Virus record (IMG/VR): IMGVR_UViG_3300045988_149498
Reading direction: 5' to 3' (one strand)
Length of the DNA stretch: 64,000 bases
From: a virus
Taxonomy: Duplodnaviria > Heunggongvirae > Uroviricota > Caudoviricetes
Shown: positions 1 through 64,000 of the stretch, in pieces
How positions within the stretch are numbered: position 1 is the first letter of the stretch
Layout of the letters: each line of letters opens with the position of its first letter
Notes under the pieces: generated by a model
Databases searched by the model: none
The model's input: only the letters and a program-made list of their open reading frames with translations
What the model was told of the DNA's origin: nothing
Made by a program: the position numbers and the translations under genes

Positions 1-480
1 ACCAGTCTGATAGCCGCCTTTAGCATCTTTTCCGCGCTTAAAAGCGATACCCTTGTTACGCAAGCGTCCAAGTGATTCATGAATGGTTAAACGCAGTTTC
101 GCATCCAGACGTTTTGAGGGGAAACCACAGGCTTTAGCGAACTCCTGAAACGATAACTGGATGGTGTTTGAAGACAAGCCGTATTTGCTGAACGCGTAGA
201 TGACACCGATCCACGTTTTGAAATCAGTATCCATATCGAGTCGAGGACCGGTGATTTTAATATCATCGTAACCCTCGGCTTTAGCTATCTCCAGCTGGGA
301 AAACGCTTTGGTGGCATCAATCTCTTTACTTTCTCCTTTGCTCTTTGATGGCTTCGGAACGAATACCCCCAAGCGCATCAACGCTACAGGCTGCACAGTG
401 TTGTTTGAATTAACTGTTAGTTCTTTTGCCTTACTTTCAATGTCTGCGTAAAGAATATCGGAGATAAATGATTGATTCAT
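1..480 (-). CDS. repA: Plasmid replication initiator RepA, P1-type; N-terminal 160 codons only, 3' end lies beyond window start
   Basis: Reverse-strand ATG at 478-480; translation MNQSFISDILYADIESKAKELTV... recognised as P1 RepA; iteron origin immediately upstream. Confidence 0.85.
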   Translation of the reverse strand, partial: MNQSFISDILYADIESKAKELTVNSNNTVQPVALMRLGVFVPKPSKSKGESKEIDATKAFSQLEIAKAEGYDDIKITGPRLDMDTDFKTWIGVIYAFSKYGLSSNTIQLSFQEFAKACGFPSKRLDAKLRLTIHESLGRLRNKGIAFKRGKDAKGGYQTG

Positions 481-494
481 ATTACTTTTTCCGA

Positions 495-760
495 ATTATG
501 TGGATAGTTTTTATAAGTGATGATAACTACCCAGGCTTTCCCGTCAGCACACATCCTATATCCCGCCAGCACACATTAGCAACCCGTCAGCACACATTTT
601 TATCCCGCCAGCACACATCGTTTTCCCTCCAGCACACATCGCGATACACTTCTAGGCCAGATGTGGCGCGGCCTGCAACGATCAGGGATCTATATGGATC
701 TAATTGGGATCTGTATGGACCTAATTATTGGATCTATCCAGTGGATAATGTGGATAAGTG
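495..760. other. P1-type plasmid replication origin oriR
   Basis: DnaA-box-like TGTGGATAG at 499-507; perfect DnaA boxes AGTGGATAA 740-748 and TGTGGATAA 749-757; five GATC sites 680-735; iteron array 537-640; located directly upstream of repA. Confidence 0.8.
537..640. repeat. Iteron array (incC-like): five direct repeats with core CAGCACACAT, about 21 bp period
   Basis: Repeats CCCGTCAGCACACATCC / CCCGCCAGCACACATT / CCCGTCAGCACACATT / CCCGCCAGCACACATC / CCCTCCAGCACACATC read directly. Confidence 0.8.
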
Positions 761-798
761 AAAAACCGGCCAACAAAGCCGGTTGGAAGGAAGCTGTA

Positions 799-1191
799 TT
801 ATTCTATGCTTTCGATGAGAAGACCATGTTCATAACATTTAAGCTCATCGCCTTCGTACAGGAATTGGTATCCAATACCACCATCTTCATGGACATTAGG
901 GAATAACTCATAACTCACTGAAGAGCAAATCACACCAATACAGCGATCAACGCCTTCTCGTTCTTCAGTGCTGAAAAAATCCTCTTCGGTAAGAACATGA
1001 GTACATTGCTCATCAGCATAGGTCGGAAATACATGCTCAATGCAATCCGGGTGTTTTAAACCAAGCTGATCGGCAAGCTCGAAAGCACGACGGTATTGTT
1101 CAGATCCTGGCTTGCCAACAGTGATTTGCTCAATTTTGTAGATTGAAGTCGCTTTGTTGATAGTTTGCTTTACTGTTACTTTATCAGACAT
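799..1191 (-). CDS. Hypothetical protein, 130 aa
   Basis: Complete ORF in track, first gene-sized ORF downstream of oriR on minus strand; no recognisable motif. Confidence 0.5.
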   Translation of the reverse strand: MSDKVTVKQTINKATSIYKIEQITVGKPGSEQYRRAFELADQLGLKHPDCIEHVFPTYADEQCTHVLTEEDFFSTEEREGVDRCIGVICSSVSYELFPNVHEDGGIGYQFLYEGDELKCYEHGLLIESIE

Positions 1192-1202
1192 AAAAATCCC
1201 TT

Positions 1203-1535
1203 TTAGTTACCGCTAATAGCTCGGTTGTAATCATTAACGTTGCGATTCTTCCTGTTAATCCCCATCAGCATCGTTTCTGTATCGAGGATATACGCTGGCA
1301 GATCATCAAAATATTCACTGCTAAACTCTGGCATCCTGCACATAAATGCACTTTTTGGGTCAGGGTGGTTAACCTTTGTCGGCGTCGGCGTTAAATTCGC
1401 TGATCGACTCCCGGAGCAACCGCTGAGTGTCAGCAGGAATACGCTGGCGAACATTACCCGCCGCAACCAGTTGTTTCTGAACTTCAGCTTTTCGTTCCAT
1501 TTGCCTGTCAGCATATTTGGCTTGTTCTGATTCAT
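1203..1535 (-). CDS. Putative lipoprotein (lipobox L-S-G-C after hydrophobic stretch); start uncertain (M1, M8 or M28)
   Basis: ORF with RRVMFASVFLLTLSGC signal/lipobox; AGGAAG RBS before M1; overlaps upstream gene 1369-1791 out of frame. Confidence 0.5.
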   Translation of the reverse strand: MNQNKPNMLTGKWNEKLKFRNNWLRRVMFASVFLLTLSGCSGSRSANLTPTPTKVNHPDPKSAFMCRMPEFSSEYFDDLPAYILDTETMLMGINRKNRNVNDYNRAISGN

Positions 1536-1791
1536 TTTTCACTTCCTGGCTGTGAAAATGTTGCTCTGCTTTGTTCATCGTCTCAATGGTCTGGTTAAGA
1601 TCCATTATTGACTTATCACGTTCCTTAACAGCCTGATCAAGACTGCCAATTTTCTCCATGGCTTGCTTTAGCTGATGACGTTCCCATGCAAACCCAGCAC
1701 CAACAAGTGCGCAAATCAGAACAAGAACACCAGTAGCAGCAAGTTTCTCCTTCAAAGACAAAGCTGTTTTTAACGTAGAAAAGAATGACAT
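1369..1791 (-). CDS. Membrane-anchored coiled-coil protein, 140 aa
   Basis: ATG at M10 of track ORF preceded by AGGAGG RBS; one TM helix (LAATGVLVLICALVGAGFAW) then charged helical region. Confidence 0.5.
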   Translation of the reverse strand: MSFFSTLKTALSLKEKLAATGVLVLICALVGAGFAWERHQLKQAMEKIGSLDQAVKERDKSIMDLNQTIETMNKAEQHFHSQEVKNESEQAKYADRQMERKAEVQKQLVAAGNVRQRIPADTQRLLRESISEFNADADKG

Positions 1792-1830
1792 GTCTTCCTC
1801 CTGAAGAAAAATTATCAATGAAGTCCTTTG

Positions 1831-2619
1831 TTACTGTGCCGCTTTGTTTAATTCATCAAGAACAGAATCAGGAACCAAAGCGGCAACTGCGCTGGCTGTG
1901 CTGGCCTTATTTGCTGATGCTTCCGCAAGCGCGGTACCGATAGCATGGTTATAAGCAGTTATGGCTACGTTGGCGCTTTCATTCGCTCGTTCATACTGCT
2001 GTTGTAACGCAGTTGTGGGCGCTGTTGTCTGGTTGAAAACAACCCCAAACTGTTCAGTTGCTACTTTCAGAGATTCAATTTGCTCTTCTGTTAGTGCTGG
2101 TGGGGGAGTGGCAGTGCCGCCGCCTGAACCAGAGCCTGACGAGCTTCCTGAGCCAGTGTTAAGGGTCTGGTTAATCTCCCCCATAGCAGCGACTAAACTT
2201 GATGTATTAAGCGCGTTAACAGCGTCCTCAAGCGATTTAGTAATATTCACATCACCAATGGCAATAGAGATCGGCAGTTCTGAAACTTCTCGCTCATTAG
2301 CACGGCAGTAAACATCCCAACCAATATCGAGTTGAAGCAGCATTGACAGATCGGCATAACCAGCCAACAGGTCCGCGTGCTTAGTTGCCAGTTCTCCAAT
2401 GTTCGTTAAGCCGGTTGTGGTTGTTCTGATCGTTGAAACATAGCTGGTAATAGTGTCAGGATAGACAATTGTATCCAGAATTAATCCGGTCAATTCTTCT
2501 GCAAGCAGTTTTGCTGTGTTAGCACTGTTTCGTGCCGATGTTATGGCACCAGGTGTTTTCATCCCACCGGCGGCGGCCAATTTTTTATATGCGGATAACT
2601 GGTAGTCTTTTTCCAGCAT
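1831..2619 (-). CDS. Hypothetical protein with Gly/Ser-rich linker, 262 aa
   Basis: Internal ATG of track ORF 1831-2676 preceded by AGGAGATATC; GSGSSSGSGSGGG linker. Confidence 0.55.
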   Translation of the reverse strand: MLEKDYQLSAYKKLAAAGGMKTPGAITSARNSANTAKLLAEELTGLILDTIVYPDTITSYVSTIRTTTTGLTNIGELATKHADLLAGYADLSMLLQLDIGWDVYCRANEREVSELPISIAIGDVNITKSLEDAVNALNTSSLVAAMGEINQTLNTGSGSSSGSGSGGGTATPPPALTEEQIESLKVATEQFGVVFNQTTAPTTALQQQYERANESANVAITAYNHAIGTALAEASANKASTASAVAALVPDSVLDELNKAAQ

Positions 2620-2627
2620 GATATCTC

Positions 2628-2912
2628 CTAACTTACCTGAACCAGGCCGTCTCCGGACGCTACGGTAGATCCGCATGAAACAGGGTCACCAACGCATACG
2701 ATCCCTTTACCATTGACGGTAAACCATGCCCTGGTTGATATAGCTTGCCCACCGTGCGTACTGTTTCCATCGGTATGCTGTGCATATTGCTTACCATCAA
2801 CTAACACTTCGACTCCGTTGACTTTAAGTAGTGGTTCACTCTCTACAGGAGGCCTGGATGGGAATCCTCCGTGCCCCGAACAAATGCTGTCTTTTGTTGC
2901 AATACTTGCCAC
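2628..2912 (-). CDS. Small Gly-rich protein with PAAR-like repeat pattern, 94 aa
   Basis: ORF abutting downstream gene; repeated NGxxVLVxG / VNGKGIVCVGD segments reminiscent of PAAR cone proteins. Confidence 0.4.
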   Translation of the reverse strand: MASIATKDSICSGHGGFPSRPPVESEPLLKVNGVEVLVDGKQYAQHTDGNSTHGGQAISTRAWFTVNGKGIVCVGDPVSCGSTVASGDGLVQVS

Positions 2913-2993
2913 GCCATCACCAATTATTTGCTCTGATTTTCGTTATTTTAACTTAAGTTATTTGTGGGCTGTATGGCGTTTACTTATTACAAA

Positions 2994-3010
2994 ATTGCTC
3001 TAATAAATAT
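2994..3010 (+). promoter_or_regulatory. C1 repressor operator-like site ATTGCTCTAATAAATAT
   Basis: 16/17 match to P1 C1 operator consensus ATTGCTCTAATAAATTT; sits at start of uhr-hrdC-dmt operon. Confidence 0.6.
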
Positions 3011-3081
3011 TGTTTTTTGTGTCGTATTTTCGGTACCATTCAGCCATCGCCCTTCAATGGGCATTTGTTTGGAGTCGTCAG

Positions 3082-3366
3082 ATGCAGATGGAGCTAATAA
3101 GCCGCAAAGAGTTCGATAGCCGTGTAACCAGCGGTGAACTCGACAACTTGCAGGCTATCAAGGTGAAAGAAGGCTTTTGCCTCATTGGGAATCAGAGCGG
3201 AACAAATCGCGTTTTTATGCTTCGCCGTACGGATTTGAAGCCATTTGTCTGGAAGAACGAAATTGGTCCCAGCTCATACGCTCAAACGAGGGGGTGCCAC
3301 AACCTGGCCTTTTTCTACAAAGACGAGCTTTCTGTGGTTGATATTCAAGGGTTACAACATGTTTAA
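3082..3366 (+). CDS. Hypothetical protein upstream of rdgC homolog (P1 uhr position), 94 aa
   Basis: ATG after GGAG RBS inside track ORF 3010-3366; stop overlaps hrdC start (ATGTTTAA). Confidence 0.5.
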
Positions 3367-4264
3367 GCACTGGAAAAACATTACTATTTATAAACTTTCT
3401 CGTGAGGCGGATCTGACCGACTTAGAAGATAAAAAGAAAATGATCCTTTTCACGCCATGCGGTAGTCAGGATATGGCCAAGTTCGGTTTTGTATCGCCAT
3501 TTGGTGATAATTCCGAAGTTATCGCTATGCATGGAAATGGTTTTATCCTTGTTGAAGCAAAGCGCGAAACAAAAATTCTTCCCCCGCCGGTTATCCAGCG
3601 AGCTATTCAAGAAAAAATTGAAAAACTTGAGCAAGAACAAGCGCGTAAACTGAAGAAAACAGAGAAGGACTCCCTGAAAGACGAAGTTCTGCATTCTCTT
3701 CTTCCACGGGCTTTTTCAAAGTTTTCTGTTATCCAGGCGATCTACGACGGTTCAACTAAACGTATCTATATCAATGCCAGCGCGCGGCAGGCAGAAGATA
3801 TGCTCGCGCTTATGCGTAAGTCTCTGGGTTCTCTTCCTGTTGTTCCCCTGAGTGTTGAAAATCCCATTGAATTAACGCTGACCGACTGGGTACGTGATGG
3901 TAGTGCTCCACAGGGATTTCAAATGGGGGATGCGGCAGAACTTAAGGCAGTGCTTGAGGATGGCGGTATTGCCCGAGTGAAAAAGCAGGATTTGGGAAGC
4001 GATGAAATTTCCACACACCTGGAAGCTGGCAAGCTCGTCACTAAGTTGGCACTCGACTGGCAGAACCGCATTAAATTTACACTGGACCATAACTTCAGCC
4101 TTACCAGCGTCAAATTTGCGGATGAATTGCTTGAGCAGAACTCTGATATTGATAGTGAAGATGTTGCGCAGCGACTGGACGCAGATTTCTTCCTGTTGAC
4201 CAGTGAAATTTCGTGCCTGGTTGATGCTCTGGTAAATGCCCTTGGTGGAGAGGCTAAGCAGTGA
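3359..4264 (+). CDS. hrdC: RdgC-like recombination-associated protein
   Basis: Internal start [13 protein letters not shown]...; near-colinear similarity to E. coli RdgC from recall ([34 protein letters not shown]). Confidence 0.9.
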
Positions 4265-6279
4265 AAGAGCTGTGCTATGGATCTGTTTGCAGTGGAATTG
4301 AAGCCGCGAGTATTGCCTGGGAACCGTTGGGTATGCGTCCGGCGTGGTTTGCTGAAATCGAGCCTTTTCCATCTGCCGTTCTTGCGCACCGCTGGCCCCA
4401 TGTCGCCAACCTTGGCGACATGACAAAACTTGCCAAAAAAGTCTTGGCTGGGGAAATCGAATCCCCTGATGTGCTCGTTGGGGGAACACCTTGTCAGGCA
4501 TTCAGTATCGCGGGATTAGGTGGTGGGCTTGATGATGAGCGTGGCGCGCTAACTTTAAAGTATGTGGAGCTTGCAAATGCAATTGACGACAAACGGGCTG
4601 AGTCATTTCTCAAACCAGCAGTTATCGTCTGGGAAAATGTCCCAGGAGTCTTGTCATCGGCAGATAACGCCTTCGGATGTTTCCTTGCCGGATTGGCTGG
4701 AGAAGATGCGCCATTCGAACCAGGTGATCGACCTGAATCAGGAAAAAGTAACGCGTTCTGGCGGTGGGATGTCAAAACCGGTTGCCATGCTCCAAAGTGG
4801 CCGCAGTGTGGTTGTATTTATGGACCGCAGCGAAAAGTGGCCTGGAGAATCCTTGATGCCCAATACTTCGGAGTGGCACAACGACGCCGACGCGTGTTTG
4901 TTGTCGCAAGTGCTCGAACAGACCTCGATCCCGCAACGGTACTTTTTGAGTTCGAAGGCGTGCGCCGGAATATTGCGCCGAGCAGAGGCGAGGGGAAGGA
5001 AACTACCAGATATACTTCAAACATCGCTATCAGAACTTGCGATGATACAAACATAATTGCCATGGCACATGGGCAAGGAGGGGCTGAGATAAAAACCGAT
5101 AATTCGGCACCAACTTTGACATGTAACCATGAAGCACCAATTGTATTGCTCGGCGACGGTAGAATGCGCCGTCTTACCCCTGTCGAATGTGAAAGGCTGC
5201 AAGGTTTTCCTGATGGACATACATTGATCCCTACGGAAAAGCGTAAAAAAGTTTCTTCAGATGAACTGGCATACCTTCGCAAAAACTATCCTGATTTGAG
5301 CGAAGAAGAGGCCGCGATGCTTGCAGCTGACGGACCGCGTTACAAAGCGATCGGCAATAGTATGGCGATACCAGTAATGCGCTGGATTGGCGATCGGATT
5401 ACCAAGGCTGCATGTCGGCAGAATGAAGGGAATGAAACAAAAGAGCGAAAAGTTAAACCAGCGGCAGAATTCGAACGGTCCATATTCAAATGGGCTGGTG
5501 GAAAATTTGGTGTTCTGGAACAAATCTTTCGCTATTTGCCAGAAGGGAAGCGCCTGATTGAACCTTTTGTCGGTGGCGGAGCTGTCTTCATGAATGCCGG
5601 ATACAAGGAAAATCTGCTAAATGATGTGAATGCTGACCTGATTAACTTTTACAAGACTTTGCAACGTGAGGAACGTTCACTTATCACTCTGGCGCATCGG
5701 TTTTTCCAGGACTACAACACACAGGAAGGATACCTGGCAGTACGGAATGCGTTTAACAAACAAGTCTATGATGATTTACATCGCGCAGCGGCGTTTTTGT
5801 TCCTGAACCGACATTGTTTTAACGGATTGACGCGTTACAACCAGGCCGGTGAGTTCAATGTCGGTTATGGGAAGTATAAAACTCCGTATTTCCCATTGCA
5901 GGAGATGGAAGCCTTCCTTGGTGCGGAAGGGCGTTCTGAGTTTGTATGTGGTGATTTTGCTGCGGTGATTGAAGCTGCCGGAGAAGGAGATGTCATTTTT
6001 TGCGATCCGCCATATGAACCGCTTCCAAATACAGAGGGATTCACGAACTATTCCGGTCATGACTTTAAGTTTGAAGAGCAAAAACGCCTGGTGTCTCTGT
6101 TGACGGATGCTCATCGCCGAGGTGCAAAGGTTCTCATTACTAACAGTGGCGCGCCAAACATCAGAGAGCTTTATCATGACAATGGCTTCAGAGTGGAACC
6201 TCTTTTTGCCAGACGTTCTGTGTCTTGTAAGGGGGACACTCGAGGTGTTGCTCATGACGTTTTAGGTATATTGCTATAA
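4261..6279 (+). CDS. dmt: Bifunctional DNA methyltransferase: N-terminal C5-cytosine MTase domain plus C-terminal Dam-like N6-adenine MTase domain
   Basis: GTG start overlapping hrdC stop; motifs GGTPCQAFS and ENVPG (C5 MTase), then KWAGGK...[10 protein letters not shown] and CDPPY (Dam-like). Confidence 0.9.
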
Positions 6280-6297
6280 TAAATTTATTAGTGTAAT
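6270..6297. promoter_or_regulatory. Two overlapping, oppositely oriented C1-operator-like sites with embedded TATAAT
   Basis: ATTGCTATAATAAATTT (6270-6286) and AAATTTATTAGTGTAAT (6281-6297); TATAAT at 6275-6280; overlaps dmt stop. Confidence 0.55.
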
Positions 6298-6487
6298 ATC
6301 GCCTCAATGAATCGTGATTTATAGAGCGATTTAGCTGTTAGCCGCGACAGGCGCGGCGGTAAGCATGGCTGGGCCTAGTCCTCCCAGACAAACCACCGAG
6401 TTGCCAGGTTGACCATGCGCCTAAGTGGCAACGCCGAAGTGCGTTACGAGCTTCCAGTTTGCCCATCTTCGGGTGGGCGTTTTTTTC
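6298..6487 (+). ncRNA. Candidate structured small RNA / leader ending at an intrinsic terminator
   Basis: No credible ORF; several stems (GCCGCG-ACAG-CGCGGC, GTTGCCA...TGGCAAC) followed by terminator; downstream of operator/promoter pair. Confidence 0.3.
6461..6487 (+). terminator. Rho-independent terminator
   Basis: Stem GCCCATC / GGTGGGC with TTCG loop followed by TTTTTTT. Confidence 0.6.
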
Positions 6488-6671
6488 AGGGTTTTCGTCA
6501 TGGTTAGCGACTTTGCGGCGGTTTAGAAACTGACCATTAAAGTAAATGCAAACGATAATCTGATGATGGTAGCGGCCTAAGAAGCCAGACGCCACGGGGT
6601 ATGAGTCGTCCCCCGTCAAAAAATCGACCACAGAGTGTCCCCGTCTGTGTATTAGGGAACGGGGAGGCACA

Positions 6672-6744
6672 ACAGGTAAGGGCGCTGGTGTGATTAACCA
6701 GATGAACGAGAAGGGGCCATCTGTTGGTCAGCGTCCTTTCCTGT
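6672..6744 (+). repeat. Long imperfect hairpin, member A of ACAGGTAAG-hairpin family
   Basis: ACAGGTAAGGGCGCTG pairs with CAGCGTCCTTTCCTGT (15 of 16 bp) around a 41-nt interior. Confidence 0.5.
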
Positions 6745-6951
6745 TGCGTCTTCTTTTCAGCGTAACAGCGGTGCTTAACAGCACTTTGGGTACAGTTCCA
6801 CGAATTTACGGGTATATCCCGTCATGCTGAAGGCGCTAATCACGCTGGAAGCCAGGGTTATGCATCCCCTGTTACCGAATTGCAGTCAGGGCGCGGTGCG
6901 CCGAAAAGCATACGGAGGTGGAAGCCCTCGCCGGAGACGTACCCGGCAAGT

Positions 6952-7027
6952 GATGGTGTAGCTCAGCGGTTAGAGCGGTTGACTGTTAATCAACGGGTCG
7001 ATGGTTCAAATCCATCCACCATCGCCA
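6952..7027 (+). tRNA. tRNA-Asn (anticodon GTT), CCA encoded
   Basis: Cloverleaf folded by hand: acceptor GATGGTG/CACCATC, D-arm GCTC...GAGC, anticodon loop CTGTTAA, T-arm GATGG-TTCAAAT-CCATC. Confidence 0.85.
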
Positions 7028-7029
7028 AT

Positions 7030-7105
7030 GCCGGTTTAGCTCAGTTGGTAGAGCGCCTGCCTTGTAAGCAGGATGTCAGCGGTTCGAGTCCGTTAACCGG
7101 CACCA
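7030..7105 (+). tRNA. tRNA-Thr (anticodon TGT), CCA encoded
   Basis: Acceptor GCCGGTT/AACCGGC, anticodon stem CCTGC/GCAGG with loop CTTGTAA, T-loop TTCGAGT; 2 nt after tRNA-Asn. Confidence 0.85.
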
Positions 7106-7113
7106 GCACAACA

Positions 7114-7168
7114 GGTAAGGGCATTCTCCCTTATGGGGCTTGGCTTAAATGCATCGAGTGCTCTTACC
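7114..7168 (+). repeat. Long hairpin, member B1 of ACAGGTAAG-hairpin family
   Basis: GGTAAGGGCATTC pairs with GAGTGCTCTTACC (13 bp incl. 2 G-T); starts 9 nt after tRNA-Thr. Confidence 0.5.
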
Positions 7169-7319
7169 GTTGTGATGAAGTGCAGCTCTTTGAAGCAACC
7201 AGAAGATAAGCATCTGGCTTCACAACATAAACCGCAGGAACGACCAATAAACGGTAGTCCGTATGGAGAACACCCCGTTGAGGAAGAGGCCTGGCCGGAA
7301 CCGTAACCGGCACTACAAC

Positions 7320-7401
7320 GTTGAGAACATTGGCGTAACGGGGTCATATCCCAATCTATGAATAAATGTCGCGAGGCAGCGTGACAACCAGTGTTCTCAA
7401 C
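7320..7401 (+). repeat. Long hairpin, member B2 of the family, with T-arm-like inner hairpin
   Basis: GTTGAGAACATTGG pairs with CCAGTGTTCTCAAC; interior contains GGGGTCATATCCC; followed by conserved ATTGTGGTGAATGC. Confidence 0.45.
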
Positions 7402-7596
7402 ATTGTGGTGAATGCACAGGCTGATGTGCCGCAACTACAGTAGTGCGCGCTTTGCGGGGCTTGCTACAACCCTGTGTCGGAGTTCAGCACCGACCATCAC
7501 AGTTTGATTCTCTGGCATGAGCATAACGCTGAAATAAGTCCAGTCTGGTGCGGTCTGATCACCCGCCGTTAGCTCCACGAAACGGAGCACGTAACA

Positions 7597-7662
7597 GGTA
7601 AGAGCATTCTCCTGTAACGGGTTCATATCCCAATCTACAGGTCCACCAAGAATGCTCTTTCC
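7597..7662 (+). repeat. Long hairpin, member C of the family, with nested stem and T-arm-like loop
   Basis: GGTAAGAGCATTCT pairs with AGAATGCTCTTTCC; nested CCTGTA...TACAGG enclosing GGGTTCATATCCC; followed by CGTTGCGGTGAATGC. Confidence 0.5.
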
Positions 7663-7817
7663 GTTGCGGTGAATGCGGCTAAGCGCACGCGGGGAAATGG
7701 TTATATCTGTCCATTATTTCTCCTTGTTTCCCCGTCCACGGTAGATAACCAGCCAAAGGATACCGGGAGGCACCCGGCACCGCAGCTTTTTTATTCGTTA
7801 AATAATGGAGTGAGAGG

Positions 7818-8054
7818 ATGCAGAACAATCCGAACAAATGTCGAACGCTATGGGTGCGGTTATATATTTATGCCGTCCTCTGTTTGATTGTGTCACTGGT
7901 TCTGTATGTTTGGCTTTTGCCAAATATGATCTCATCTAACAGCACAATACTTGTATTGTTGGGAGTCCTTCTCGCGCTCATTTACCCGGCTTTCGCAGTA
8001 GTCTTTTTTCGTGAAAAAACCAGGAAATTAATTAATGAAAAAAACGTTGATTAG
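7818..8054 (+). CDS. Small inner-membrane protein (two TM helices), upstream of plp
   Basis: ATG after GGAG..GAGG RBS; hydrophobic segments; 3' end overlaps plp start. Confidence 0.65.
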   Translation: MQNNPNKCRTLWVRLYIYAVLCLIVSLVLYVWLLPNMISSNSTILVLLGVLLALIYPAFAVVFFREKTRKLINEKNVD

Positions 8055-8862
8055 TGCAGCGATTATTTTGGGTTCTTTATGTCTGACCGGATGCGATCGG
8101 GTAGAGCCAGGTAACGTAGGGATCAAAGTAAATAAGCTGGGGGATGATAAAGGTATCGGTGAAGTAGTTGGCGTTGGTCGCTACTGGACAGGCTTGAATA
8201 CTGAAGTTTATATCTTCCCGACCTTTAAGCAAATGAAGACATACGATGAGCCGTTCAGCTTCCAGATGAGCGACGGAACAACCATTGGTTACCACATCGG
8301 CGTAGCCTACAAGGTTGATCCAGCAAAAGTCACAACGGTATTTCAGACCTATCGCAAAGGTGTAGATGATATTACTGATACCGATCTACGCCAGAAGGTT
8401 GCAGATGCTCTGAACCGGTTAGCCAGCAAAATGACCACCGACAAATTTATCGACGGTGGCAAATCTGAATTGCTTGATGCAGCCCTTAAAGACATTCAGG
8501 AAGAAATGACGCCAATCGGCATTCAGGTGATGAGCCTCTCTTATGTAGGTAAGCCAGAATACCCGCCAACAGTTATTGACAGTATTAACGCCAAAGTCAC
8601 GGCAAACCAAAAAACCCTGCAACGCGAGCAAGAGGTCAAACAACGTGAAGCAGAGGCCAACATGCTGCGCGCGGAAGCTGCCGGACAGGCTGATGCTATT
8701 CGCACAAAAGCCCAGGCCGAAGCTGATGCCATTCGTTTACGTGGTGAAGCTCTGCGCCAGAACCCCGGTGTTATGGAGTTGGAAGCGATCAACAAATGGA
8801 ACGGTACATTACCGCAGTATATGACCAGTAATACCGCTGTTCCGTTTGTTCCGGTGAAATAA
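8035..8862 (+). CDS. plp: Lipoprotein with SPFH/band-7-like domain
   Basis: Signal peptide plus lipobox LCLTGC; Ala/Gln/Glu-rich coiled coil at C-terminus; position after tRNA genes as in P1. Confidence 0.8.
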   Translation: MKKTLISAAIILGSLCLTGCDRVEPGNVGIKVNKLGDDKGIGEVVGVGRYWTGLNTEVYIFPTFKQMKTYDEPFSFQMSDGTTIGYHIGVAYKVDPAKVTTVFQTYRKGVDDITDTDLRQKVADALNRLASKMTTDKFIDGGKSELLDAALKDIQEEMTPIGIQVMSLSYVGKPEYPPTVIDSINAKVTANQKTLQREQEVKQREAEANMLRAEAAGQADAIRTKAQAEADAIRLRGEALRQNPGVMELEAINKWNGTLPQYMTSNTAVPFVPVK

Positions 8863-8889
8863 AAGTGTAAGCAAAATTGGCAGTAATCC

Positions 8890-8965
8890 GGCCCTTTAGC
8901 TCAGTGGTTAGAGCTGGCGACTCATAATCGCACGGTCACCGGTTCAAGTCCGGTAGGGGCCACCA
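8890..8965 (+). tRNA. tRNA-Ile2-like (anticodon CAT, ileX-type), CCA encoded
   Basis: Near-identical over most of its length to E. coli ileX as recalled (GGCCCCTTAGCTCAGTGGTTAGAGC...GGTTCAAGTCC...AGGGGCCACCA); anticodon loop CTCATAA. Confidence 0.85.
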
Positions 8966-9251
8966 CATTTGGTTGTAACACGGCGTCTGGCACATGCGTC
9001 GTTAGCGGTCTGGTGACGTTAAAAGGGGGGAACCTTGCCCCTAGCTCAGGCAACGAACCAGGTAGCCGGAATGTGCAAGCCACCGTTTGTTGTTTTTCGG
9101 GTAAAGGGATTCACCATCCTGGCGATTCGGTGTGACAGCCGGGAAGAGTCCGGCGCATTAATCCTGATTTTCTGGTGATGACTCATATCGTTAGGAGTGA
9201 TTTGAGTATGCCGATTATATCTGACATTCAGCACACCAGGATGGAGTGTTA

Positions 9252-22436: not shown

Positions 22437-22445
22437 GGGGGATGC

Positions 22446-23186
22446 ATGAAAGGCGAAGTGAAAGAGCGCGGCATGATTTTCAACGATGAGATGGTCCGGG
22501 CCATCCTCGAAGGAAGGAAAACGCAGACGCGGCGGATAATGAAAAATCAGCCTGCGGAAGTTGGTCCAGAAGCACCAGTGATGGTTAGAAAAATTGGTGC
22601 AGGTTTTCAGTGGTACGGGGCTGATGGTGTAAGCAGTGTTTTCAATTGCCCCTTTGGTATCGTCGGCGATCGAATTTGGGTTCGTGAAACATGGGCGATA
22701 TTAGGCAATGAGGATGGTTGCAGTGTGGACTGGAACGACAACCTTTGTCGTGGCGATGAGAAGAACGCAGCAAGGATTTATCGGGCCAGTTGCGAGCAAA
22801 AACCTGGTGATTACGGCTTATGGTCGATACCCGATGATGCCGACTGGAAACCTCACACTGTGAATGAAAAGTTTGATGGTGGGTGGCGTCCATCAATTCA
22901 CATGCCGCGATGGGCATCACGCATTCTGTTGGAAATTACCAACGTGCGCGTTGAGCGGTTGAACGATATCAGCGAATGCGATGCAAGGGATGAGGGCGTT
23001 CAGCCTGCTGGAAGTTTGCTTCCTGATCACCCGGGAACATTCCTAACTCCCAAGGGAGATTTCGCAATGGCCAAGGTTGCGTTCCAGCGCCTGTGGGAAT
23101 CCATCTATGGTGAAGAAAGCTGGAACGCTAATCCCTGGGTGTGGGTAATCGAGTTTGAGCGTATTCAGGGGGCAACCAGTGAGTGA
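22446..23186 (+). CDS. Phage protein with conserved N-terminal MIFNDEMVRAILEGRKTQTRR motif
   Basis: ATG after AAGGGGGA; N-terminal motif common to a widespread phage protein family (recall). Confidence 0.6.
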   Translation: MKGEVKERGMIFNDEMVRAILEGRKTQTRRIMKNQPAEVGPEAPVMVRKIGAGFQWYGADGVSSVFNCPFGIVGDRIWVRETWAILGNEDGCSVDWNDNLCRGDEKNAARIYRASCEQKPGDYGLWSIPDDADWKPHTVNEKFDGGWRPSIHMPRWASRILLEITNVRVERLNDISECDARDEGVQPAGSLLPDHPGTFLTPKGDFAMAKVAFQRLWESIYGEESWNANPWVWVIEFERIQGATSE

Positions 23187-23439
23187 GTCAAAATGCCAAA
23201 TTAATGGCAACAAGATAGAACCGTGCGCGGCGTTGGCACAATCCCTGGAGCATGACGCTGAATACACGACGCGAAAAGGTCTGCTGAAATACAAAATCTA
23301 TAACCATGAATTAATTCATTCACAAGACCTGATCATGCTGCGGTCTGGTGAATTTTCTAAATCGCCTATTCGAGTTTCATTTTGCCCGTTCTGTGGTGAA
23401 AGTCTGAAAACGTGGGAAGCGGAGGCAACCAGTGAATAA
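23179..23439 (+). CDS. Small Cys-containing protein (CPFCG motif), 86 aa
   Basis: GTG within junction AGGGGGCAACCAGTGAGTGA overlapping upstream stop. Confidence 0.45.
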   Translation: MSESKCQINGNKIEPCAALAQSLEHDAEYTTRKGLLKYKIYNHELIHSQDLIMLRSGEFSKSPIRVSFCPFCGESLKTWEAEATSE

Positions 23440-24076
23440 CCGCTTTTACATGATGTGCTTGCGTGAAACTGTGGGTAATAACGCCTCATTCCATTGCCAT
23501 AACGGCAATGGTTACAGTTCTGATATCGATCGCGCTCATGTTTACACGCTGGAAGAAGCCCAAAAAGCCTGGAGTTGTGGGCGAGATATCGATCAGCCTG
23601 TTTGTGCCGATAGTGTGGATGCAATGGCTGTGTGGCACGTTGATTGCCAGTACATCCCTACAGAAAGCCTGATTGAGTCAGATTGCACTGCGTATGTGGC
23701 CTACAAAAAAGGTAGCTGGAACGGCAACGATGTTTACTGGCTTCAACACGGTGGATTGCCAACAGATGACTTCAGTAAAGCGACCATCTTTAGCGTCGCC
23801 AACAAAAACGAACCAGGAATAGTTTGGTTGCCATTTTCCATTGCTGATGCAGCAAAGCGCCGGACGTTCAATATCAATAACTTTAACCGCAGAACAATGG
23901 TTCAGGGCGCAGGTTTGGTCATGCCTGACTGGTTGAAAAAGCAAAACAGAAGAAAGAAGTCGCGAAGCGGGAAGGTGCGTTGGAATTGTCCGCATTGCGG
24001 AAAAATAACCTGGCAGTACAGCCCATATGATTTTGAAGGCTGTAGTGATTACAACTGTGAAGGATGGCGAGAATGA
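23432..24076 (+). CDS. Hypothetical protein with C-terminal CPHCG...C..C cluster, 214 aa
   Basis: GTG within junction GGAGGCAACCAGTGAATAA. Confidence 0.5.
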   Translation: MNNRFYMMCLRETVGNNASFHCHNGNGYSSDIDRAHVYTLEEAQKAWSCGRDIDQPVCADSVDAMAVWHVDCQYIPTESLIESDCTAYVAYKKGSWNGNDVYWLQHGGLPTDDFSKATIFSVANKNEPGIVWLPFSIADAAKRRTFNINNFNRRTMVQGAGLVMPDWLKKQNRRKKSRSGKVRWNCPHCGKITWQYSPYDFEGCSDYNCEGWRE

Positions 24077-24726
24077 CAATTGACTATCAGGTACTGCGTG
24101 AGGCGGCAGAAAAGGCAACACCAGACGAATGGGTCGCATTTATTTCGACGGATACTGGTACTTATGCGGTGCACACGCCCGGTGATGAACGATGTGAAGA
24201 CGTTATCAAATGGACCGGCTTTGATGGACAGAAAAATGCAGAGAACAACGCTCGTCATGTTGCCGCGTTCAACCCAAAGGTTGCACTGGAGCTGCTTGGT
24301 GAAATTAAGTGCTTGGAGGACACAAATATTGATGCCACGTGCCGAATTTCAGAGCTTGAGACTAATCTCGCTGCGCTGGTGGCAGAGAACGCTGGGCTGA
24401 AACACGCAATGGCCGTAACTCTTGAGCATGTGTCGGTCACGGATGCAGGGCAGGCCGGAGTTGCTGCAATGATTATCAACGATGCCCTGCACCACAGCGA
24501 AACTCCAGCTACCGATGCTTTCCTGTCTGAAGTGCGGGCGCAGGGGGTGGATGCTGCTATAGAAGCTGCAAAAAATCTGGTGGCCCAAGAATATGAGTAT
24601 AAGGATTTCAAAGCGGCGCAGAGTGATTGCTGTATGCACCCTGGTTCAGACCTGGTAGGGAAGGTTGAAATGACTGAGTGGTTAGTTGACTTTGCTGCCC
24701 AGCTTCGCAAAGGAGGCAACCAGTGA
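24073..24726 (+). CDS. Ead/Ea22-like protein, paralog 1
   Basis: N-terminus MTIDYQVLREAAEKA parallels paralog 2 and lambdoid Ea22-like proteins; ATGA overlap with upstream stop. Confidence 0.6.
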   Translation: MTIDYQVLREAAEKATPDEWVAFISTDTGTYAVHTPGDERCEDVIKWTGFDGQKNAENNARHVAAFNPKVALELLGEIKCLEDTNIDATCRISELETNLAALVAENAGLKHAMAVTLEHVSVTDAGQAGVAAMIINDALHHSETPATDAFLSEVRAQGVDAAIEAAKNLVAQEYEYKDFKAAQSDCCMHPGSDLVGKVEMTEWLVDFAAQLRKGGNQ

Positions 24727-25475
24727 GCGAAATTAATTACCAGGCACTGCGTGAGGCGGCGGAACGTGCAATTCCAGCAATGGAACGCCTGTTAATGTTG
24801 CCAGCTGATGATGATTTGTTAAGTGAACAGGAACTTAAAGATTACGGTGTGGATATTGATGCGCTCAACGCCTTCAAATTTCTGACCGGACCAGAAACCG
24901 TGCTGGCGCTGCTGGATGAACGGGAAAGAAACCAGCAATACATAAAACGCCGCGATCAGGAGAACGAGGATATTGCGCTAACGGTAGGGAAGCTGAGAGT
25001 TGAGCTTGAGGAAGTAAAACAACACGCTGAAGAATTATCCGAAACCAAGGCTGTTCGTAACCAATGGCGGCCAGATATTTGCCCAATAACCGGACGTGCA
25101 TTTTTCATGTGGATTGAGCATCCAACATTGGGAAATGTGCCGACATATGGTGGCCCATTAGATAGTTACACCATTCCAACAAAGGACGGTGACGGTGAGT
25201 TTTCATGTGAGCGTTACGATCATGATTTTGGCGGTTGGGTAGAAAGCGAATGTCTTGGGTTATATCTGATTGATGATAGAGAACAATGCAGGGTCTACGA
25301 ACTGGAGGAACGCGTTAAGGAACTGGATGCTCGGGAAATATCGCTCCCGGAACGTAGCAGCATGCTTCATCGAACAGATTTTCACGATGATTACCAAACG
25401 GTAATGGCATACAAAGTTTCTGAAGTCATCGCTGCAATCCGCGCCGCAGGCATTCGCATCAAAGGAGGTGAGTAA
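24723..25475 (+). CDS. Ead/Ea22-like protein, paralog 2
   Basis: GTG within junction AGGAGGCAACCAGTGAGCGAA; N-terminus SEINYQALREAAERA. Confidence 0.6.
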   Translation: MSEINYQALREAAERAIPAMERLLMLPADDDLLSEQELKDYGVDIDALNAFKFLTGPETVLALLDERERNQQYIKRRDQENEDIALTVGKLRVELEEVKQHAEELSETKAVRNQWRPDICPITGRAFFMWIEHPTLGNVPTYGGPLDSYTIPTKDGDGEFSCERYDHDFGGWVESECLGLYLIDDREQCRVYELEERVKELDAREISLPERSSMLHRTDFHDDYQTVMAYKVSEVIAAIRAAGIRIKGGE

Positions 25476-25651
25476 TGCGTGTGGCATGTATCGGCTTGTT
25501 ACCGTACCCGACTCGTTTTTGGGCTTCTGCGCTAATTGCAAAGCCGTATGTCCTGATGGCTGACAACATCATCCCGGCACCAAAGCGCCGCCATACCGGT
25601 ATTGCAGCGGCACGACGAGCAGCAAAGAGACGCAGGAGAGCAAAGCGATGA
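25475..25651 (+). CDS. 58-aa peptide with hydrophobic N-terminus and Arg/Lys-rich tail
   Basis: ATG 5 nt after AGGAGGTGAG, TAATG overlap upstream and ATGA overlap downstream; below ORF-track size cutoff. Confidence 0.4.
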   Translation: MRVACIGLLPYPTRFWASALIAKPYVLMADNIIPAPKRRHTGIAAARRAAKRRRRAKR

Positions 25652-25842
25652 AAAACCGTAAAGCAAAGATTCTGTTAGTTCGTAGAAACGCTCCTGGCGT
25701 CTGGCAGTGGGTGAGACTCAGCAACCGACGGATGGGGTTGATGAAATATTACGGGATGATGGATTGTGGTTTTTGCAAAAAGCCCAGCGCGGCGCAAAAC
25801 CGCTGGAAAAACCACTGTTATCTGCGCACTAAAGGAGAGTGA
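25648..25842 (+). CDS. Small basic Cys-containing protein, 64 aa
   Basis: Track ORF, translationally coupled on both sides. Confidence 0.4.
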   Translation: MKNRKAKILLVRRNAPGVWQWVRLSNRRMGLMKYYGMMDCGFCKKPSAAQNRWKNHCYLRTKGE

Positions 25843-25843
25843 G

Positions 25844-26359
25844 ATGGCGTTAACACACCGCGAACTCTGTCAGATTGCGTACAAGTTCCTTAAGCGCAAC
25901 GGGTTCAAGGTTTGCTTTCATGACCGCTTTATAGCTGTAACCAGCACCGGAGAACAGCCAGATGCTATGGGATTCAGAAGTTCAGCATCATGCTTGATAG
26001 AGGCGAAGTGTTCTCGTGCTGACTTGTTGGCAGATAGAAAAAAGCGTTTCCGTAAAAATCCGTCTCTTGGAATGGGCGACTGGCGATTCTTTATTAGTGA
26101 GCCGGGAATTATTTCAATTGAGGATTTACCACCTGGCTGGGGATTACTTCACGTTGTTAACGGAAGAGTACGGAAAGTACATGGGTGGCCCAAGGGTAAT
26201 TGCTGTTGGGGTAATCCTGACGATAAGCCATTTACTGGAAATAAGCAGGTTGAATGCGATTACATGTTATCTGCATTAAGGCGCATGGAGTTGAGAGGGC
26301 ACCTTAATGAAATATATGACGGTGTAATTGTTAATAAGAAAGAAGGAAACGCGGCATGA
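25844..26359 (+). CDS. PD-(D/E)xK-like nuclease-fold protein, 171 aa
   Basis: Internal ATG after AAAGGAGAG; motif DAMGF ... IEAKCSRADL. Confidence 0.5.
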   Translation: MALTHRELCQIAYKFLKRNGFKVCFHDRFIAVTSTGEQPDAMGFRSSASCLIEAKCSRADLLADRKKRFRKNPSLGMGDWRFFISEPGIISIEDLPPGWGLLHVVNGRVRKVHGWPKGNCCWGNPDDKPFTGNKQVECDYMLSALRRMELRGHLNEIYDGVIVNKKEGNAA

Positions 26360-26820
26360 TCACTATTACCAATAAGAAACAGTATCCCAGCGAGCAATAT
26401 CTTAATGAGCTGATCACCAACATAGAGTTTGCTGCAAGGGCACCAGTTGAAGTCGTGAGAGCAATGGCAGCAGAGCTACAGAAGCGGCGCGAAGCTGATA
26501 GTGCAGAACCAGTTGCTTATATTTTCAAACATCCGGCCGGGAAATTATTCTGGGCTTTAACGGATGAAAGCAATAAAGAGCAAGCGGACGTTATTCCTGT
26601 TTATGCTGCCGCGCCTGCGTCGGTTGTGCCGGATAATGCATCAGAGCCTCTTGCTTATGCTTACAAAGAGCTTACGCCTGAGATTATGCGCAACCATTTA
26701 GCTGTATTCGAGCGATATGGAATAGCCCCAAACGATAGCACTACCACAATTCAGGCACTGCGAATCGCGCTGGATGGTATAGAGCGGAGCGACGCCATGC
26801 TTCAGGGTAAAGGAGGGTGA
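26356..26820 (+). CDS. Hypothetical protein, 154 aa
   Basis: ATGA coupling to upstream gene. Confidence 0.5.
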   Translation: MITITNKKQYPSEQYLNELITNIEFAARAPVEVVRAMAAELQKRREADSAEPVAYIFKHPAGKLFWALTDESNKEQADVIPVYAAAPASVVPDNASEPLAYAYKELTPEIMRNHLAVFERYGIAPNDSTTTIQALRIALDGIERSDAMLQGKGG

Positions 26821-26821
26821 T

Positions 26822-27031
26822 ATGGCTATTGCCGCAAGTTACACAATGCATCTCTATTGTGACTGCCGCCAGTGTACGGAAGGTGTATATCCAGTGCCAG
26901 ACTTCGGTGAGTATATCGGTACGTCATGGGCTGGCTGTGCAAAAGAGGCGCGCAAGGATGGCTGGCGAATAAGCAAAGACAAAACGCGTGCTTTTGCGCC
27001 CGGGCATAAAGTTTTGAGGATTAACAAATGA
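26822..27031 (+). CDS. Small Cys-rich protein, 69 aa
   Basis: Track ORF in coupled array. Confidence 0.4.
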   Translation: MAIAASYTMHLYCDCRQCTEGVYPVPDFGEYIGTSWAGCAKEARKDGWRISKDKTRAFAPGHKVLRINK

Positions 27032-27696
27032 CCACTATTACCAAAGAGCGACTGCTGACAATCAAGCAGTGGCGCGAAACATACGGACCGGGTAGCAACG
27101 TTGTACTGCCAGCAGAAGAAGCGGAAGAACTGGCACGGATTGCACTGGCATCGCTGGAAGCAGATCCCGTTAAACGAGTTAACTCAGATCAGATGCACCG
27201 AGTCTGCTTAGAAGCTAATCGCTATTTAGATAAATATGACGCGATGGCGAAAGAGGTAAATAAGTTGCTTGGACGCATCGCCCCGCCAGCGCCGGTATTG
27301 CCTCATGAGTGGAGGCTGTCAAATGCACAGGCGTTTATCGAGCGATACTCTCCGCCTTCAGTGGAAGAAGCCGCACTATTTGCCTGGAACTCCTGCCGCG
27401 CCGCCATGCTTCATGGTGCCAAACCTGTAAGCCAGACTTACAAGTTGAACGAGCTGGCTGGCAACTATCCGGTAACTCCGGATGGTTGGATAAGCTGTAG
27501 TGAGCGAATGCCGGATAGCAAAACAGCCGTTCTTGTTGCCAGGGAGTTTGACAGGAAAGGTGACTGGCGAATGAAATGGGCGACTTACATCCCCGGGCAT
27601 CCTGACGCTAATGATGGGTGGATAATTCCTGGTGCGTCGTGGAAACCGTCACACTGGATGCCGCTACCAGAACCGCCGCAGGAGGTGAATCAATGA
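27028..27696 (+). CDS. DUF551-like phage protein, 222 aa
   Basis: C-terminal DGWI..C..MP and WKPSHWMPLPEPP pattern typical of DUF551 (recall). Confidence 0.55.
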   Translation: MTTITKERLLTIKQWRETYGPGSNVVLPAEEAEELARIALASLEADPVKRVNSDQMHRVCLEANRYLDKYDAMAKEVNKLLGRIAPPAPVLPHEWRLSNAQAFIERYSPPSVEEAALFAWNSCRAAMLHGAKPVSQTYKLNELAGNYPVTPDGWISCSERMPDSKTAVLVAREFDRKGDWRMKWATYIPGHPDANDGWIIPGASWKPSHWMPLPEPPQEVNQ

Positions 27697-27776
27697 GCTG
27701 GCCTGAAGCATTCACCACGGTAGGAATTGTGATGGCGGCAGCACTGGGTTTGTATTCAATTTGTCGCTGGTGGTAA
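27693..27776 (+). CDS. 27-aa hydrophobic peptide (MSWPEAFTTVGIVMAAALGLYSICRWW)
   Basis: ATGA overlap with upstream stop, AGGAGG 8 nt upstream; one TM helix; below ORF-track size cutoff. Confidence 0.35.
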   Translation: MSWPEAFTTVGIVMAAALGLYSICRWW

Positions 27777-27778
27777 CG

Positions 27779-28012
27779 ATGGGAAAAATAACTTTTGTAG
27801 TCGAATTTGAGGATGGTAAAGAGCCACCTGTTAGCGCCAATCTTGATGTTGCTGGTGGCAGGCTTGTTTCGGTTCTATTTGGTGACTACCGAGATGATTT
27901 CTTCCAACCAGAAGAAGTTGATGTGGTGCGAGAGGCATTAAACGAGTTAAGTGTTGATAACGATGATGCTCATGCGGAAATCATCCAAAAAATGGAACTG
28001 CTAACTCACTAA
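27779..28012 (+). CDS. Small acidic protein, 77 aa
   Basis: Internal ATG of track ORF 27761-28012 directly after peptide stop. Confidence 0.4.
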   Translation: MGKITFVVEFEDGKEPPVSANLDVAGGRLVSVLFGDYRDDFFQPEEVDVVREALNELSVDNDDAHAEIIQKMELLTH

Positions 28013-28060
28013 ATTATCAATTATGGTGCTATCACCTACGACACCGAGAGAAAATTTATA

Positions 28061-28183
28061 ATGTCAAAAGTAAATGTTTTGATTTTTTCAGTAATTGTAG
28101 GTTTTGGTTTTTCTGCTGGAGTGCATATTTATATTACGTGGGAAAAAATCATCAACTACGTATGGAGTTGTTTTATTAAGTGA
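28061..28183 (+). CDS. 40-aa hydrophobic peptide (MSKVNVLIFSVIVGFGFSAGVHIYITWEKIINYVWSCFIK)
   Basis: AT-rich islet; single TM helix; stop 7 nt before next ATG. Confidence 0.3.
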   Translation: MSKVNVLIFSVIVGFGFSAGVHIYITWEKIINYVWSCFIK

Positions 28184-28190
28184 GGTAAGT

Positions 28191-28484
28191 ATGTGGAGAG
28201 GTAATAGTCATGGCAAAAGCCAGATGATACTTACCGAATATCAGTTTGACCATAAAACCAATAAATCACGTTCAGTATATTTGCTTCGGCACAATAGCCG
28301 CGTAAGGAATACCGTGCTGGAGCAAAATCTGACTGTTGAAATGGATAATTACGGGGGCTTCAAGCCAACAATTTCGCTTGATGATTTTCCTCGTGGTTTA
28401 AGCGAAAGAGAAGCAATGCTGAAATTAGCAGAATGGCTACAAAGATTAAGCATTGCTATTGAAGATAACTGGTCTGAACCTTAA
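28191..28484 (+). CDS. Hypothetical protein, 97 aa
   Basis: Internal ATG after GAGGTAAG within track ORF 28104-28484. Confidence 0.45.
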   Translation: MWRGNSHGKSQMILTEYQFDHKTNKSRSVYLLRHNSRVRNTVLEQNLTVEMDNYGGFKPTISLDDFPRGLSEREAMLKLAEWLQRLSIAIEDNWSEP

Positions 28485-28490
28485 ATTTAT

Positions 28491-28865
28491 ATGATGACAC
28501 TAAAACATTTTCTTGACCGCCCATTATGGGCGGCAGCCGCAGGCTATGACTTTAATTATATGGATTGCATGTCTTATACCGCCAATGCATACGACCATTC
28601 CTTCAGTCTGCTGTTTAATTCTTTAAGAATATTGCCGCAAACAGAAGTTGGAGAGCTTCATTTATGGCTATTGGGCTTTATCGCGGCTGGAGTTGGTATT
28701 GCTGTATGGCCTTTTATTTTCTGGCTGGTGGCTGTTGTAGTGTGGTTTAAGTGCAAGACGTACCGGAAAAAGTATTTCTTAGGTGATGGAATGACTGATA
28801 TTGCCAAAATGAACATTGAAAAATGGACTAAGGAATGTGAAAAGAAATGGCGCAAAAAGAAATGA
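28491..28865 (+). CDS. Membrane protein with two TM helices and Lys-rich tail, 124 aa
   Basis: Track ORF; LWLLGFIAAGVGIAVWPFIFWLVAVVVWF hydrophobic core. Confidence 0.5.
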   Translation: MMTLKHFLDRPLWAAAAGYDFNYMDCMSYTANAYDHSFSLLFNSLRILPQTEVGELHLWLLGFIAAGVGIAVWPFIFWLVAVVVWFKCKTYRKKYFLGDGMTDIAKMNIEKWTKECEKKWRKKK

Positions 28866-29527
28866 CTACTCTAACGACAGCATACTTACAGCAATTGGTA
28901 TTTTTTGCAGGCGAGGCTACTTGTCATCCTGACGCAAACTATTTATTGGAATTTGAGAGGTTAGCGTCACCCGGTATCGTTCTGGAACTGGCCCAACAGG
29001 TGCTGGCCTTGAGACAAAAAGAGCAACATGAAAGTAATACGTGTAGATTGAATTTTGAGCAGTGGCTGGAACAGCAACGCGGAAAAATCGATGTGGACTG
29101 TGGTTGTGTGTCTACTGAAACATTCATGCACTGGCTGCGGGTAGCTTACGAGGCTGGCAACTATCCGGATATTCCTGATAGTTCGGTGCCAGGGCCAGGA
29201 AAGGGCATCACCGGTGAACGTATCCGCATTAAACCGCATGTTTATCGCGAACTGGTTAACCGTCTCCACGATACAGCGATCAAGTGTGCGGGCACCCAGC
29301 AATTACGAGAAAGAATTAGCCGTGTTTTGGGCGACGTTATTACGCCAGATCATCATAAACAAGCCGAGAAAAGTGGCTTGGAAAGGTGTCACCTTGAGGC
29401 GGCATTAAACATTAAGCCGGGGCATACGCTTGGCATTATTGATGCACTATTGGTTCATAAGATGGCCAGGGCTTTATTGCCGCTGGTGGCTGAAAAGCAT
29501 GAGGCGGACCATGCCAACGAAAGCTGA
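28847..29527 (+). CDS. Hypothetical protein, 226 aa
   Basis: Track ORF overlapping neighbours at both ends. Confidence 0.5.
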   Translation: MAQKEMTTLTTAYLQQLVFFAGEATCHPDANYLLEFERLASPGIVLELAQQVLALRQKEQHESNTCRLNFEQWLEQQRGKIDVDCGCVSTETFMHWLRVAYEAGNYPDIPDSSVPGPGKGITGERIRIKPHVYRELVNRLHDTAIKCAGTQQLRERISRVLGDVITPDHHKQAEKSGLERCHLEAALNIKPGHTLGIIDALLVHKMARALLPLVAEKHEADHANES

Positions 29528-29795
29528 GTTACAGGCGCGCATAGAGATTCTTGAAAAAGAGAATGCGAGTCTAAAAGGAATGCTGGCGCGGGCGGAAAGG
29601 GAATTATCAGGCAAATTATTGCCAGAAGAGCTGCCACCAGCAGATATACCTGATCGAGTGTCCTGGTGGATGAAGTATTTCCGTGCACCGTGGGAGGCGT
29701 TTTGGTGCTACGACCATCGCAGATGGTGTGATGAGCTTGATAGCAGTTTCCCCTATTTTGCGGAAGGGAACTCTTGCCCTGAATGTAGGAGTTAA
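29511..29795 (+). CDS. Small coiled-coil/Cys-containing protein, 94 aa
   Basis: Internal ATG after GAGGCGGA in track ORF 29430-29795. Confidence 0.45.
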   Translation: MPTKAELQARIEILEKENASLKGMLARAERELSGKLLPEELPPADIPDRVSWWMKYFRAPWEAFWCYDHRRWCDELDSSFPYFAEGNSCPECRS

Positions 29796-30027
29796 TGATG
29801 ACCGGCGAGCTTTATTTTAAAATGTTTCTCGTTAGGAGTGCAGTCAAAATTTTTGGGCAATACAGGATCGAGAGGAATGCGATTAGGCATAGCTAATTCC
29901 TTATTAACTGATTGGCAACGAGGTTACGCTGATCCGTTGGTGATGAATAGTAGCAAAGCGCACAAAATCATCTGCGGTGGTTGATGTACATAACGCGTTT
30001 GCACCAAAGGTGTCTCTTTAATGTATA

Positions 30028-30043
30028 CTGTATAAATGAACAG
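30028..30043. promoter_or_regulatory. LexA (SOS) box CTGTATAAATGAACAG
   Basis: CTGT-N8-ACAG palindrome 22 nt upstream of humD start. Confidence 0.8.
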
Positions 30044-30064
30044 TATTGTTGAGGTGAAAACGCT

Positions 30065-30454
30065 ATGGGCTTCCCTTCTCCTGCGGCGGATTATGTTGAA
30101 AGCAGAATTTCTCTTGATCAGCAACTAATCAGGCATCCATCAGCGACATACTTCATGCGGGCGGCAGACAGCCATCACCGTGAGGGAATATTGCAGGGTG
30201 CTTTTCTGGTGGTTGATTCTTCGCTTACTCCAGTTGATGGTTCGCTGCTTGTCTGCGCTATGGAGGGTGAATATCGCATAAAGAGATACCGAAAGTATCC
30301 GCGCCAGCACCTGGAGGATTTAAGCACCGGGAAGAAAGAGGCGTTACCAGTAGATGACGATGGATGCACGGGCAGTAATGCTGTTTTTGGTGTGATCACT
30401 CATGTCATCAATGATGCCCGAAGTGGGGAGTTTGATGATTGTCCGGTTATTTAA
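30065..30454 (+). CDS. humD: UmuD-like S24 peptidase (translesion synthesis accessory)
   Basis: LexA/UmuD-type protein (recall of P1 HumD); preceded by SOS box. Confidence 0.85.
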   Translation: MGFPSPAADYVESRISLDQQLIRHPSATYFMRAADSHHREGILQGAFLVVDSSLTPVDGSLLVCAMEGEYRIKRYRKYPRQHLEDLSTGKKEALPVDDDGCTGSNAVFGVITHVINDARSGEFDDCPVI

Positions 30455-30495
30455 GCTGCAAAGAGCTGGTGCTTTATGCCTGTGAGGTTTATAAT

Positions 30496-30520
30496 TGTGT
30501 ACACATAACGAGTACACGAG
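30496..30520. promoter_or_regulatory. phd-doc operator/promoter region with GTGTACAC palindromes
   Basis: TGTGTACACA and GAGTACACGAG directly upstream of phd start. Confidence 0.55.
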
Positions 30521-30526
30521 GTGTTT

Positions 30527-30748
30527 ATGCAATCCATTAACTTCCGTACCGCGCGCGGCAACCTTTCTGAAGTGCTCAACAATGTTGAAGCCGGGGAAGA
30601 GGTTGAAATCACCCGCAGAGGCCGTGAGCCAGCAGTAATTGTCAGTAAGGCTACTTTCGAAGCCTACAAAAAAGCGGCGCTGGATGCTGAATTTGCATCC
30701 CTGTTTGACACCCTGGACTCCACCAACAAGGAACTGGTTAACCGATAA
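30527..30748 (+). CDS. phd: Antitoxin Phd
   Basis: [39 protein letters not shown]... recognised as P1 Phd (73 aa). Confidence 0.95.
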
Positions 30749-31128
30749 TGAGGCATATATCACCGGAAGAACTTATTGCGCTTCATGATGCGAATATAAA
30801 CCGCTACGGCGGCCTGCCGGGAATGTCAGATCCGGGTAGGGCAGAGGCCATTATCGGGAGAGTTCAGGCCAGAGTTGCCTACGAAGAGATCACCGACCTT
30901 TTCGAAGTCTCCGCCACCTACCTGGTGGCTACAGCGAGAGGGCATATATTCAATGATGCCAATAAGCGTACCGCGCTAAACAGTGCGCTGTTATTTCTAC
31001 GCCGTAACGGGGTGCAGGTATTTGATTCACCTGAACTGGCAGACCTTACCGTAGGGGCTGCGACCGGAGAGATATCTGTATCTTCTGTCGCCGACACGTT
31101 ACGTAGATTGTATGGTTCTGCGGAGTAG
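30748..31128 (+). CDS. doc: Toxin Doc (Fic-fold kinase)
   Basis: 126-aa ORF overlapping phd stop; [22 protein letters not shown]... and [11 protein letters not shown] Fic-like motif. Confidence 0.95.
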
Positions 31129-31132
31129 ATTA

Positions 31133-31312
31133 ATGGCACGTAAATACAACAAATTGTCCCGTGAAGCGTTAAAGATGCTTCTTGATGGCGTGAGTCGCCG
31201 CGAGGTAAAGCAATACCTGGTTGGTAAGCAAATTGGTGCCAGGACCGCTATTGCTGTGTTATGCCGTCAGGAAATGGTTGTGCTTAAACAGAGAATGCCG
31301 GGCAGCAGATAA
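31133..31312 (+). CDS. Small basic protein downstream of doc, 59 aa
   Basis: ATG after GGAG inside track ORF 31112-31312. Confidence 0.4.
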   Translation: MARKYNKLSREALKMLLDGVSRREVKQYLVGKQIGARTAIAVLCRQEMVVLKQRMPGSR

Positions 31313-31339
31313 AGCCCAATCAGTGATGAAAGGTGTGAT

Positions 31340-32383
31340 GTGAAAGCCGTAATTACTCCCTTTGTACAAAAAGAGCTTGGCGTCGCCACATTCAAAGTGG
31401 ATCAGGAAGTCAGAAAGCTGGTGGAGGCTGGCCGTAAATTTATTATGGAGCCGGTGCCGCGTGAGTTAATCGAGCACATGGACGACGGCCTCGTTGTTTC
31501 CGAGCAAACTATGGCAACAAATGAGGCGTTGCAGCCGTTTTTTAACAGCGATGAACTGTTTCGCCGTATTGGTGGAATTGACGCGCTGGTGGCGTGGTTG
31601 CGCAGGAAAGAGGGGCAATGCCAGGCCGCAGATCGTAGTTGGTGTGACAACCATATTGTCCACGCAGAACGAGACAATAGCGCGGTGTTGCTGTGCTGGC
31701 ATCACGATAACCATTACCGGATGCGTGGTTTTAATGAGCTGAAAGAAACGCTGCATAATAATCGCGTTAACTGGATACTGGATGTCGCCCGTCAGGAAAT
31801 GGGGCTTTCAGATGGCCATGATTTAAGTATTCAGGAACTGTGCTGGTGGGCTTTCATGCGCAACATGATGCACCTGATGCCGGAAGAAGTTTACCGTATA
31901 TCAATAAATAAGATGAAAGCCGCAACGCAGGATAGCGGACCTCTGAAAGAGGCGGATATTCGCCCGTATGACGATCGCGCTACAGCATATGTTCAGATGA
32001 TGGAAGAACGCGCCGCGCCGATGCGTGCAAAAGTATGCCCTGTGGATGTTGACTCCGACCCTGGCATGGCGCATTTCAAAATACCAAAACTGCAATCGCT
32101 AAAATTACCTGAGTACATGGACTTTGTTGCTTCCCGTCCATGCTGTGGGTGTGGAGCGGCGGGAGCTGGCGCTCACATTACGCCTTATATCGTTCGTCAT
32201 AGTCGATTATGCGCGCATGACATTTACGCAATTCCTCTGTGCCAGTCATGCCAGCGTGATATTGAGCGTGACCGCGATAATTGGGAGAAGACGCACGGTA
32301 GGCTGGCGATGCATCAACGATTGTTCTTTGATTACGCGCTTGGAGTCGGCGCTATCACAAGTCACTCGTCGAGCGTTAGATAA
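31340..32383 (+). CDS. Hypothetical protein with C-terminal Cys cluster, 347 aa
   Basis: GTG start after AAAGGTG; Cys-rich segment CCGCG...C..C..C. Confidence 0.55.
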
Positions 32384-32384
32384 A

Positions 32385-32401
32385 ATTGCTCTAATGTATT
32401 G
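32385..32401 (+). promoter_or_regulatory. C1-operator-like site ATTGCTCTAATGTATTG upstream of lpa
   Basis: First 11 positions perfect; lpa is known to be C1-controlled in P1. Confidence 0.55.
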
Positions 32402-32471
32402 CTATTTCTTTAATCGAGAGTATTATATTCCACGTTGATTAGTTGACATGGGCTAATCAGTAGGTGACAGG

Positions 32472-32924
32472 ATGTTACTTAACTGGCAGGGACGCCACTT
32501 CATGGAAATAAATCACTCACGAATAACATCGTACGAGATTGCGGATTACATGATCCGCACTAAATCTCTTCTATCAGCGAAAGAACTCGCAGCAATTCTT
32601 GAAAAGGAATACCCGCACCTGGATGTCGATAAGCGCGATGTTTATCTGCGCTTAAAGGCTATCGCTGTGTCTAAGTATTCGTCTGTTTTGATTGATGACA
32701 GTACACGCCCACGTAGATTTCAGATCCACTCTCTGAATCCTGAATTCTTTCGCCGCAGCCGCGCTCCGCGCCGGTTTGATGAAAAACTCCAGAACGAACT
32801 CTATATGACGCAGGACGAAAAGGAACGCCGGGAGCACCAGCCTTGGGTAATGGCGCGTCAACTTTTCAATAAGGTGGCCCGTCAGCACCGTCATTACGGT
32901 AATGCCACATCCGCACGTATCTGA
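32472..32924 (+). CDS. lpa: Late promoter activator
   Basis: 150-aa ORF between operator and pacA in the P1 arrangement; ACAGG RBS. Confidence 0.65.
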   Translation: MLLNWQGRHFMEINHSRITSYEIADYMIRTKSLLSAKELAAILEKEYPHLDVDKRDVYLRLKAIAVSKYSSVLIDDSTRPRRFQIHSLNPEFFRRSRAPRRFDEKLQNELYMTQDEKERREHQPWVMARQLFNKVARQHRHYGNATSARI

Positions 32925-32950
32925 TTGATTGCTTGCCCGTTCCGGGCCTT

Positions 32951-32963
32951 TTGACATGTGACT
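32951..32963 (+). promoter_or_regulatory. Late-promoter-like motif TTGACATGTGACT upstream of pacA
   Basis: Member of recurring motif family; 47 nt before pacA start. Confidence 0.45.
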
Positions 32964-33009
32964 TTCGTTACCCTCGCGTCAAAAAGAGTTTTTACGAAAG
33001 GAAGCATAA

Positions 33010-34203
33010 GTGACCTGGGACGATCACAAGAAGAATTTTGCTCGCCTGGCGCGAGATGGTGGTTACACCATCGCACAGTATGCCGCCGAGTTTAATCTTA
33101 ACCCTAATACCGCACGTCGTTATCTCCGTGCCTTCAAAGAAGACACCAGGACAGCGGACAGCCGCAAGCCAAATAAGCCTGTCAGGAAACCACTAAAAAG
33201 CATGATCATTGATCACGCTAATGATCAACGTGCAGGTGATCACATTGTGGCTGAAATAGCTGAAAAACAAAGAGTTAATGCTGTTGTCAGTGCCGCAGTC
33301 GAGAACGCTAAGCGCCAAAATAAGCGCATAAATGATCGTTCTGATGATCATGACGTGATCACCCGCGCCCACCGTACCTTACGTGATCGCCTGGAACGCG
33401 ACACCCTGGATGATGATGGTGAACGCTTTGAATTCGAAGCTGGCGATTACCTGATAGATAACGTTGAAGCGCGGAAGGCCGCGCGCGCTATGTTGCGTCG
33501 GTCCGGGGCCGATGTTCTGGAAACCACTCTTCTGGAAAAGTCTCTTTCTCATCTCCTTATGCTGGAGAACGCCAGGGATACGTGTATTCGTCTGGTGCAG
33601 GAAATGCGCGATCAGCAAAAAGACGATGATGAAGGGACTCCGCCTGAATATCGTATCGCGAGCATGCTAAACAGCTGTTCCGCGCAGATAAGCAGCCTGA
33701 TCAACACCATTTACAGCATCCGGAATAACTATCGAAAAGAAAGCCGGGAGGCGGAAAAGCACGCTTTATCTATGGGGCAAGCTGGCATTGTTAAGCTGGC
33801 ATACGAACGAAAGCGTGAAAATAACTGGTCAGTGCTGGAAGCAGCTGAATTCATCGAGGCGCATGGCGGGAAAGTGCCGCCCCTGATGCTGGAGCAAATC
33901 AAAGTCGATCTGCGTGCTCCTAAGACCAATACCGATGATGAGGAAAGGCAAACAGCCGTCGGTGGCCCTTCTCTTGAAGATCTGGACAAAGTTGCGCGAG
34001 AACGGGCCGCCAACCGCCGCGCCGATGCCGCATTGTGGATTGAGCAGCGTAGGGAAGAAATCGCCGATATCGTTGATACAGGCGGTTATGGAGATGTTGA
34101 TACTGAAGGTGTATCAAAAGACCCATGGCTGGAACAAGACCTGGACGAAGACGAGGAGGAAGACGAAGAAGTTACCCGCAAGCTATACGGGGATGATGAT
34201 TAA
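33010..34203 (+). CDS. pacA: Terminase small/pac-recognition subunit
   Basis: GTG start after AAAGGAAG; pac site lies inside the ORF as in P1; 397 aa. Confidence 0.85.
33200..33362. other. pac packaging site: 4 + 3 GATC-containing hexamers flanking cleavage region
   Basis: TGATCA/G elements at 33204, 33211, 33223, 33238 and 33334, 33346, 33357. Confidence 0.85.
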
Positions 34204-35687
34204 TGGCCAGAAGTTGCGTAACGGATCCACGTTGGCGCGAGCTGGTGGCGCTATATCGTTATGACTGGATTGCGGCCGCTGATGTTTTGTTCGGCAAAAC
34301 ACCTACCTGGCAGCAGGATCTGATTATTGAGTCTGTGCAGGAACAGGGTAGCAAGACATCTGTTTCGTCTGGTCACGGTACCGGGAAATCAGACATGACT
34401 TCTATCATGATCATGTTGTTCATAATCATGTATCCCGGTGCCCGTGCCATTATCGTTGCGAACAAAATTCAGCAGGTAATGACCGGTATATTCAAGTACA
34501 TCAAGATAAACTGGGCTACTGCCACCAGCCGTTTTCCATGGCTTGCTGATTATTTTGTTCTGACAGAAACCGCTTTCTATGAGGTTACTGGTAAAGGTGT
34601 ATGGACTGTAGTACCGAAGGGCTTTCGTCTGGGAAGTGAAGAAGCTCTCGCCGGTGAACACGCAGATCATCTTCTGTATATTATCGATGAAGCCTCCGGT
34701 GTCAGTGATAGAGCTTTCGGTATCATCACCGGTGCTCTTACCGGACAGGATAACCGCATCTTATTGCTGTCACAGCCTACACGCCCAAGCGGCTATTTCT
34801 ACGATACACACCATAAACTGGCCAAGCGTCCTGGTAACCCTGATGGCGTTTATACGGCGATCACGCTTAACAGTGAGGAATCACCGTTGGTAACGCCAGC
34901 ATTTATCAAAATGAAGCTGGCGGAGTACGGCGGGCGTGATAACCCTATGTACATGATTAAGGTACGCGGCCTATTCCCTAAATCACAGGATGGCTTCCTT
35001 CTTGGACGTGATGAGGTTGAACGTGCAACGCGGCGGAAAGTCAAGATTGCAAAAGGATGGGGCTGGCTTGCATGTGTGGACGTTGCTGGTGGTACGGGAC
35101 GAGATAAGTCCGTTATCAATATCATGATGGTGTCCGGCCAGCGAAATAAACGCCGTGTAATCAACTATCGAATGCTGGAATACACAGACGTTACAGAAAC
35201 GCAGCTTGCCGCCAAAATTTTCGCAGAATGTAATCCTGAGCGATTCCCAAATATCACCATAGCGATAGACGGTGATGGGCTGGGTAAAGCAACGGCGGAT
35301 CTGATGTACGAGTATTATGGTATTACCGTACAGCGTATACGCTGGGGTAAAAAGATGCATAGCCGTGAAGATAAGAGCCTGTACTTTGATAAACGTGCTT
35401 ATGCCAACGTTCAAGCCGCAGAGGCCGTAAAATCTGGTCGTATGAGACTGGATAAGGGTAATGAAACTATTGAGGAAGCGTCGAAAATCCCTGTAGGGAT
35501 TAACTCCGCAGGTCAATGGAAGGTGATGAGTAAGGAGGATATGAAGAAAAAACTCAACCTGCACTCACCAGACCATTGGGATACATATTGTTTCGCTATG
35601 CTGGCGGATTATGTTCCCCAGGATGAAGTGCTTAGCGTCGAAGACGAAGCGCAGGTTGATGAAGCTCTGGCATGGCTTAATGAATAA
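34203..35687 (+). CDS. pacB: Terminase large subunit
   Basis: TAATG overlap with pacA; Walker A SGHGTGKS; 494 aa. Confidence 0.85.
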
Positions 35688-35711
35688 CTCATTGACCATG
35701 CCGGATAGAAA

Positions 35712-36563
35712 CTATTGCGCGCTTTCGGGGTTGTCGTTTACTGGCTGCCCCTTCTTAGTTTTACGGCTGCGCGTAACTGATGCGGCTGATTTGACCTTTT
35801 TCTCTTCGCGAGTGATGGCAATTTGTTTTTTTACATTTTCAATATCTGCCAGGCGATATATTTTTGCCTGCGGCCAGCGGTCGCAGATGATCGGTTCTAT
35901 AGAGTCATAAAGGCTAAATTTTGCTTTCTCGAATTCACCGTTGATGATGATTCCATCACGGAGAGTTTCATCGCAGATAAACACACCACACAGCGGCACA
36001 TGGTAACTAACTGATTTACCATCATTGTAGTTAGGGCTACTGGAAATGTAATGGACGCGCAGCATTGTTTCGCTAAAGCCGTGTACACGCATACGGAATT
36101 TTTCATCCTCCGGGTACTGCTTCATTAGCTCTTTTGTTGCTTCCAGGTTCTCTATGTATTTCGCACTGTGCTCATTGATCCCCGCGCTTTTCTGGATGCG
36201 AATGTCCTTATCAATCAGGTGAATAATGCGGCCAGCGGTCATGTTGACGCTGTTCACAGCTTCTGTCTGATAAGTTGTAACCTTACGCACACCGCGAAGG
36301 ATGTTAGGCACTGGATATAAAATAGTCTTTGGGATATTGAGGTCTGGGTACTGTTCCAGTTCTCGCGCCATTAAAGTCCATTTATCAATTTCAGCCTGAA
36401 TGCTGTCCGTTTCTTTGAACGGCAGGACGACAACCGGGCGAACAGGACGACCGTCGCTGGCGGCATCAACGTGTTGGGCGCGTGCAACAGCTTTTTTTAG
36501 AAAGAGATCCCTGAAGCTGACGAACTCCTGGTACAGTTGTTCGCCGTAGACATAATTTATCAT
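35712..36563 (-). CDS. c1: C1 repressor of lytic functions
   Basis: 283-aa ORF recognised as P1 C1; position between pacB and coi; operator sites nearby. Confidence 0.9.
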   Translation of the reverse strand: MINYVYGEQLYQEFVSFRDLFLKKAVARAQHVDAASDGRPVRPVVVLPFKETDSIQAEIDKWTLMARELEQYPDLNIPKTILYPVPNILRGVRKVTTYQTEAVNSVNMTAGRIIHLIDKDIRIQKSAGINEHSAKYIENLEATKELMKQYPEDEKFRMRVHGFSETMLRVHYISSSPNYNDGKSVSYHVPLCGVFICDETLRDGIIINGEFEKAKFSLYDSIEPIICDRWPQAKIYRLADIENVKKQIAITREEKKVKSAASVTRSRKTKKGQPVNDNPESAQ

Positions 36564-36673
36564 TGATCCTCCTCCAGAATTGACATGGCCAACAACTCAC
36601 AGCGGATTACACTGGGAGTTGTTGGCCACCATTATAGAAGGATCCAACGAAAATAATAGATTTATTAGTGCAT

Positions 36674-36883
36674 TTATTGTGAGTCTGGCTGGTTAGTGGC
36701 CATGAGATATTCGATTGTGTCAGTGAGATCATCCAGGTCGTCTTGGGTGATGCGGTACTCCTGATTGGATATCTTTGAGTAGTGTTCAGCAATGGCGCGG
36801 GCAGCGTCGGTTTCGGCGGGGTCTACAGATAAAGCGTTAGAGCAATGTCTAACGTCGTCGATGGTTGGTGGAATGAAAGCCAT
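36674..36883 (-). CDS. coi: C1 inactivator Coi
   Basis: 69-aa acidic ORF upstream of c1 on same strand, matching P1 ImmC layout. Confidence 0.8.
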   Translation of the reverse strand: MAFIPPTIDDVRHCSNALSVDPAETDAARAIAEHYSKISNQEYRITQDDLDDLTDTIEYLMATNQPDSQ

Positions 36884-37121
36884 AATTATGCCTCACTGTA
36901 TTGACAACACAGAGCCTGAAGCTCTGACCTACTGTTTCACCCATGATCCATGCTGGGGTAATCTAACAACATTGCGCTGTGTGTAAGATGAGCAATGCAT
37001 AGCTGTAATGCCGTTGTATAAGGTTTCCCTGTTTGCTCATTTCCTTCTGAGCCGCTCTACAACGCTGAAGACACATTAAATAGTGAATCCAAAGTCGTAT
37101 TACGAAACGGCGGCAAAACTA

Positions 37122-37138
37122 TAATTTATTAGAGCAAT
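37122..37138 (-). promoter_or_regulatory. C1 operator (TAATTTATTAGAGCAAT on plus strand)
   Basis: 16/17 match to reverse complement of consensus; ImmC region. Confidence 0.7.
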
Positions 37139-37204
37139 TGTCAAACAACTATGAAAAACAATCCAGTTTTTGGCTGGTGGAGTGGGATTTTTCTCTCAAA
37201 ATTT

Positions 37205-37221
37205 ATTGCTCTAATAATTCT
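37205..37221 (+). promoter_or_regulatory. C1 operator ATTGCTCTAATAATTCT
   Basis: Core ATTGCTCTAATAA perfect; ImmC region. Confidence 0.65.
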
Positions 37222-37264
37222 TGATTTTTATGCGCAGCTGGACGTAAACTCCTCTTCGGACCTA

Positions 37265-37298
37265 ATAACTTCGTATAGCATACATTATACGAAGTTAT
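37265..37298. other. loxP site-specific recombination site
   Basis: Exact ATAACTTCGTATA-GCATACAT-TATACGAAGTTAT. Confidence 0.98.
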
Positions 37299-37487
37299 CT
37301 TAAGGGTTATTGAACATGATCAATTTACCTGTAAATCCATACAGTTCAATACCTTATCAGGTCAAATAGTGATCACTTGATCATTTGATCAAGGTTGCGC
37401 TACGTAAAATCTGCGAAATGTTGGCAGTGTTAGTGCTCCAGATTTCGCGTAGCGCACTTAGCACCACCAATCAATCAGAGGTGAAAA

Positions 37488-37709
37488 ATGGGATATTCAG
37501 CTGCTAAAGTGTCCACTCATCTTGAGCTTGAGAAAAACCGTGGTTACTGGCGGGCAAAAGGGTTTGATCGTGATAGTTGTCAACTGTCATTATCGCGCGG
37601 TGAAGAGAAAATAGAACGCACGCGCGGTCGCTGGCGTTTCTATGACGAGAACCATAAACAGGTAAAGGCAGAGCCGATCCTGTACACTTTACTTAAAACC
37701 ATTATCTGA
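37488..37709 (+). CDS. cra: Small protein upstream of cre (P1 cra position), 73 aa
   Basis: Track ORF immediately upstream of cre; GATC cluster and inverted repeat in its leader. Confidence 0.7.
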   Translation: MGYSAAKVSTHLELEKNRGYWRAKGFDRDSCQLSLSRGEEKIERTRGRWRFYDENHKQVKAEPILYTLLKTII

Positions 37710-37716
37710 GTGTTAA

Positions 37717-38748
37717 ATGTCCAATTTACTGACCGTACACCAAAATTTGCCTGCATTACCGGTCGATGCAACGAGTGATGAGGTTCGCAAGAACCTGATG
37801 GACATGTTCAGGGATCGCCAGGCGTTTTCTGAGCATACCTGGAAAATGCTTCTGTCCGTTTGCCGGTCGTGGGCGGCATGGTGCAAGTTGAATAACCGGA
37901 AATGGTTTCCCGCAGAACCTGAAGATGTTCGCGATTATCTTCTATATCTTCAGGCGCGCGGTCTGGCAGTAAAAACTATCCAGCAACATTTGGGCCAGCT
38001 AAACATGCTTCATCGTCGGTCTGGGCTGCCACGGCCAAGTGACAGCAATGCTGTTTCACTGGTCATGCGACGGATCCGAAAAGAAAACGTTGATGCCGGT
38101 GAACGTGCAAAACAGGCACTGGCGTTCGAACGCACTGATTTCGACCAGGTTCGTTCACTCATGGAAAATAGCGATCGCTGCCAGGATATACGTAATCTGG
38201 CATTTCTGGGGATTGCTTATAACACCCTGTTACGTATAGCCGAAATTGCCAGGATCAGGGTTAAAGATATCTCACGTACTGACGGTGGGAGAATGTTAAT
38301 CCATATTGGCAGAACGAAAACGCTGGTTAGCACCGCAGGTGTAGAGAAGGCACTTAGCCTGGGGGTAACTAAACTGGTCGAGCGATGGATTTCCGTCTCT
38401 GGTGTAGCTGATGATCCGAATAACTACCTGTTTTGCCGGGTCAGAAAAAATGGTGTTGCCGCGCCATCTGCCACCAGCCAGCTATCAACTCGCGCCCTGG
38501 AAGGGATTTTTGAAGCAACTCATCGATTGATTTACGGCGCTAAGGATGACTCTGGTCAGAGATACCTGGCCTGGTCTGGACACAGTGCCCGTGTCGGAGC
38601 CGCGCGAGATATGGCCCGCGCTGGAGTTTCAATACCGGAGATCATGCAAGCTGGTGGCTGGACCAATGTAAATATTGTCATGAACTATATCCGTAACCTG
38701 GATAGTGAAACAGGGGCAATGGTGCGCCTGCTGGAAGATGGCGATTAG
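37717..38748 (+). CDS. cre: Cre tyrosine recombinase
   Basis: 343-aa product MSNLLTVHQNLPALPVDATSDEVRKNLMDMFRDRQAFSEHTWKMLLSVCRSWAAWCKLNNRKWFPAEPEDVRDYLLYLQARGLAVKTIQQHLGQLNMLHRRSGLPRPSDSNAVSLVMRRIRKENVDAGERAKQALAFERTDFDQVRSLMENSDRCQDIRNLAFLGIAYNTLLRIAEIARIRVKDISRTDGGRMLIHIGRTKTLVSTAGVEKALSLGVTKLVERWISVSGVADDPNNYLFCRVRKNGVAAPSATSQLSTRALEGIFEATHRLIYGAKDDSGQRYLAWSGHSARVGAARDMARAGVSIPEIMQAGGWTNVNIVMNYIRNLDSETGAMVRLLEDGD recognised as Cre; 419 nt downstream of loxP. Confidence 0.98.
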   Translation: MSNLLTVHQNLPALPVDATSDEVRKNLMDMFRDRQAFSEHTWKMLLSVCRSWAAWCKLNNRKWFPAEPEDVRDYLLYLQARGLAVKTIQQHLGQLNMLHRRSGLPRPSDSNAVSLVMRRIRKENVDAGERAKQALAFERTDFDQVRSLMENSDRCQDIRNLAFLGIAYNTLLRIAEIARIRVKDISRTDGGRMLIHIGRTKTLVSTAGVEKALSLGVTKLVERWISVSGVADDPNNYLFCRVRKNGVAAPSATSQLSTRALEGIFEATHRLIYGAKDDSGQRYLAWSGHSARVGAARDMARAGVSIPEIMQAGGWTNVNIVMNYIRNLDSETGAMVRLLEDGD

Positions 38749-38765
38749 CCATTAACGCGTAAGTG

Positions 38766-38782
38766 ATTGCTCTAATTCTTTG
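38766..38782 (+). promoter_or_regulatory. C1-operator-like site ATTGCTCTAATTCTTTG
   Basis: First 11 positions perfect; upstream of next gene. Confidence 0.5.
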
Positions 38783-38798
38783 ATATTTATGGTGACAT

Positions 38799-39110
38799 AT
38801 GAGGAAGGATTTCAACATCGACGGAAAATATGTAGTGCTGTCTGTAAGCACTAATATTCAGTCGCCAGCCGTCATTGTCACTGTAAAGCTGAGCGATAGA
38901 ATGCCTGATATTGACTCAATATCCGTTGCGTTTCCTGTCAAAAGTATGCGTAGTGCTGAACATTTCGTGATGAATGCCACCGAGGAAGAAGCACGGCGCG
39001 GTTTTGCTAAAGTGATGTCTGAGTTTGGCGAACTCTTGGGTAAGGTTAACAATGTCCTTTCAATCAGTTCAGCAAGGTCCAAAGCGTTAACAGCTTCCAT
39101 GATGAAATAA
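38799..39110 (+). CDS. Hypothetical protein downstream of cre, 103 aa
   Basis: Track ORF preceded by operator-like site. Confidence 0.5.
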   Translation: MRKDFNIDGKYVVLSVSTNIQSPAVIVTVKLSDRMPDIDSISVAFPVKSMRSAEHFVMNATEEEARRGFAKVMSEFGELLGKVNNVLSISSARSKALTASMMK

Positions 39111-39243
39111 AAAAAAAGCCTGGCAAGGAGCCAGGCTGCACAAAAGAGCGGGGTTGTATTCCGCATCCAATCAATCAAGAAGGAGTATAGCACACAGGTA
39201 CTGAAGTGAAAAAATGTGATTCGCGATAAACAAAATATCTATC

Positions 39244-39273
39244 ATTGCTCTAATTCATTGCTATAATTGAGCC
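39244..39273 (+). promoter_or_regulatory. Tandem overlapping C1-operator-like sites with embedded TATAAT (ref promoter)
   Basis: ATTGCTCTAATTCATTG (39244-39260) and ATTGCTATAATTGAGCC (39257-39273). Confidence 0.6.
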
Positions 39274-39327
39274 GCAGTTTTTGTCAACTACGAAGACGTT
39301 GCCATTACTTCACTCCTTGACATCATT

Positions 39328-39352
39328 GGCGGCCATTAGGCCGCCTTTTTTT
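39328..39352 (+). terminator. Terminator-like hairpin in ref leader (possible attenuator)
   Basis: GGCGGCC-ATTA-GGCCGCC followed by TTTTTTT, ending 5 nt before ref ATG. Confidence 0.5.
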
Positions 39353-39357
39353 GCCAT

Positions 39358-39918
39358 ATGAAAACAATCGAACAAAAAATTGAACAGTGCCGCAAGTGGC
39401 AGAAGGCAGCCAGAGAACGAGCGATCGCTCGGCAACGGGAGAAGTTGGCTGATCCGGTCTGGCGAGAATCTCAATATCAGAAAATGCGGGATACTCTCGA
39501 CCGCCGTATCGCTAAACAGAAAGAGCGCCCACCAGCCAGCAAAACGCGGAAAATCGCGGTAAAAATAAAATCTCGTGGCTTGAAGGGGAGAACACCAACG
39601 GCGGAGGAACGGCGCATCGCCAATGCTCTTGGCGCTCTCCCCTGCATTGCCTGCTATATGCATGGAGTAATATCTAATGAGGTGTCTCTGCACCATATCG
39701 CCGGTCGTACCGCGCCGGGTTGTCATAAAAAGCAATTGCCACTTTGTAGATGGCACCACCAGCATGCAGCTCTGGCTGAAGTAAGAGAAAAATACCCATG
39801 GCTGGTCCCTGTTCATGCCGATGGTGTGGTTGGAGGCAAGAAAGAATTCACCTTGCTGAACAAGTCAGAGATGGAGTTACTGGCTGACGCCTATGAGATG
39901 GCAAACATCATGCACTAA
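39358..39918 (+). CDS. ref: Recombination enhancement function, HNH-type endonuclease
   Basis: 186-aa product recognised as P1 Ref; Cys/His cluster CIACYMHG ... HHIAGR ... CRWHHQH. Confidence 0.9.
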   Translation: MKTIEQKIEQCRKWQKAARERAIARQREKLADPVWRESQYQKMRDTLDRRIAKQKERPPASKTRKIAVKIKSRGLKGRTPTAEERRIANALGALPCIACYMHGVISNEVSLHHIAGRTAPGCHKKQLPLCRWHHQHAALAEVREKYPWLVPVHADGVVGGKKEFTLLNKSEMELLADAYEMANIMH

Positions 39919-39954
39919 TAAATATATTATTTTTAATGATAAATGATTGACAAC

Positions 39955-39965
39955 TGACAAGTGAC
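39955..39965 (+). promoter_or_regulatory. Late-promoter-like motif TGACAAGTGAC upstream of mat
   Basis: Motif family member; followed by 9-bp inverted repeat GCCCGGTAC...GTACCGGGC in leader. Confidence 0.45.
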
Positions 39966-40106
39966 TTCAGTCAGAATCATCACACGCCCGGTACGGATGG
40001 ATCCCTTTTCAAATATTCCATGGACGGCACAGTCTGAGTACCGGGCGCTACCTTCAGTTGTATTGCTAAGCCGCCGCTGGTGGCTTTTCTTTTTTGTAGG
40101 GGCGCT

Positions 40107-40748
40107 ATGGATAAGAAAATATGCGTTGTTTCAATGAGCGTCGGCAAACCGGCGTCAATGACTGCTGCATGGATCAACAATGAGCTGATAATGGCTGAGC
40201 GGACCAGCTACCCTGAACGCCGCCGCGATATGGAACTCCAGCTGCTGCGCGAATTGCGAGAAAAAGAGGAAAAGGGTTTTATCGTGCTGGTGGAAGAGGA
40301 AAACAGCTTTATTACCGGTCGAGTTGGCCAGCGTGTAAGGTTGCGTGATCCCTTCATGAACGGCAGACCGGTACTGATTGAAGCAATGCAGATTTATAAG
40401 GAGCTGGAACGCCAGAAAGCAATCAAGTTACCGCGCAAGGAATCCGGCAAATACATCCTCCACCAAAGCATCTTCGATTCCGAACACGATAAAAAAGGCG
40501 ATGAATTTTTCAACATCAACTGGAGCGAAATAACGACAGAGCATGTTCTGACCTTACTATGTTGCTTTGCGACGGAATACAACAACGTTGCCAGCGCCGA
40601 CTACATCAGGTCAATGGCAGGAGAAGTTGAGGCCAATCAGGATACGTCGTTACTAAGTCCCCTAGTGAATATAATTCAAGCTACTCATGAAATTGCCGCG
40701 CGGAAAGTGCCTAAAGGTTCATTAACTGGTAAAGATAATTATCTTTAA
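40107..40748 (+). CDS. mat: Putative maturation control protein
   Basis: ATG 5 nt after AGGGG inside track ORF 40080-40748; position after ref as in P1. Confidence 0.55.
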   Translation: MDKKICVVSMSVGKPASMTAAWINNELIMAERTSYPERRRDMELQLLRELREKEEKGFIVLVEEENSFITGRVGQRVRLRDPFMNGRPVLIEAMQIYKELERQKAIKLPRKESGKYILHQSIFDSEHDKKGDEFFNINWSEITTEHVLTLLCCFATEYNNVASADYIRSMAGEVEANQDTSLLSPLVNIIQATHEIAARKVPKGSLTGKDNYL

Positions 40749-40755
40749 ACTTATT

Positions 40756-40774
40756 GGGCGCTAACTATGCGCCC
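40756..40774. terminator. Bidirectional terminator-like hairpin between mat and PIN-like gene
   Basis: GGGCGC-TAACTAT-GCGCCC between convergent stops. Confidence 0.45.
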
Positions 40775-40780
40775 ATTATA

Positions 40781-41731
40781 CTAATCAATAAATACACGGA
40801 ATGTCTCCAGCATCCCTTCAGGATCTTTATCCTCGTCACCTAATGATATTAGTCTTCTGGCAAGAAGTTTCACATCATCATCATCTTTGATGTAACCAAC
40901 CTGATCATTTTCAAAATAAATATCAATTATTTTTAGGATTTGCTCTTGTGTAAAGTGAGTGAGCTTTAATAATTTTGCTACAACTCGATGTGTTGTAGCA
41001 AAACTGCCAGAGTGTCGTAATTCATCTATAGTGAGATTAACTTCCATTTCCACCAAGTTACTAGCTTGAGGAAAGTGCTCGCCTATAAACTCTGATAAGC
41101 GGGAATAGATATGTGGTTCTGAATTTTTCTTTTTTTTCCACTCATGCTTCAAATATTCATTCATATCATCCTTTATAAAGGCACTTTTATAATCACCATC
41201 TTCAGTTATGATATATATATCCTCACCGTCTGGTATCGCTTTTAGCAAACATTCCCAATTAACTGCGTCACCATATGATTTATTTTTGCCAGGCGGGTTT
41301 CCAAGATCAAATCGAAGTTTCCCCTTATCTATTGTTTCATCATCAGCCTCTATTTTAGATGCTGCATCAAAAATCCTTTTAATTACAATATCGGCAGCCA
41401 AAGCCTCCTCTTTAAACAATTTCTGGATATCTGTAATAATTTCATTCTTTAACCTACCTGCTTCTATAACCTTATCATTAAATTGTGAATGCTTTTCATG
41501 TTGCCTAAAAATCTGGGGAAGCGCGGGCTTATAATCTTTTGTTATTTCCTTTATGGTTTCAGAGAGAACTTTAGAACGATTCCTCCAGAACTCATTCACT
41601 AAAAGCTCTGGTAGCCAAAGTTTTAAACGACCATATTGATGTAAGGCAAATACTTTATCCAGCTCATCTAGTTTATCTTTACCCATCCTGTAAAATTCCA
41701 AATATAGATTTGTATCAATAAAAACATTCAT
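40781..41731 (-). CDS. PIN-like nuclease-domain protein with C-terminal helical domain of unknown function (316 aa); candidate defence/abortive-infection effector
   Basis: N-terminus MNVFIDTNLYLEFY (canonical PIN motif), later GDAVNW and IITEDGDY acidic motifs; AT-rich; occupies the site where P1 has res-mod. Confidence 0.7.
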   Translation of the reverse strand: MNVFIDTNLYLEFYRMGKDKLDELDKVFALHQYGRLKLWLPELLVNEFWRNRSKVLSETIKEITKDYKPALPQIFRQHEKHSQFNDKVIEAGRLKNEIITDIQKLFKEEALAADIVIKRIFDAASKIEADDETIDKGKLRFDLGNPPGKNKSYGDAVNWECLLKAIPDGEDIYIITEDGDYKSAFIKDDMNEYLKHEWKKKKNSEPHIYSRLSEFIGEHFPQASNLVEMEVNLTIDELRHSGSFATTHRVVAKLLKLTHFTQEQILKIIDIYFENDQVGYIKDDDDVKLLARRLISLGDEDKDPEGMLETFRVFID

Positions 41732-41792
41732 ATCACATCCTCATTAAGAGTAATTTAGGCCACTCTAAAAAATAAAGTGACCTAACAGGAAA

Positions 41793-42041
41793 TCAATCAG
41801 CATTCAGGAGCAATGCATTATCTATGATGATCTGCTCCCATTCTTCGAATGCCCGGTCGCGGACGCCCTGGGGAACGCTGTTAGTTTTGAAATCGACGAC
41901 CGTACGCCATTTCCCGTCCGGACGGTACATGCGCAGAGCTTTACTTCCCCCTTCCCTGCGCACCTCAACGTTATGCTTATCAGCAAACTCTTGTAATGCT
42001 CGTAGCGTCCCATGCTTTACTGTGTAGTATCGCTTTTTCAA
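41793..42041 (-). CDS. lxc: Lxc/Bof-like C1 corepressor modulator
   Basis: 82-aa ORF at end of darB operon, size and position as P1 lxc. Confidence 0.65.
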   Translation of the reverse strand: MKKRYYTVKHGTLRALQEFADKHNVEVRREGGSKALRMYRPDGKWRTVVDFKTNSVPQGVRDRAFEEWEQIIIDNALLLNAD

Positions 42042-42478
42042 GTTTTCTCTCCAGCCTGTGCTAAGGCTTCAACTTCCAAATCGTAAGACTCAAACTCATA
42101 GTCCTGGTCGTCAACCTCTTCAGGCACTGGCAGTAAATGCCAGGCTGAGTATATCTGACCATTATCAAAACGCTCCTGGCTGTAGAGCGTCGCAGCTATG
42201 AGCGTCAGCGCCGGTCGGTCATAACGGTAAATTTTGCGAACGTCACGGTCAACGAGACGACCGAAATTACCATAACCGCGCTCCAGTAATAATTTTTTAA
42301 TTTCCGGCCAGTATGGGCCATAGCTGCGGTACAGGCGGGGATTTTTCAGTAATCGCCCGCGTAGCCCTGACAGGAAGAAATCAACGTATTCGTCTTCTGT
42401 CTTTCCTAACAACGCTGTACGGAGTACCGCCTCAAGATATGTTTTATTCGGTTTTATTGTATCAGATAGTGTGGCCAT
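42038..42478 (-). CDS. ulx: Protein upstream of lxc
   Basis: 146-aa ORF, ATGA overlap with lxc, immediately downstream of darB. Confidence 0.6.
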   Translation of the reverse strand: MATLSDTIKPNKTYLEAVLRTALLGKTEDEYVDFFLSGLRGRLLKNPRLYRSYGPYWPEIKKLLLERGYGNFGRLVDRDVRKIYRYDRPALTLIAATLYSQERFDNGQIYSAWHLLPVPEEVDDQDYEFESYDLEVEALAQAGEKT

Positions 42479-42511
42479 ATTATGCGACGCCCGGCGAACC
42501 GGGCGCTCCTG

Positions 42512-45500
42512 TTATGCGTATTGTTGGATGACGGCCAGAACGTCCGCCACGTTGTGTTTTGTCTCGATAATCCACCAGTTACCCGGGAAATCGCTGTTTT
42601 TCGCCTTCGCTGGCAGCCAGCGAGCGCCGAATTTCGCCTTGATTGCGTCTTTCGCACGGAAAAGAACGCCTTTCATGCCTGAGGCTTCCTGAAGCCCAAA
42701 TACCTCGCCAGCGGCGAATTTTGGTGCGTACATCATCTTCAGGTCGGCGGTGGATACGCGATAATTCAGACCAAGAGACTGAGCTATGCTGGTGGCATCA
42801 CCCTGTATTGATGATAACTCTTCTTGTTTCTCGTTTCTGGCGGCAATTTCTTCCTCCGTGATGTTGCCAAGGGCCAGGTTTATCCGATCAGCGTCGGCCT
42901 GTTTCTCTTCATCGGTGCGTCCGGCAAGAACCGTGTTAACTCTCTGCAATATCTCCACATGATTCTTGCGCATGCTGAGCAATTCCGGCGTAACCTCGTT
43001 AAGATCCACCAGCCCAAGGATGGCAAGGTCGGAAAACATTGATACCAGGTTGTAGGTCATGCGATAGCTGAGTTGACCATAGGCTGATGGCAACTTCACC
43101 GCATCTATTTGATAGGCATCCATAAATTTAGAGCCGTCGTTTACGACATCCGCAATTGCAGGTGTGATTTTCCCTGTGGTGGCGGCCTCCCTGATTGCTG
43201 TTACCCACGATTGAGTCAGCGCGGCGACTGCATGATTCAGATTGGCTTCCCGTTCTGCTGCGATGCGCGCGCTTGCTGCGTCCATTGCCTGCTTGATCTC
43301 GTCTTTATTGCTGTAAATGCCAATGGTGCCAAACTGTGCTGTGGTGATCTCATAATCTGACGCCCGGAACTCATTGGTACCGAAAATGGCATTGGTGACT
43401 TCAAGTTCAGAATCCCCGTTACGAGTAGCCCCCTGGTTTGTTTTTTCCGGCATTCTGGCGATCGCATCCGCTATTTTCTCCTGAATTGCTTCAGGGGATA
43501 GCGTATCTCCGTATGACGCGATTACATCGCCATAATTGGAGCCAAACAGTTCAACCAGGAATGTTTCTGCCGAACGGATCTGGCGGTTATTCCCTTCCGA
43601 CATCATACCAAGCACCCATTTTGCAATTGACGACTTCAGCGCGCCGTCACGGCGATCCGGGTAAACCGCATGCTTCAGTGGGTCCGTATAGGTACCAACA
43701 AAATCAATGCTATAGCCTGACTCTGTAGTCTGAACGCCGTATGAGTCAGTGATTTTGATCATGCCGCGCTGCTGGAAACGGTAGAAATCGTCACAGGAAA
43801 TGATGTCGTTAATCCCGGCGATGGAGACGCCACCACTGATTTTCTGCATAACAGCATCTTCATCGGGAGTTACATCAACCTGTTTATCCAGCGTCTTCAC
43901 ATCCCAGTTACCCGATTTGGTACCTTTGAAGGTAAAGATAATCTCCACGTCTGCGCGCTGGCTGTCGAAGTCCAGAGACTTAATGCGGACGATATCACCG
44001 GCACAATCATAGTATTGGCCTACACGCCATGAGCGATCGCCGATAACAAGGAACTCACTCGCATGGTTAACCAAGTCAGGATCAACATCCAGAATGCCTT
44101 TATTTATTGCATCCTCCACCAGCGGGCGCAGGCGTTTGATATCCGTCGCGGCCTTCTGAGTACGGTTCAATAATTTCTCATAGCGGGAGATGGCTTGAGA
44201 GATATTAGCCTTGCGCTGAATGGCGCTTTTCAACGACGCGCGATACTGTGCTAACAACGTACGGTCTGTGTGATGGACGCTACCCCAGCGGGCTTTCCAG
44301 TCTGCGTTATCAGCTGCTTTGGCCATTACCGCCTGTTTGAATTTGGCGACCTCGGTGGTGGTCTTTTCAAGTTCCGCTTTGCTTCGCTCTAATTCAGCGG
44401 TAAGCACCTCCACATCCTCACCAGCTGCGTGCTGCGCCTTGATGTAGTTCTGAAGGTCGATAGTAGCCTGTTCTTTCTGGCGAGCGCGTTGCGCGGCTTT
44501 CGCCTTATCCATTTGAACCTGCATCATTGCCAGACGTTCACCGTCATCCTTCGCGGTATACATCTGCATTTCGATCATATCATTGGCGTCGGCGTTCTCC
44601 ATTTCTGACTTATCTGAACGGAGGATATCGGAGATCCAGCCTGCTTTACGCTTCAGCGTCTTCAGTCGGTATTCATCGAAAGAACCCTTGCCGCAGTAGT
44701 AGTGAACGCGAACGCTTGCACGGTTGGAGCCAACTCGGGCACCGCGACCGTTACGCTGTGCGATACTGGCTGGTGTCCATGGCAACGTCAGATGATGGAT
44801 GTCAGTCGTTCCTCGATGCAGGTTGATACCGACCTCGGCCTTTTTGTTGCAGATGATGATCGGAGTCCGGCCCTCCTGGAAGTCGGCAGCAATCTTTTCC
44901 AGCCCGCCCAGCGACATTTCATTTTGCTGCGCGATATAGGCGTCATACAGAGCCATTTGCTCGTTGTATTTCGCTATCTGCGCATCTGTTGGTTCATCCG
45001 GTAGCTCTTTCGGCGGTTTAACAGCTTTCAGTTTCTGACCGGTTTTACCTGCCTCGGCAACCGTCTGAGCATTCAGGATCCCCACCTTTGAAGGTTCAAG
45101 GTTAAGAGCATTGCAGATAATGCGCTTGAGCTTCTGGTGCTGCGTTTTTTCATCGGTGAAGATGATTTGCTTACCTTCCGGGAAAAACTCCTTCAGCGTG
45201 GCAATCAGCTTCGCGTATTTGGGCGTAACGGGGTGAGTTACGGTCTGTTCGTCAATGCCAAACCTGGCCAGGCGCTTATTCACTTCCTGCTCGAACGCTT
45301 CCGGAACCTGCAACTGAATAAACTCGCCCTTATCTATCAGGGAGTATTGCGATTGCTGCGTGATTGAATCATCACTGTCGTCGTCTTCGCTGGTGGCTTG
45401 TTTAGGCAAACTGTCCGCCAGCTGCTGCACCGCATCGGCGTACTCCGGCAGGAAACGATAGGTGATCCGACGATAGTACAGGTCCATGTCAGTACATACG

Positions 45501-48500
45501 CGGTCCATATCCCTGATTATTGAGAAGATCGGACGGGCTTTCTCGTGCTCAATCACGCCGTCTTCATTGACCGAGGTCGTTACGCCATTGTTGGCTTTGG
45601 CCGCCGCTTCCGCCTGCTGACGCAATTCTTCATACGCCGCCAGTTGTTCTTCAGTAAGTGGTGCATCCTGCTGGTGTTCGTCCAGCTCCGGGATCTCCAC
45701 GGTATCCTTAACGTCTTCCGCCGTTTTAAGCGTTACCCAGCGATGGAATATACCGCGCAGCGCATCAAGGTTTTCAAAGCCCACCAGCGCCATTTTTTCT
45801 TCAACTTCACCGCTGATTTTCTGTACCGTTTCCAGCCTGGTCTTGCCGAAGAATTTAACGAAGTCATCAGGACCGTAGATCCCCATCTTCTGCCAGTATT
45901 CCTTCGGCAGAACATGAGAAAGCATGTTGTATGCATCGATCGGGGTGTTAACGACTGGCGTTGCAGTCAGGAGAACCGGCCCGCGCCCGCCATTCTTTTT
46001 CATCAGGTACGCGTTTTTAATTGCCATATCCCGCGCCGATTGCGCCACCGCGCTGGTGGGCAGATAGGCCAGTTGTGACGCTTCGCGACCATTTTTATAG
46101 CTATTGCGGTAGTTGTGACCTTCGTCGGCGATCACACTATCGAAGCCCATATCCTCAAAGTACGGATACTTCTCTGCTTTTTCGGTGCCGGTATCTGAAT
46201 ACTCCGACAATACCCGGCGACGCGCGGCCTCTTTGCGGTGGGAGTCGGAGTCCATTGCGCTGGCTACGCGCCCGGCGGCAACGAAGTCATAAAGCATATC
46301 CTGTGCATGCTCATCTACGGTGTCATCACGTAGCGGAATGCGGGCGTATTGTTCTTTGGTAAACACGACTGCACGGTAATTTGAGTGCGGGATCGCGTTC
46401 ATTCGCGCGGTGATAGTGGCTTCATCTGCCAGTTTAAGAGCATCACGCATAAGTGGAGTGCCATCAGTACCAAGGACAGGTTTACCGTTCTCATCGAGCA
46501 CCGACACCTGGCGAATCTGATCGCCATCCATCAGCACATCAAGACCGACGAACAGGTAGTTACTGAATGCCGCTTCACTCAGGAACTCTTTTGCTTCGTA
46601 ATACCAGTTTTCCAGCACTGATTTAGGCACTACATAAGCAGTACGGGTGGAGCGACCGTTCTCATAGTTGAACGCCTCAAGCGCCAGCGCGGTCGTCGTT
46701 TTACCCAGCCCGGTGCCGAAGCCCAGGATGCCGCGCCCATCTTCAGACAGTCGTCGCACCTCGCTATTCTGGTAATCAAATGGCTGGCGCTTACCGCTTA
46801 ATCCCTTCAACCCAAGCGGATCGCCAGAGTGTTCATACGGAATATTGCTATTGAAAACATCGTTGTATTTGGCAACCAGCTCATCGTAGCGATCGTGTGT
46901 CTTGATCCACTTATTGAACTGGTCCTCAAGCAGTGCCATCTGCTCGCGGTAGCCGTTCGCCGTCGCGCTATCTTTGCCACCGATACGCGCACCATTGAGA
47001 TACTTTTCCAGCTGTGCCGGGAACCCGGTCGCGTTTTCACCTGATTTACGGTCCCACTCGTAGCGGATCTCGCCTGTTTCTTTATCCTTGCGCTGGACGA
47101 CACCGTATCGGTGTCCGACGAACAGACCATCACCACCGTGATAGGTGTCAGAAACCATTTCGTCGCCTTCCAGCTGCACTGACTGCACATAGCGCAGATC
47201 CGGATAGCCGTTTTCCTGCAAAAACTCCAGAATGACGGAACGGTCGAACCAACGGCTATTGAGCTTAAAGCGGATATTCTCTGCTGGCGTCTTGATGCGC
47301 TTCTCTTCGATCGCTGCCAGCTGATTAAGGACGTTGTTCTTTACTGGACCGTCGGGGAGCGTGGCGAGGAATTCCTGTTTTGGAACCACTATCTCGTTAA
47401 TGTCGCCGCTGGTGGCGCGGGCGAACGGAACAATCCCGCCATACGGCGAAACCGCAATACCTGGGGTGCTGGCCAATAAATTAAGCAACTCTTCATCACT
47501 GGCTGGCAGTTCGCCGGTAAACGCAAGGCGGAAATCATCGAGCTGGATTGGATCGCGGGTAAGATCGCTATAGAGATAACGCAAGGTGTCCTGATAGCTG
47601 GTGGAGTCATAACTTGCGCTGGAATCATGCGTAACCAGCTTTCCTGTCAGCTCGTCAGAAATAGTGCCATCCAGCTTAATTGCACCACGGAAAGCAAACC
47701 AGGCGCGCGCACCGCTTCCCGATAATTTAGCTATCGGACCGCGACCGGGGTTACCAAAACGGTCAATCTCTGCCTGCAAACGGGATACCAGAGAAAGGCG
47801 CTGCTGTTCGATTTGTTCAGCACTATGCCCGGCGGCCTTCATATCCTGATATTCAATTAACATCCGGCCAATCATTGCCCCGCGATACAAGCGTTCACGG
47901 TATTTTTCAGGCTGGCTGTTAATCCAGTCCACCAGCTGCACCATATCGTCGCTGATTGATGTGGTGTACTTATCGCGGACATTTGCCATCTGGGTAAATG
48001 TCATACCGAGACGGCCTTCTGTTGTAGTCAGGTTACGCTGAAGAGCCTCCCAGCTATCCGCGCCATAACTGGCAGCATCAATCTTAAGCTCCTTACCAGC
48101 ATCAGCTTCAATCCAGCGACCACCAGCATATTTTTGCCATACGCCATTAATCAGGCGCATTTCCCCTTCATCAACAACGTCTGCTGTCGGTGACGGTTCA
48201 GCCATATCTAGCAAAGACCAGTCGATACGACTTTCGAAACGATGAATCAGCTTCGCTTTAAGAGCCTGGTTATCAATCTGCCCGTCGGCACGAACCTCAA
48301 TACGCCCCTGGAAGCCCTTTTCCTGGGTACCATGAACAAACCGGCGGCCGTCCTTTTCAAACCACTTGCCAGAAATAAACGTTGGCCAAAGCACATTTGC
48401 CAATTCAAGAGTGCTTTCATCCACCAGGGGGATTTTCTCAGCCATCTCTGCCGGATGTTTGCGCATCAGCACCACATCTACGACCGTACTGGTCCCGTTT

Positions 48501-49279
48501 GCGTCAAAAGTACCGGTAGGCAAGCGGTGGGCACCAAGAAATTCAGCTTTCCGTGATAGGCGCAGGCGTAACCGCTTCATGTTTGAACCTGAAACAATGG
48601 ACGGCGGCACAATCACGCACATGAATCCGCCTGGCTTTATCTTGTCCAGCATGCGGAGCATGAAGTAAGAACCCATGTCCGTTTCTTCTGCGTAAGGCTT
48701 ATCGATGTTGCGTGTGTTATCACGACCACCGAACGGAACGTTACCCACAACATGGTCGAATGAATCGTTAGGCGTGCTTACAGCCAGCTGTTCGAACGGG
48801 GAAATCTGTACGCTGTCTTCCGGGTGTAACAGCTGGTTTATACGACCGGAAACACTGCTGATCTCAGTTGCGGTCATCACCGTACCAACCGGTTTTGTCT
48901 CATTAAAAACGCCGGTGCCCGCCGATGGTTCCAGAGTGTTACCTACGTCCGCGCCATAGAGCTTCATGATCTCCCAGACACCTTCAGCGATAGGCTTTGG
49001 TGTGTAATATTCGGAGACGGACCCGCCAATGCCGCCTTCACCGGTGTACCCAGCCAGGATCTGGCGCTGTTCATCTGTCAGTGTCGCGCCGTCCACCAGC
49101 GAATTAAGCAAATCTATCGCCTTCTGATTCGCCTCCCGGCGCAGTCGGTCATAGCTTTTGCCTTCCACCTTTTCCACGCCGTATTTAATCGGCGCTCGGT
49201 GAGATGTTATTGCCCTAATGTATTTCAATATTTCGCTGACACTTGAACAGCGAAACACCCCCATAGATAGCTTGTTCAT
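42512..49279 (-). CDS. darB: DarB antirestriction protein (methyltransferase-like plus helicase domains), 2255 aa
   Basis: MTase-like motifs EPSAGTGVF / GNVPFGG; helicase Walker A GFGTGLGKTT and DEGHNYRN; size equals P1 DarB. Confidence 0.9.
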   Translation of the reverse strand: MNKLSMGVFRCSSVSEILKYIRAITSHRAPIKYGVEKVEGKSYDRLRREANQKAIDLLNSLVDGATLTDEQRQILAGYTGEGGIGGSVSEYYTPKPIAEGVWEIMKLYGADVGNTLEPSAGTGVFNETKPVGTVMTATEISSVSGRINQLLHPEDSVQISPFEQLAVSTPNDSFDHVVGNVPFGGRDNTRNIDKPYAEETDMGSYFMLRMLDKIKPGGFMCVIVPPSIVSGSNMKRLRLRLSRKAEFLGAHRLPTGTFDANGTSTVVDVVLMRKHPAEMAEKIPLVDESTLELANVLWPTFISGKWFEKDGRRFVHGTQEKGFQGRIEVRADGQIDNQALKAKLIHRFESRIDWSLLDMAEPSPTADVVDEGEMRLINGVWQKYAGGRWIEADAGKELKIDAASYGADSWEALQRNLTTTEGRLGMTFTQMANVRDKYTTSISDDMVQLVDWINSQPEKYRERLYRGAMIGRMLIEYQDMKAAGHSAEQIEQQRLSLVSRLQAEIDRFGNPGRGPIAKLSGSGARAWFAFRGAIKLDGTISDELTGKLVTHDSSASYDSTSYQDTLRYLYSDLTRDPIQLDDFRLAFTGELPASDEELLNLLASTPGIAVSPYGGIVPFARATSGDINEIVVPKQEFLATLPDGPVKNNVLNQLAAIEEKRIKTPAENIRFKLNSRWFDRSVILEFLQENGYPDLRYVQSVQLEGDEMVSDTYHGGDGLFVGHRYGVVQRKDKETGEIRYEWDRKSGENATGFPAQLEKYLNGARIGGKDSATANGYREQMALLEDQFNKWIKTHDRYDELVAKYNDVFNSNIPYEHSGDPLGLKGLSGKRQPFDYQNSEVRRLSEDGRGILGFGTGLGKTTTALALEAFNYENGRSTRTAYVVPKSVLENWYYEAKEFLSEAAFSNYLFVGLDVLMDGDQIRQVSVLDENGKPVLGTDGTPLMRDALKLADEATITARMNAIPHSNYRAVVFTKEQYARIPLRDDTVDEHAQDMLYDFVAAGRVASAMDSDSHRKEAARRRVLSEYSDTGTEKAEKYPYFEDMGFDSVIADEGHNYRNSYKNGREASQLAYLPTSAVAQSARDMAIKNAYLMKKNGGRGPVLLTATPVVNTPIDAYNMLSHVLPKEYWQKMGIYGPDDFVKFFGKTRLETVQKISGEVEEKMALVGFENLDALRGIFHRWVTLKTAEDVKDTVEIPELDEHQQDAPLTEEQLAAYEELRQQAEAAAKANNGVTTSVNEDGVIEHEKARPIFSIIRDMDRVCTDMDLYYRRITYRFLPEYADAVQQLADSLPKQATSEDDDSDDSITQQSQYSLIDKGEFIQLQVPEAFEQEVNKRLARFGIDEQTVTHPVTPKYAKLIATLKEFFPEGKQIIFTDEKTQHQKLKRIICNALNLEPSKVGILNAQTVAEAGKTGQKLKAVKPPKELPDEPTDAQIAKYNEQMALYDAYIAQQNEMSLGGLEKIAADFQEGRTPIIICNKKAEVGINLHRGTTDIHHLTLPWTPASIAQRNGRGARVGSNRASVRVHYYCGKGSFDEYRLKTLKRKAGWISDILRSDKSEMENADANDMIEMQMYTAKDDGERLAMMQVQMDKAKAAQRARQKEQATIDLQNYIKAQHAAGEDVEVLTAELERSKAELEKTTTEVAKFKQAVMAKAADNADWKARWGSVHHTDRTLLAQYRASLKSAIQRKANISQAISRYEKLLNRTQKAATDIKRLRPLVEDAINKGILDVDPDLVNHASEFLVIGDRSWRVGQYYDCAGDIVRIKSLDFDSQRADVEIIFTFKGTKSGNWDVKTLDKQVDVTPDEDAVMQKISGGVSIAGINDIISCDDFYRFQQRGMIKITDSYGVQTTESGYSIDFVGTYTDPLKHAVYPDRRDGALKSSIAKWVLGMMSEGNNRQIRSAETFLVELFGSNYGDVIASYGDTLSPEAIQEKIADAIARMPEKTNQGATRNGDSELEVTNAIFGTNEFRASDYEITTAQFGTIGIYSNKDEIKQAMDAASARIAAEREANLNHAVAALTQSWVTAIREAATTGKITPAIADVVNDGSKFMDAYQIDAVKLPSAYGQLSYRMTYNLVSMFSDLAILGLVDLNEVTPELLSMRKNHVEILQRVNTVLAGRTDEEKQADADRINLALGNITEEEIAARNEKQEELSSIQGDATSIAQSLGLNYRVSTADLKMMYAPKFAAGEVFGLQEASGMKGVLFRAKDAIKAKFGARWLPAKAKNSDFPGNWWIIETKHNVADVLAVIQQYA

Positions 49280-49290
49280 TGGTAATCCTT

Positions 49291-49303
49291 AACAAGTGAC
49301 TAG
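49291..49303 (+). promoter_or_regulatory. Late-promoter-like motif AACAAGTGACTAG upstream of prt
   Basis: In divergent darB/prt intergenic region, 52 nt before prt start. Confidence 0.45.
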
Positions 49304-49345
49304 TGTTAAATTCCGTTCAAACACGATGCGAATTATTCTAATTAA

Positions 49346-52076
<2,731 letters not shown>

Positions 52077-52367
52077 CCACCAAAAATAACCCCGGCGGCT
52101 GCCGGGGTTCTCGTTAACTATTATCACCTTCGTCTGCGTGCCATATATTTGCGCACCGCGCGGCGTGGACAATCTGAAGCGGTTTCTTTCTGCTGCATCA
52201 ATCTCGCGGCCATGCTCAAAAATGTCAGGCACAGCCGAAGCCCAGCATACAATAGCGGTTCCAGTGGCCACGTTTCATTAAGCACATATACCGCCATGAA
52301 AATCGAGTCGAAAACTATCGCTGCCAGCGATAACTTCATTGTCGAAAGTCTGCGGAGCTGCCGGAGT

Positions 52368-52925
52368 TTATTCATTGACCAGTCCCGTCAGGCAAAGCTG
52401 GCGTTCTTTTTCACGGCGAATCTTTAAACCTCGCAGGGGCACGCCGTTACTGTTCACAAAATCAGGGAGATGGTTACACATATTCACCCATTCCCCTTTC
52501 TGCGCCCACTTGTGGATGGACGTTTCGACTCGCATGCCTCGCGCTTTGCTGTAGTAGGTCCGTAAGCTATTGCATCCCATATTGAATGCCGCGCTTGTCA
52601 TTGCACTGAAGGCATTATCGGGCATGTCTTTGCCCCGGAAGTGCTGATTAATACAGCGTTCAGCGATCAGAATATTCTTTTCCCAATCAGCGGCGATTTG
52701 CTGGTCGGTTTTTCGCACACCCGACGTTACCCCGTGTGTATTACCGATCCCGTCAGTCCATACCCCCGCCGGGCACATGTATGGGTCACGTCGGCAACCT
52801 TCAGCGTTTCCGATAAGCTCAAGCCCCGCCTGGTTGGTTCGCACATTGCCATTACCCATCACGATGGTAATCATCACCGCGATAGCGCAAATTGCACCGC
52901 CTCCTGCGGCTGTTTTTCCCTTCAT
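52368..52925 (-). CDS. lyz: SAR-type endolysin (T4-lysozyme fold)
   Basis: 185-aa product from internal M16 (MKGKTAAGGGAICAIAVMITIVMG... SAR anchor); recognised as P1 Lyz. Confidence 0.9.
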   Translation of the reverse strand: MKGKTAAGGGAICAIAVMITIVMGNGNVRTNQAGLELIGNAEGCRRDPYMCPAGVWTDGIGNTHGVTSGVRKTDQQIAADWEKNILIAERCINQHFRGKDMPDNAFSAMTSAAFNMGCNSLRTYYSKARGMRVETSIHKWAQKGEWVNMCNHLPDFVNSNGVPLRGLKIRREKERQLCLTGLVNE

Positions 52926-53024
52926 AAAGACCTCATAAGCGAATTTTTTACGCTCCAGGACAACACCCATTCACAGCCAATACCGACTGACTCGATCCCT
53001 TTAGAAGGCACAGGATAATGCAAA

Positions 53025-53033
53025 TCACTTGTT
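53025..53033 (-). promoter_or_regulatory. Late-promoter-like motif AACAAGTGA upstream of lyz (minus strand)
   Basis: About 100 nt upstream of lyz start. Confidence 0.4.
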
Positions 53034-53057
53034 AGCTACGTTTCAAAGATATACATT

Positions 53058-53074
53058 ATTGCTCTAATTAATTT
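53058..53074 (+). promoter_or_regulatory. C1 operator ATTGCTCTAATTAATTT upstream of ssb
   Basis: 16/17 match to consensus, 20 nt before ssb GTG start. Confidence 0.65.
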
Positions 53075-53093
53075 ATTTTATTAGGTAAGATAA

Positions 53094-53582
53094 GTGGCAC
53101 AACGCGGTGTAAACAAAGTCATCCTGATTGGTACCCTGGGGCAAGACCCGGAGATCAGGTATATACCAAATGGCGGCGCGGTCGGAAGACTAAGCATCGC
53201 AACGAATGAATCATGGCGCGACAAGCAAACGGGCCAACAGAAAGAGCAAACAGAATGGCATAAAGTCGTTTTGTTCGGAAAACTTGCTGAAATTGCGAGT
53301 GAATATTTACGAAAAGGTTCTCAGGTCTACATCGAAGGGAAACTTAAAACCCGTAAGTGGACAGATGACGCCGGTGTAGAACATTACACGACGGAAATTA
53401 TCGTCAGCCAGGGCGGCACCATGCAAATGATCGGCGCTCGCCGTGACGATTCACAGTCCTCAAATGGCTGGGGGCAATCAAACCAACCTCAAAACCACCA
53501 GCAATACAGTGGTGGCGGTAAACCTCAGAGCAACGCCAATAACGAACCTCCAATGGACTTTGACGACGATATTCCGTTTTAG
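53094..53582 (+). CDS. ssb: Single-stranded DNA-binding protein
   Basis: OB-fold N-terminus, Gly/Gln-rich linker and acidic tail DFDDDIPF; GTG start. Confidence 0.95.
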
Positions 53583-53620
53583 AGTTAACTTGTGAGTTAT
53601 TTGTAAATAGTTCATACACA

Positions 53621-53650
53621 GGCCCCTGTTAATACAGGGGATTTTTATTT
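53621..53650 (+). terminator. Rho-independent terminator after ssb
   Basis: CCCCTG-TTAATA-CAGGGG followed by ATTTTTATTT. Confidence 0.7.
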
Positions 53651-53830
53651 CTAGTAACTATAAGAGGTGTTAATTATTAATTGACAATCTTTAGTGTTTC
53701 GCGCACCTTGCAAGTATCCAATATTTACTGATTGTGGACGCATAAAGAAGATCCACAGCGTTACAAATTTGTATTTCTTTCTTCAGCAATTAAGCAGGCG
53801 ACTTGCTCTATCCTGCCCAAAGGAACACGT

Positions 53831-55186
53831 ATGACACACTGCAAAGAAAATACTTGGTATGAGCGTCAAGGGTACAATACCACCCGCCCGAATGAGATAA
53901 GGTCGGAGTATGAACGTGATCTTTCCCGGTTAATCCACTCTTCCGCTTTTAGGAGATTACAATCGAAGACGCAGGTGTTGGGATTGGGCGAAAGCGATTT
54001 CTACCGTACGCGGCTAACTCACTCTATGGAAGTAGCGCAAATTGGCGGCGGTATCTTGTCTCAGTTGTCTAAGCGCGATACAGATGAGGGGGGTAAATTC
54101 TTACCTGACCCAAGCCTGATGCAGGCTATCTGCCTTGCTCATGATATAGGACATCCCCCCTTCGGTCATGGTGGTGAGGTCGCACTAAACTACTGCATGA
54201 GATCCTATGGCGGCTTTGAAGGTAACGGGCAGACACTGCGTATACTCTCCAAACTGGATAAGTACACCGAAACCAATGGGCTGGATCCCACCCGTAGACT
54301 TATTTTAGGCGTACTGAAATATCCAGCAAGCTATTCAGAGGTCGTCAATGAGAGGGCTTACAGCCAGTTACAGCCAAGAAGCAATGAGTGGTTGTTTAAA
54401 TCATCCGAATTTAAGCCCCCGAAATGTTACCTGGACTCTGAGGAGAACACTGTTAGATTCGCACTCCAACCTTTTGATAGTGATGATGTTAAGTTATTCA
54501 AAACGGTAAAAACTACCGCGTTGAATAAGCACAAGAAAACAATATATAAAGCACTGGATACAACGATTATGGACTTGGCTGATGAGATATCCTACTCACT
54601 CCATGATCTTGAAGACGCAATTTCTCTGAAGATGATCGACAAAAAAATGTGGGAGGAGCACTTCGAGGACAAGTCCCATTTATTTGCAGCTTGCCAATGC
54701 GACTCGTTTAATCTAAAAGCCGATGATGTAGCTGAAAAACTGTTCGGCGAAAGTTATCTACGCAAGGAGTGCATAGGGACACTTGTTCATCTGATGATCA
54801 CTAGCGTTAAGCTTGAAGTGCAGAACTCTGATTTCAAAAGTAAAATTTTACGCTATAAAGTGGCACTTCCTGCCGCGGTAGAAGAGTTACGTAAAGCCAT
54901 TTTTGAGCTGGTTAGGAACAAAGTTATTCAGCACGAAAACGTCCAACTATTAGAGTTCAAAGGTCAGAAACTGATTGTGGAACTATTCAATGTACTGGCA
55001 AATGACCCAATACGTTTTCTCCCGACAGAAACTCGAAAGAAATATAATCAAGAGGAAGCAAAAGGTGATGATAAAAAAATGCGCGTCATTTGCGACTATG
55101 TTTCAGGCATGACAGATGATTACGCTACTCGACTGTATGAGAAAATATTTGTACCGAGAAAAGGCTCTATTTTTGATAGACTCTGA
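53831..55186 (+). CDS. dGTP triphosphohydrolase-family HD-domain protein (451 aa); candidate nucleotide-depletion defence
   Basis: ATG 6 nt after AAAGGAA; motifs RTRLTHSMEVAQIG and AHDIGHPPFGHGGE of the Dgt/HD family; AT-rich islet. Confidence 0.8.
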   Translation: MTHCKENTWYERQGYNTTRPNEIRSEYERDLSRLIHSSAFRRLQSKTQVLGLGESDFYRTRLTHSMEVAQIGGGILSQLSKRDTDEGGKFLPDPSLMQAICLAHDIGHPPFGHGGEVALNYCMRSYGGFEGNGQTLRILSKLDKYTETNGLDPTRRLILGVLKYPASYSEVVNERAYSQLQPRSNEWLFKSSEFKPPKCYLDSEENTVRFALQPFDSDDVKLFKTVKTTALNKHKKTIYKALDTTIMDLADEISYSLHDLEDAISLKMIDKKMWEEHFEDKSHLFAACQCDSFNLKADDVAEKLFGESYLRKECIGTLVHLMITSVKLEVQNSDFKSKILRYKVALPAAVEELRKAIFELVRNKVIQHENVQLLEFKGQKLIVELFNVLANDPIRFLPTETRKKYNQEEAKGDDKKMRVICDYVSGMTDDYATRLYEKIFVPRKGSIFDRL

Positions 55187-55353
55187 TCTTTTTCTATTAT
55201 ATAGTACGTAGCCGGGTTCCAGAACCGCATAAAATTAGATCTGGATATAATTCATTTAATTATCTGTTATATGCCAAACATAACGATATATAATAGTGGA
55301 TTAGATGTTACAACTTGACGCAGAATAAATAGCTTTTATTGGCGCATGATGCA

Positions 55354-55376
55354 AACCCCGCAATGAAGCGGGGTTT
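55354..55376 (+). terminator. Terminator hairpin between convergent islet genes
   Basis: AACCCCGC-AATGAA-GCGGGGTT followed by TT. Confidence 0.5.
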
Positions 55377-55393
55377 TAACTGTGGTAAATGAG

Positions 55394-55762
55394 TTATAAT
55401 CTTTTAATCAGGCTCTCAATATTAGTTGGTTCAAAGTAATGCTTATTAACCTCTCCATTTATGAGGAAACCGTCTTTTAGTAGTCGGTCTAGCTCACGCT
55501 CTGCTTCTTTGTTGAACATACCTGGATATATTCTCTTGTACAACTGAAATGTACCATTCATATTCCTGTAAGCATTCTCAGCAATTTCAATGGATATTTC
55601 ATTTCCGGCGTTAAATACAGGAATGAATATCTCAAGAATATCATTCTTTAACTTCTGTTTAAGTTTCTTTTTTTCAACAATATTAGAATAAAAGATACCT
55701 AAAAAAAATGTGCAGATACCAGGAAGCCAATTATTAACGAAAACCTCAGACAAAGCGTCCAC
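55394..55762 (-). CDS. Small membrane-anchored protein of unknown function, 122 aa
   Basis: GTG start 9 nt after GGAG; N-terminal TM helix WLPGICTFFLGIFYSNIV; AT-rich; convergent with dGTPase gene. Confidence 0.5.
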   Translation of the reverse strand: MDALSEVFVNNWLPGICTFFLGIFYSNIVEKKKLKQKLKNDILEIFIPVFNAGNEISIEIAENAYRNMNGTFQLYKRIYPGMFNKEAERELDRLLKDGFLINGEVNKHYFEPTNIESLIKRL

Positions 55763-55968
55763 TATCTTACTCCAGAGTTAAGATTGATTCTCATAACGCA
55801 CAAACTCCGTTCAAGGCGATTTTTATATTACAAACTATACATAAACGCCGATCAATATCTCCAGATTTTGTGTGCCTGTGCATGAATATGCACTAATCAT
55901 AATCGACCAGAACTTCCGTTAATCGCTAAACTCGAAGGATTCTAGCCACATAGACGATCTGTTAGTAT

Positions 55969-56277
55969 CTAATATACAAACTGATCCACATGATCACCCA
56001 AATCATCGTCGTCGTCCTCATCGCCACCATCTACTGCTGGCCAATCAACAAACCAGCCAGCGTAAAGATGCAGCGTTCGGAGAACATCACTTGCGGGAGC
56101 ATCAAGGGTGTTAACGAATCCCATATAGCTATTGGGATTTGCCCCTGCTATGGCTTCAGCGATCATGTCCTCGGTAATGTCACCGGAGATAATGCTTAAA
56201 CGCCCGGAAACTTCTTCATTATCATCAAATTCGATAATGGCATCTCCGCCTAATGGCGCTGCGATTTTAATCTGCAT
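55969..56277 (-). CDS. Highly acidic small protein (102 aa), last gene of darA operon
   Basis: Start overlaps ddrB stop; C-terminal DGGDEDDDDDLGDHVD; very low predicted pI. Confidence 0.55.
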   Translation of the reverse strand: MQIKIAAPLGGDAIIEFDDNEEVSGRLSIISGDITEDMIAEAIAGANPNSYMGFVNTLDAPASDVLRTLHLYAGWFVDWPAVDGGDEDDDDDLGDHVDQFVY

Positions 56278-59254
56278 TATTTAGCTCCTTTGCCACACCT
56301 AATAACAGTTCCAGCAATCCGTCACCATTCATCAGTGATGCGGCAGCGGCCTCTTTGTCATGATACAACTGAAGAGCCATAGAGAATACTTCCGTTGCTG
56401 ACGTTTTGGAAATAGTCGGTGATTTCTGCCGAATTTTCCCGGTGTTACTTACTGAGGCTGGCGGGTATACCTTCGCCATATAAATATTACTCAATCGAGA
56501 TCTGAAGCACCATTCAGGCTTGCCACGCCCACCGATATTAACGAAAGATGGCTTATCCCCTTCAACATTGGCCTTCAGGAATGACCGGGCTTTCTCTAAC
56601 AAACCAGGGTTACTGTACTCAAGATGATGACCCAGCTCGTGCCACAGTGCACTTGCATTTTCATCGTTCAAATTGACAGCAACAACACCATTAAGATTTG
56701 CATATGCCCTTCCCTGGTGGTGAACCACCTTTGATAAGGTCGAAATTTTACCGCCGGTCAGGCGATAAATATCAGCAAGTTCCTTGCGCAGGTCTATCCC
56801 ACCATTCTGTCCAGCGCGGGCTTCTTCCACTTCTTCCGTGATAAAAGAGTCGGCCCACTCAAGAGCTTTTTCTTCAGATACGGATGAGTTTGCGATCGCA
56901 CTGTTCATGGCAGATAACACTTTCTCGTGGACCGAACCCATACTTCGCTGATTCATTTGCCAGCGTGTCTGCGGGTTATATGAGAATCGCTTAAGTAGTT
57001 GGTCAAGCTGCTCAAGTTCTTCTTCACTGACATACCTTTTAGCCTCACCAATAATGCCAGGGAGAATATTGCCGTTAGGATTAAACGCTCGCGAAAGGAA
57101 GAGTTTCAGTGCCCCCATGCCCTCCGATGCTTCAATATCACCAATAACCCGGTTAACAATGGCCGCACTCTTCGGATTAGCATCCGCCAACGCTCTGGTT
57201 ACGATTTGCAGGGACGATACGACCTCACGCTGCATATCAGTCCTGATCTCATCAATAAACTCTGGCGTTATGCCGTGCTCTTTAAGGATATCCCGGCCTT
57301 CCGCCGTTACCCCATCGATATCACCGACATGTTTATTAACACGACTTTGCAATGCCTTAAATGCCTTCAGAATTCCACGGGCATCATCCGCTTTACTAAC
57401 GGCCTTCCTGAATGCTGTCAAGAAGTCTGAGTTAACCTCATTTTGTTGATCGGCCCACTGAATGGAGGCATCTTTCATCTCGTCCAGAGTCAGATCACCC
57501 AACGCGGTATGGTCTGTGAATATGAGCGACAACCTCTGAACCATTTCTGCCAATGGTGATGCCGAATGCGCCGCGCTAAGGAATGCTTTCACCCTGGTTG
57601 GGCGAATGGAAAACCAGTCAATAGCTGGTGGCATATCTCCGTTTTTTATCGCCTGCGCTATCTCGTCAAAGCCATCGCGCCCAAGGGAGGATGCGTGATT
57701 TAACAAGCCGCGAAGTAACGAATTGCTGATACCGAATAATCGGCACCATTTTTTCACGTCGGCAACAGGCATTCGAACAAAATGCGCAAGCACTTGTACA
57801 AGCTGTTCATCATGGGGATCTGTACGGGAAAGCAGCCTGATCAGATGAATAATGTCTTTGATGCCGGATGCCCGATGTAATAGCAAACTGGTATATGGAG
57901 CAACACCGTTGTAACTACCGCCGGAAACGGACTCGAAAAGACCGCCGGATATCCCTTGCATGCCTTCGTTTTCCAGTTCCTGAGACACCTGGCGAAGGAT
58001 ATCCTGTAACGACACATCACCACCGCCAAACATATCCCCCAGCGCCTGGCCCTGGTGCTGTAACTCATCATTTATACGTTGTGCCATCAATTTAAAGGCG
58101 GTGGCCATACGCTTCGCGCTACGGTTATTCGCGACGATGAACAACGCGAGAGCTTTCACTTCCGGGGCTGTTTCGCTGAACATATCCCCCTGAGCAATAA
58201 CATCGGTAATATGTTGGCCTGACTCCTTCGATTGCCTTACCAGGTCTACCGCATCTTTCAATGCCGCCAGCGCCTTTTTATCGAGGCTATCCGCTGTTTC
58301 AATGCCATCAACGATAGTTGTCACAGCCTGCTTGTGCGCTTCTCCTGATAAAGCCTGCATCTGGACAAAATCATTGGCTGCCGCATTAAGCGCCGTCAGA
58401 ACATTACGCATATCCGGATCAGGTTCTTCTGCAACCATCCTTACCAGGCGCGCATCCTTATATGCCTTGGCAAAGATCGCGTTTTGTATACGGTCTACAA
58501 GTTGCCGTGTTGGTCGCCCATCTTCCGTTACAAGGCCAGCAGCCTGTGTGGCACCAACTTGCGTCATGAATCCGCGGATAAACGCGTCATTACTGCGGCT
58601 AAGCAGATCTCCGCTTTCTGATGGGTTAAACAGCGCCATCATCGCCGGAGTTATGCTGTCGGCATCAACAAAAGCCTTTTCACTGGCTGCCATTTCCTGA
58701 AGATCAGAAATATTTGAGTCCTTGGCAAACTGAACGCGGTCAACCTTAGTTAACCGGCGGCGCACCAGTACCGGAGCCGCCATTGATTCAACCTTTTCAG
58801 GTCGTATGCCGAATTCGGTCGCATGATCAATCAGGTACTCACGATACCGATCCGCATTGCCGTCCTGATAGGCTTTGATGATCCCCATGGTCCGTCCATT
58901 ACCTGACTCAACGGCATTGTCCTCACCAATTATCGGCGCTCCATGGCTGGATAAACCGGAATCGGTAAGCTGAGCAGGCCGCAAATCCTTGGATATCTGG
59001 TTAACCTGAAGAAGGCTGGATGCGCGGGTCCGGTCGCGCGGCTGAAGTTCCTGGGGATAGTCCGGATTAATTTTCCCGTCCAGAGTATTGGATACCAAAA
59101 GAGCTGAGGCATCGACGATATCAAACGCTGTTTTTACCTCGTCTCCCTTCGCTGTCACCACATACGAAACCCGCCCGAAATCGGGCAGGTTTTTTAGCAG
59201 CTCGATCAGCGTTTCTATGCTGGTGGCCATTACCACCTGATCGCTTAAGCTCAT
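56267..59254 (-). CDS. ddrB: DdrB-like large protein of the darA operon, 995 aa
   Basis: Size and operon position (after darA-ddrA) as in P1; HExxH-like segment LWHELGHHLE. Confidence 0.6.
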   Translation of the reverse strand: MSLSDQVVMATSIETLIELLKNLPDFGRVSYVVTAKGDEVKTAFDIVDASALLVSNTLDGKINPDYPQELQPRDRTRASSLLQVNQISKDLRPAQLTDSGLSSHGAPIIGEDNAVESGNGRTMGIIKAYQDGNADRYREYLIDHATEFGIRPEKVESMAAPVLVRRRLTKVDRVQFAKDSNISDLQEMAASEKAFVDADSITPAMMALFNPSESGDLLSRSNDAFIRGFMTQVGATQAAGLVTEDGRPTRQLVDRIQNAIFAKAYKDARLVRMVAEEPDPDMRNVLTALNAAANDFVQMQALSGEAHKQAVTTIVDGIETADSLDKKALAALKDAVDLVRQSKESGQHITDVIAQGDMFSETAPEVKALALFIVANNRSAKRMATAFKLMAQRINDELQHQGQALGDMFGGGDVSLQDILRQVSQELENEGMQGISGGLFESVSGGSYNGVAPYTSLLLHRASGIKDIIHLIRLLSRTDPHDEQLVQVLAHFVRMPVADVKKWCRLFGISNSLLRGLLNHASSLGRDGFDEIAQAIKNGDMPPAIDWFSIRPTRVKAFLSAAHSASPLAEMVQRLSLIFTDHTALGDLTLDEMKDASIQWADQQNEVNSDFLTAFRKAVSKADDARGILKAFKALQSRVNKHVGDIDGVTAEGRDILKEHGITPEFIDEIRTDMQREVVSSLQIVTRALADANPKSAAIVNRVIGDIEASEGMGALKLFLSRAFNPNGNILPGIIGEAKRYVSEEELEQLDQLLKRFSYNPQTRWQMNQRSMGSVHEKVLSAMNSAIANSSVSEEKALEWADSFITEEVEEARAGQNGGIDLRKELADIYRLTGGKISTLSKVVHHQGRAYANLNGVVAVNLNDENASALWHELGHHLEYSNPGLLEKARSFLKANVEGDKPSFVNIGGRGKPEWCFRSRLSNIYMAKVYPPASVSNTGKIRQKSPTISKTSATEVFSMALQLYHDKEAAAASLMNGDGLLELLLGVAKELNNAD

Positions 59255-59266
59255 CCCTGTTACGCC

Positions 59267-59632
59267 TTATGCTGCCTCTTTAATGTTGGCGGCTATCCAT
59301 GCCGCCGTGTGCTGTTTAACCTGGTCCAGGTCGATGTATGTGCCAACATATTGACTCAAGTCCTGTAACGTACCGATAAATGCATCAGTGCTCTGATCGA
59401 CGAATTTATCAGCCAGGAATTCAGCAACCAGTTTTGGCACACCATCATGTTCCGAAGGTTGTTTTTCTTCGCCACTACCGCCGCCAGACGCGCCGTACCC
59501 CATCTGTTGCATGATCTGGTCAATTTCATCGCTGATATCCAGCAACTCCATGCCACTCGCGGTAGCCGCTTTGGACATCAGAGCATCCAACTTATCGCTG
59601 AGGTCCATTAACTCAATCGCTGATAGTGTCAT
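59267..59632 (-). CDS. ddrA: DdrA-like small acidic protein, 121 aa
   Basis: ATGA overlap with darA stop; operon position. Confidence 0.55.
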   Translation of the reverse strand: MTLSAIELMDLSDKLDALMSKAATASGMELLDISDEIDQIMQQMGYGASGGGSGEEKQPSEHDGVPKLVAEFLADKFVDQSTDAFIGTLQDLSQYVGTYIDLDQVKQHTAAWIAANIKEAA

Positions 59633-61548
59633 GCCGCTACCCCCGCTTTCTGGATTGCTACCAGCAGATCAGCCAGGTGGCGAGCTGCGCCATTAACCAG
59701 CTCTTCGTTTTCCTCAAAACGCCCGGCAGCCTGAAGGGCTGCAATCGCTTCCCGGACATTACCCCGGGCGTTACGGATCTCCGCCATGTCAGTGCTTTGC
59801 ATATCCATCACGCTATTGAGATATTCAATGGCTTTATTAGCCTCTGCATCTGCTTCGCTAACCGTTTCATCAGGCTGTGCCGGGACCGGTTCTGGTTGAG
59901 TAATCTCACCGACTTCGGCCTGCAATGCATTGATCATGCTCTGCACCATTTTCTCGATGCCAGCGCCCCCTGGAAACGCAATATTGGGGAAAGTTTTTTG
60001 AAACTGAGTTTTCAGCATTACGCGGAACTCGTCTGGTGAGCTGGTGGCCAGCTCCAGAGCTTTTTGTGCATATTTGCCAAACGGACCATTAGTAAGTGTC
60101 TTCGCCAGGAAGTCGAAAGAATCCTCGCGAGGCAATAACTTCAGGTCGTACTCACTCATTTGCTGATCAGAAAGCGGGGTATCGTAAGTAACAATGCCGT
60201 AGCGTGCATATTCATAATACGGGTCACCTTCATCAGGGCGCGGCAGAATTGCTTTGTTACCTTCAGGTATTGCGCCAGGGGCCGCCGGACGCATTTGCAG
60301 GGCATATCGATATGCACCTACAGAGACTTCTGGTTCAGGCAAAGAGCTACCGGTATCCTCCGCTGATTCAGGTTCGACGTTTTCCGGTTTATGTTCTTCT
60401 GGTTGGACCAGATATTCCGATACATTACCCGCTTTATAGGCTTTAAACAGCTTGCCGATCGCATCTGCCATGTCCACACCCTGTATGGATTTAGCCTTGA
60501 TCATGTACACGCTGCCATCCGAATCGGTTAACTGGATATACCCTTCGCCGTCCTCAATGAATTGCTTCATTGATGCACCATTACTGAGCGTCACTTCCCC
60601 GTTCATATGCATACGATTTTTGATACTGGCAAGGCGATCCGTCATCGCGCGAGAGTGTCCACCAGTCATCCCCGCAGGAGCAATGGTTTCGCGTCCACCA
60701 GTGCGATTGAGCTGATCAATCTCCGTCTGCAAACGCTCATTCTCTTCATAAAGAGAATCCGCTTCCGATGCAACAGCGTTAATTTTCTGCTCCAGATCTA
60801 CCTTCTGCCCTTCTACCGCTGCCACCTGATCCGCGAGGTCACTCATGGCATCCTCTTTCTGGTCACTATCAGCCTGTAGTTGGGTTATTTCATCAACCAG
60901 GGCTTTTTTCTTCTTCTGCGCACGCTGGAATTTTGCCGAGTTTTTCTCTGCAAGGTTGGCAAGTTTCATGGTGACCTGCGCCAGCGTCATATCACGTCCA
61001 CTCATCGGAGCAACGGTATGAGTAACGTCTTTTTTATTCAGTAAGAACTGGAAAGCAACCAGCGTATCGCTATTGGTGATCCGGTTTTCCGCTGTCGGGC
61101 TATGAAACAGAATGCTGATAGTCTGACCATCACTGAGCGGAATAATGGCCGGCAGGACCGGCAGCCCGTTAACGTTACGTGCCCGGCCAATTTCAGCCCC
61201 GCCGATCGCGCGTGCACCGTTCTGGGCCACATCCCCCGTTTTATCACTCCCCGCAGAGATTCCGGTACCATTCAGCTTCTGGTTCAATGCCCGGACAAAT
61301 GCCTGCATGGTCCGGTGTAGCTGCAAACGAGTAGAACTAATCGCCTCCAGTAAATCCGTAGCACACCAGTGGATCGGCGTGTCATAGAAGAACGTAGCCT
61401 CGATTTCTTCCAGGGTGTTGGATTCCGTCATCAGATAGCGGTCCTCACCGGCCATTAATGCGCGATATTCATCATCAGTCACCGGCTGGGGAAGCACGTC
61501 AAGCCCAGGTTTGATCGTCACCCCTTTATTGATATTGAACTGTTCCAT
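59629..61548 (-). CDS. darA: DarA antirestriction/head-associated protein, 639 aa
   Basis: Size matches P1 DarA; shares AEKNSAKFQRA segment with upstream paralog Hdf. Confidence 0.85.
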   Translation of the reverse strand: MEQFNINKGVTIKPGLDVLPQPVTDDEYRALMAGEDRYLMTESNTLEEIEATFFYDTPIHWCATDLLEAISSTRLQLHRTMQAFVRALNQKLNGTGISAGSDKTGDVAQNGARAIGGAEIGRARNVNGLPVLPAIIPLSDGQTISILFHSPTAENRITNSDTLVAFQFLLNKKDVTHTVAPMSGRDMTLAQVTMKLANLAEKNSAKFQRAQKKKKALVDEITQLQADSDQKEDAMSDLADQVAAVEGQKVDLEQKINAVASEADSLYEENERLQTEIDQLNRTGGRETIAPAGMTGGHSRAMTDRLASIKNRMHMNGEVTLSNGASMKQFIEDGEGYIQLTDSDGSVYMIKAKSIQGVDMADAIGKLFKAYKAGNVSEYLVQPEEHKPENVEPESAEDTGSSLPEPEVSVGAYRYALQMRPAAPGAIPEGNKAILPRPDEGDPYYEYARYGIVTYDTPLSDQQMSEYDLKLLPREDSFDFLAKTLTNGPFGKYAQKALELATSSPDEFRVMLKTQFQKTFPNIAFPGGAGIEKMVQSMINALQAEVGEITQPEPVPAQPDETVSEADAEANKAIEYLNSVMDMQSTDMAEIRNARGNVREAIAALQAAGRFEENEELVNGAARHLADLLVAIQKAGVAA

Positions 61549-61549
61549 G

Positions 61550-62161
61550 TTAATTTCCTGCTTTCAGTTGCTTAAGACGGCGTTTGAGTTCGCCATTTCG
61601 GGCCTTTTCGTTATTGAGTCGGCCTGTCTCCTTATCCAGCTTCGCCCGCAAATCAGTGATCTGCTGTTGAGTGAAAGACACCGAGTTCTGCGCTGATTTA
61701 TAAGCGGCAACCACCTGAGCATTCCGCTGTTTTGCCTCTTGCAGGCGCTGAAAGTTGGATTTTACTGCCGGTTTCTTGTCTACCGGATTGGCAACACGTT
61801 TCGCTTTGGCGATCAGTGATTTCTGGAATTTTGCGGAGTTTTTGCGGGCCGCTTGCCCCATGACGGTACCAAGCGTCTTGATATCCGGCGACTGAGCGTT
61901 AGGAATAGCTTTTCCATTCAGCTTCACAGACGATATATCGCCAGTATCGTTTACCTGTATGGCAAGAATTTGTCCGTCGTTAAGAACCAGCTTTGCGGTT
62001 TTAACTTTAACGCCATCTTTCGTTGTTGCGCGGTTGCTGGAGTCAACCTCAATTACCGTAACACCGGTTTTATTGATCGCCGCGATAAGGGATTTCAGCC
62101 CCTTTTCATTAACCTGGTCAAAATCGACCGTTGCATACTTATTTTTCGTCATCTGACACAT
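61550..62161 (-). CDS. hdf: Hdf, homolog of DarA fragment; start may be M4
   Basis: Segment GQILAIQVND...ARKNSAKFQKS paralogous to DarA. Confidence 0.8.
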   Translation of the reverse strand: MCQMTKNKYATVDFDQVNEKGLKSLIAAINKTGVTVIEVDSSNRATTKDGVKVKTAKLVLNDGQILAIQVNDTGDISSVKLNGKAIPNAQSPDIKTLGTVMGQAARKNSAKFQKSLIAKAKRVANPVDKKPAVKSNFQRLQEAKQRNAQVVAAYKSAQNSVSFTQQQITDLRAKLDKETGRLNNEKARNGELKRRLKQLKAGN

Positions 62162-62582
62162 CCTGTGCGAGATTTATTACGTAACTTCTGCGGATTTGCT
62201 GAGTAACAGGGAAAATCCGATACAACGGGTTAATGAACGAGTCGCCATGCGTAACCATGACGTTGAAATGCCACAGTCGCTCTCCTTTACCCATATATTC
62301 AGTGGGTATGTACAACCATTCACTGTTTTCGCCCTGTTCAGCCGACGTCAGACAACGTTGTTCACCTTCAATCACTGTCGTCGGCTTCTGAACATCGCGG
62401 ATCCAATATCTGACCGTTGCGCCGCGCAAAAACGGGAATTTAGACCGGTACTTGAACGGCACCCGGATGAAACCCGGTTTAATTTCCACATCACCAAGTT
62501 CTAAATGCGTGATGTCCTTGCGTTTTAGCAAATAGCGATCGGCTAAGGCTAACGCAAGAACGCATACACCCCAGCCAATCAT
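62139..62582 (-). CDS. lydB: Putative antiholin, 147 aa
   Basis: Second gene of operon, ATGA overlap with holin gene. Confidence 0.6.
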   Translation of the reverse strand: MIGWGVCVLALALADRYLLKRKDITHLELGDVEIKPGFIRVPFKYRSKFPFLRGATVRYWIRDVQKPTTVIEGEQRCLTSAEQGENSEWLYIPTEYMGKGERLWHFNVMVTHGDSFINPLYRIFPVTQQIRRSYVINLAQDVSDDEK

Positions 62583-62908
62583 TTCCCGCCTCCCTTTTTC
62601 ACCAAACTTGTAAGAACATTCAGAATGCTATCGATATTCACTCGTTTCATCCCTGAAATCACCTCATGACCGTTATTGCTGGCTATCGTTACCATTAAGT
62701 ACGTAATTGATAACTCCCAGCCCTCGTGTTGCCCCAATAGGTACGCCACCGCGCCAGCTGTCACTGCAACAAAGATCTCCGTAACCAATCCCAACAAATT
62801 GCCAGACTGGCGACCGTCTCGGACATCCATCAGGAACGTGCCTATCCCACCAATTACTGAAAGCAGGAGCGCAATAGCAACTGGAGCTAATTCCTGTGTG
62901 TCAAGCAC
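62579..62908 (-). CDS. lydA: Holin, 109 aa with three hydrophobic segments
   Basis: TM-rich product; first gene after late-promoter-like motif. Confidence 0.65.
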   Translation of the reverse strand: MLDTQELAPVAIALLLSVIGGIGTFLMDVRDGRQSGNLLGLVTEIFVAVTAGAVAYLLGQHEGWELSITYLMVTIASNNGHEVISGMKRVNIDSILNVLTSLVKKGGGK

Positions 62909-62962
62909 AAGTTCCCTCCTACGTTGTCAGGAGGTAATGGTATGCAAAGTAACTTCTCAACC

Positions 62963-62973
62963 GGTCATTTGTT
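62963..62973 (-). promoter_or_regulatory. Late-promoter-like motif AACAAATGACC upstream of lydA (minus strand)
   Basis: About 55 nt upstream of lydA start. Confidence 0.4.
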
Positions 62974-62975
62974 GC

Positions 62976-63257
62976 TTAAGAGGCATTTCTATTGAGGTAC
63001 GAATCAATAATCCTTTGTAACTTTTCAAGAATGAGCCTGTTATTGATGCTGCAAATAATAGTCACGCAATTCTGAAGACTTTCATCCATACCCTTATATT
63101 CCGCGAAATACATGCCTATAAAGCCTGCAAGTACGGCAGCAATACACTCGGCCATCAATTGCCTGCATGACGCTTCGTAACGTTTTTCACAAACCCCATT
63201 CAGAAACGAATGCACCCCGCCAAGGATGGAGAGGAGCATTATTGTGAAATCACACAT
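62976..63257 (-). CDS. Small membrane protein (holin-like), 93 aa
   Basis: Track ORF with two hydrophobic segments, upstream of lydA. Confidence 0.45.
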   Translation of the reverse strand: MCDFTIMLLSILGGVHSFLNGVCEKRYEASCRQLMAECIAAVLAGFIGMYFAEYKGMDESLQNCVTIICSINNRLILEKLQRIIDSYLNRNAS

Positions 63258-63384
63258 AACTATTTCCTTAATAGTGAATTAAATATCATTGGGAAACGGT
63301 ATGTACTTTGTGATTTCCACACATACTGGTTTTTGTTAATTAAAATCCGCAGCTTGCTATAAATAACGATAGTGAGCAGAAAAT

Positions 63385-63945
63385 ATGCTAATAGGCTATG
63401 TACGCGTATCAACAAATGAACAAAACACTGCTTTACAACGAAACGCTCTTGAAAGCGCAGGATGTGAGCTAATTTTTGAGGACAAGGCGAGCGGCAAAAA
63501 GGCTGAGCGCCCTGGGTTAAAAAAGGTACTCCGTATGCTTTCCAGAGGTGATACCCTGGTCGTATGGAAGTTAGATCGTCTTGGGCGCAGCATGCGTCAC
63601 TTAGTTGTGCTGGTGGAAGAGCTGCGTGACAGAGGCATTAACTTCCGGAGTCTCACTGACTCCATCGACACCAGTACACCAATGGGGCGCTTTTTCTTTC
63701 ACGTAATGGGGGCGCTGGCAGAAATGGAACGTGAACTTATTGTTGAACGTACACGCGCTGGACTTGATGCAGCTCGCGCAGAAGGTCGAATAGGTGGGCG
63801 TCGGCCTAAATACCAGAAAGAAACATGGCAGCAAATGCGGCGATTGCTGGAGAAGGGCATCCCCCGTAAGCAGGTTGCAATCATCTATGATGTGGCTGTT
63901 TCCACTCTTTATAAGAAGTTTCCGGCGTCATCATTTCAATCCTAA
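63385..63945 (+). CDS. cin: Cin serine DNA invertase
   Basis: 186-aa resolvase/invertase MLIGYVRVSTNEQNTALQRNALE...; recognised as P1 Cin. Confidence 0.95.
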   Translation: MLIGYVRVSTNEQNTALQRNALESAGCELIFEDKASGKKAERPGLKKVLRMLSRGDTLVVWKLDRLGRSMRHLVVLVEELRDRGINFRSLTDSIDTSTPMGRFFFHVMGALAEMERELIVERTRAGLDAARAEGRIGGRRPKYQKETWQQMRRLLEKGIPRKQVAIIYDVAVSTLYKKFPASSFQS

Positions 63946-63962
63946 ACCTTGGTTTAAGAGAA
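63937..63962. other. cix inversion crossover site
   Basis: CAATCCTAAACC-TT-GGTTTAAGAGAA dyad overlapping cin stop codon. Confidence 0.7.
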
Positions 63963-64000
63963 CTCGGTACCAGCGGTGAAAAGATCCCCCTGTTGAGCAC

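Follow-up and report, generated by a model that had tools for sequence, protein, structure and literature searches.

Why does a P1-like phage-plasmid carry one AT-rich gene at the place where P1 itself carries a restriction-modification (RM) system? In the window, by which we mean the whole stretch of 64,000 nucleotides of viral DNA that was analyzed, the slot between mat and lxc is filled by a 1,046-bp cassette (40749..41794, 35% GC, no strand assigned) with a gene for a PIN-domain protein. Our best reading, to which we give about an even chance, is that this gene is accessory cargo and acts alone in abortive infection, encoding an RNase whose sensor is DARNA-like.

The limits of the cassette were defined by homology breakpoints against P1, SJ46, RCS47, Ro157c2YLVW, MH422554, and JL22 and by a trough in GC content (0.34 to 0.36 over 40650-41850 versus about 0.45 to 0.54 in the flanks). 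On the right, homology to all P1-like relatives compared restarts at 41790-41795, the position of the stop codon of lxc (41793..42041, minus strand). On the left, homology to SJ46 and RCS47 stops at 40744-40748, at the stop codon of mat (40080..40748, plus strand), and homology to the other relatives stops at 40618-40677; the 3′ end of mat is polymorphic among P1-like elements. The interval singled out in an earlier note on this DNA, 40749-41792, corresponds exactly to the variable slot bounded by these breakpoints.

The content of the slot differs among relatives. In P1 (NC_005856), the interval from the end of mat (3468) to the start of lxc (9750) comprises res and mod, a type III RM system, and an IS5. 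SJ46 has CapRel in the slot, which was validated experimentally as an anti-phage protein (PMC9712102), MH422554 has the PADLOC candidate DUF2971/PDC-S31, and in RCS47 the slot is empty. OP279344, a “P1” with other slot content, was left out because it is an engineered res/mod deletion. The PIN gene thus lies in the same slot and between the same junctions (mat stop and lxc stop) as the known defense genes res/mod of P1 and CapRel of SJ46, and the comparison bears out the cassette swap that the earlier note had proposed. Its further claim of a defense hotspot agrees with the RM system in P1 and CapRel in SJ46; however, Ro157c2YLVW has EAL and AraC genes there, so the cargo of the slot is not exclusively defensive. 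CapRel of SJ46 (PADLOC PDC-S33) also resembles the PIN protein in its presumed layout, with the toxic enzyme at the N terminus and a regulatory or sensor domain at the C terminus of one polypeptide, but the two are unrelated in sequence and chemistry, CapRel being a toxSAS enzyme that pyrophosphorylates tRNA and the window protein a PIN nuclease.

The gene is an ATG-started open reading frame (ORF) of 951 bp including the stop codon (40781..41731, minus strand) and encodes a 316-amino-acid (aa) protein of the PIN_12 (formerly DUF4935) family. The ORF and the GC profile confirmed the earlier description of an AT-rich gene on the strand of darB (42512..49279), ulx (42038..42478), and lxc. It lies directly downstream of lxc, across a 61-nt gap, and is followed by the convergent mat gene. 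Read-through from lxc is the probable source of its transcription, and promoters of lxc and mod are annotated in the corresponding region of P1 (NC_005856). A Shine-Dalgarno-like GAGGA (41738..41742, minus strand) was read from the sequence 6 nt 5′ of the ATG. A scan for terminator-like structures found a 13-bp hairpin in the gap (41755..41785, minus strand), which has a predicted RNA fold of −21.6 kcal/mol (z = −4.0) and is kept in JL22, where a single G-U pair is replaced by G-C; it is possibly an attenuator or an RNA-stability element. In the intergenic stretch where mat and the PIN gene converge, we read a GC-rich hairpin, GGGCGC-ATAGTTA-GCGCCC (40756..40774, no strand assigned), that is conserved in JL22 and is likely a bidirectional terminator. 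All Rfam matches within the cassette fell far below the gathering scores and were rejected.

What kind of protein does this gene encode? Residues 1 to 185 (41177..41731, minus strand) constitute a PIN nuclease domain with a VapC-like core, a long helical insert, and a PPGK loop at 146-149. The protein starts with MNVFIDTNLYLEFY and has the motifs GDAVNW at 154-159 and IITEDGDY at 174-181. In Pfam, PIN_12 (1.9e−16) and PIN_8 (1.7e−13) both exceeded the gathering score, and the match to PIN_12 (PF16289) reached 61.4 bits versus a cut-off of 32, aligning residues 3-181 with positions 1-172 of the 172-position model. The AF2 model (pLDDT, 91.3) has helices at 42-64 and 81-107, and together with the Pfam match this supports the earlier identification of a PIN nuclease with an inserted helical segment. 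D6, E47, D114, D155, D178, and D180 are invariant across 50 sequences with 33 to 90% identity to the window protein.

PIN_12/DUF4935 was described bioinformatically as a VapC-like group of the PIN-like superfamily, with an insert after strand 2, a C-terminal region of ~130 to 180 aa, and monocistronic genes (Matelska et al. 2017, PMC5499597). All of these traits were found in the window protein, in addition to 4 to 5 conserved acidic metal-binding residues on a PIN fold. It is a full member by its PIN core, its insert, its length class (about 320 to 350 aa), its C-terminal region, and its monocistronic gene, and we noted no difference from the family. Because no function has been assigned to the family, belonging to it does not account for the role of the protein. 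The searchable literature yielded nothing on the function of PIN_12 and no experiment on any member, PDB sequence searches with the protein and with family profiles found no solved relative, NCBIfam gave no match, and PADLOC gave no full-length match. The word “undescribed” in the earlier note was too strong, because the family has been known since 2017 and public records already label the gene “PIN domain-containing protein.”

The PIN gene is accessory. Of the approximately 699 P1-like backbones counted in complete E. coli genomes, about 30 (~4%) carry it, which agrees with the earlier view of a variable insert and not a core gene, and the carriers include phage-plasmids of the E. coli O157:H7 and O111:H8 lineages. 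Between the window allele and that of JL22, 59 codons differ synonymously and 21 non-synonymously; hence, the gene is under purifying selection. This pattern effectively refutes the idea that the cassette holds a decaying or functionless hitch-hiker ORF, which its foreign AT-rich DNA and its minority distribution might otherwise suggest. Homologs in different phyla, from Enterobacteria to Bacteroidota, keep the full-length architecture with invariant catalytic residues, the fold is confidently predicted by AF2, and the gene has a ribosome-binding site and a likely terminator, all of which leave that explanation with hardly any probability.

Does the nuclease act together with an antitoxin? The cassette lacks a free small ORF, tandem repeats, and any Rfam match above the gathering scores, and no neighbor gene recurs in ten homolog contexts. 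On the basis of the cassette scan and these contexts we rejected a partner antitoxin, be it a protein or a ToxI-like RNA, and the VapC toxin with a cognate antitoxin that the earlier note had named as fatal to its proposal was found in neither. In VapBC systems, the vapB gene adjoins vapC and is co-transcribed with it, whereas the PIN gene is monocistronic and has no VapB; VapC toxins are compact single-domain PIN proteins (about 130 to 150 aa), whereas the window protein is twice as long, carries the helical insert, and has a second domain at its C terminus. An addiction or plasmid-stabilization toxin of the VapC type, whose antidote is encoded elsewhere or in the same polypeptide and which maintains the phage-plasmid, would be compatible with the PIN fold, with the location on a low-copy plasmid prophage, and with a CbtA/CbeA toxin-antitoxin pair that shares an island with one homolog. 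However, such a role appears improbable given the lack of an adjacent antitoxin or a recurring neighbor, the length and the conserved extra domain, the mostly chromosomal homologs in defense islands, and the absence of the gene from about 96% of P1-like elements.

The neighborhoods of homologs suggest a different role. Distant homologs lie beside Hachiman and, in another context, beside HsdM, HNH, Mrr, and ScoMcrA; other neighbors are an Eco29kI RM system with SIR2/ATPase, an ABC-3C system, helicase-nuclease giants, and EndoU/DUF3800. Prophages and a P2-like phage also carry homologs as morons. The context of an Aeromonas homolog has no defense genes. The PIN protein could instead serve its carrier phage, degrading RNA or DNA of the host or a competitor or acting in counter-defense, as an extension of the darB-ulx anti-restriction operon. 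The gene is indeed co-oriented with darB-ulx-lxc and directly downstream of it, and Ulx and DarB are anti-restriction functions according to the annotation of P1 (NC_005856). We give this explanation little credence, since both close and distant homologs reside in non-phage chromosomal islands beside defense systems, P1 and SJ46 hold bona fide defense genes in the same slot, and the gene belongs to a foreign cassette, low in GC and sharply delimited, and not to the conserved dar operon. From context and domain logic, we consider it probable that the PIN gene has a defense role.

If so, what would control the nuclease? The earlier note described a C-terminal domain of roughly 130 residues that it could not place. 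This domain is real; it spans residues ~186 to 316 (40784..41176, minus strand), is all helical in AF2 models, and, throughout the family, is conserved together with the PIN domain. Its tentative relatives are the DARNA sensor and PADLOC PDC-S34. Among 34 family members submitted to PADLOC, the domain matched PDC-S34 in 34/34 and PD-T7-3 in 6/34; C-terminal matches to LmuA, JetB, KwaB, and SduA (1 to 2 of 34 members each) were taken as noise. The module shared with PDC-S34 has ~70 residues (model positions 299-371 of 384; best E-value, 1.4e−17), whereas the first ~298 model positions are unmatched, so the N-terminal part differs and the match is not full length. PDC-S34 itself is an unvalidated PADLOC candidate, and a literature search on it returned nothing. 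An exhaustive profile search found the C-terminal domain in 1,386 clusters at 50% identity; the best 150 matches listed are PIN-fused proteins, and any PDC-S34-type architectures would lie beyond these. A homologous-protein search with the C-terminal profile returned only same-family fragments. Fold searches with the domain gave generic helical-repeat matches only and no entry for Dandelion/DARNA, whose presence in the fold libraries is uncertain.

DARNA (also PD-T7-3 or Dandelion; PDB 9wxf, 9wwz, and 9wx2; bioRxiv 10.64898/2026.02.22.705581; Vassallo et al. 2022, PMC9519451) forms a dodecameric assembly, cleaves tRNA anticodons upon activation by ssDNA, and causes abortive infection; a literature search under the name “Dandelion” found nothing. 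Like the window protein, it is a one-protein system that a temperate phage carries in a variable hotspot, and it joins an RNase-type effector at the N terminus to a helical domain at the C terminus. It differs in its effector, which is a HEPN domain with an RX4H motif and not a PIN domain lacking that motif, and in its C-terminal domain of about 300 aa compared to about 130 aa here. Nor is the window protein a member of the PD-T7-3 family, as the PADLOC model was matched only at positions 293-398 (residues 178-281; E-value, 7e−5). Locus L079, considered as a PD-T7-3 site for its primer spacing of exactly 2,183 bp, was rejected, since it has other cargo.

The likeness to DARNA resides in a block of residues ~230 to 316 (40784..41044, minus strand), a putative nucleic-acid-sensing module delineated by hhalign, conserved columns, and HMMER, in which S241, F244, H248, N275, Q277, and W/Y280 are conserved. 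Comparison of the PIN C-terminal profile with the DARNA family profile (hhalign probability, 74.8%; E-value, 2.6e−5) aligned residues 230-316 with DARNA 354-447. DARNA contacts the bases of ssDNA through F368, D372, N402, Q403, Y405, W406, and N408 (bioRxiv 10.64898/2026.02.22.705581). In this register, the conserved F244, Q277, and W/Y280 correspond to F368, Q403, and W406; D372 aligns with the conserved H248, and N402, Y405, and N408 have no conserved counterpart on the PIN side. Single-sequence hhalign to DARNA reached only 20%, decoy-controlled HMMER was consistent but weak, with only 15% of DARNA sequences scoring above decoys in the reverse HMM search, and a search of PDB sequences with the PIN C-terminal profile did not retrieve Dandelion/DARNA at an E-value of ≤10. 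The match covers only the distal ~90 to 130 residues of the ~300-residue C-terminal domain of DARNA (residues 160 to 456), and thus leaves out the dodecamer interfaces. Longer relatives have an insertion between the DARNA-like block and the helix before it. With moderate confidence, these alignments point to remote homology with the distal ssDNA-reading sub-domain of DARNA. It is this alignment that is new here; the PIN_12 family itself is already known.

Does the C-terminal domain sense nucleic acid at all? A single-gene abortive-infection PIN nuclease could be built to sense a phage protein and not ssDNA, with the C-terminal domain acting as an autoinhibitory “cis-antitoxin” as in CapRel. 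That fused toxin-antitoxin occupies the same slot in SJ46, and its C-terminal domain directly binds a phage capsid protein (PMC9712102); moreover, the domain considered here is a small helical-repeat-like module, a fold that is often protein-binding, and the DARNA homology is only moderate. However, its best-conserved residues map to base contacts of DARNA, which is unexpected for a fast co-evolving recognition surface, and its conservation from Enterobacteria to Bacteroidota suggests a generic ligand. We therefore regard recognition of a phage protein as quite unlikely. An ssDNA trigger, proposed by analogy to DARNA, is possible but doubtful. The window encodes a host-like, P1-type SSB at 53094-53582; should sensing follow the DARNA scheme, such an SSB would fit with self-tolerance. 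Extending this analogy, the ~85-residue C-terminal block could be a portable ssDNA-base-reading sensor, homologous to the tip of the DARNA sensor and plugged onto HEPN in DARNA, PIN here, and another N terminus in PDC-S34. Such nucleases, activated by ssDNA and acting in abortive infection, would make up a modular super-family, and carrying the PIN version would do P1-like phages no harm, since their replication uses a host-type SSB and ssDNA would not be presented to the sensor; as a whole, we find this proposal rather unlikely.

For the preferred reading, in which the abortive-infection RNase with a DARNA-like sensor would be a defense against superinfecting phages, we hypothesize the following sequence of events. 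The VapC-like PIN domain would be the effector, a Mg2+-dependent endoribonuclease, and the helical C-terminal domain its regulator or sensor; given a defense role, RNA is a somewhat more plausible substrate than not. A lysogen would make the protein, probably from read-through transcripts started at the lxc promoters, and keep it inactive. An incoming heterologous phage would then yield a nucleic-acid cue, by analogy to DARNA ssDNA that lies exposed or that a phage SSB of non-host type presents, and the C-terminal module would bind it via the surface of conserved F244, H248, Q277, and W/Y280. Binding would release or assemble the PIN site, probably through oligomerization, and cleavage of tRNA, rRNA, or mRNA would stop translation and abort the infection, protecting sister cells that carry the plasmid. 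The earlier note had put the gene forward as a candidate anti-phage or abortive-infection effector; slot, homolog context, and domain logic favor this candidacy, and both the function and the abortive outcome are what we infer from them.

If the PIN gene protects against phages, it would give a function to the large PIN_12/DUF4935 family and add a one-gene system to defense catalogues that now miss PIN_12. About 4% of E. coli P1-like phage-plasmids, including those of the O157:H7 and O111:H8 lineages, would then arm their hosts. If, in addition, the DARNA-like tail senses ssDNA, HEPN and PIN would be a natural effector-swap pair in which to study the coupling between sensing and nuclease activation, and ssDNA presented by a viral SSB, a trigger described only recently, would be a reusable sensing principle and not a one-off.

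The PIN gene lies at 40781..41731 on the minus strand of the window and, as read from the sequence, encodes a protein of 316 residues that begins with MNVFIDTNLYLEFY and carries the motifs GDAVNW (residues 154-159) and IITEDGDY (174-181). The earlier note had described an AT-rich, PIN-like gene with this start and these motifs among P1-type neighbors, and we found it as described. GC content falls to 0.34-0.36 at the gene versus ~0.45-0.54 in both flanks, and P1 genes border it, namely the plus-strand genes cre, c8/cra, ref, and mat upstream and the minus-strand genes lxc, ulx, and darB on the other side. An antisense ORF of 108 aa within the gene (41208-41534, plus strand) in all likelihood arises from AT-rich composition. 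The interval assigned to the insert in the note, 40749-41792, is exactly the variable slot delimited by pairwise BLAST breakpoints against P1-like relatives, which is 1,046 bp long in the window. On the right, homology resumes at 41790-41795, the lxc stop codon, in P1, SJ46, RCS47, Ro157c2YLVW, and MH422554; on the left, it reaches the mat stop (40744-40748) in SJ46 and RCS47 and breaks earlier, at 40618-40677, in the others. The 3' end of mat (40618-40748, plus strand) is thus polymorphic in P1-like elements, each relative having its breakpoint at 40618, 40677, or 40744-40748, and the recombination that swaps the cargo must sometimes take the last ~24-43 mat codons along.

What occupies the slot differs between relatives. 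P1 (NC_005856) has a type III restriction-modification (RM) system, res and mod, together with IS5 between mat (ending at 3468) and lxc (starting at 9750), whereas the slot of RCS47 is empty, with a gap of only 39 bp. The SJ46 locus (L010) contains a single RelA/SpoT gene (2472-3593, plus strand), whose 373-aa product corresponds to CapRel-SJ46, a protein with experimentally proven anti-phage activity (PMC9712102). This protein matches the PADLOC candidate PDC-S33 (score, 7e-87), so at least one PDC entry corresponds to an experimentally validated system. In MH422554.1 (L013), a 'Punavirus P1' record, we found an unannotated 346-aa ORF (2049-3089, minus strand) with DUF2971 and a match to candidate PDC-S31 (E-value, 2e-16). 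Ro157c2YLVW (NC_050153.1, L012) carries genes for a putative c-di-GMP phosphodiesterase with an EAL domain (1486-2085, minus strand) and an AraC-family regulator (2338-3060, plus strand); a defensive role of this pair is not obvious. The slot is mainly, though not exclusively, a defense hotspot: the note's use of this term is borne out by the RM, CapRel, and candidate PDC-S31 cargo but not, given the EAL and AraC genes, in an exclusive sense. Cargo swapping at a P1-like hotspot is to be expected, and the defense cargo recorded for P1-like phage-plasmids in a 2025 survey, namely type III RM, dGTPase, PrrC, and CapRel, does not include a PIN protein (bioRxiv 10.1101/2025.09.12.675607).

The PIN gene is accessory and not a core gene. 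Of 5,426 complete E. coli genomes, 699 contain the lxc-ulx backbone and 30 the PIN gene, which puts the cargo in ~4% of P1-like elements. It is also present in 23 PLSDB plasmids, and its location is invariably a plasmid of 90-130 kb; among deposited phages, it is found in one, JL22 (90% nucleotide identity), labelled 'hypothetical protein'. Public annotations otherwise read 'PIN domain-containing protein' or 'DUF4935 domain-containing protein'. The cassette of the window is 100% identical to that of CP057937.1, and there are two alleles, with ≥99% and ~90% nucleotide identity. These differ by 59 synonymous versus 21 non-synonymous codons, hence the gene is clearly under purifying selection. 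This pattern effectively refutes the reading that the ORF has no function, to which we give almost no credence. Relatives of the protein are encoded on 28 viral contigs in IMG/VR.

Both Pfam PIN_12 (PF16289, formerly DUF4935) and PIN_8 exceed their gathering thresholds over residues 3-181; an NCBIfam scan gave no match, and the protein falls into a PHROGs family annotated as unknown function. A search of 5.8 billion proteins returned 162 matches, of which the best 120 are almost all 312-350 aa long, with ≥90% coverage and 34-93% identity, and come from Enterobacteria, Vibrio, Aeromonas, and Bacteroidota. Because gene and family are already in databases, the sequence itself is not new, and the word 'undescribed' in the earlier note goes too far. 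In an alignment of 50 homologs, the invariant residues are D6, N8, E47, R52, D114, R140, P146-K149, G154, D155, W159, D178, and D180 in the N-terminal part and W198, F215, L238, and N275 in the C-terminal half.

The 61 nt that separate the lxc stop codon from the PIN start codon contain a GAGGA ribosome-binding site and a conserved hairpin (41755-41785, minus strand; z = -4.0) whose stem has 13 bp and whose loop is U-rich. In JL22, its lone G-U pair is replaced by G-C. We rejected a canonical terminator because no U-run follows the hairpin. A GC hairpin lies downstream, between the PIN gene and convergent mat. Could the gene encode a plasmid-addiction toxin, the routine VapC type with a cognate antitoxin that the note had considered? 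Its residence on plasmids would suit such a role. However, the cassette contains no free small ORF, tandem repeat, or credible Rfam match, and no neighbor gene recurs in ten homolog neighborhoods. The PIN gene is a single-gene unit, and we regard addiction as improbable.

The neighborhoods make a good, though anecdotal, guilt-by-association case for defense. A homolog with 64% identity (from Klebsiella pneumoniae according to one source) shares a CP4-like integrative element with HsdM, HNH, Mrr, ScoMcrA, and CbtA/CbeA; that of Serratia directly adjoins a Hachiman pair (HamA and helicase); a Vsr-Dcm-Eco29kI RM system and a SIR2-ATPase pair bracket the homolog on a Paraburkholderia plasmid, and that on a Xanthomonas plasmid adjoins an ABC-three-component system. 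Giant DUF4011/AAA_11-12/MTES_1575 proteins flank the Vibrio homolog, EndoU, DUF3800, and YopA genes adjoin that of Salegentibacter, and a DUF4145 gene is near that of Labilibaculum; nothing defensive was seen in the Aeromonas context. The Pantoea homolog lies within a prophage, and in the P2-like Ralstonia phage RSA1 (L014), the baseplate spike and virion-morphogenesis genes flank a PIN_12 moron, ORF18 (3968-4909, plus strand; 313 aa), which runs on the strand opposite to the surrounding tail genes. The C-terminus of ORF18 has no PDC-S34 match, and its residues 124-200 weakly match PADLOC PDC-M07B. With homologs next to defense genes, a nuclease in service of the phage itself seems to us improbable. 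A role in defense is, on balance, probable.

PADLOC gave no full-length match to the PIN protein. Partial matches link residues 227-298 to the C-terminal end of candidate PDC-S34 (model 299-370 of 384; E-value, 1.2e-11) and residues 178-281 to PD-T7-3 (model 293-398 of 432; E-value, 7e-5); C-terminal domains scanned alone hit PDC-S34 in 34 of 34 cases (best, 1.4e-17) and PD-T7-3 in 6 of 34. In an exhaustive HMMER search, 1,386 clusters (50% identity) contained the domain, and the best 150 of these are all PIN-fused or fragments. PD-T7-3 was recently characterized as DARNA, a dodecamer in which a HEPN RNase forms the N-terminal part and the helical C-terminal domain (residues 160-456) contacts single-stranded DNA (ssDNA) through F368, D372, N402, Q403, Y405, W406, and N408; of these, F368 and W406 are indispensable, and Q403 forms hydrogen bonds in a base-specific manner (bioRxiv 10.64898/2026.02.22.705581).

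We sought the DARNA sequence with the PD-T7-3 cloning primers (Vassallo et al., Table S8) and then with a degenerate DNA pattern that encodes the contact residues published for DARNA. The primers match conserved flanks of a variable prophage hotspot, taken to be P2-like, in viral contigs of mostly ~30-45 kb (L045-L212, IMG/VR), with 183 bp (empty) to 6,181 bp between the sites. Cargo there is very diverse, for example a 436-aa Ser/Thr-kinase-like ORF, ORFs of 459 and 444 aa, and recurrent ORFs of 197, 230, and 256 aa. The pattern identified one locus, L254 (IMGVR_UViG_2585427757_000010; minus strand, motif at 4962-5084), with a 455-aa ORF that matches 15 of 15 published landmark residues and PADLOC PD-T7-3 at 3e-168, and hence is the full DARNA gene. 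The PDB has an identical protein, named 'Dandelion': entry 9wxf contains 12 chains, and 9wwz and 9wx2 cover the C-terminal and the HEPN domain, respectively. DARNA, PD-T7-3, and Dandelion are three names, from apparently independent groups, for one system.

By hhalign, the PIN C-terminal profile aligned with a 41-sequence DARNA family alignment over 89 columns, pairing PIN residues 230-316 with DARNA 354-447 (probability, 74.8%; E-value, 2.6e-5); the full-length profile gave the same region at 59%, and a single DARNA sequence only 20%. In this register, I235=I359, S241=S365, F244=F368, N275=N401, Q277=Q403, and W/Y280=W406 are conserved in both families, whereas H248 stands opposite D372 and I281 opposite R407. 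When tested locally by HMMER against 1,000 shuffled decoys, 72% of PIN-family sequences outscored every decoy with the DARNA HMM, always in the same region; the reverse direction, a PIN-family HMM on DARNA sequences, was weaker (15%). A longer PIN_12 subfamily of ~370-440 aa (L029-L031 and L034-L036 in IMG/VR; L015, 4992-6161; L016, 4992-6101) carries an insertion of ~50-60 residues after the first C-terminal helix and ahead of the DARNA-like block, which marks the ~85 residues of the block as a discrete unit. A search of PDB sequences with the C-terminal profile did not retrieve Dandelion at E ≤ 10, and a C-terminal-only model (pLDDT, 90.3) submitted to Foldseek against the PDB returned generic helical-repeat matches alone (E > 0.3) and not Dandelion/DARNA, whose presence in the library is uncertain. 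For this reason, homology of the block to the DARNA sensor is probable but unproven.

The best-supported reading is a single-protein defense. We hypothesize that a VapC-like PIN RNase is held inactive in the lysogen until infection by another phage, when the C-terminal sensor would switch it on, translation would stop, and the infection would be aborted. If DARNA is a guide, the signal may be ssDNA that an SSB of non-host type exposes, a tentative proposal that we would not bet on. The window encodes a P1-type ssb (53094..53582, plus strand) whose 162-aa product is very similar to E. coli SSB and ends with DFDDDIPF. If the PIN protein senses SSB-presented ssDNA, this SSB bears on self/non-self discrimination, and its host type would fit, speculatively, self-tolerance of the carrier phage. 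The same defense could instead respond to a protein, as in CapRel, the occupant of this slot in SJ46; the pairing with DARNA contact residues speaks against this, and we consider a protein trigger unlikely.

We therefore class the PIN protein as a putative single-protein abortive-infection nuclease in which the effector is swapped, PIN here versus HEPN in DARNA, and as a well-defined experimental lead, not a demonstrated discovery. The DARNA preprint makes no mention of a link of PIN_12 or PDC-S34 to its sensor (bioRxiv 10.64898/2026.02.22.705581). What our work adds is a functional hypothesis for PIN_12 and a link, suggested by sequence comparison, that ties the C-terminal block of this family to PADLOC PDC-S34 and to the ssDNA sensor of DARNA.

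Follow-up and report, generated by a model that had tools for sequence, protein, structure and literature searches.

A predicted dGTPase of the anti-phage clade in the ssb-hxr cargo slot of a P1-like phage-plasmid

Introduction

Defensive dGTPases have been described in the form of Sp-dGTPase of Shewanella putrefaciens CN-32 and Ec-dGTPase of E. coli G177 (Tal et al., Nat Microbiol 2022; preprint 10.1101/2021.04.26.441389). SpdGTPase is a hexamer that alone hydrolyses dGTP in vitro and provides strong defence against T7 (PMC12265719), and this defence is lost in its D101A mutant (Tal et al. preprint 10.1101/2021.04.26.441389). Two of the six dGTPases cloned by Tal et al. gave no protection (preprint 10.1101/2021.04.26.441389), so that homology alone is no guarantee of the phenotype. 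The housekeeping Dgt is a core chromosomal gene with no preference for defence islands (Tal et al.), while in the Clover system the dGTPase CloA is octameric and inactive alone (PMC12265719). In E. coli, dGTPase has also been counted among the defences that P1-like phage-plasmids commonly carry (bioRxiv 10.1101/2025.09.12.675607). In P1-like phage-plasmids, the slot between ssb and hxr has been published as the variable "region 2" of low GC (PMC9603915), occupied by isaA-IS1-isaB and replaceable in its content (PMC9603915; PMC6906374).

The DNA considered here is a stretch of 64,000 nucleotides from the viral record IMGVR_UViG_3300045988_149498, referred to below as the window. Its islet at 53583-55968, together with the flanking backbone, is made up of the following features.

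53058-53074, plus strand: C1 repressor operator (Ossb/Op21 equivalent) upstream of ssb, part of the P1 backbone, with one mismatch to ATTGCTCTAATAAATTT
53094-53582, plus strand: ssb, the backbone gene that borders the cargo slot on the left; Pfam SSB at 1.3e-39, 99% identical to P1 ssb
53583-53830, plus strand: left spacer of the islet; it has a terminator-like hairpin with a T-run behind ssb and includes the untranslated dGTPase leader
53831-55186, plus strand: dGTPase gene, 451 aa, with HD and HD_assoc domains; dGTP triphosphohydrolase of the anti-phage clade, as judged from its sequence
55187-55393, no strand assigned: AT-rich spacer between the convergent genes, holding a GC-rich hairpin at 55356-55378
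55394-55762, minus strand: gene B, 122 aa, with a GTG start and a GGAG ribosome-binding site; hydrophobic N-terminal helix and helical C-terminal domain
55763-55968, minus strand: DNA ahead of gene B, reaching to the right end of the islet; its ~60 nt next to the gene (55763-55822) are conserved with the upstream region of the Salmonella homologue
55969-56277, minus strand: hxr, the backbone gene that borders the slot on the right and closes the darA/ddrA/ddrB/hxr operon; PHROG 2292, with 95% identity to the hxr of P1
56267-59254, minus strand: ddrB, as an open reading frame call

The Islet and Its Slot

The islet fills exactly the gap between the stop codon of ssb and the stop codon of hxr. 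The homology to both P1 and P7 ends inside the ssb stop codon (53580/53581) and restarts at the hxr stop (55969/55970), and the left spacer (53583-53830) has no similarity to either of them. A sequence-only reading of the window had described the segment as an AT-rich islet in the place where P1 carries isaA/IS1/isaB, and had proposed a comparison of the composition of 53.6-56.0 kb with its flanks. The P1 annotation does show isaA/IS1/isaB between ssb and hxr, and the segment is compositionally foreign, with a GC content of 0.398 (0.482 in the window, 0.493 in ssb and 0.495 in ddrB) that is distributed unevenly over the dGTPase gene (0.434), gene B (0.331) and the spacers (0.35-0.37). No terminal repeats, insertion sequences or att signatures were found at the islet ends, where only short repeats at the chance level occur. 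The Rfam scan of the islet returned only a sub-threshold GIR1 match (19 bits, with the gathering score at 100), with no match in the spacer 55187-55393.

Of 5426 complete E. coli genomes, 64 contain this islet at an identity of at least 99%, and 473-484 have the hxr-ddrB backbone. Thus, the islet occupies ~13% of the P1-like backbones; its conservation in all P1-like genomes, which the earlier reading had named as refuting evidence, was not observed. The same slot contains isaA/IS1/isaB in P1, the porin gene nmpC in P7, the porin gene ompD in JL22 and unknown ORFs in 813R1, and it holds other genes in SJ46 as well. The window also has a PIN_12 gene in the res-mod slot.

The nucleotide matches of the two islet genes lead to different places. 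From 53773 to 55190 the match, at 79%, is to a chromosomal E. coli island and includes the last ~58 nt of the left spacer, which are conserved with the chromosomal dGTPase locus; from 55395 to 55822 it is to a Salmonella island (L006-L009), at 80% in blastn. Judged by this similarity, the islet is a mosaic, the nucleotide homology of its two genes being from different donors.

The dGTPase

Both the intact 451-aa gene of the Dgt type and the convergent 122-aa reading frame, which had been read from the letters of the sequence, are present as described, and the two motifs quoted as Dgt-type stand in the protein at aa 58-71 (RTRLTHSMEVAQIG) and aa 103-116 (AHDIGHPPFGHGGE). The ORF call stretches the dGTPase frame to an upstream TTG at 53732; the ATG at 53831 is preferred because it is preceded, 6 nt before, by an AAGGAA site and because the RefSeq protein and the chromosomal homologue start at the same position. 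In the 451 residues, Pfam recognises PF01966 HD (aa 61-134) and PF13286 HD_assoc (aa 345-437). The catalytic residues H64, H104-D105, H113/E116 and DLADE at aa 248-252 (aspartates 248 and 251) are all present, and the active-site residues align with identical residues of PDB 9P8W, the SpdGTPase of Shewanella putrefaciens, in which D101 corresponds to D105 here. The match to 9P8W is full-length (aa 16-451, 532 bits).

The classification by Pfam and defence models and the placement relative to housekeeping Dgt, both put forward earlier as checks, gave the same answer. The protein scores 573 bits against the cut-off of 400 in the curated NCBIfam model NF041026 antiphage_dGTPase, covering profile positions 1-425 of 425, 565 bits against 383 in NF003701 and 493 bits in the PADLOC dGTPase model PDLC02374, whereas it falls below the cut-off of every housekeeping Dgt equivalog (PRK04926, 143 vs 405; PRK03007, 217 vs 385; PRK01096, 173 vs 439). 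On these profile scores, the window dGTPase belongs to the described anti-phage dGTPase clade. The chromosomal E. coli dGTPase of the locus L004 is 80.7% identical to it at the amino acid level, and the gene encoding that L004 enzyme matches the E. coli G177 construct labelled "Validated experimentally" at 99% identity over its first 399 nt.

The window protein is the identical, full-length ORF of WP_033551022.1, and it agrees in 449-451 of 451 residues with the copies that were compared, those of L002, L021 and L024. RefSeq names this accession "anti-phage deoxyguanosine triphosphatase", and the homologue list of Tal et al. contains 451-aa entries of E. coli and E. albertii with the same gene span of 1356 nt. 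Together with the 2025 preprint on P1-like cargo, both precede the present analysis, and the novelty implied by the sequence-only reading did not hold; the feature is confirmed as real, correctly read and already known. In the literature searched, no experiment on the WP_033551022.1 allele and no paper naming WP_033551022 were found, and the search by exact protein accessions and PHROG identifiers returned nothing.

The phage vB_EcoM-673R5 is the one phage-collection record with the islet, and its dGTPase is annotated as two CDS. The split arises from two 1-nt deletions in the homopolymer runs G6 and C6, and the stretches equal to lyz and ddrB of the window are likewise each annotated as several CDS in this record, which together point to sequencing error. 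Selection against the dGTPase in virions was considered as the cause of the split gene and was rejected because of the same homopolymer indels and fragmented lyz and ddrB regions.

Gene B

The 122-aa protein had been described as membrane-anchored. It does begin with a hydrophobic helix, followed by a KKKLKQKLK stretch, but the hydrophobicity of this helix is only moderate, its best 19-residue Kyte-Doolittle mean being 1.39 and below the usual 1.6. The protein has no family or domain in Pfam, NCBIfam or PADLOC and corresponds to PHROG 26730, of unknown function; its AF2 model (pLDDT 75) predicts a helical C-terminal domain. There are 34 homologues, and the alignment profile searched against 1.84 billion representatives returned 14 proteins or clusters at 50% identity and no remote family.

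The homologues of gene B recur in cargo and defence hotspots of mobile elements, where their immediate neighbours are varied single-gene defence enzymes, as the dGTPase is in the window: beside a bSEFIR and an AbiV-like HEPN protein in Yersinia kristensenii, beside a 5'-nucleotidase matching the PADLOC candidate PDC-S08 in three Marinomonas loci, and near restriction-type genes in Vibrio, Salmonella and a metagenome contig. By tblastn, 15 non-P1 loci showed no dGTPase within 5-6 kb of the homologue, and the gene calls of another four (L026-L029) list none, which makes 19 non-P1 loci in all; reciprocally, the chromosomal dGTPase loci have no gene B alongside. In the plasmid L024 the dGTPase is intact (449/451 aa), and gene B is broken by indels. 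A reading of L024 as a variant islet with a diverged gene B was rejected, since it is the same islet, 99% identical in nucleotides, in which gene B has indels.

The sequence-only reading had allowed for either an independent small gene or a regulator; the lack of a dGTPase near its homologues favours independence, and by this genomic context gene B would be an autonomous module and not a conserved partner of the dGTPase. It is conceivable, although rather unlikely, that gene B represents a new family of small, probably membrane-associated proteins acting in single-gene defence or superinfection exclusion, or as a generic accessory of single-gene defence enzymes.

Transcription Signals

The terminator-like hairpin at 53623-53640, with a T-run after ssb, is the only such site called in 53400-56300. 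A terminator shared by the two convergent genes had also been proposed. A real GC-rich hairpin does lie between them at 55356-55378 (dG of -20.1 and -18.1 kcal/mol on the two strands), but it is placed 170 nt past the dGTPase stop and 16 nt past that of gene B, has a tail of just four T on the plus strand and was not called by the terminator scan. A two-way terminator, nearest to gene B, is plausible.

No convincing sigma-70 site came out of the promoter scan ahead of the dGTPase gene, and the scan as a whole gave fewer sites than the shuffle expectation. The C1 operator motif has 14 matches in the window against 0.28 expected by chance, none of them inside the islet (the nearest is the operator at 53058-53074), and the search for the Lpa late-promoter motif found none inside the islet either.

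Interpretation

The islet is very probably acquired cargo, with a single-gene anti-phage dGTPase and with gene B as a separate module. It would have been gained horizontally into the known variable slot of P1-like phage-plasmids. The window dGTPase would cleave dGTP to deoxyguanosine and triphosphate, probably as a hexamer by analogy with SpdGTPase; when dGTP is gone, an incoming lytic phage would be unable to copy its DNA, and the lysogen, hence the resident prophage-plasmid, would be protected. The gene is probably expressed in the lysogen from its own host-type promoter, apart from the lysis-lysogeny circuit of P1, because the islet has no C1 operator and no Lpa motif and because the gene is placed behind the ssb terminator. 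The pairing of gene B with the dGTPase appears to be confined to P1-like elements, and the enzyme would not need gene B to function. A constitutive dGTPase should also be a burden on P1's own lytic replication, and the sequence contains nothing showing how that replication escapes it. What the sequences themselves show is the layout of the islet, the family of its enzyme, the intact active site, the mosaic origin and the spread among genomes; that the window allele is active and excludes phages, is expressed in the lysogen and is tolerated when P1 itself replicates is inferred.

A different reading would join the two genes into one system, in which the 122-aa protein would serve the dGTPase as regulator, anchor or sensor, as CloB restrains CloA. 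The genes do occur jointly in all 52-64 P1-like copies, with an identity of at least 99%, a single intergenic hairpin is common to both, and in the three Marinomonas loci gene B homologues adjoin another candidate defence enzyme that breaks down nucleotides, the 5'-nucleotidase matching PDC-S08. However, the genes are convergent and come from separate nucleotide donors, no dGTPase lies within 5-6 kb of the gene B homologue in any of the 19 loci outside P1-like elements, and gene B has no nucleotidyltransferase or other recognisable domain; the 81%-identical chromosomal dGTPase, of the type validated alone on a plasmid, occurs without gene B, SpdGTPase is active alone in vitro, and L024 keeps its dGTPase with a disrupted gene B, all of which leaves a joint system very unlikely indeed. 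The service of the enzyme to the phage-plasmid's own physiology, through the dNTP pool for maintenance and replication fidelity or through slowing host replication, is very unlikely as well. It would agree with the position of the gene directly after ssb, a replication gene, and with the tie of housekeeping Dgt to genome integrity (Tal et al., discussion), but a terminator separates ssb from the dGTPase, the scores for all housekeeping equivalogs failed, as exemplified by PRK04926, and the closest characterised relatives are defence enzymes. Moreover, the slot holds unrelated accessory genes in other P1-like elements, and the dGTPase must be dispensable for the element because it is absent from ~87% of the P1-like backbones. 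Hardly credible is the view that the gene is decaying or inactive and persists as a functionless passenger: the two CDS of vB_EcoM-673R5, which could be taken for such decay, go back to the homopolymer deletions in a record fragmented in its lyz and ddrB regions too, while the window copy is full-length, identical to WP_033551022.1 and intact in its catalytic residues, and the copies of L002, L021 and L024 are nearly or fully identical to it.

Read as acquired anti-phage cargo, the locus is a clean example of a temperate phage-plasmid with an exchangeable cargo slot that contains a defence gene acting by nucleotide depletion, and fits the established picture in which prophages and phage-plasmids shield their hosts, and hence themselves, from rival phages. 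As the exact islet is found in ~1% of complete E. coli genomes, it may bear on the host range in phage therapy. Tal et al. 2022 and the 2025 survey of phage-plasmids already cover all that the locus offers conceptually.

Comparison with Known Systems

The window enzyme shares with the dGTPases of Tal et al. the HD and HD_assoc domains, a similar length (~430-460 aa), the HD motif and the H/E dyad, and, like them, it would be a single-gene system in a mobile-element hotspot. It differs from them in being located on a P1-like phage-plasmid, and not in a chromosomal island or restriction-modification operon, and in being known here from sequence; from the chromosomal E. coli type it is distinguished as a separate allele, with a different and shorter loop at ~aa 80-90. 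The housekeeping Dgt of E. coli (PDB 4X9E/6OIY) belongs to the same superfamily of HD-domain dNTP triphosphohydrolases with a common catalytic motif, but its alignment with the window protein is limited to the N-terminal ~110 residues (88 bits). T7 gp1.2 is an inhibitor of the housekeeping Dgt, and T7 mutants in gene 5.7 or 0.7 escape Sp-dGTPase.

The combination of a defence dGTPase effector with an adjacent second gene recalls Clover, which consists of the dGTPase CloA and the nucleotidyltransferase CloB (PMC12265719). However, the match to CloA is weak and only N-terminal (82-89 bits to 9P8S-V), and, whereas CloB is an adjacent Pol-beta-type nucleotidyltransferase encoded in the same operon, gene B is convergent, encodes 122 aa with no nucleotidyltransferase motif, is helical in its model and is not co-conserved with the dGTPase. 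The octameric Vdg of Vibrio (PMC13519002; PDB 9VWA/9VWC) is likewise an anti-phage dGTPase of the HD superfamily, but it is far more distant, matching in two stretches at 152-156 bits against its 402-aa chain, and the window protein groups with the SpdGTPase type. With the variable region 2 of P1 the islet has in common the position between ssb and hxr, the low GC and the replaceable content; what differs is the content itself, which is isaA-IS1-isaB in P1 and the dGTPase with gene B here.

Identity of the dGTPase

The 451-aa protein encoded in the islet between ssb and hxr (53583-55968) is very probably a stand-alone nucleotide-depletion defence, expressed by the phage-plasmid in the lysogen and excluding other phages. 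The prophage-encoded exclusion proposed in the sequence-only reading was judged to be right, given a score of 573 bits with the NCBIfam model NF041026 'anti-phage deoxyguanosine triphosphatase' (curated cut-off of 400 bits), while all housekeeping dGTPase equivalogs remained far under their cut-offs (E. coli Dgt model: 143 vs 405). That the gene serves the physiology of the phage-plasmid itself is accordingly disfavoured. The protein contains the Pfam domains HD and HD_assoc, scores 493 bits with the PADLOC dGTPase model and carries both Dgt-type motifs cited in that reading, at aa 58-71 and 103-116. Its top solved-structure match is 9P8W (532 bits, aa 16-451), the hexameric SpdGTPase of Shewanella putrefaciens from the work of Tal et al. 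(Nat Microbiol 2022; preprint 10.1101/2021.04.26.441389), which hydrolyses dGTP without a partner and provides strong T7 defence (PMC12265719), whereas the alignment with E. coli Dgt is limited to the N-terminal residues (about 110). The view of the gene as a dead passenger is likewise disfavoured: no metal ligand is missing, the H/E dyad is intact, and D101 of Sp-dGTPase, whose substitution D101A leads to loss of defence (Tal et al.), is represented by D105.

A chromosomal E. coli relative shares 80.7% protein identity with the islet dGTPase, and its gene has, over the first 399 nt, 99% identity with the E. coli G177 construct, experimentally validated in the list of Tal et al. The homologue table of the same work includes E. 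coli and E. albertii entries with a 1356-nt span and 57.2% identity to Sp-dGTPase; the islet gene also spans 1356 nt, and we infer that these entries are the same allele.

Structure and regulation of the islet

The ORF listing confirmed the islet coordinates and gene calls of the sequence-only reading.

Features of the islet and its borders (ORF calls; hairpin at 53623-53640 from the terminator scan)
ends at 53582, ssb
53623-53640, terminator-like hairpin 3' of ssb
53831 (ATG)-55186, +, dGTPase ORF, 451 aa
55356-55378, intergenic hairpin between the convergent genes, stable on either strand
55394-55762, -, gene B ORF, 122 aa
56277 down to 55969, -, hxr

The segment is AT-rich, as had been noticed, with a GC content of 0.398 against 0.482 in the whole window and 0.49-0.50 in ssb and ddrB, and drops to 0.33 within gene B. 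The P1/P7 homology breaks off within the ssb stop codon and is resumed at the hxr stop codon, so that the islet occupies the entire intergenic slot, where P1 annotation does place isaA/IS1/isaB, in agreement with the sequence-only reading. The terminator proposed to be common to both genes was partly borne out, as a stable hairpin lying, however, near gene B only and with a weak T-tail.

Two modules make up the mosaic islet: the leader and dGTPase (53773-55190), with a 79% match to a chromosomal E. coli island adjoining yjcB, and gene B with 60 nt upstream (55395-55822), with an 80% match to a Salmonella island. The remaining spacers had no match among the sequences compared, no terminal repeats or IS remnants marked the islet ends, and the Rfam scan of the islet revealed no family. 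The chromosomal validated-type dGTPase of E. coli is located beside yjcB-pdeC-soxS (L004; L005 1339-8308) in an island with a QueC-like 7-cyano-7-deazaguanine synthase, PfkB kinase, nitroreductase/dehydrogenase, 8-oxoguanine glycosylase, Dam-type methylase and an AbrB/MazE antitoxin-like gene; the island is possibly a cluster for guanine modification or defence.

The C1 operator consensus has 14 matches within the window, one of them 5' of ssb (53058-53074) and none inside the islet; the P1 late-promoter motifs are located 5' of pro and lyz, with none in the islet, and the consensus promoter scan gave no clear sigma-70 site upstream of the dGTPase. The lack of these signals at the islet suggests that the dGTPase is expressed independently of the P1 circuit.

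Gene B and its neighbourhoods

No family was assigned to gene B by Pfam, NCBIfam or PADLOC, the sole assignment being PHROG 26730 of unknown function. Its homologues number 34 in a set of 5.8 billion proteins (Salmonella, Enterobacter, Rheinheimera, Marinomonas, Vibrio, Yersinia), the profile search found just 14 clusters among 1.84 billion representatives, and KLKNDILEIFIPVFNxG forms the near-invariant core. The structure model (pLDDT 75) consists of a long N-terminal helix and a small helical bundle; the membrane anchoring suggested earlier is only partly supported, the hydropathy of the helix being marginal for a membrane span.

The convergent gene might form with the dGTPase a two-gene system in which its product acts as the regulator. 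This is disfavoured: no dGTPase occurred within 5-6 kb of the homologues at any of 19 non-P1 loci (15 by tblastn, four by called genes), and at the loci examined the gene was always preceded by a gap of 96 nt or more and had its own ribosome-binding site. Gene B is, by these genomic criteria, an autonomous module and not a conserved dGTPase partner; of the two options left by the sequence-only reading, independence is favoured over regulation.

The homologues are consistently found in mobile-element defence hotspots: in Y. kristensenii (L028 2499-5399), directly 3' of an AbiV-like HEPN gene and bSEFIR (417 bits); at three Marinomonas loci (L012 4889-6396; L026; L027), directly 3' of a 5'-nucleotidase matching the PADLOC candidate PDC-S08 (391 bits). 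Nearby genes encode Mrr/HNH nucleases in Vibrio, an Eco57I-type enzyme and an antirestriction function in Salmonella, and, on a metagenome contig, a type III Res, integrases and a RelA_SpoT protein. Two Yersinia elements have different cargo separating a giant LPD/MuF polyvalent protein from the homologue, which thus borders a variable slot.

Variant copies and other possible cargo

The E. coli plasmid pRHB09-C18_2 (L023, CP057937.1) is 100% identical to window 40000-64000 apart from a 2004-nt group II intron (locus 13582-15585) with ltrA and Rfam D1-D4 and domain V/VI matches. The intron is inserted within the ssb stop codon (53580|53581), the exact left islet junction, and turns the stop TAG into TGA, so that Ssb is the same with or without splicing. 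In vB_EcoM-673R5 (L001 4089-4160, ON470615.2), the dGTPase annotation is split in two by a pair of 1-nt deletions, which fall in G6 and C6 homopolymer runs. They are probably sequencing errors, since the stretches corresponding to lyz and ddrB are likewise broken into several CDS each in that record, which documents the recovery of an islet-carrying element as a phage. Another plasmid copy of the islet (L024 4468-4881, NZ_CP087567.1; 99% identical) has an intact dGTPase (449/451 aa) and a gene B broken by indels, for which the annotation gives a 137-aa ORF whose ends are altered. In NZ_CP032890.1 (L021 7195-7892) and about five similar plasmids, the match stops at 55762 because an IS1 copy abuts the gene B start codon, and rearranged P1 morphogenetic genes follow in place of hxr-ddrB; this is IS1-mediated remodelling at the slot where P1 has its own IS1.

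Between mat and lxc/darB, in the slot that P1 uses for res-mod (type III R-M), lies a single AT-rich gene (40781-41731, -; GC 0.38) for a 316-aa PIN_12/DUF4935 protein, whose C-terminus has weak similarity to the PADLOC candidates PDC-S34 and PD-T7-3; it is possibly a second defence cargo. Two small ORFs (28104-28484 and 28491-28865, +) of the AT-rich block 28001-29000 (GC 0.39) have no Pfam or PADLOC family.

Distribution and relation to known systems

At an identity of at least 99%, the islet was found in one phage record, in 53 PLSDB plasmids (E. coli, E. albertii, E. fergusonii and one Cronobacter) and, always plasmid-borne, in 64 of 5426 complete E. coli genomes; the neighbouring hxr-ddrB backbone is present in 473-484 of these 5426 genomes, which puts the islet on about 13% of P1-like elements. 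The slot holds the porins nmpC in P7 and ompD in JL22, and unknown ORFs in 813R1.

P1 transcription uses the host polymerase, and this might be one way in which P1 avoids triggering its own dGTPase cargo: on the evidence of T7 escapers located in genes 5.7 and 0.7, Tal et al. proposed a link between the defence by Sp-dGTPase and phage interference with the host RNA polymerase.

The feature is real and already known: the ssb-hxr slot of P1-like phage plasmids has been published as a region of low GC, 'variable region 2' (PMC9603915; PMC6906374), the identical RefSeq protein WP_033551022.1 (100%) is named 'anti-phage deoxyguanosine triphosphatase', the published homologue list of the family probably includes it, and dGTPase has been noted as P1-like cargo, among the defences most frequent on E. 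coli P1-like phage-plasmids (2025 preprint, bioRxiv 10.1101/2025.09.12.675607). Some novelty resides in gene B only.

Follow-up and report, generated by a model that had tools for sequence, protein, structure and literature searches.

The strongly acidic open reading frame that closes the darA antirestriction operon in the viral DNA analysed here (64,000 nucleotides, hereafter the window) is, judged by its sequence, the bacteriophage P1 gene hxr, already catalogued and annotated since 2004. Because it is a known P1 gene it is not novel as an object, and it is presented here as a known gene without an assigned function and not as a discovery. The predicted structure of its product, Hxr, shows an alpha/beta domain of about 80 residues without detectable relatives of known structure, followed by a disordered polyanionic tail. 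The existing database annotation of hxr is wrong, and action of Hxr as a diffusible DNA mimic in the style of Ocr is disfavoured. The explanation that we place first, tentatively and at less than an even chance, is that Hxr serves as a roughly stoichiometric partner of DdrB, or as a charge-cap, within the Dar system.

Among phages P1 is a workhorse, and resistance and defence genes are commonly carried by P1-like phage-plasmids in Enterobacterales. An unsupported 'repressor' label has stayed on hxr for twenty years and is spreading to new genomes, an annotation that the present result corrects. We found no discussion of Hxr function in the searchable literature; its role might account for the handling of DdrB ahead of packaging, or bring to light a mimic of a new style.

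hxr as the last gene of the dar operon

The hxr coding sequence lies at 55969..56277 on the minus strand, stop codon included, and specifies 102 residues from an ATG start: MQIKIAAPLGGDAIIEFDDNEEVSGRLSIISGDITEDMIAEAIAGANPNSYMGFVNTLDAPASDVLRTLHLYAGWFVDWPAVDGGDEDDDDDLGDHVDQFVY. In a megablast search the region matched P1 and its relatives at 95-99% identity, with the open reading frame annotated as hxr in those records, and from hxr to beyond lydA the alignment with P1 runs gap-free at 98% nucleotide identity. The product is 96-97% identical to an Escherichia coli protein cluster of 848 members (P0001) and is a member of PHROG 2292, a family without assigned function whose profile it matches over its whole length (residues 1-102 of 102, E = 2.3e-58). 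The sequence-only reading had described an acidic 102-residue protein encoded by the final open reading frame of the darA operon, its start overlapping the ddrB stop, and each of these points holds; it had proposed a comparison with the equivalent position in P1 and had not identified the gene as the annotated P1 hxr. The P1 orthologue (P1_gp021, YP_006490.1) agrees in length, in its position after ddrB and in the overlap, and differs only at the allelic level (98% DNA identity).

The hxr start codon occupies 56277-56275 and the ddrB stop codon 56269-56267, an overlap of 11 nt (56267..56277, minus strand), and a Shine-Dalgarno sequence, AAGGAG (56285..56290, minus strand), stands 7 nt before the ATG within the conserved K-E-L codons at the DdrB C-terminus. 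An AGGA core 7 nt 5' of the start is kept in all aligned ddrB-hxr junctions, and overlaps of 11-17 nt recur in contigs L003, L004, L006, L090, L092, L094 and L096. The junction thus shows, as far as gene layout can, that the synthesis of Hxr is translationally coupled to ddrB. Around hxr, searches for Rfam families and for intrinsic terminators were negative.

Following the P1 annotation, the operon reads LPdar-lydA-lydB-hdf-darA-ddrA-ddrB-hxr, all on the minus strand. The late promoter LPdar, with its -22 and -10 elements at 62937..62955, is the sole promoter that the P1 annotation gives for the operon, with no further internal one, and the 45 nt around it are 100% identical between the window and P1. 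The first genes, lydA (62579-62908) and lydB (62139-62582), were mapped from the P1 annotation through the gap-free 98% alignment, and are followed by hdf (61550..62161, 203 aa), darA (59629..61548, 639 aa), ddrA (59267..59632, 121 aa) and ddrB (56267..59254, 995 aa). Encoded in the dar operon under a late promoter, hxr is placed as a Dar component would be. An antisense open reading frame of 132 aa inside ddrB (58302-58700, plus strand) is the annotated P1 gene iddB.

DdrB itself carries a ddrB-ParB domain at residues 36-167, a HExxH zincin motif at residues 872-876 (56627-56641, minus strand; the metallopeptidase assignment is that of PMC5512222) and, just after this motif, a basic patch of net charge +9 at residues 901-950 (56405-56554, minus strand). 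It has been described as a polyvalent protein with a C-terminal zincin peptidase that is reportedly processed before packaging (Iyer et al. 2017, PMC5512222), and it helps the loading of DarB into the capsid (PMC9024508).

Conservation, family and genomic setting

A scan of IMG/VR with a profile of the DdrB C-terminus returned 80 loci, and an intact Hxr open reading frame starting 11 nt before the end of ddrB was present in all 80. The Asp/Glu run DEDDDDD (56002..56022, minus strand), built of GAC/GAT triplet repeats, varies in length among P1-like genomes, the Asp run extending from about 4 to 8 residues across the IMG/VR loci, and these length changes are always in frame. Among 22 distinct alleles the first 80 codons carry 15 synonymous and 12 non-synonymous changes (pN/pS ~0.23), and no other part of the gene changes as fast as the tail. 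At 29-45% identity, homologues still retain the length of 95-100 aa, the motifs, the position, the acidic tail and its hydrophobic tip; the invariant residues are L66, W75, W79 and P80, and the characteristic motif is GWxVxWPxVEG. Given the 80 intact copies out of 80, the in-frame poly-Asp changes, the constraint on the core and the conserved divergent homologues, hxr is on sequence grounds a real, conserved gene and not a chance open reading frame.

HMMER, run exhaustively over 1.84 billion representative proteins, yielded 18 hits. The credible ones are proteins of about 100 aa, fragments of these, or one tandem duplicate (P0015, 184 aa); neither free-standing copies of Hxr nor DdrB-Hxr fusions of the Rosetta stone kind occur among the 18. 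The large repeat proteins P0022, P0024 and P0026 were considered as domain relatives and set aside as spurious, since their scores are summed over weak repeats; on inspection they are surface or coiled-coil repeat proteins. The named sources of Hxr are Escherichia, Klebsiella, Citrobacter, Cronobacter, Enterobacter and Rosenbergiella, and the divergent members lie mostly on contigs of 80-96 kb, the size of a P1-like phage-plasmid. As delimited by these searches, the family is very small, and its members are limited to P1-like phage-plasmids of Enterobacterales. The tandem duplicate is encoded at 8001-8555 of a metagenome contig (L006; ERZ1749178 NODE_426), and its first Hxr copy lacks the long acidic tail.

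All contexts examined show the order lydB-hdf-darA-ddrA-ddrB-hxr with an overlap of 11-17 nt, including those of the homologues at 29-45% identity, which come from P1-like contigs of Klebsiella, Citrobacter, Cronobacter, Enterobacter and Rosenbergiella. In L094 a HicB-like antitoxin gene on the opposite strand (1985-2425) splits ddrA from ddrB, and ddrB and hxr are still coupled. We infer an obligate-partner pattern, as hxr is never found apart from ddrB, is never missing with this type of ddrB, and keeps its coupling. The two genes have also moved together on one occasion. The last ~110 codons of ddrB and hxr (55969..56600, minus strand) are only 57-82% identical in nucleotide sequence to L006, whereas the remainder of ddrB, as far as a point at ~56600 just after the HExxH motif, is 94-100% identical; the 3' end of ddrB, which includes the basic patch at DdrB residues 901-950, and hxr were therefore exchanged as one mosaic block. 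The right-hand edge of this block adjoins a recombination hotspot. A search for other cases in which the DdrB C-terminus and hxr were joined in a mosaic event found L006 alone.

The genes 3' of hxr differ between lineages, being isaB-IS1-isaA in P1 and a dGTPase gene in the window. Because they change in each lineage, the conserved part of the operon ends with hxr, which borders what is by gene content a cargo hotspot. The same slot holds a RelE/MqsA toxin-antitoxin pair in L003, an Arc-like gene in L004, a porin gene in L006 and a CHAP-domain gene in L094, while an Enterobacter P1-like contig (L096, 6386-8853) has downstream of hxr a PDC-M01 candidate defence pair, consisting of a PtuA-like ATPase and a 280-aa partner (E = 3e-173 and 2e-76). 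In the window, a 484-aa HD/HD_assoc protein encoded at 53732-55186 (plus strand) matches the PADLOC model of dGTPase anti-phage defence at E = 5e-149, and its gene fills the slot between ssb and hxr where P1 has isaA-IS1-isaB; phage vB_EcoM-673R5 shows the same arrangement, with the gene annotated as two CDSs. Between the dGTPase gene and hxr, 206 nt downstream of the latter, lies a 122-aa open reading frame (55394-55762, minus strand) with a promoter-like site at 55863-55834 and a match to PHROG 26730, and with no Pfam or PADLOC hit. It probably belongs to the cargo rather than to the dar operon.

Outside the recognized family, a 91-kb contig of Rosenbergiella metrosideri (L011) encodes at 3491-3814 an acidic protein of 107 aa (net charge -14, ending in PEIN) whose gene overlaps the stop of a DdrB-like gene of 979 aa, the position that hxr would take. 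Neither HMMER nor PHROGs gave a match between this protein and Hxr; hhalign aligned the two in register (GD, VL..L, G..WP) at an E-value of only 0.023. It may be a very divergent Hxr homologue. Two loci outside the P1 group were also noted, on a Uliginosibacterium chromosome scaffold (L012, 1981-6473) and in a Luteimonas MAG (L013, 256-4655). Each encodes a protein of 617-656 aa with a HExxH C-terminus of the DdrB type, and the stop codon of its gene overlaps the start codon of a following gene for a DarB-like N6-methyltransferase. The DarB-like proteins bear ~155 extra residues at the N-terminus, of which the first ~100 are acidic and resemble Hxr by eye. Homology of these N-termini to Hxr was not supported, and the likeness is one of position: hhalign gave a probability below 1%, an unfiltered local hmmsearch, with all speed filters off, found no Hxr match in them, they have no Pfam match, and a database search with both gave no further members.

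Predicted structure and the repressor and DNA-mimic readings

Hxr contains 23 Asp and Glu residues against three Lys and Arg, giving a net charge of -20 in a protein of 11.0 kDa with a calculated pI at the lower limit of the scale (<= 4.05), and it is the most acidic product among the 113 open reading frames of at least 80 aa in the window. The acidity is unevenly spread: Asp and Glu make up 22.5% of the whole, 15% of the first 80 residues, which form the predicted folded core, and 41% of the last 22, so that about half of the negative charge sits in a C-terminal tail of ~22 residues. The earlier description of a protein dominated by Asp and Glu was thus right as to acidity and overstated as to dominance. 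The protein ends in ...DGGDEDDDDDLGDHVDQFVY, so that the C-terminal string quoted with that description does occur but is not terminal, four more residues, QFVY, coming after it. P1-like genomes mostly read ...DDDDD(D)FGDHVDQIVY at the tail, as against ...DDDDDLGDHVDQFVY here.

An AlphaFold2 (AF2) model built on a diverse alignment of 25 sequences reached a pLDDT of 77 and a pTM of 0.66, compared with a pLDDT of 49 when six near-identical sequences were used. In it, codons 1-80 (56038..56277, minus strand) form an alpha/beta core, an assignment to which the alignment and the pN/pS of 0.23 also point, with pLDDT mostly 83-90 (69 for residues 21-30). The predicted strands span residues 2-6, 12-16 and 28-32, with a short final one at 76-77, and the predicted helices residues 36-44 and 62-71, separated by a loop with two bridge residues. 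From about residue 83 the pLDDT falls below 50, and codons 81-102 (55972..56037, minus strand) are predicted to form a disordered polyanionic tail of net charge -10, with a hydrophobic tip that is FVY here and IVN in most relatives. All 25 aligned sequences have a negatively charged tail (net -5 to -14), while in the core only about five acidic residues are positionally conserved, among them E16, D19, D33 and D78.

Searches for relatives of known function or fold were negative. Neither Pfam nor NCBIfam at E <= 10, nor PADLOC at a permissive threshold, returned a hit; searching the PDB by sequence and by profile gave either no hit or none of significance; and Foldseek of the model against the PDB and BFVD gave no match better than E = 0.3. 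These results bear directly on the annotation carried by the databases, in which Hxr stands in the P1 record as a 'possible repressor; homolog of Xre', a label that has been copied into other genome records and would make the protein an Xre-like transcriptional repressor. The sole support for it is the identity noted in the P1 record, 28% over ~58 residues. The profile searches detected none of HTH_3, HTH_19 and HTH_31, the predicted three N-terminal beta strands and two helices do not resemble a five-helix HTH bundle, DNA binding is not compatible with the net charge of -20, and hxr closes a late structural operon as its last cistron. With no HTH hit, a beta-rich alpha/beta model and such a charge, the Xre label is unsupported; Xre homology was rejected as contradicted by the profile, fold and charge results, and a repressor role is extremely improbable.

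The same searches speak to the proposal of the sequence-only reading that Hxr is a DNA mimic of the Ocr/ArdA type. Its premises, placement at an antirestriction locus and strong acidity, are borne out, and Hxr does share with DNA mimics a small size and a strong negative charge conserved across the family. A relationship to Ocr or ArdA finds no such backing: membership of either family was rejected, the Pfam, PDB sequence and profile, and fold searches all being negative, and the implied mode of action is disfavoured. On DNA entry Ocr and ArdA are made first, and their action on the enzyme is in trans (PMC12707154), whereas Dar protection is strictly in cis, co-infecting Dar-minus phages not being rescued (reviewed in PMC12707154); going by annotation and the literature, immediate-early expression and action in trans are not features of hxr. 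The late operon, the cis-only action of Dar, the absence of Hxr from the proteins detected in virions, the location of the charge in the tail and the acidity of the neighbouring proteins together argue against an Ocr-style mode of action.

Lack of homology to Ocr and ArdA does not in itself dispose of a mimic-like role. The known mimics Ocr, ArdA, Arn and Gam show no mutual homology (EcoSal review PMC12707154), and the missing homology is therefore no objection to a mimic-like Hxr. Thus Hxr could be an autonomous polyanionic anti-defence protein, like a DNA mimic and unrelated to Ocr and ArdA, that would block a host DNA-binding enzyme (type I restriction-modification, BREX, RecBCD or another defence) and would act late in the producing cell or be injected in small amounts with the Dar proteins. 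Its size of 11 kDa, its net charge of -20 and pI of <= 4.05, an acidity kept in every member of the family, its location in an antirestriction operon and the rapid change of its tail relative to the rest of the gene would all fit such an effector, and virion proteomics could have missed it. Against this, the promoter is late and not early, and a soluble inhibitor should work in trans where Dar works strictly in cis. Moreover hxr, unlike mobile anti-defence genes, is never away from ddrB and never missing beside this type of ddrB; the conserved acidic positions of the core number about five, half of the charge lying in a disordered tail; and the protein is not listed among those of the virion. 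Nor is its acidity distinctive, as the other Dar proteins DdrA (net charge -14), DarA (-33), DdrB (-23) and DarB (-52) are acidic too. We consider this autonomous role unlikely.

Hxr, the virion and DdrB

In the LC-MS/MS analysis of P1 virions, Ulx, DarB, DdrB, DdrA, DarA and Hdf were listed and Hxr was not (PMC9024508). This absence is weak evidence, because that study applied a two-peptide threshold (PMC9024508) and the tryptic map of Hxr is poor, comprising peptides of 4, 22, 41 and 35 residues of which one to three are usable; Hxr could be packaged after all. It would then be a minor internal head protein, the seventh packaged Dar component, loaded with DdrB and ejected with the DNA, and would have a structural or charge-balancing function instead of an inhibitory one. 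Its operon also encodes six head-internal proteins, mostly acidic, the coupling to ddrB is conserved, and the peptide threshold and tryptic map could hide Hxr from detection. However, DdrA, equally small and acidic (121 aa), was detected in the same purified virions, and no capsid-targeting signal is known for Hxr, so that we regard packaging in this role as distinctly improbable. Knock-down of hxr by CRISPRi left plating unaffected on a non-restricting K-12 host, on which the gene is thus non-essential (PMC10695390).

We therefore return to a partnership with DdrB, which we hold to be the best of the explanations considered while giving it well under half of the probability. Hxr would be made in roughly equal amounts with DdrB, and its folded domain would dock on the C-terminal metallopeptidase region of that protein, leaving the acidic tail to occupy a basic or DNA-binding surface, be it DdrB residues 901-950, the ParB-like domain or Hdf. 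In this way it might keep DdrB soluble, inactive or free of DNA in the late-infected cell until the procapsid is loaded, acting in the producing cell and being packaged barely or not at all. Hxr would then belong to the Dar antirestriction and head-loading module as an accessory so far overlooked. Hdf (net charge +21, pI 10.2) is a candidate electrostatic partner for the acidic Dar components, the Hxr tail included, because it is the only strongly basic Dar protein and the rest are acidic.

The conserved coupling, the co-inherited block, the division into core and tail, the +9 patch of DdrB and the late promoter are all consistent with this proposed partnership. Strict synteny and coupling would also fit any conserved last gene of an operon, and the mosaic block, as a single event, provides a hint. 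In a broader formulation, Hxr would be an overlooked seventh Dar component with a new fold, whose disordered polyanionic tail serves as a flexible DNA or charge mimic, Hxr either capping the DNA-binding or peptidase region of DdrB until the head is loaded or being co-injected against a DNA-targeting defence of the host. This is possible, though we hold it to be less likely than not; if true, the mimicry would reside in a tail, unlike that of the rigid Ocr and ArdA type. The probability left over from the partnership and its rivals belongs to roles outside those listed here.

Several known systems may be compared with Hxr. One is P1 DdrA (PHROG 1855, 'DdrA-like anti-restriction protein'), a neighbouring small acidic product of the same operon without sequence similarity to Hxr; DdrA has been detected in virions and has been assigned an EcoA-related role, whereas Hxr was not detected and has no role assigned to it (PMC9024508). 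T7 Ocr and the ArdA proteins of Tn916 and plasmids resemble Hxr in being small, very acidic, encoded by mobile elements and set in an antirestriction context, but share no sequence or fold similarity with it. Ocr and ArdA are rigid dimers with their charge on surfaces, whereas Hxr carries half of its charge in a predicted disordered tail; they are the first to be expressed on entry and act in trans, in contrast to the late operon of hxr and the cis-only action of Dar.

Two further comparisons concern a partner protein and a tail. In the colicin E-Im, barnase-barstar and NucA-NuiA systems, the gene for a small acidic partner or immunity protein directly follows that of a nuclease or protease. 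Hxr, likewise of ~100 aa, acidic and translationally coupled behind a large protein for which ParB-like nuclease and zincin peptidase domains are predicted, may be compared with them by analogy only, there being no homology. E. coli SSB (ending in DDDIPF) and T7 gp2.5 are single-stranded DNA-binding proteins with acidic C-terminal tails. Although the Hxr tip reads [ILVF]-V-N or V-Y instead of the I-P-F of SSB, and its core has neither a match among solved folds nor a DNA-binding domain, the predicted Hxr shares with these proteins a folded domain succeeded by a disordered acidic tail whose hydrophobic tip is conserved.
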